A stretch of DNA of 20,000 bases from an uncultured virus (IMG/VR IMGVR_UViG_3300027906_000011) (lineage: Duplodnaviria > Heunggongvirae > Uroviricota > Caudoviricetes): IMG/VR virus record IMGVR_UViG_3300027906_000011. One strand, 5' to 3'. The translations under genes and the position numbers were made by a program. The first letter of the stretch is position 1. The number at the start of each line of letters is the position of its first letter. Shown piece after piece: positions 1-20,000 of this stretch. A model generated the notes under the pieces. That model worked only from the letters and a program-made list of their open reading frames with translations, was not told the DNA's origin and searched no databases.

Positions 1-823
1 CAGCAGCTTCAATAGCTGACCGTGTTGCGTATGTCACGCTCTCATTATTACCCACGCCGTCCTCAAACTCGACTAGTTGTGTTCCTTCTTCAATGAATCG
101 GAATACATCTCCCCCAGCACCATAAGAAAGAATAGTCTTTCTTGTTTGGACATTCAATAATACTTCTCCTGTGAGAACACTAACAGCCCTCATAGAAATT
201 GTCACAGCATCTTGACGATACTGTTTACTAAATCCAATCCCGAGAGTTCTTGCGCCTCGACCTCCGGTTAGTAGATTAGAATCATAACCAATTACACCAC
301 CCTCTATTATAATACCTGCGAAGAGCAGAGGTTGGATGCCTTGTGCTTCTGTTTCTGTAGCAGCAGCAAAATCTTGTCTGGCAGAACGAATAATCTGCCT
401 CTCTCTAACTAAGTTGTCTATACCACCTCTCTCGACAACTCTAAACCATTTCCCGCCACCGGCGGTTTTAAGTGCATCAATTACCATTGCCTCAGCACCT
501 TGTGAGACTGCGGTAGAGAATGATGCAATATTATCTTCTGACTTTCTTTGACCTGTTTTATCTAAGAACTTATAGACTGCAACCACTGGCATAGTTTCAG
601 CAGGTGGTAAGTTTAATAATTCTAGGTGGGCAGGAAGTCTTATTACTTCTGGCATGTCAACACAAATATACTTCCTAGACATAATTTTATTAATGCCTGT
701 GAGTATATCTTTGTTGAATCCTTCTGAGTATGTGCAATCTTGTGGTTCATAGGAGAACTTCGGTATTGATGCACAACCCGATAAAAGAAGTAGACTTAGT
801 ATGAAATACTTAGCCAGACCCAT
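1..823 (-). CDS. csgG: CsgG-family curli secretion outer-membrane lipoprotein channel (3' end truncated by window edge; missing from ORF track)
   Basis: Manual translation from ATG at 823: MGLAKYFILSLLLLSGC (lipobox LSGC), then LLNLPP..PVVAVYKFLDKTGQRK..SFSTAVSQGAEAMVIDALKTAG..WFRVVERGGIDNLVRERQIIR, and near position 1 GNNESVTYATRSAIEAA. These are typical CsgG motifs. Follows the csgF-like gene. Confidence 0.92.
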   Translation of the reverse strand, partial: MGLAKYFILSLLLLSGCASIPKFSYEPQDCTYSEGFNKDILTGINKIMSRKYICVDMPEVIRLPAHLELLNLPPAETMPVVAVYKFLDKTGQRKSEDNIASFSTAVSQGAEAMVIDALKTAGGGKWFRVVERGGIDNLVRERQIIRSARQDFAAATETEAQGIQPLLFAGIIIEGGVIGYDSNLLTGGRGARTLGIGFSKQYRQDAVTISMRAVSVLTGEVLLNVQTRKTILSYGAGGDVFRFIEEGTQLVEFEDGVGNNESVTYATRSAIEAA

Positions 824-1325
824 CGCCTTCACCTGTTCCATCAGAATCTTGTCCAAAGTTTCCTGATCCTATTGGTATTTCTAAGATAGTTTCTGTTCCA
901 TCTTCTCCAATAATAGTCATTCGAATAAATTCAGAACCATCAGCGTTGGTGATTACTTCATATGTCACTGTTGAACCCTCTAATACAAATGAACCAAAAC
1001 GAACACCAGTATCATTTGAAAACATAGATTCGACTAATTGTTTAGCCATTTGTGCATATATTCTTGACTCTAAATTACGAATGAATTTAGCAAGGGTTGT
1101 ATTATCTTCAGCTCTTTCAGCTGACTTTCTAGCAGACTCTAATGCATCTTCAATTTCTTTCTTACGAGTGAACTCTTGGTTCTCAACGGTAAGATAATGA
1201 GATGCAGTTCCTTTTCCACTAAACGATGGATTCTTGAACTCATGTTTGATTGGTGATGCACTCAAAGGTGCTACTAGTATTAATGTTAATAAGACTAAAT
1301 TAGTTGTCTTTAGTATCATCTTCAT
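810..1325 (-). CDS. csgF: CsgF-like curli assembly protein
   Basis: Signal peptide (..APLSAS) followed by HEFKNPSFSG, resembling the CsgF N-terminal FxNPxFGG pore-binding motif. Later LESRIYAQMAKQL segment. Overlaps csgG start. Start moved to ATG 1325, which has a GGAG RBS. Confidence 0.8.
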   Translation of the reverse strand: MKMILKTTNLVLLTLILVAPLSASPIKHEFKNPSFSGKGTASHYLTVENQEFTRKKEIEDALESARKSAERAEDNTTLAKFIRNLESRIYAQMAKQLVESMFSNDTGVRFGSFVLEGSTVTYEVITNADGSEFIRMTIIGEDGTETILEIPIGSGNFGQDSDGTGEGDGSG

Positions 1326-1641
1326 TTGGTTTCTCCCTAAGTGCAAGAGCCTGTTTATACTCTAACACTGTATTTAATTTTTCTTGCAATCTTATCTGGT
1401 CTTGGTCTAACATTCTCATTTGGTCGATAAGTCTTACAAGGACCGTTTGTTGTTTACCCAACTGCGGTTCTAATTCTTCCGTCACAAATTTCCAGACAAA
1501 GTAGATAAAATATCCCATTGCAAGAGCAATTATAATTGGGAATCCAAACTCATTGAGCATGTCTGCAACAGGAGAAAGATAATCAAGTTCTAAATCTGTT
1601 ATATCTTCTATTTCGCTTGCGCTGTTAATCTCTTCTTGCAT
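1300..1641 (-). CDS. Small single-TM membrane protein with helical C-terminus; paralog of 1625-1918
   Basis: EFGFPIIIALAMGYFIYFVWKF hydrophobic helix followed by a heptad-like tail; overlaps both neighbours. Confidence 0.75.
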   Translation of the reverse strand: MQEEINSASEIEDITDLELDYLSPVADMLNEFGFPIIIALAMGYFIYFVWKFVTEELEPQLGKQQTVLVRLIDQMRMLDQDQIRLQEKLNTVLEYKQALALREKPNEDDTKDN

Positions 1642-1918
1642 CTATGTTTCCATCCTCTACAAAATTTTCAGACCGTGCTACTCTGTCCAAATCTGGTCTT
1701 AACTCCAGAGTTTGTGAAATGAGTAAGTCGATTTTTAATATGTCATTATTCATAACTCTTGCCCTATCTTCTAGCATGGTAATAATACCTGTTAGACCTT
1801 TAACATTGTCAAGCACACCCTCAAGGATATACTTCAAGGTTAAGAATATGAAGAACGCCATAACAAGAGAACCAAAGATTGGCGCTCCGACTTCAGCTAA
1901 AAATTCTATCCAGTTCAT
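1625..1918 (-). CDS. Small single-TM membrane protein; first gene of the csgF/csgG operon
   Basis: EVGAPIFGSLVMAFFIFLTLKY hydrophobic helix; begins just downstream of the late promoter at 1933-1940. Confidence 0.78.
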   Translation of the reverse strand: MNWIEFLAEVGAPIFGSLVMAFFIFLTLKYILEGVLDNVKGLTGIITMLEDRARVMNNDILKIDLLISQTLELRPDLDRVARSENFVEDGNIDARRD

Positions 1919-1932
1919 AATATTTACACCCT

Positions 1933-1940
1933 TATTTATG
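1933..1940 (-). promoter_or_regulatory. T4-type late (gp55) promoter CATAAATA
   Basis: One mismatch from TATAAATA; lies between a terminator and ATG 1918. Confidence 0.65.
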
Positions 1941-1975
1941 TAAATCGGCCATTCAGTTTTATAAATTTAGGCCAT

Positions 1976-1998
1976 AAAAAAAGGGACCCGAAGGTCCC
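1976..1998 (-). terminator. Rho-independent terminator with C(UUCG)G tetraloop
   Basis: Minus strand GGGACC-TTCG-GGTCCC-TTTTTTT, downstream of ORF 2023-2355. Confidence 0.93.
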
Positions 1999-2022
1999 CT
2001 CTTTAAAATCCGTAAGGATTAA

Positions 2023-2355
2023 TTATAATTCATCAGCATCGTTGCCATCAGAATCATCGTTTTTCAATTGAGAGTGTATCTCATTAATCACTTGCGCTTT
2101 TGTTCCACTCTTCTTAATTTTAAGAGAGTTTTTATCAGCGAGGTCAAGAAGTTGAACTTTGGTTAATGTTTTCAGTTCAGCTTTGGAAGTAATTCCATTA
2201 TCGTTCTTGTCAGCGACTACTGGTGCCGGTGCCGGTGTTGGCTTCGGTCTAGGTGCTGGTGTTGAACTAGTTTTACCACTTGATCCTTTGTCATCTGCAA
2301 AGAAAGCGAAGTAAATAATAACTCCTAACACTACAATTGCAATTGCGTATTCCAT
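2023..2355 (-). CDS. Membrane-anchored protein with Pro-rich linker and C-terminal Rho_N/HeH-like small helical domain
   Basis: N-terminal TM helix; PAPRPKPTPAPAP linker; ELKTLTKVQLLDLA..KSGTKAQVINEI resembles a helix-extension-helix pattern; RBS AGGAG; own promoter and terminator. Confidence 0.7.
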   Translation of the reverse strand: MEYAIAIVVLGVIIYFAFFADDKGSSGKTSSTPAPRPKPTPAPAPVVADKNDNGITSKAELKTLTKVQLLDLADKNSLKIKKSGTKAQVINEIHSQLKNDDSDGNDADEL

Positions 2356-2385
2356 AATATACTCCTATTTCAATTATGAAACTCC

Positions 2386-2414
2386 ATGGTATCAGAGCTT
2401 GATGTAATTGACAA
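2386..2414 (-). promoter_or_regulatory. sigma70-type promoter TTGTCA-17-TACCAT with TGn extension
   Basis: Minus strand AAAAACCCCC TTGTCA ATTACATCAAGCTCTGA TACCAT, upstream of ORF 2355. Confidence 0.6.
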
Positions 2415-2428
2415 GGGGGTTTTTAGAT

Positions 2429-2605
2429 TTATTTGTCCTTTGCTTTACCAACATTCAATGCGAACCAATCAAGGATGCCATAAGCCTTCTTAACTAGACC
2501 ATCGTCTATTGGAGTTGGAGTAAGAGCTGCAATTAAAGATGCACCTGCTACTAACCAAGGGATCAATTGTAGCCAACCGACTACCCATGTAAGAAATTCT
2601 AACAT
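2429..2605 (-). CDS. 58-aa small membrane protein (possibly holin-like); missing from ORF track
   Basis: Manual translation MLEFLTWVVGWLQLIPWLVAGASLIAALTPTPIDDGLVKKAYGILDWFALNVGKAKDK; RBS ACGGAG; late promoter upstream. Confidence 0.8.
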   Translation of the reverse strand: MLEFLTWVVGWLQLIPWLVAGASLIAALTPTPIDDGLVKKAYGILDWFALNVGKAKDK

Positions 2606-2649
2606 ATTTATCTCCGTTATTATTATAGTTAATTATTATTAACGGCTGG

Positions 2650-2657
2650 TATTTATG
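2650..2657 (-). promoter_or_regulatory. T4-type late promoter CATAAATA overlapping the regA stop codon
   Basis: Near-consensus motif about 45 nt upstream of ATG 2605. Confidence 0.6.
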
Positions 2658-3060
2658 AAATAGGGTTCCCAATTGAGTATTTTTGGGTGAGTTTCCACTC
2701 GCTTTTCTCTTTATAAGGTATAACTTTTATCTGAGAAAGTGGTGCTCTTGGTTCTGCGATTGCAGTAGGAATAACTACTGATACTAGATTCCATTGTCTT
2801 AGTAGGTCAACAATAGTGTTTCTTCTACCTACATCCGACTCATCGAAGTTGGTTGGTTTACCATCTAGTTTGAATAGTTCTTTGAAGTGGACAATGTAAT
2901 ACTTGCCCTTTTTGTGTAGTATGTGACATGATTGAAACAGTTCTTTTTCTTTCCTGGATGCCACACCTATACGAGATAAGGTTTCTCTTATCTTTAGGAA
3001 GTCGTCCTTTTCAGGAAATGTGATTTCTATTAGTTCTTTTACTAAATCGTATTCATCCAT
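2653..3060 (-). CDS. regA: Translational repressor RegA
   Basis: DDFLKIRETLSRIGVAS..LFQSCHILHKKGKYYIVHFKELFKLDG..RRNTI; follows gp62 as in T4. Start set to ATG 3060. Confidence 0.96.
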   Translation of the reverse strand: MDEYDLVKELIEITFPEKDDFLKIRETLSRIGVASRKEKELFQSCHILHKKGKYYIVHFKELFKLDGKPTNFDESDVGRRNTIVDLLRQWNLVSVVIPTAIAEPRAPLSQIKVIPYKEKSEWKLTQKYSIGNPIS

Positions 3061-3445
3061 TATTCTTGCCACCAATATTCATATTGTTTTTCAATTCACG
3101 ATACTGTTTATCATTTAACAACTCTAGATATTCTTTGGCTTTTTGTGTCGATACACCAAAGGCATTCTTCACTGTATCTAATTTCTTACTCTCGTAAGGT
3201 TTATGCCATTTCGAAAATCTCTTTCGTTTTCTAAGAGTATTTATGAAAAACAAGTATTGAAGACGACCATCAGCACCATGTCTGATGTTCATCTCGTTTA
3301 CTAGAAAAACAGAATCTTGATGATAAGATAATGCTTTATTGATTAAGAATGGTTGATAGGCTTTCTCTTCGATATCATCAACCATGATATCTTTTTTGTC
3401 GTAAGAGACCGACTTAACAAAATCGAATGGATTTCTTTTACCCAT
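3053..3445 (-). CDS. gp62: Clamp loader small subunit gp62
   Basis: YQPFLINKALS..NEMN..LQYLFFINTLRKRKRFSKW motif; gp44-gp62-regA synteny. Confidence 0.92.
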   Translation of the reverse strand: MGKRNPFDFVKSVSYDKKDIMVDDIEEKAYQPFLINKALSYHQDSVFLVNEMNIRHGADGRLQYLFFINTLRKRKRFSKWHKPYESKKLDTVKNAFGVSTQKAKEYLELLNDKQYRELKNNMNIGGKNNG

Positions 3446-3446
3446 T

Positions 3447-3722
3447 TTATCTTTGTTGATTTCTTATATATGAATAGACAAGTTCTTGTCCTTTCTTCGC
3501 TTCACCGAATCTATGAATCTCTTTGCCGTTCTTTGACCTGACAATCACACCGTTATTGTATTGAATGTCGGTGACATTAGTTCCATCTGCTGTGTCTTCT
3601 GGTCTATCGTCATACCAACACGATTGTAAACTGTGGATATGAATTGATTTAAAACCCCATGCCCACTCCTCAGCGGCCAATAAGTCTCTTTGAAATTGAA
3701 CTCTATCATCAAATTGAGTCAT
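3447..3722 (-). CDS. Hypothetical protein inserted between gp44 and gp62
   Basis: 91-aa ORF with GAGGG RBS that fills the gap and ends 1 nt before the gp62 start. Confidence 0.7.
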   Translation of the reverse strand: MTQFDDRVQFQRDLLAAEEWAWGFKSIHIHSLQSCWYDDRPEDTADGTNVTDIQYNNGVIVRSKNGKEIHRFGEAKKGQELVYSYIRNQQR

Positions 3723-3771
3723 AATTTTCCCTCTCTACTAAAAAAACACCAAAAGATTAACCATAGTGTTC

Positions 3772-4713
3772 TCATTTGAATTTACACTCACTCATAATCT
3801 CAGTGAGACATGCAACAAAATTGATTTCACTGTCCATTGCAAATGCAGATTTGTATTGATAATCAGCAATGAATAATACAGCGGCAGGTATTGAACTTGG
3901 TTCAAGTCTTTGTTCTAATGAGTTGAATACCTTCCTATATAGAGTATTGAAGTCATTATCTGAATTCTGTCCGACCCATTTTCTCATACCAGACCAATTC
4001 TTATCTGCAATCATATCAATTAAAGGTGTAAGCTTTTCTTCTGATAATGTCGCTAGTAGACCACTATCTATTACACCACTCGCACCATATCTCTGGACTT
4101 CGTTGATACATCGTCTGAAATCTGGAAAGAATTTCATAATAAGTTCTACTAGAACCTTTTCGTCATATTCTATATTCTCTTCTTTACAGATATGCTTTAA
4201 TCTATCTAATGCACCCATAGCAAGAGTTTGTTTCTCATTATTAGGTATCGCAAAATCTATAACAGTGCATCTACTATGAAGTGGTGCAATGATACGATTC
4301 TTATAATTACAGGTGAATATGAATCTACAGTTTGAAGAGAACTCCTCTATGAAGTTTCTCAATGCAGGTTGAACTGACTCAGCAGATATGTAATCTGCCT
4401 CATCTAAAATAACTACTTTAGAACCACCAGAAAGTGATACTGTTGATGCAAAGTTTTTGATTTTAGTTCGCAAAGTGTCGATAAGTCGGCCCTCATCACT
4501 GCCATTGATGACAATAAAATCAGCTCCTAACTCATTACACAACGCCTTAGCGATGGTTGTTTTGCCTGTTCCGGCAGTTCCACACAATAACAGATTCGGT
4601 ATTTCTTGATTATCTACGAACTCTGCAAAGGTTTTCTTAACTCCCTTAGGCAATATTGTATCGATGACTGTCTGTGGTCGATACTTTTCTACATATAAAA
4701 ATTCTTGACTCAT
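3772..4713 (-). CDS. gp44: Clamp loader AAA+ subunit gp44
   Basis: VEKYRP, Walker A GTAGTGKT, Walker B ILDEAD, SRC motif, FPDFRR. Confidence 0.97.
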   Translation of the reverse strand: MSQEFLYVEKYRPQTVIDTILPKGVKKTFAEFVDNQEIPNLLLCGTAGTGKTTIAKALCNELGADFIVINGSDEGRLIDTLRTKIKNFASTVSLSGGSKVVILDEADYISAESVQPALRNFIEEFSSNCRFIFTCNYKNRIIAPLHSRCTVIDFAIPNNEKQTLAMGALDRLKHICKEENIEYDEKVLVELIMKFFPDFRRCINEVQRYGASGVIDSGLLATLSEEKLTPLIDMIADKNWSGMRKWVGQNSDNDFNTLYRKVFNSLEQRLEPSSIPAAVLFIADYQYKSAFAMDSEINFVACLTEIMSECKFK

Positions 4714-4714
4714 A

Positions 4715-4816
4715 TTAAAAAGAACAAACCCCTCCGATTGTTCGTGTATTAGACCAATGATGATGAGACTCTAATACTCCCATGAAAAGAGCGGAGACTG
4801 GCGCTTTTTCACACAT
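4715..4816 (-). other. Structured intergenic element (three tandem hairpins) coinciding with a possible 33-aa ORF
   Basis: Stems GTGAAAAAGCG/CGCTCTTTTCAT, GTATTAGA/TCTAATAC and GAACAA/TTGTTC followed by a T-run. ORF MCEKAPVSALFMGVLESHHHWSNTRTIGGVCSF with AGGA upstream. Confidence 0.5.
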
Positions 4817-4834
4817 TGTTATATCCTATATATG

Positions 4835-5500
4835 TTAGGCGTTGTAAGAACTATCAGGTTCTAACGCAATAAAATACTCTAAGTCGATATCTTTATTTTT
4901 GAAATGAGATATCCCTTTAGATGATACAGCAACTGAGTAGTTGCCATCTAAAACTTTCAAGTTCTCAATCTTGAAGTTCATTGTAAATGAATTACCATTT
5001 CCTTCTCCTACAGTTCTAGAGAATGTATTAGAAGTTGGATTCTTTTTATCTGTGACTTGCATATCAATTTTGGTACCATCAGATGTCATAATCAAATCAT
5101 TGACACCTAGAACTGAAGCAGCCTTCTGTAATTCAGTTAGTAATGTTGATGATAAATCTATATTGATTTCTGAGTCAGGCATTGTAATCATCTTCTCTAC
5201 AGTAGTGACCATGCCCTCAGATGCATAGAAATAAGTTAGAGATGTATCTGCATCTGCAATAGTCAATGAATTCTCATTGAAATTGAAGTCTGGATTCTCC
5301 GTCAAACTTATTGCACCTAGAAATTCTACTAGGTTGTATATACTAAATTCTTGTCCGAATGTTTCTGGAACAGTTGCGACAGCAAGAATGTTTTTCATAT
5401 TAGATATCGTCTTAAGTTGATTACCTTCACCAACTTTGATACCCGAATTAATTGTAGCGAAGTTTTTTAATATCGCTTTGGTTTCACTTGAAATTTTCAC
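4835..5500 (-). CDS. gp45: Sliding clamp gp45
   Basis: KISSETKAILKNFATINSGI..FSIYNLVEFL..LEYFIALE; GTG start at 5500 with RBS AAGGAG; upstream of gp44. Confidence 0.95.
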   Translation of the reverse strand: MKISSETKAILKNFATINSGIKVGEGNQLKTISNMKNILAVATVPETFGQEFSIYNLVEFLGAISLTENPDFNFNENSLTIADADTSLTYFYASEGMVTTVEKMITMPDSEINIDLSSTLLTELQKAASVLGVNDLIMTSDGTKIDMQVTDKKNPTSNTFSRTVGEGNGNSFTMNFKIENLKVLDGNYSVAVSSKGISHFKNKDIDLEYFIALEPDSSYNA

Positions 5501-5783
5501 TTTCAGTCTCCTTAAATGTATCGTGATTATATAAAGCAAGAAATCCATAATGGATAACTTTCAACAGGTCGGCACGATTATAACCTTCCTTCTTTCCGTA
5601 TCGTTGGGCATATTTCAAAATATTCCCAATACAAAATCCTTCTCCATGACCACCATCCATAATGAACTCTGTGGCCTGAAATCTTTCTTTTGAGTAGTGT
5701 TGTTCATAAGTCTTATCTACATAAGAAGAGAACTCTTTAATTAGAGCTCTCTCGTTATATTTGTAGTCTATGTTTTTACTCAT
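5484..5783 (-). CDS. DUF3310/SaV-like conserved phage protein
   Basis: QHYS..GEGFCIGNILKYAQRYGKKEG..DLLKVIHY matches the HY...F..GN..KY..R.G.K...DL.K pattern. Start set to ATG 5783. Confidence 0.75.
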   Translation of the reverse strand: MSKNIDYKYNERALIKEFSSYVDKTYEQHYSKERFQATEFIMDGGHGEGFCIGNILKYAQRYGKKEGYNRADLLKVIHYGFLALYNHDTFKETESENFK

Positions 5784-7026
5784 CTGTTCCATTATACTCT
5801 TCAACCTCTGGTTCGTCAATGGGGTTTTCTTCTTCTAAATGAACTCCCTCATCAACTTTGGTGTAAAGGTCAAGAACAGCAGCCCTAGTTTCTTCATCGA
5901 ATCTAGAGATACACATTGTAATTGACTTAAGTTTGTCGTTAAACATTCTGTAAGCATTAACTATGTGAACTAACCTTCTGGTTGTTATCACATCATCAAT
6001 GGCGCCTTCATAATAAGTCTTTCTGATTATGTCAGCCCAATCTACAAGTTTCTTTGCAAAATCTTCATCAACTTCGCCACTCAAAGCCATTTCTTTTTTA
6101 AGAATGTTTCTTTCAGTAGTCACTGGTGGATATTCTTGTTGCATTGTAATTGCAAATCTTTCAAGCATCGCCTCGTTCATAATCTGAGTCCCTATGAACT
6201 TGCCATCTTCTGAACCTTGACCCTTGGTGTTTGCAGTCGCAACGACTGTGAACCCAGGTGTTGGTGTCACCCACTCACCAGTCTTTTTGATTAAGTATCC
6301 TTTCCCTTCAAGAACTGATTGTAAGCACATCATTTTATTTGACCCTAAGTCAACTTCATCTAGAAGTAAGACAGCGCCTTTTCTCATCGCCTTGATAACA
6401 GGGCCTTCTCTAAAGATAATGTTTCCATTTTGAAGAGTGTGACCACCCATTAAATCATCTTCATCAGTTTCAATGGTAATGTTGACTCTGTAAAGTTCTC
6501 TTTTTAATTGAGCACATGTTTGTTCAATCATAAGAGTTTTACCATTTCCTGAAAGACCAGTCACGAAAACTGGAAAGAAGAGTTTAGATTTAAGAATGTT
6601 TTTAACATCTTTAGCATGTCCAAAAGGAACATAATTAATCATCTTCTCAGGAATAATTTTTACATTATCGTCAATCAGATTCACTGATTGAGTAGCAGCG
6701 GCAACAGGCATGTTCGCAACTTGTGGTTGAGGAACAGTGGCAACTTTTACAGTTTCAGGTTGTTGAACTGCAACAGTTGTGCCATTATTATCTACTGCGA
6801 GAATCGGTTGAAGATTGAAAACAGCACCATCTTTAAAATTGTATCTGTTTGATTTCAACCAGTAAGGAAAATGTCCCAAATCATTGAATTGTTCTTTAGT
6901 GAACTGCAATTGATTAGGATATTTCGATTTCAATGCCGTGATAAATTCTTTTCTATCAGGCGTCATGTGGAAGTTTTGACCACCTATGTCGATTGACTCG
7001 GTTGGGTCATATGTCCATTTACTCAT
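5776..7026 (-). CDS. CobS-like / MoxR-type AAA+ ATPase
   Basis: Walker A GLSGNGKT, Walker B LLLDEVD, ATANTKG, NEAMLERF, ITTRRLV; extra N-terminal domain; RBS CGGAG. Confidence 0.9.
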   Translation of the reverse strand: MSKWTYDPTESIDIGGQNFHMTPDRKEFITALKSKYPNQLQFTKEQFNDLGHFPYWLKSNRYNFKDGAVFNLQPILAVDNNGTTVAVQQPETVKVATVPQPQVANMPVAAATQSVNLIDDNVKIIPEKMINYVPFGHAKDVKNILKSKLFFPVFVTGLSGNGKTLMIEQTCAQLKRELYRVNITIETDEDDLMGGHTLQNGNIIFREGPVIKAMRKGAVLLLDEVDLGSNKMMCLQSVLEGKGYLIKKTGEWVTPTPGFTVVATANTKGQGSEDGKFIGTQIMNEAMLERFAITMQQEYPPVTTERNILKKEMALSGEVDEDFAKKLVDWADIIRKTYYEGAIDDVITTRRLVHIVNAYRMFNDKLKSITMCISRFDEETRAAVLDLYTKVDEGVHLEEENPIDEPEVEEYNGTDE

Positions 7027-7060
7027 AATTTGTCTCCGTTATTATTTTCATCATGTGTCC

Positions 7061-7090
7061 ATCCTACTAAAAAGTATGGCCTATTGTCAA
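7061..7090 (-). promoter_or_regulatory. Phage early sigma70-type promoter (copy 1)
   Basis: TTGACA ATAGGCCATACTTTTTAG TAGGAT (18-nt spacer). Confidence 0.8.
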
Positions 7091-7644
7091 CCATTTAGAG
7101 GAAATCTTTTTAAGAAATTTCTATTAAAGTTACCATTAATATACTTCTCATTAATATATTTGAATGTAATTTCTGCATCACCCAATTGAGTGTGAGTTGA
7201 TTTTGGGGTCACATTTTTACTTCTTAATCTGTTTCTATTGATAGTCTCATCTATCTTTGGAATTATCATTGTGTCATTTAGATTACAAGATAATATATAA
7301 ATTATTCTTCCCTTCTTTGACCACCCAGCGAGAACAAACTCCTGGTCTGATTTTTCAAGTTTTTCTAATTTCTCATAACAGTCAGTAGAGGTCCATGAAG
7401 CTGCACCACACAAAGGTGTAGCAGTTTCACACTTAATTTCAACAGGTCTTTTGTTGTTTAAAGCGTCTTCGCCATGGATTGATTCATTTGATTGTTCATA
7501 ACCTAATACATTAGTGACTATCTTTTCTTTAAGTTCACCAGATGCAAAGTTCTCTAGAATGTCTTGAACATAAGGATATATTGCATCGTCTATTCTTTCA
7601 CCAATAGCATATGCAGTATATCCTTTTAGAACATCGCTGTTCAT
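7087..7644 (-). CDS. Putative PD-(D/E)XK (restriction-endonuclease-fold) nuclease
   Basis: Helical E (GELKE), then HGEDA..PVEIKC, giving a D...ExK active-site pattern. Confidence 0.55.
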   Translation of the reverse strand: MNSDVLKGYTAYAIGERIDDAIYPYVQDILENFASGELKEKIVTNVLGYEQSNESIHGEDALNNKRPVEIKCETATPLCGAASWTSTDCYEKLEKLEKSDQEFVLAGWSKKGRIIYILSCNLNDTMIIPKIDETINRNRLRSKNVTPKSTHTQLGDAEITFKYINEKYINGNFNRNFLKRFPLNG

Positions 7645-7982
7645 TATGCAAATTCTCTATCGATTTCTGCCATGGCTCTAATTTTTGCTTTCGTTTTAAA
7701 TCTAGCCATTTTTCTTTCGAATAGACCTTTTAGTTCTCTCAAGTTTTTTGAATCTTCTTCATTGAGATATTTGCTCCAAGATTCGCCTGCATGTTTCATA
7801 TAGAAAGCAATTGCTTGTCTTTCATAATCATCATTGAATTCGAAGTCGTCTTCTTTGACTCCTAGAGCTAATGTGACGCCTTTTGAATGACCAAGAACTT
7901 CTTTGTTATTCAATTTAATTTGCATATTGCCAGTCGCCGAAGCAATACGAAGGCCTTTGTAGCCATCTATAGATATACTCAT
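7644..7982 (-). CDS. Hypothetical protein
   Basis: 112-aa ORF with RBS AGGAG; stop overlaps next start (TAATG). Confidence 0.75.
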   Translation of the reverse strand: MSISIDGYKGLRIASATGNMQIKLNNKEVLGHSKGVTLALGVKEDDFEFNDDYERQAIAFYMKHAGESWSKYLNEEDSKNLRELKGLFERKMARFKTKAKIRAMAEIDREFA

Positions 7983-8007
7983 ATTTTTACTCCTATATTT
8001 TGCATAT

Positions 8008-8547
8008 TCATAATTTCATCTGTCCTTTTTTTGAATCATAACTGGTGTATGCAGTAGTGCCATCATTTCTTAATGATGTTGTATCTACTTCACCAACCTT
8101 TGTCATTCTATCGATTGGATAGTTGAACCAAAGTAGTCCAGTTTTTTCATCAAATTTAAAGATACTAGAATTCTTTTCATTTCTTTTAATGTAATCTTTC
8201 ATTTCTTGAGAAGTGACTGAGTAAACATGTCCTTCCCACTGTTTAGTTTTTTCTCTAATGTCTGACCTTGATTTATTATCAACAGTGCAAACAAACCATA
8301 TCTCATCAACCTTATCAATTTTCTTTAACTGAGCAGGTGACCATGGATATGATAACATCTTTTTAAATGCATAAGGTGTTTGTGTCTTAACTTCAATTCT
8401 TTTTACTTCATCACTGACACAATGAACTGCCTTAATGTCTGCTTGTGAGGCAAACTTATTTTCTGGAAAGAAACAAAGCCAACCACCACTCGCCAAGATG
8501 TTGGCACATAATAGTTCTCCTTGTTTACCTTTCTCTGCTTGTTTCAT
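8008..8547 (-). CDS. Putative PD-(D/E)XK nuclease
   Basis: N-terminal KGKQGELL helix, QADI, IEVKT: the canonical GxxGE...D...EVK arrangement. Confidence 0.65.
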   Translation of the reverse strand: MKQAEKGKQGELLCANILASGGWLCFFPENKFASQADIKAVHCVSDEVKRIEVKTQTPYAFKKMLSYPWSPAQLKKIDKVDEIWFVCTVDNKSRSDIREKTKQWEGHVYSVTSQEMKDYIKRNEKNSSIFKFDEKTGLLWFNYPIDRMTKVGEVDTTSLRNDGTTAYTSYDSKKGQMKL

Positions 8548-8798
8548 TCCATGTCCTTAAGTAATCTCTGCATATCAATTGCAATAGAAGTCTTCTGACC
8601 CTTTCGCATTGTAGTATATGAATCGTTATTGACCCAAAATCTAAATGCCTTACATTCAACTTCTTCTTCAGCACAAAGCGCCTGTCTTGGACAGTCAAAC
8701 TTCACACATGGTCCTTTACCAACACTAACTATCGCCTCTTGAAACTTATCTAAGTTTACTGATTCGATATACCGAACCTCTTCCATTCTTATGCCCAT
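8544..8798 (-). CDS. Small four-cysteine (metal-binding?) hypothetical protein
   Basis: PCVKFDCPRQALCAEEEVECKAF; TAATG coupling to the upstream VWA gene. Confidence 0.7.
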   Translation of the reverse strand: MGIRMEEVRYIESVNLDKFQEAIVSVGKGPCVKFDCPRQALCAEEEVECKAFRFWVNNDSYTTMRKGQKTSIAIDMQRLLKDME

Positions 8799-11209
8799 TA
8801 TGCAATCTCCTTTATAAATTCATTTGTTAAAAATCTTGAAGTGGTTTTACCTTTTTGGTTTCTTTTGAAGGCAGCCATCACTCTGTTTTTGTTTGCACCG
8901 ATGTATTCATCATCAAGTTCATCTTCGCCTGAGGTGCCAAGGTTGGTTGCAGAAGTCAAGAACAATTTATTATAACCTTTGACTTCAATTACATGTCCTG
9001 CCTTTTTCATATCTCTCCACATTCCATCTATTTGGTCGTAAGCGCAATCGCCCAACAACTCATATGCAGTATTTCTGAATTCTGCCTTCTTAGAGAACAC
9101 AAAGTATCCTGTCACGGTCACATTACAAGTTTCTGATAACCAATCTAAAAGATTCTGAGTTGTTTCCATTCCAGTTCTGTAATCTGTTTTCTCGGTGAAA
9201 GTGAAACTCTTATTAATGTATGGGTCTAAGAAACTTCTTTTCATGTTCCATCTTGCAGTCCAACCATCTTCGCCCATTTGAGCCTTCTGGTCTGCTCTTT
9301 CTTGTTCTCCAGAATCAAAGAATCTTGAACTATGAGTATAACCATCTGTAATAACTGTTAAGATAGATTTCTCAATTTGATACTGGTGATTAAACTCTGG
9401 TAAGAATTTTCTCAATCCAACTAAACATTGGTCAAGAGGTGTGCCACCCAATCTGTAATTTTGTGGATACATTTGAGTGTCGTGAATATAACGATTGTTA
9501 TAATATGCATCGTTGTCCCAAGTTTGAACTCCACTAAAAATTCTATTGTATTCTGCAATCAAAGCTTCTTCTTTGTTTCTCCAAGTGTATGTAATAACTT
9601 CATGAATTCTAGAAACTAGTATTGAACTAAGATATGTAAACATCTCATTATACTCTCTGCCTGTTTGTTCATTAGAAAGTATTTCAACTAATTTACCATC
9701 ACCACTTGAACGATATTCATCAGCTCTTTTTATTGCATCTGAGAACAAATAAACTCTGAAAGGTATTTGAACTTTTCTACAGAACTCAGCAAGAATAAGA
9801 GATTGTTCAAGTAAGTCTGAAACTTCTCTAGAGATTGAACCAGACCAGTCAACTATAACATTTAAACCATGATTCTTACCATCAGGTATGTAAGTGACTC
9901 TTTTGAAGATATCATCTACTATCTGATACTTTGCAAGTCTATTCATATCAAGTTCACCACTTGTGCCTGTATATGCCTTGGCAGTTCTATGAGCAGTTTG
10001 TCTCATCTCGAATTCTTTTGCCATGTGAGCAACAATCTTTTTGTTCTTGGTTTGAATATACTTCTTATAGTGAGTTGCAAGTTTAAGATAATGTTTTCTC
10101 GCTTCAATTTGTTCGGTGCCTCTTCTGATTTTCCAATCATCTTCTTCACCATAATCTTTTGCATTTTTGATTTCTTCAATTTCTTTTAGTAATCTTGCAC
10201 CAGTCATGTAGTCTCTCCAATCTTGAAGAACTTCTTTATAATCATATTTGATACTATCTATATCAAACTCTTTAAATCTTTCTCTTAATGGAATAGTTGT
10301 CTCGATTCTGGCGTTTTCATCTACGAACTGGTCTTCGTTGTTGTGAGCCGCATGTTCGGTGATTGATTCTCTTGCACCCTCAGGTTCATCATATCTACCT
10401 TCGAACTTGCCACCCTCTCTACCAGTGACTTTTATTTCAGACTCTTCTTCTTTAGTCTCTTCGGACTCTTCATCAGATTCTTGTTCAAGTTGAGGTGGAG
10501 TTTCTTCTTCATCTTCATCTTCTTCCTCAGACTCTTCATAATCAAACTGATTCTCTTCTAACTCTTCGGACTCTTCATCGTCTTCAAGTTCTTCTTCCTC
10601 AGGCATTTGAAATGTGACCTGTTCGTCATTCTCATCTCTTTTTTCATTTTCTTTAGACCATTCATATATTGCAGTGGCACATTCTACGACATCTTCCCAT
10701 GTCTTACAATCTTGTGCCATATCTAAGAACTTTTGTTCTTCATCAGTAAGAGTGATACTAACTTTAGAACCACACTTTGTAATGAGGTTGATTTTATCAA
10801 TCAATGAAAGTTCTTGAAGGTCTCTTCCTTTTATACCAAAGAAGTTTCTTTTTATTAACTCATCATACGCCTTGAAGAATGAAGTTCTTAATCCTTGATA
10901 TTTGTTTTTAATCGCCTTCTCAATTCTTACATCTTCAACAACATTAAGATATCCTTTAAGTGTTCTATTCTCACTGATAGTGGAATGAAGTCCCTCGTAT
11001 GGAGTATTCAATGCGTGTCCAACTTCATGACCCATAAACAAGTCATAAAGTGCAGGCGATAAATCATCTTTAAAAGTAGGACAAGCAAGAACCCTATTCT
11101 TCACATCAAAATATGCGGTGGGTATTGCTTTATGAACTATGGTAAGATTCTCTGTAGCCATTAATCTGGCGAGATTATCTTTCTGATTTCTTAATTTTTC
11201 TGATGTCAT
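8798..11209 (-). CDS. HEXXH metallopeptidase-like + VWA domain protein (CobT-like partner of the AAA+ ATPase)
   Basis: GHEVGHAL and NVVEDVRIE at the N-terminus; long acidic linker; MIDAS DWSGS, LGGTPL, ITDG. Confidence 0.85.
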   Translation of the reverse strand: MTSEKLRNQKDNLARLMATENLTIVHKAIPTAYFDVKNRVLACPTFKDDLSPALYDLFMGHEVGHALNTPYEGLHSTISENRTLKGYLNVVEDVRIEKAIKNKYQGLRTSFFKAYDELIKRNFFGIKGRDLQELSLIDKINLITKCGSKVSITLTDEEQKFLDMAQDCKTWEDVVECATAIYEWSKENEKRDENDEQVTFQMPEEEELEDDEESEELEENQFDYEESEEEDEDEEETPPQLEQESDEESEETKEEESEIKVTGREGGKFEGRYDEPEGARESITEHAAHNNEDQFVDENARIETTIPLRERFKEFDIDSIKYDYKEVLQDWRDYMTGARLLKEIEEIKNAKDYGEEDDWKIRRGTEQIEARKHYLKLATHYKKYIQTKNKKIVAHMAKEFEMRQTAHRTAKAYTGTSGELDMNRLAKYQIVDDIFKRVTYIPDGKNHGLNVIVDWSGSISREVSDLLEQSLILAEFCRKVQIPFRVYLFSDAIKRADEYRSSGDGKLVEILSNEQTGREYNEMFTYLSSILVSRIHEVITYTWRNKEEALIAEYNRIFSGVQTWDNDAYYNNRYIHDTQMYPQNYRLGGTPLDQCLVGLRKFLPEFNHQYQIEKSILTVITDGYTHSSRFFDSGEQERADQKAQMGEDGWTARWNMKRSFLDPYINKSFTFTEKTDYRTGMETTQNLLDWLSETCNVTVTGYFVFSKKAEFRNTAYELLGDCAYDQIDGMWRDMKKAGHVIEVKGYNKLFLTSATNLGTSGEDELDDEYIGANKNRVMAAFKRNQKGKTTSRFLTNEFIKEIA

Positions 11210-11215
11210 ATGTAT

Positions 11216-11245
11216 ATCCTACTAAAAAGTGAAGGTCATTGTCAA
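11216..11245 (-). promoter_or_regulatory. Phage early sigma70-type promoter (copy 2)
   Basis: TTGACA ATGACCTTCACTTTTTAG TAGGAT, ending 6 nt before ATG 11209. Confidence 0.82.
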
Positions 11246-11247
11246 AT

Positions 11248-11454
11248 TTAATTATAAGTATTTGATTCTATTGTGTCTACAGTAGAACTCATACTTGATA
11301 TATCGGACTCTAGTGAGTTCAATGAACTTTCTAAATTACTCAATGAACTTTCTAGTGAATCAAGTTTTGATGCCAGTGCATCATTGACTTCAATTACTTT
11401 GTCTATTGTGTCGACTATCTGTTTCATAATCTGCGTGTTGGTTGGATGTCCCAT
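11248..11454 (-). CDS. Small Ser-rich coiled-coil protein
   Basis: Heptad repeats LDSLESSLSNLESSLNSLESDISSM; start ATG 11454 with RBS AAGGAG. Confidence 0.7.
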   Translation of the reverse strand: MGHPTNTQIMKQIVDTIDKVIEVNDALASKLDSLESSLSNLESSLNSLESDISSMSSTVDTIESNTYN

Positions 11455-11473
11455 TATTTTTCTCCTTTGTTGT

Positions 11474-11695
11474 TTACCATTCTTTGTAGAAACCTTCGGC
11501 TTCATTATCGTTATAACCTTTCATATAAATCTTTATTTGATATGGTGTTAAATCTGTTATTCGTTTCCCATGGTATGTTCCATGAGGATAATAGTGAGGT
11601 TTTATACCTCGTCTATAATAAGAGTCGCAAGTGCCTCTGTCATAAAGACCACCATTGACTGTGTGTTTTTCTGCAATTCCTTCTACTTCAAACAT
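11474..11695 (-). CDS. Hypothetical early protein
   Basis: 73 aa, GGLYDRG..DSYYRR..PHYY; RBS AAGGAG. Confidence 0.75.
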   Translation of the reverse strand: MFEVEGIAEKHTVNGGLYDRGTCDSYYRRGIKPHYYPHGTYHGKRITDLTPYQIKIYMKGYNDNEAEGFYKEW

Positions 11696-11918
11696 AATTT
11701 ACTCCTTTATTTGAATCTCTGTCGAACCTATTATCAAGAGTGCAACCATCATAAAAGAAGTCTTTATCCCAATCGGTTCCTAAGATATTTGTTAAGGTAG
11801 TGTCTGCAACATCATCAGTTGGATGCGGCCATACTATATTATGATAAGCATCTTTAGATATTGGAACTACCGTTGGAATGTCTGTTGCAATGTGTGTTAA
11901 ATTTATACTGTATCTCAT
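11688..11918 (-). CDS. Hypothetical early protein
   Basis: 76-aa ORF tightly packed between its neighbours. Confidence 0.65.
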   Translation of the reverse strand: MRYSINLTHIATDIPTVVPISKDAYHNIVWPHPTDDVADTTLTNILGTDWDKDFFYDGCTLDNRFDRDSNKGVNYV

Positions 11919-11921
11919 ATC

Positions 11922-12146
11922 TTATCCGTGGGGACCTGGTATGTTGACTGCATCGTCAAACAGTTGTGTCATTAAAACAGTTCGTGCAAAGTCTATGATG
12001 TTTGCACCATGTGCTTTGTCTCCTGTGAATTTTGAAACTTTGGTTAAGTTTGTTGGGTTTAAAGCAGCTACAACTGCCATGTCTGTCATGTCACACACAT
12101 CAGCAGTGATGTTGTCCACGATTATGTCATTACTAAAGTGACTCAT
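11922..12146 (-). CDS. Hypothetical early protein
   Basis: 74-aa ORF with RBS AAGGAG directly behind early promoter copy 3. Confidence 0.72.
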   Translation of the reverse strand: MSHFSNDIIVDNITADVCDMTDMAVVAALNPTNLTKVSKFTGDKAHGANIIDFARTVLMTQLFDDAVNIPGPHG

Positions 12147-12186
12147 TTCATTCTCCTTATTTTCATTACTTTTCTCATCTATGGAT

Positions 12187-12216
12187 AGGATAACAAAAAG
12201 TGAGACCCATTGTCAA
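12187..12216 (-). promoter_or_regulatory. Phage early sigma70-type promoter (copy 3)
   Basis: TTGACA ATGGGTCTCACTTTTTGT TATCCT (18-nt spacer). Confidence 0.75.
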
Positions 12217-12251
12217 CCTCTGAGAGGCCTATAGGTATAAGGATTTAGAAA

Positions 12252-12890
12252 TTAATTTTGTTGCAGACGGTAGGAATCTTCGTCAACATCTAGGTCTTTC
12301 ACAGGATATATGGGCATAGTTCTGTCCACATCTGTAGTAAACCAGAAGGATAATGTATGTCGTGGGTGTCTTCGGACCTTCGAAACACCATGTGGTATGT
12401 AGATACCTTGAAATAGTAGGCCTGAACCTGTCTCTGGTTCGTATGTTTCACCACCAGGAATGTAAGTTCTGCCACCATTAAAGTTATCGTTTAGATATAA
12501 GATACAAGTCCATTCTCTTGAAGGTTTCTCAGGACTTGTCCCATGTTTCTTTTCTTGATTTGAATATGTATCTAGATGTGGTTCTTGAATACCACCGATT
12601 GGCCACTCATTGAGTGCAATCATTTCTGGAAATACAATCTGGTCTGATGTCTTTCTGACTTCTCCTATCAGATTAACTATTACTTCTGTAATCCAGTTTC
12701 TTATGTGTGGAGTGTGTATGTGCATGAATCTGATACCAGTGTAATCAGAACCATCACCAACTCCTTCTATGTGTCTATGACTCTTGTGAAACTTTATCAG
12801 TTCCTGACATCTCTCCATCGACATCAGATTTTGAATCATTCTTGGCTTGTAATTGCTGGAAGTATCTTGCAAGTTCAATTCGTTTTTCAT
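12252..12890 (-). CDS. 2OG-Fe(II) oxygenase (prolyl-4-hydroxylase-like)
   Basis: HxD (PHLD), CILYLNDNFNGG, distal H (IPHGV), R.TL.FW. Start uncertain (12890 or 12839). Confidence 0.88.
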   Translation of the reverse strand: MKNELNLQDTSSNYKPRMIQNLMSMERCQELIKFHKSHRHIEGVGDGSDYTGIRFMHIHTPHIRNWITEVIVNLIGEVRKTSDQIVFPEMIALNEWPIGGIQEPHLDTYSNQEKKHGTSPEKPSREWTCILYLNDNFNGGRTYIPGGETYEPETGSGLLFQGIYIPHGVSKVRRHPRHTLSFWFTTDVDRTMPIYPVKDLDVDEDSYRLQQN

Positions 12891-13410
12891 ATTCTAATCT
12901 CTTCTTTCTTACCTTAGAACGAGACTTCAATGCTCGTTCTATTTTTAATTTGGATGCTCTTTGTAGGAAGAGTATACCATTCAAATGGTCAATCTCGTGT
13001 TGAACACATCTTGCACCAACACCTTCTAATACTGCTGTCTGTTCTTTGCCATCAACATCTTGATATTTGAACTCTATTGTTTTTGACCTTTTAATCATTA
13101 AGAATATATCTGGAAAAGATAAACAACCTTCTTTTAAAAGTTCAGTCTCTTGTGATACTCGTGTCAATTCAGGATTAAAGTATGCGACATTCTCTGGTTC
13201 TTTATCTCCTTCATGCATAGTTTTCATGATAAACAATCTATATGGCAAACCAACTTGGTTTGCAGATAAACCCAACCCACCGAATTTGTCCATCGCTTCG
13301 CTAAGGTTCTTAGCAATCTCTTTGGGGTCTTCTGGTGGATTCTCGAAATCAAACTCCGGTGGCGGAGTTCTTAATACTTTTGAAGCTTCTTCTATGAGTT
13401 TATACATCAT
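12775..13410 (-). CDS. def: Peptide deformylase
   Basis: Motifs GLGLSANQVG, EGCLS, QHEIDHLNG. Confidence 0.96.
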   Translation of the reverse strand: MMYKLIEEASKVLRTPPPEFDFENPPEDPKEIAKNLSEAMDKFGGLGLSANQVGLPYRLFIMKTMHEGDKEPENVAYFNPELTRVSQETELLKEGCLSFPDIFLMIKRSKTIEFKYQDVDGKEQTAVLEGVGARCVQHEIDHLNGILFLQRASKLKIERALKSRSKVRKKRLEYEKRIELARYFQQLQAKNDSKSDVDGEMSGTDKVSQES

Positions 13411-13413
13411 AAC

Positions 13414-14589
13414 TTATTTATCTGATTCTTCGCCGTGACCTTTCATGAAGTATGGATAAGCTTTAGAACCTGCTTCCCACATATCTGAACCACCAACTTC
13501 TTCTTGTTCACCGACTCTTATACCTACAGTCTTGTCTAATGCCCACCATAATAGATATGATGATGCAAATACAAAACCAAATATCGTGACTGTTCCATAT
13601 GCTTGATGAAGGAAACTTGCATCAGAATTTAGTATAGGAACTAACATAAGTCCTAAAATACCTGCGACACCATGAACTGATATTGCACCAACTGGATCAT
13701 CACAACCTTTTCTTTCTATCCAACTCATGATAACAGGCATCATTAATCCGCCTAGTGAACCATATAGTAATGCGATTGCTGGTGAAGGTGTTAAGGGGTC
13801 AGCAGTTATGACTACTAGACCTGCCAATGCACCATTCGTTGTGGCGTTTAAGGCAGTCTTTCCTAACCATAATTTAGATAATATCATTGCAGATATAAGA
13901 CCACCAGCAGCGGCAGTATTAGTGTTTACGAATATCTTTGCGACTGCATCTGCGTTCTCTATACCGGTGATTGCGAGTTGTGAACCACCATTGAATCCAA
14001 ACCATCCCATCCATAAAATAAGTGTGCCTAATGCGACTTGAGCCGCATTGGAACCGTGTATTGGTCTAGGTGTTCCGTCTTTTAAGTATTTACCCTTTCT
14101 TGGTCCAAGAATCATGACTCCTGCGAGTGCGGCTGAAGCGCCTGCCATATGAACTATACCAGAACCTGCGAAGTCAAAGAACCCTCTCTGACTCAACCAA
14201 CCACCACCCCATGTCCAAGAACCTTGGATTGGATATATGATTGTAGTGAAGATAGCGGCAAACAATAAGAATGTCCATAACTTCTTTCGTTCTGCGACTG
14301 CACCAGATACTACTGACATTGCAGTTGCAACGAATACTACTTGAAAAAAGAAATCAGAATACACCGAATGTGTTTCTATATCTCCCCACCCATACATAAG
14401 GGAATAACCCCCTAATAAGAACCCTACAGATGCAACACTATAAAGTGCAACATTCTTTAGAAGTATCTCAATAACATTCTTACTTCTTACTGAACCAGCT
14501 TCTAACATAGTGAAACCTGCAGCCATCCACATGACTAAGACTCCACTCATTAAAAAGTAAAATGTGTTTAATGAATATGCTAAATCCAT
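13414..14589 (-). CDS. amt: Ammonium transporter (Amt/Mep/Rh family)
   Basis: Polytopic membrane protein with GFTMLEAG.VRSKN, FFQVVF, SGAVAER, WGGGWL, DFAGSGIVH, GWFGFNGGS, NGALAGLV.IT, DDPVGAISVHG; RBS GAGGAG. Confidence 0.96.
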   Translation of the reverse strand: MDLAYSLNTFYFLMSGVLVMWMAAGFTMLEAGSVRSKNVIEILLKNVALYSVASVGFLLGGYSLMYGWGDIETHSVYSDFFFQVVFVATAMSVVSGAVAERKKLWTFLLFAAIFTTIIYPIQGSWTWGGGWLSQRGFFDFAGSGIVHMAGASAALAGVMILGPRKGKYLKDGTPRPIHGSNAAQVALGTLILWMGWFGFNGGSQLAITGIENADAVAKIFVNTNTAAAGGLISAMILSKLWLGKTALNATTNGALAGLVVITADPLTPSPAIALLYGSLGGLMMPVIMSWIERKGCDDPVGAISVHGVAGILGLMLVPILNSDASFLHQAYGTVTIFGFVFASSYLLWWALDKTVGIRVGEQEEVGGSDMWEAGSKAYPYFMKGHGEESDK

Positions 14590-14603
14590 ACTCTTCTCCT
14601 CTA

Positions 14604-16322
14604 TTATGAAATTGCTATACGACTAAAGTTCTTATATTTTTCGAAACGAATTACTTCTTCGAACTTATCGTATAATTGGTCTCCCTTATGGGATATAATA
14701 AAAGCATTTGTTTTCTCATTCAATGAGTTCAATAACTTTAAGAAGTCATCGGTACCTTGTGAATCTAAAGAACTATCAAATACTTCATCCAGTATAAGTA
14801 TGTTTGTATTTACTGAGTTCTTTATTCTTGCGACAGCTCTCCATGTGAAGAGTAATGCAAGGTCAATTCTCATCTTCTCACCTTGTGAAAAGTTATCATA
14901 CTTAAATACATCTCTAAATCTGGATTTGATTGTCTCTTCAAAAGATTCATTCAATTCAAATCCAACATAAAATTCTAAATTGGCCAGATACTTGTTTATC
15001 ATCTTATTCATAACTGGAACATATTGTTTAATAATTCTTTGTCTCACACCTTGGTCTCTTAATAAGGTTGTTGCGAGGTCGAAATAGTGTTGTCTATCAG
15101 TTAAGTTTTCTTTCTTTATATGTAATGCATCTAGGTCATCTTCTGCTGTAGTCAACTTATCATGAACATTAGCATCACCAGAATTTTCATTTTGTAAGTC
15201 TTTGATTTCCTGGTTTAATTTGTCTATGTATTTCTGATTAGATAGTATCTCTGTTTGATGTAAACCAATCTTTCTTTGTAGTTCTTCTATATCATCTTGA
15301 ATAAGATTTATTCTTTGGATTTCATCGTGGCATGAGTCGATTGTTTTTGTAATATCATTGAGCGCCGTCTGGATTTCATTCGATTTAGCCTTTCTTTCTT
15401 TAATATGTTTCTTCTTGTGTTCTTCATCTAAACCTTGTTTGCATGTTGGACAATCATCATTCTCTTGATAAAATAAGACATCTTGGTCAGCTTTAGCTCT
15501 AGCTTGTTCCAATTGCCTTTCTATATCTAGTGTTTCACTTAATCTATCTTCGTTTGATTTCTTGTTAGTTATAAGTTTTTTCTTTTTATCAATCTCTTTG
15601 TTTTCTAGACCGACATCTCTCATAACCTTTTCTATGTTGTCTTGTGTTTCTGTAATAGTGCCTTCATATTTCTGTATCTTCTTATCACGGTTTCTCTGTA
15701 AAAGATTCATCTGTTCATTCAAACCATTTATTCTTTCTTCTAATAACTCTATCTCGTGGTTTGTTTCTCTCACATCTATATTATGTTGTGTGACTTTCTT
15801 CTTTAATATGTCCTGCATTGTGGAGAAAATAGATATGTCTAGTAAGTCCTCTACTAGTCTCCTTCTCTCTACTGACTTTAACTGCATGAATGGAGTAAAG
15901 TTAGCAGAACCTAATACTGCAACTTGTGTAAAGGAACGATAAGACATCTTAAGAATATTTTTCTCTAAGTGTTCTTGATAGTCTCTCATGGTTGCATCTT
16001 GATTTATTAATGCATCATTAACATACAACTCAAATCTGTTTGGTTTTGCTCCACGAATAACTTTATACTTCTTTCTTCCAATATGAAACTCTACCTCACA
16101 TATCAATTCTTTACTATTGATAGAGTTAACCAACAGGTCTTTCTTTAAGTTTCTAAATCCTTTTCCATATAATGCGAAACATAATGCATCTAATAAAGTA
16201 GATTTGCCGGCGCCATTGTCACCAACAATAAGAGTTGTTTGAGCTCTATCGAGTTCTATGGAAGTAAAGGTATTTCCTGACGATAACAAATTTTTGTATC
16301 GTATCTTTTTAAAATTAATCAT
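14604..16322 (-). CDS. gp46: Recombination endonuclease subunit gp46 (Rad50/SbcC-like)
   Basis: Walker A GDNGAGKS, CPTC zinc hook, FSQGEK signature, LILDEVFDSSLD, ISH. Confidence 0.97.
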   Translation of the reverse strand: MINFKKIRYKNLLSSGNTFTSIELDRAQTTLIVGDNGAGKSTLLDALCFALYGKGFRNLKKDLLVNSINSKELICEVEFHIGRKKYKVIRGAKPNRFELYVNDALINQDATMRDYQEHLEKNILKMSYRSFTQVAVLGSANFTPFMQLKSVERRRLVEDLLDISIFSTMQDILKKKVTQHNIDVRETNHEIELLEERINGLNEQMNLLQRNRDKKIQKYEGTITETQDNIEKVMRDVGLENKEIDKKKKLITNKKSNEDRLSETLDIERQLEQARAKADQDVLFYQENDDCPTCKQGLDEEHKKKHIKERKAKSNEIQTALNDITKTIDSCHDEIQRINLIQDDIEELQRKIGLHQTEILSNQKYIDKLNQEIKDLQNENSGDANVHDKLTTAEDDLDALHIKKENLTDRQHYFDLATTLLRDQGVRQRIIKQYVPVMNKMINKYLANLEFYVGFELNESFEETIKSRFRDVFKYDNFSQGEKMRIDLALLFTWRAVARIKNSVNTNILILDEVFDSSLDSQGTDDFLKLLNSLNEKTNAFIISHKGDQLYDKFEEVIRFEKYKNFSRIAIS

Positions 16323-17386
16323 AGATAATTGTGTTCGTCTAATGCTTCATTATATAAGGAAGTCATCAATTCGAATAGTGGTTTTTTCTGACCTTGTATT
16401 TCAAGACCATCTATATACTTTTCTAATATAGTAAGAGTGTCTTCTACTCCTTCTATATCATCATCGTCCATTAAGTCCATATGTTTATGGTCGTCTACTA
16501 CAACAACATGCAACGGATTAGCGGCATGTAGTTTGTCTACCATAGAATCAAACCAATATGGATTTTCTTTATTGACTACTATCATCTTCACAAATTTGCC
16601 TGTGAATTTTGAATAGTCTTTATTTGATATTGTTTCGAATGATTCTTTTGTATCATCGTAGAAACATTTTTCAAACATAGTTAATGGATTATGAACTGGT
16701 AACATCTCTCTAGTATCTGTATCAAATATATGGAAGTATTTTTCGTCTCCATAATCTGACCAAGTGAATTGCATTTGAGAACCTAGATATCTGATGTTCT
16801 TAACTTCTGATTTTTGATGAAAGTGACCACTATAAACTTTGTCGAATCGTTTTAGATATGTGTGGTCTAGACCATGTTGACATGTCATTCCAGGCATCAT
16901 TAAAGCGCCCTCTATCTCGAAATGACCTAAACATGTATCTGCATTAGCACTTAATAAAAAGTCTATACTATCTGCATAGTTCTCATTATTAATCCAAGGA
17001 ACAAGTGCGAGATTAACTCCATCGAATTCCTTTACTATGGGTTCTGTTATAACTTGAATGTTATCATGTTCAAACAGTAATAAGTCTGGTGAGTTTACTT
17101 CATTGGTATTCTTATAATAGGTATCATGATTACCTATAATCAAATCCATAGAAATGTCCCTATCTAACATAGGTTGGATAAAGTGTTCTCTATTTGCTTT
17201 TAGACTTGCGAAGTTGACATACTTTCTTCTGTCGAAGTAATCTCCAAGATGTAAAATATGTTTAATGTTGTGTTCATCAAGATATGGAAAGAATACTTCT
17301 TCATAGAATCGTCCTTGATATTTGGACATTTCTAACATATCTCCACGAACACCTGCATGGGTGTCGTTGAGTATCGCTATTTTCAT
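16319..17386 (-). CDS. gp47: Recombination endonuclease subunit gp47 (Mre11/SbcD-like)
   Basis: DTH, GDYFD, GNHD and SGHFH metallophosphoesterase motifs; precedes gp46. Confidence 0.97.
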   Translation of the reverse strand: MKIAILNDTHAGVRGDMLEMSKYQGRFYEEVFFPYLDEHNIKHILHLGDYFDRRKYVNFASLKANREHFIQPMLDRDISMDLIIGNHDTYYKNTNEVNSPDLLLFEHDNIQVITEPIVKEFDGVNLALVPWINNENYADSIDFLLSANADTCLGHFEIEGALMMPGMTCQHGLDHTYLKRFDKVYSGHFHQKSEVKNIRYLGSQMQFTWSDYGDEKYFHIFDTDTREMLPVHNPLTMFEKCFYDDTKESFETISNKDYSKFTGKFVKMIVVNKENPYWFDSMVDKLHAANPLHVVVVDDHKHMDLMDDDDIEGVEDTLTILEKYIDGLEIQGQKKPLFELMTSLYNEALDEHNYL

Positions 17387-17925
17387 TCAGTAAATTTATC
17401 TAGACCCTTAGTCGTAGTTGTCTTTTTTCTTTTTGATTTCCTTGGTTCGTATTGAACATGATTCATGTTGTCTTGCATCCACTCAACATTAGTATTAGTC
17501 ATACCAGTAGTGTCACCATCTATTGTTTCGAATGTTTCTTGAGTGATATCTGATATGATTTGTTGCTTAATGAAAACTTGTTTCTTCTCTTTCTGTATCC
17601 TTCTTAGAAAGGCGTAATAACAAATTTGTGTAATATATGCAAATGCGTTGTTTGATTTTTCTACATTGAAGTTCTTGATATACTGAATACAATTCTCAAT
17701 TGCATCACATATCATTTCATCTCTGTAGGTGTAATTTATAAAGTTTGGTCGTGTAGATAGTCGAGTTGCAATCTTATATATGCACTCTCCTATGTAATTA
17801 GACATCTGTGGTGGGGTTCTGCCCTCTTCCTCGGCAAGCACAACGGCGGCGTTGTGTTCGGCGACTGCGGCTGTGAACTCTTTGTTATTGACATAGTGTT
17901 CACCTTGTTTTGCGTTTTTTGCCAT
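17383..17925 (-). CDS. gp55: Late-transcription sigma factor gp55
   Basis: HYVNNKEF..NFINYTYRDEMICDAIENC..NAFAYITQICYYAFLRRIQKEKKQ. Confidence 0.96.
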   Translation of the reverse strand: MAKNAKQGEHYVNNKEFTAAVAEHNAAVVLAEEEGRTPPQMSNYIGECIYKIATRLSTRPNFINYTYRDEMICDAIENCIQYIKNFNVEKSNNAFAYITQICYYAFLRRIQKEKKQVFIKQQIISDITQETFETIDGDTTGMTNTNVEWMQDNMNHVQYEPRKSKRKKTTTTKGLDKFTE

Positions 17926-18008
17926 GATGTAGTTATTATACTAGGGTTTAGTTGATATTGATAGGTGGTTTTTCACCTTTCTTTTATTTATTTATTTTAA
18001 AAAACCCC

Positions 18009-18038
18009 TTGTGAGAACCAAGGTCCATGTGATAAAAT
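18009..18038 (+). promoter_or_regulatory. Plus-strand sigma70-type promoter divergent from gp55
   Basis: A-tract, CCCC TTGTGA-18 nt-TAAAAT with TGn extension; same architecture as the promoter at 2386-2414. Confidence 0.5.
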
Positions 18039-18069
18039 AGCTTTGTGCCAGCGGTCAGGATAGCTATTA

Positions 18070-18183
18070 TTAGAAGTATACTACTCCTATCATATATCCA
18101 CATAAGAAAAAGGCAGCTGCCCATCCAGGATATATCTTACAGAACTCCCATACATTAGCCCAATAGTCTAAAAACTCTTTCAT
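18070..18183 (-). CDS. 37-aa small membrane protein (not in ORF track)
   Basis: MKEFLDYWANVWEFCKIYPGWAAAFFLCGYMIGVVYF; ATGA overlap with upstream ORF. Confidence 0.6.
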   Translation of the reverse strand: MKEFLDYWANVWEFCKIYPGWAAAFFLCGYMIGVVYF

Positions 18184-18281
18184 TGTGCGACCATCGACAA
18201 CACGCTAGTTAAAAAGATAAGGCACAGTATAGTTACCTCTGCCTTATCTCTTAAGTTTTCTATCTTGCGTTCTTTAGACAT
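18180..18281 (-). CDS. 33-aa small membrane protein (not in ORF track)
   Basis: MSKERKIENLRDKAEVTILCLIFLTSVLSMVAQ; charged N-terminus plus hydrophobic tail. Confidence 0.55.
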   Translation of the reverse strand: MSKERKIENLRDKAEVTILCLIFLTSVLSMVAQ

Positions 18282-18299
18282 AATATAAAAATTGGTCTG

Positions 18300-18464
18300 T
18301 TACCAGGCCAAGGTAGCTAAGAACATTACTCCAAATGGTAATAATATTGGAAGAGTCAGTAGTGTTAGGAACTCAATTGCTTCAATGATTCTTGGTAGAA
18401 CTTCTCTTAGGTCTTCGAATCTGCCCACCATGCTCTTCGCAATCTCAATAATTGCAGTCGTCAT
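18300..18464 (-). CDS. 54-aa small membrane protein (not in ORF track)
   Basis: MTTAIIEIAKSMVGRFEDLREVLPRIIEAIEFLTLLTLPILLPFGVMFLATLAW; RBS ACGGAG. Confidence 0.7.
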   Translation of the reverse strand: MTTAIIEIAKSMVGRFEDLREVLPRIIEAIEFLTLLTLPILLPFGVMFLATLAW

Positions 18465-18487
18465 GGTTTCTCCGTTATTAATAATAA

Positions 18488-18646
18488 TTATATAATTGTA
18501 TCACTAAGAATGATACACAATCTATTTAGTAAGTTTGTATGCTTAATGTAAAATCTTTTTAAAAAATACATTAAAACTAATATCATAAGAGCACCACCAA
18601 TCGTATAGACTAGTAATGATACTAACCAAAATGGAATCTTATCCAT
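18488..18646 (-). CDS. 52-aa small membrane protein (not in ORF track)
   Basis: MDKIPFWLVSLLVYTIGGALMILVLMYFLKRFY...; TAATG coupling to the upstream lipoprotein. Its 3' end overlaps a promoter and hairpin. Confidence 0.5.
   Translation of the reverse strand: MDKIPFWLVSLLVYTIGGALMILVLMYFLKRFYIKHTNLLNRLCIILSDTII
18523..18530 (-). promoter_or_regulatory. Variant late promoter ACTAAATA
   Basis: TAAATA core, followed by the same hairpin as the consensus promoter at 18864, upstream of ORF 18464. Confidence 0.5.
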
Positions 18647-18810
18647 TATCTGATTGTTTCATGACAAATTAAATGTCTTGGTGAAGTGCCTGTGCAAACT
18701 TCAATAGTATCTCTTTTCATTTCTTTTTTCTTTTCTAATGTCACAACTGTTTCTGTTGTAGCACAACTTACTGCAAAGATTACTAAGAATATTATACTTA
18801 AAAATTTCAT
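18646..18810 (-). CDS. 54-aa small lipoprotein (not in ORF track)
   Basis: MKFLSIIFLVIFAVSC (lipobox AVSC) ATTETVVTLEKKKEMKRDTIEVCTGTSPRHLICHETIR; RBS AAGGA. Confidence 0.7.
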   Translation of the reverse strand: MKFLSIIFLVIFAVSCATTETVVTLEKKKEMKRDTIEVCTGTSPRHLICHETIR

Positions 18811-18863
18811 TGTTTCCTTGTTTATAGATTAAACACGCTGTATTACCTGAGTAATACACCTGA

Positions 18864-18871
18864 TATTTATA
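18864..18871 (-). promoter_or_regulatory. Consensus T4 late promoter TATAAATA
   Basis: Exact match, intergenic, upstream of ORF 18810. Confidence 0.8.
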
Positions 18872-18883
18872 AACTAGTTAATC

Positions 18884-19399
18884 TTAGTGAAACTTCTTTT
18901 TATCTTTTGGTGCCACAGCATATTTGAATTCTTCAGCCTCTCGGTTATCTGACATGTCTTCTAATATATCTTCTATAAATTCTTCATCTGGTGCATCTAG
19001 AAACCGATTCTCATTTAACATTCTATCCAAATGTCTTCTCATCACTTCTTGAACTTTTAAGTCCTCTTCATTCGCCAATGGTATAGATTTATTCTCAATC
19101 ATCTCCATCCATTTACTAGATGCGTTATCATAATATGGAACGAATTGCTCGTTCATTAGATTTCTATGAACTATCTCAAACTTAGGTATACTTACCTTCT
19201 CTTCAGCACTCAATGGTGCATAGGGATAAAATACTGCGTTTGTTCTTGGTGTGCCTGGAACTAAAGACAATTGGCAAATCATAGGTAATGTAATCTCAAT
19301 AGTCTCACCTAAATCTCTAGTCATACCGACTACTTCTGTTCCGGACTTTAGTTTGATAACTTCGTATCTTTCTGGAATTAGGTCTATTGGTCCTGTCAT
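18884..19399 (-). CDS. Conserved hypothetical protein downstream of uvsW (possible Sm-like beta fold)
   Basis: VIKLKSGTEVVG..IEITLP pattern; a similar gene usually sits between uvsW and gp55 in marine T4-like phages. Confidence 0.75.
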   Translation of the reverse strand: MTGPIDLIPERYEVIKLKSGTEVVGMTRDLGETIEITLPMICQLSLVPGTPRTNAVFYPYAPLSAEEKVSIPKFEIVHRNLMNEQFVPYYDNASSKWMEMIENKSIPLANEEDLKVQEVMRRHLDRMLNENRFLDAPDEEFIEDILEDMSDNREAEEFKYAVAPKDKKKFH

Positions 19400-20000
19400 T
19401 TACTTTAACTCAAATTGTTTAAGTTCGTAAGGAAAGTTCTCCTCGTTGTATATATTTATGCGTTCTTTCAAGTGAGCAAGGGTATAATTATCACATCCTA
19501 AGTCATCTGCGATATCAAATAACCTCATACTATCTTTACCATCTGCCTTACGAAGACCCCTACCAATAGACTGTAAGTTTCTTATTCTAGATTTTGATGG
19601 CGATGCAAATACTACATTATCAATCTTCTTGATATTAATTCCTGTTGAGAAGGTTCCATATGATGCAAGTATAACAGAATCTTTTCCTTTCTCTACTAAC
19701 TCTCTAACTGACTCTCTATCTTCTGTATCTGTTCCACCATAAACATAATGTAAATCCTTTACTCTCTTCTCCAACATTGGGTATAGAACCTCACCATGTT
19801 TCTCAACATATTGGAACAATACGAGTGTGTTACCTTTTAGACTTGCGACTAGATTAGTTATAAAGTTATTTCTCGCATCACAACTAACAAGATAGTCCAT
19901 CTCTTCTTGATATGTTCCTTTCTTCTGTTTTGGGTGTTCAAGTATCAAACAATCGATATTAATTTGTGCGATTGTTCCTTGTTCCATGAGTTCAGAAGAT
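19400..20000 (-). CDS. uvsW: UvsW SF2 RNA-DNA/DNA helicase, C-terminal part (5' end truncated)
   Basis: GNTLVLFQYVEKHG, ASYGTFSTGINIK, LQSIGRGLR, LFDIADD; frame stays open to the window edge. Confidence 0.95.
   Translation of the reverse strand, partial: SSELMEQGTIAQINIDCLILEHPKQKKGTYQEEMDYLVSCDARNNFITNLVASLKGNTLVLFQYVEKHGEVLYPMLEKRVKDLHYVYGGTDTEDRESVRELVEKGKDSVILASYGTFSTGINIKKIDNVVFASPSKSRIRNLQSIGRGLRKADGKDSMRLFDIADDLGCDNYTLAHLKERINIYNEENFPYELKQFELK

Follow-up and report, generated by a model that had tools for sequence, protein, structure and literature searches.

The window, i.e. the whole 20,000-nt stretch of viral DNA analysed here, carries an intact gene (amt) for a 391-aa ammonium channel of the Amt family, and it is probable that this phage gene specifies a working channel which adds ammonium uptake during infection and which represents a mobile lineage without a neighbouring P-II gene, perhaps ungated by GlnK. 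Most marine bacteria prefer ammonium to other nitrogen sources, and its uptake is normally throttled by GlnK, which plugs AmtB within seconds. According to this explanation, the phage Amt would be made in the inner membrane of the infected cell, probably at the same time as its neighbours, the early or middle genes of replication and recombination (gp47-gp46-amt-def-2OG), and would provide added ammonium uptake when the synthesis of progeny nucleotides and proteins needs nitrogen. The lineage circulates, always without a P-II/GlnK neighbour, in several lineages of marine phages and in a few marine Gammaproteobacteria with small genomes; the likely consequence is that uptake would not be gated by a co-encoded GlnK and maybe not by GlnK at all. 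Transport activity, expression timing and GlnK independence are the properties that we infer, whereas the integrity, fold and conservation of Amt, its phage context, its mobility and the absence of P-II are shown by the data. The genes are arranged as follows.

17383..17925, minus strand: gp55-like late sigma factor, an upstream backbone gene (phrog_234, E 1.2e-58)
16319..17386, minus strand: gp47, SbcD-like recombination nuclease subunit (phrog_100, E 7e-101; PF00149)
14604..16322, minus strand: gp46, SbcC/Rad50-like recombination nuclease subunit (phrog_77, E 4e-161; PF13476, PF02463, Rad50 zinc hook)
14590..14603, minus strand: gp46-amt spacer of 14 nt with a GAGGAG ribosome-binding site (read off the sequence)
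13414..14589, minus strand: amt, gene of the 391-aa Amt-family ammonium channel, intact ORF
12775..13410, minus strand: def, peptide deformylase, 211 aa with a C-terminal extension (PF01327, E 2e-41; phrog_2890)
12252..12890, minus strand: 2OG-Fe(II) oxygenase, prolyl/Asp-Asn hydroxylase-like (PF13640, E 8e-10; phrog_2297, phrog_61)
12187..12216, minus strand: best sigma-70-like promoter match, TTGACA-18-TATCCT with TG (10/12 matches)

The amt gene is tightly packed with gp46, def and the 2OG oxygenase gene inside a T4-like replication module. The stop codon of gp46 (14604-14606) is followed by 14 nt with the GAGGAG motif and by the amt ATG at 14589, while the amt stop codon (13414-13416) is separated by 3 nt from the def ATG at 13410. 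The ORF of the 2OG oxygenase overlaps the 3' end of def, by 116 nt if counted from the first ATG or by 65 nt if translation starts at Met18 (12839), and its PHROG match starts at residue 19. On the upstream side amt is preceded by uvsW, gp55, gp47 and gp46, and on the downstream side it is followed by def, the 2OG oxygenase gene, CobS, gp45, gp44, gp62 and regA, all on the same strand. Thus, the 14-nt distance between gp46 and amt given in the initial annotation is confirmed by the sequence, and the phage genes which it had placed on both sides of amt are identified by Pfam and PHROG matches as T4-like core genes.

The same annotation considered host contamination unlikely and proposed to verify whether the gp46-amt-def junctions are spanned; they are, by contigs of independent assemblies. 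The gp46-amt-def-2OG order recurs in four other assemblies, namely three IMG/VR contigs (L081-L083) and a near-identical 28.6 kb record (G001), and contigs from three other DNA runs (X2-X4) bridge the gp46|amt junction (X2 record 15, 14414-14880, 0 mismatches; X4 record 28), the amt|def junction (X3 record 20, 0 mismatches; X4 record 26) and the def|2OG junction (X3 record 19; X4 record 26). Part of the window was detected in runs from 15 studies. The idea of an assembly artefact, with host DNA wrongly joined to a phage contig, or of a passenger gene that is in decay or was captured recently and neutrally, could draw on the members of the same Amt clade found on cellular contigs at 77-80% identity and on the total GC content of amt (0.406), which is above that of its neighbours (0.32-0.39). 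However, the higher total GC is due to the Gly/Ala-rich composition of the protein, and the GC3 of amt (0.278) equals that of the eight neighbouring phage genes (0.272-0.316). Moreover, dN/dS values are as low as 0.05-0.13, and phage markers lie beside amt in at least 29 of the 59 metagenome loci of the clade and in many IMG/VR loci. Together with the recurrent and bridged junctions, these data already contradict the artefact or passenger explanation, which we regard as extremely improbable, and amt should be annotated as a real gene and not as contamination.

The 14-nt spacer between gp46 and amt is too short for a promoter or a terminator, no terminator-like site was found there, and the scan for a dedicated promoter, a terminator or a T4 late-promoter motif near amt gave nothing above chance (the single TATAAATA in the window is at chance level). 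Sigma-70-like sites are less frequent in the scan than in shuffled sequence (17 vs a mean of 27.7), so the best match, located just 3' of the stop codon of the 2OG oxygenase gene, serves as a lead only; it may mark the start of the next transcription unit. Contigs from a metatranscriptome (RNA) library (X13) extend over def and amt and cross the amt|def junction, but contigs do not show the strand, and DNA in the library may be their source. The spacing of the genes, and only that, suggests that amt would be co-transcribed with its neighbours.

The encoded protein matches the Amt family PF00909 with E 1.6e-86 (291 bits, cut-off 23.2) over profile positions 3-399 of 399, in agreement with the earlier description of an intact 391-aa Amt. 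The motifs named in that description, GIVH, SVHG, FQVVF, WFGF and the conserved Trp, were all found and align with functional residues of E. coli AmtB (alignment to 1xqe, mature numbering of E. coli AmtB): H147 of GIVH and H306 of SVHG correspond to H168 and H318, F82 and F86 of FQVVF to F103 and F107, W196 and F199 of WFGF to W212 and F215, and W127, S203 and D139 to W148, S219 and D160, respectively. In E. coli AmtB, H168 and H318 are the twin histidines of the pore, F107 and F215 the Phe gate, W148 and S219 the periplasmic binding site and D160 a conserved Asp. All nine phage residues (H147, H306, W127, D139, F82, F86, W196, F199 and S203) are invariant in an alignment of 47 sequences. The clade also keeps a cytoplasmic C-terminal motif, IRV..EE..G.D....G..AYP.F, and the same type of motif occurs in its P-II-linked relatives.

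The AF2 model of the phage Amt (pLDDT 91.1, pTM 0.89) exhibits 11 long helices followed by a short C-terminal region in the cytoplasm, with helices at 361-373 after TM11. Foldseek superimposed the model on 6eu6, 8qpf, 2b2f and 2nuu_A with TMq 0.86-0.89 and rmsd 2.2-3.2, and on 2nuu_A, which is AmtB in its complex with GlnK, with TMq 0.89 and rmsd 2.2. By its eleven predicted transmembrane helices the protein is a member of the Amt fold. The role in nitrogen uptake that had been proposed for it is the most economical interpretation of the pore residues, of the confident 11-helix model and of the dN/dS values.

It could be argued that the Amt fold serves a role other than import, for instance in sensing ammonium, in letting ammonia out of the infected cell, in altering the cell surface or in excluding superinfecting phages. 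Among solved structures, sensor-type Amts (6eu6, 'Sensor Amt Protein', and 8qj3; Sd-Amt1 receptor) are indeed the nearest in sequence, matched with E ~1e-52 vs 8e-28 for E. coli AmtB, and Amt channels are called bidirectional in a review (PMC9083009). However, the Amt ORF ends at residue 391, only 13 residues past the end of the Pfam match (378), and def begins 3 nt later, which leaves no fused output domain; the residues of the transport pathway are all invariant; and the nearest cellular relatives are ordinary glnK-linked amtB genes encoding 400-450 aa. We consider a non-import role improbable, and import by a working channel remains our preferred explanation.

The Amt of the window belongs to a monophyletic clade (support 100), whose members are 66-100% identical and which comprises 61 IMG/VR loci, 59 of the 80 metagenome loci that were fetched and more than 120 close protein clusters. 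All 15 of 15 pairs compared across the clade exhibit dN/dS of 0.050-0.129, i.e. strong purifying selection; this and the phage flanks on independent contigs are features of a phage auxiliary metabolic gene. The clade amt occupies at least 5 positions in T4-like backbones (between gp46 and def, between gp55 and gp47, upstream of uvsW, between uvsW and gp55, and between terL and the tail sheath gene) and occurs also in unrelated phage contexts, next to RNR, SbcCD, spanins, terminase/portal or PstS-like genes. Inside one backbone type, the identity of Amt tracks that of the core proteins (e.g. 90 vs 92 and 89), whereas between backbone types Amt is 73-88% identical and gp55, gp47, gp46 and UvsW are only 41-66% identical, which indicates that amt has moved between phages. 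A scan with a second clade peptide (GAVAERKKL) identified no further members, and the contigs L236 and L245 were without Amt. In the collection of named phages there is no close Amt: 22 records matched, and the best of them, unannotated 'Bacteriophage sp.' records, reach 39% identity. Megablast with the entire window against this collection returned five tiny matches only.

The phylogeny of Amt had been suggested as a means to identify the host, and for this purpose it failed: the clade is common to phages whose core proteins are 41-66% identical, no named cellular genome among the matches listed exceeds 60% identity to the window Amt, and the cellular copies with 77-80% identity, located on short MAG contigs, look horizontally acquired. 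The clade amt should not serve as a host marker in annotation, and short cellular contigs that carry it are prone to mis-binning. A virus-only clade, with three MAG contigs regarded as mis-binned phage DNA, was also considered and dropped, as Pfam identified PDH E1, a TonB receptor, IlvA and glucokinase on them. The PDH E1 of one contig (L169) is 47-53% identical to that of the family of genome G009 and finds no ortholog in the family of G007 (25-29%); the SAR86 genome (L076, the same as G042) does not fall within the family of G009.

A few gammaproteobacterial contigs carry the clade amt in the arrangement Gcw_chp-Amt. The clearest comparison is that of L269, with the order Gcw_chp-clade Amt-IlvA, and G037, with the order Gcw_chp-P-II-Amt-IlvA: the IlvA proteins of the two loci are 91% identical, while the Amt of G037 is only 28-32% identical. 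Judged by this gene order, the clade Amt replaces GlnK-AmtB, next to Gcw_chp, at one orthologous cellular locus. Among named genomes, the best IlvA matches do not exceed 65% identity (Gammaproteobacteria MED-G80 and Woeseiaceae MAGs). In the FastTree phylogeny with SH-aLRT branch support the cellular copies are nested in the phage radiation; however, the AU test did not reject a tree with the cellular copies outside of it (p-AU 0.373, lnL difference 6.5), so the transfer between phage and cell may have run in either direction. According to the best explanation, the deeper origin of the lineage lies in the gammaproteobacterial AmtB type that is linked to GlnK.

The absence of an adjacent glnK/P-II gene, which had been pointed out earlier, holds for the window: six-frame tblastn and a P-II HMM run over 169 six-frame segments returned nothing better than E 9. 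No P-II gene was detected in the 28.6 kb record G001, beside the viral clade amt in any of 61 loci (in 41 of which each flank covers 1 kb or more), or beside the metagenomic clade amt in any of 59 loci. Three large related contigs of 129.6 kb (71% complete), 109.8 kb and 212.9 kb gave no P-II hit either, but all are incomplete genomes, and P-II may thus be encoded elsewhere in these phages. On the other hand, P-II adjoins the nearest cellular homologs in 70 of 80 and 43 of 43 cases, and a separate viral glnK-amtB clade, 56-60% identical to the window clade, exhibits P-II in 14/14. Of the features of the GlnK-regulated AmtB type, the adjacent P-II gene is lacking and the conserved cytoplasmic C-terminal region is present.

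Sites that are conserved both in the clade and in the P-II-linked Amts, yet differ between them, are concentrated on the cytoplasmic half of the protein, with 9/9, 14/17 and 28/42 sites at three thresholds (permutation P 0.008, 0.022 and 0.068, i.e. weaker at looser thresholds; the sites are clustered and not independent, and the topology was taken from the helix order and not from coordinates). The freedom from GlnK shut-off that the initial annotation had put forward with a "perhaps" is strengthened, though unproven, by these differences, by the lack of P-II in 61 and 59 loci and by the replacement at the cellular locus. In its furthest form, this idea would make the Amt lineage a GlnK-independent cassette that travels between marine phages and small-genome Gammaproteobacteria, displaces the chromosomal glnK-amtB and bypasses the nitrogen gate of the host. 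The hallmark substitutions of the cytoplasmic half (S33, K102, Q184, V185, N248, P285, M288, E292 and G295) would then abolish GlnK docking, and the phages would carry the channel so that ammonium flows while the host's own channel is plugged. We find this extended scenario possible but somewhat doubtful.

Or perhaps the phage Amt is a functional channel under ordinary regulation, which would supply more channel copies that are still plugged by host GlnK, the phages having needed or captured the channel gene only? The C-terminal cytoplasmic motif is kept and the cytoplasmic architecture of the model fits that of AmtB in 2nuu_A, so a docking surface for GlnK may persist; the clade derives from P-II-linked AmtBs; and the P-II T-loop is nearly invariant in 24 aligned GlnKs, with the consequence that any gammaproteobacterial host GlnK would offer the same plug. 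The prediction of a complex between the phage Amt and the GlnK encoded next to amtB in Pseudoalteromonas scored 0.00 in both runs and points neither way. Against ordinary regulation argue the supplanting of the GlnK-AmtB pair in the cellular locus, the cytoplasmic bias of the conserved differences, and the lack of a visible P-II gene in two MAGs that carry the clade Amt (both incomplete, with P-II seen in only 11/20 genomes of the family). In addition, the separate viral clade demonstrates that phages can carry the glnK-amtB pair, yet the window clade never does. On balance ordinary regulation seems rather unlikely, and an uptake channel that perhaps escapes GlnK is the explanation we retain, with the proviso that such an escape would be irrelevant if the phage host has no P-II, as is the case for SAR11 according to the part of the source consulted (PMC3870248).

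Through such a channel, carried by phages and abundant in ocean metagenomes, infection would directly rewire the nitrogen flux of the virocell. If the escape from GlnK is true, the clade would offer a natural GlnK-insensitive Amt, useful for studies of Amt regulation, and what the phages spread would be a bypass of regulation and not a new enzyme.

The backbone of the window resembles that of the pelagimyophages (PMC7029224) and the Melnitz-like methylophages (PMC9004378), which, in the portions of these reports considered, share with it the T4-like replication module, def in a DNA-metabolism operon, the 2OG/Asp-Asn hydroxylase-like gene, CobS and a CsgF/CsgG curli-like cluster; def is counted there among the core genes of the pelagimyophages (Zaragoza-Solas et al. 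2020, PMC7029224). The gene order of the window is that of HTVC008M and Melnitz, but neither has amt annotated at that place, the words 'ammonium' and 'amt' are absent from the main texts of Zaragoza-Solas et al. 2020 (PMC7029224) and Buchholz et al. 2022 (PMC9004378), and the core proteins are only 44-62% identical (44-45% for gp46 of Melnitz and HTVC008M). With E. coli AmtB and its GlnK complex (1xqe, 2nuu, 2ns1) the phage Amt shares the 11-helix fold (TMq 0.79-0.89), the twin histidines, the Phe gate, the S1 site and the C-terminal cytoplasmic region; however, the two are only 25-28% identical, and the phage protein differs by the lack of a signal peptide, shorter loops (391 aa) and the lack of an adjacent glnK. 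Sensor Amts of the Ks-Amt5/Sd-Amt1 type are fused to a signalling domain and reach 644-661 aa in the match list, whereas the phage protein of 391 aa is unfused.

Phage amt genes as such are already published, as the initial annotation had stated. The glnK-amtB pairs of viruses (preprint of Roux et al. 2016, 10.1101/053090; Gazitua et al. 2020, PMC8115048) resemble the window in their location on phage contigs, some of them T4-like, and in the interpretation of AmtB, of proteobacterial or Bacteroidetes origin, as a nitrogen auxiliary metabolic gene, but, in the sections of these papers seen, P-II lies immediately upstream of amt, unlike in the window clade. Bacteriophage ammonium transporter genes were also reported from open-ocean viromes (Luo et al. 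2020, ISME J, PMC7174320) and resemble the gene of the window in that amt stands alone on contigs of marine dsDNA phages, has its nearest homologs in bacteria and is proposed to aid ammonium acquisition during infection; the portion of that report considered gives no phylogeny, gene context or P-II link for these genes. Finally, the Amt of the Ostreococcus tauri virus comes from a eukaryotic giant virus, is of a host-derived eukaryotic type and has no bearing on GlnK, unlike that of the window phage; as summarised in the part of the review seen (Monier et al. 2017, via PMC9083009), it is transcribed in infection and transports ammonium and methylammonium, and it thus provides a functional precedent for a viral Amt.

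The initial annotation described an intact Amt with pore motifs in the phage core, and the description holds for the following gene, located between gp46 and def:

13414–14589, minus strand: amt, a 391-aa ORF matching the whole PF00909 profile (E 1.6e-86)

Alignment with E. coli AmtB places its F103/F107, W148, D160, H168, W212/F215, S219 and H318 at F82/F86, W127, D139, H147, W196/F199, S203 and H306 of the phage protein; every functional residue is kept and invariant across a 47-sequence alignment. The AlphaFold2 model (pLDDT 91.1, pTM 0.89) comprises eleven long helices and a short C-terminal region, and matches solved Amts, including AmtB from the AmtB-GlnK complex, at TMq 0.86–0.89. No signal peptide was found in the phage Amt, whose helix 1 begins at residue 2. 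The amt start follows the gp46 stop by 14 nt containing a GAGGAG site, and 3 nt separate the amt stop from the def start. The phage Amt is very probably a working ammonium channel.

An assembly artefact is ruled out by the gp46-amt-def-2OG order, which is common to three IMG/VR contigs and the near-identical record G001, and by its junctions, gp46-amt-def included, which contigs of three further, independent DNA runs together bridge without exception, several with 0 mismatches. Parts of the stretch are present in 20 runs from 15 studies. In one metatranscriptome library, contigs extend over def, amt and the amt|def junction, which is compatible with amt expression, but they are unstranded and could originate from DNA.

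All long ORFs of the window lie on the minus strand and form a module of T4-like replication and recombination genes, in the order uvsW C-terminus, gp55, gp47, gp46, Amt, peptide deformylase, 2OG-Fe(II) oxygenase, four small ORFs, an 803-aa phrog_459 protein, CobS, DUF3310, gp45, gp44, gp62, regA and a curli-like CsgF/CsgG cluster. The closest cultured phages, at only 43–62% identity (gp46, gp44), are Melnitz (host OM43), HTVC008M and Mosig (host SAR11), Stenotrophomonas phage DLP_6 and cyanomyoviruses. HTVC008M and Melnitz have the same gene order as the window, but without an annotated amt at the corresponding place. The window also shows three pelagimyophage traits given in PMC7029224: def placed among the DNA-metabolism genes of one operon, a 2OG gene resembling hydroxylases, and curli genes. 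Together with the gene order, they identify the window phage as an uncultured relative of the pelagimyophage/Melnitz-like group. Further features of the module are:

2–1918, minus strand: curli-like type VIII secretion cluster, arranged as in pelagimyophages and Melnitz-like phages, with CsgF (PF10614, E 1e-11) and CsgG (PF03783, E 7e-49), the latter running off the window end
1300–1641 and 1625–1918, minus strand: two tandem phrog_18771 paralogs, part of the curli-like cluster
8798–11209, minus strand: the 803-aa protein, matching phrog_459 ('peptidase', E 2e-155) and no Pfam family, upstream of CobS like its counterpart in HTVC008M, and perhaps acting with CobS in the manner of CobT
11248–12146: the four small ORFs, of no assigned function
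12187–12216, minus strand: the region's best match to a sigma-70-like promoter (TTGACA-18-TATCCT with an upstream TG), directly after the 2OG stop and ahead of the small ORFs
12775–12890: overlap of the def and 2OG ORFs, 116 nt, or 65 nt with the 2OG start at Met18, the alternative start at which the PHROG match begins

Past the Pfam domain, the def ORF continues at its C-terminal end with ~55 aa rich in Lys and Glu; def and 2OG ORF lengths are the same in loci L081–L083.

The phage Amt belongs to a populous clade, with more than 120 clusters at 84–100% identity in a large protein database and 61 loci at 72–100% identity in IMG/VR. Its members are monophyletic (100* in both FastTree and IQ-TREE) and sit on a long stem among gammaproteobacterial AmtBs. 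The dN/dS values of 0.050–0.129 in 15/15 pairs and an amt GC3 of 0.278, equal to that of the neighbouring genes, show strong purifying selection and a phage codon composition long since acquired. Within T4-like backbones the gene occupies different positions: after gp46 (4 IMG/VR loci and the window), between gp55 and gp47 (9 loci), ~2 kb upstream of uvsW (9 loci), between uvsW and gp55 (L308), and between large terminase and tail sheath (L085). Other contexts include RNR genes, a distant SbcCD, spanins, a different terminase and portal, and a PstS-like gene on a 213 kb contig. Within one backbone type (L084–L089) Amt diverges at a rate similar to that of core proteins (90% identity versus 92% for gp55 and 89% for gp47), whereas between backbone types Amt retains 73–88% identity against 41–66% for gp55, gp47, gp46 and uvsW. 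This decoupling and the differing insertion points show that amt was passed among phage lineages whose backbones had already diverged. The 213 kb IMG/VR contig (L131, ~61% complete), probably from a jumbo phage, bears an apparent nutrient-uptake island in which a TctA-family transporter, a class-I glutamine amidotransferase-like protein, Amt and a PstS-like phosphate-binding protein are followed by virion structural proteins. On a 110 kb IMG/VR contig (L136), an NAD synthase gene (PF02540, 9991–10935) lies two genes downstream of amt, adjoining a cysteine-dioxygenase-like gene and near MazG; its product may be an ammonia-consuming partner of the channel.

The absence of an adjacent glnK/P-II gene, noted in the initial annotation, is confirmed and extends to the clade: P-II was found neither in the window nor in three large clade contigs (110–213 kb, 30–71% complete), and it lies near amt in 0/61 viral loci (at least 1 kb visible on both sides in 41/61) and 0/59 metagenome loci (from DNA of 80 of at least 119 matching stretches). 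P-II accompanies amt in 70/80 of the nearest cellular homologs in a first scan (49–59% identity), in 43/43 in a second (54–60%, mostly Pseudoalteromonas), and in 14/14 loci of a separate viral glnK-amtB clade (56–60%). A third, separate viral Amt clade (IMG/VR loci L153–L160; 52–53% identical to the window Amt, GC 0.31, no P-II) falls near Sedimenticola and Desulfobulbales AmtBs in the tree.

The clade is not confined to viruses: scanning 185,579 species genomes with a clade-specific peptide identified three members (77–79% identity) on short MAG contigs, flanked by cellular genes. One (L169) has the order GntR, SDR, TonB-dependent receptor, Gcw_chp, Amt, PDH E1; the other two (L193 and L178), joined by metagenome contig L269, give ABC-F, glucokinase, Gcw_chp, Amt, IlvA. 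The 59 metagenome loci divide into 5 of these two cellular types, 29 phage-marked and 25 unmarked. The L169 contig (19 kb, its PDH E1 being of AceE type and encoded alongside the TonB-dependent receptor; MAG labelled Dehalococcoidia bacterium UBA1152) is probably mis-binned, because the other 14 genomes of the MAG's family lack an ortholog of this PDH E1 (25–29% identity); orthologs in the other MAG family are only 47–53% identical.

The cellular copies appear to have arrived by horizontal transfer. Only 1/15 and 2/20 genomes of the two MAG families have the clade Amt, the other members carrying Amts at 34–50% identity, and the Gcw_chp-Amt pairs of the two cellular contexts are 93–96% identical. 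The most telling sign is a cassette swap between orthologous bacterial loci: genome G037 has Gcw_chp-P-II-Amt-IlvA, with a family-typical Amt 28–32% identical to the clade type, and L269 has Gcw_chp-clade Amt-IlvA, IlvA being 91% identical between them and Gcw_chp only 66%. P-II adjoins the family-typical Amt in 7/7 family genomes where that Amt was found. No P-II was found in the two MAGs with the clade Amt; the MAGs are incomplete and P-II was seen in just 11/20 family genomes, so this absence is merely consistent with replacement. Gcw_chp lies directly upstream of amt or glnK-amtB in cellular loci, and Gcw_chp-like genes occur in phage locus L271 (31% identical, between gp55 and amt) and in L311 (43%, beside amt); phages may thus on occasion have acquired both genes at once. 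All six cellular copies fall in a single shallow clade (100*), nested among phage sequences according to FastTree and SH-aLRT branches; a topology that sets this clade apart from every phage and unassigned copy is not rejected by the AU test (p-AU 0.373). The data fit one phage-to-cell transfer as well as repeated capture by phages from a single cellular lineage. The expectation that Amt phylogeny could identify the host is not supported.

GlnK docks on the cytoplasmic half of AmtB. Sites conserved in both the clade and its cellular relatives but differing between them concentrate on that half (9/9, 14/17 and 28/42 at three thresholds; permutation P 0.008, 0.022 and 0.068, with sites clustered and topology inferred from helix order). 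This, the absence of P-II across the whole clade and the displacement of a glnK-amtB pair in a cellular locus speak for independence from GlnK; the retained C-terminal cytoplasmic motif and the good match to the fold of GlnK-bound AmtB speak against it. SAR11, according to PMC3870248, lacks GlnK, and with such a host the GlnK question would not arise, which also counts against this reading. Independence from GlnK is possible, if somewhat doubtful, and the earlier interpretation is supported in part: an intact Amt without a P-II partner stands, its freedom from shut-off only tentatively.

Viral amt genes had, as the initial annotation stated, been reported before. In the literature searched, the only matches for stand-alone phage amt were a Station ALOHA study (PMC7174320), where it increases at and below the deep chlorophyll maximum, and a listing for one Mariana Trench virome; the main texts of the pelagimyophage (PMC7029224) and Melnitz (PMC9004378) papers mention neither ammonium nor amt. 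No description was found of a single mobile amt clade, P-II-less throughout, common to phages and a few bacteria and replacing glnK-amtB, on which supplements may bear. That phages spread amt as a GlnK-bypass cassette is a speculative reading, testable by expression and uptake assays. A eukaryotic virus Amt was shown to transport ammonium (Monier 2017, as cited in review PMC9083009). Stand-alone phage amt is thus already known, and the window gene adds one more; the separate viral glnK-amtB clade corresponds to the published viral P-II-amt pairs (Roux 2016, 10.1101/053090; Gazitua 2020, PMC8115048).
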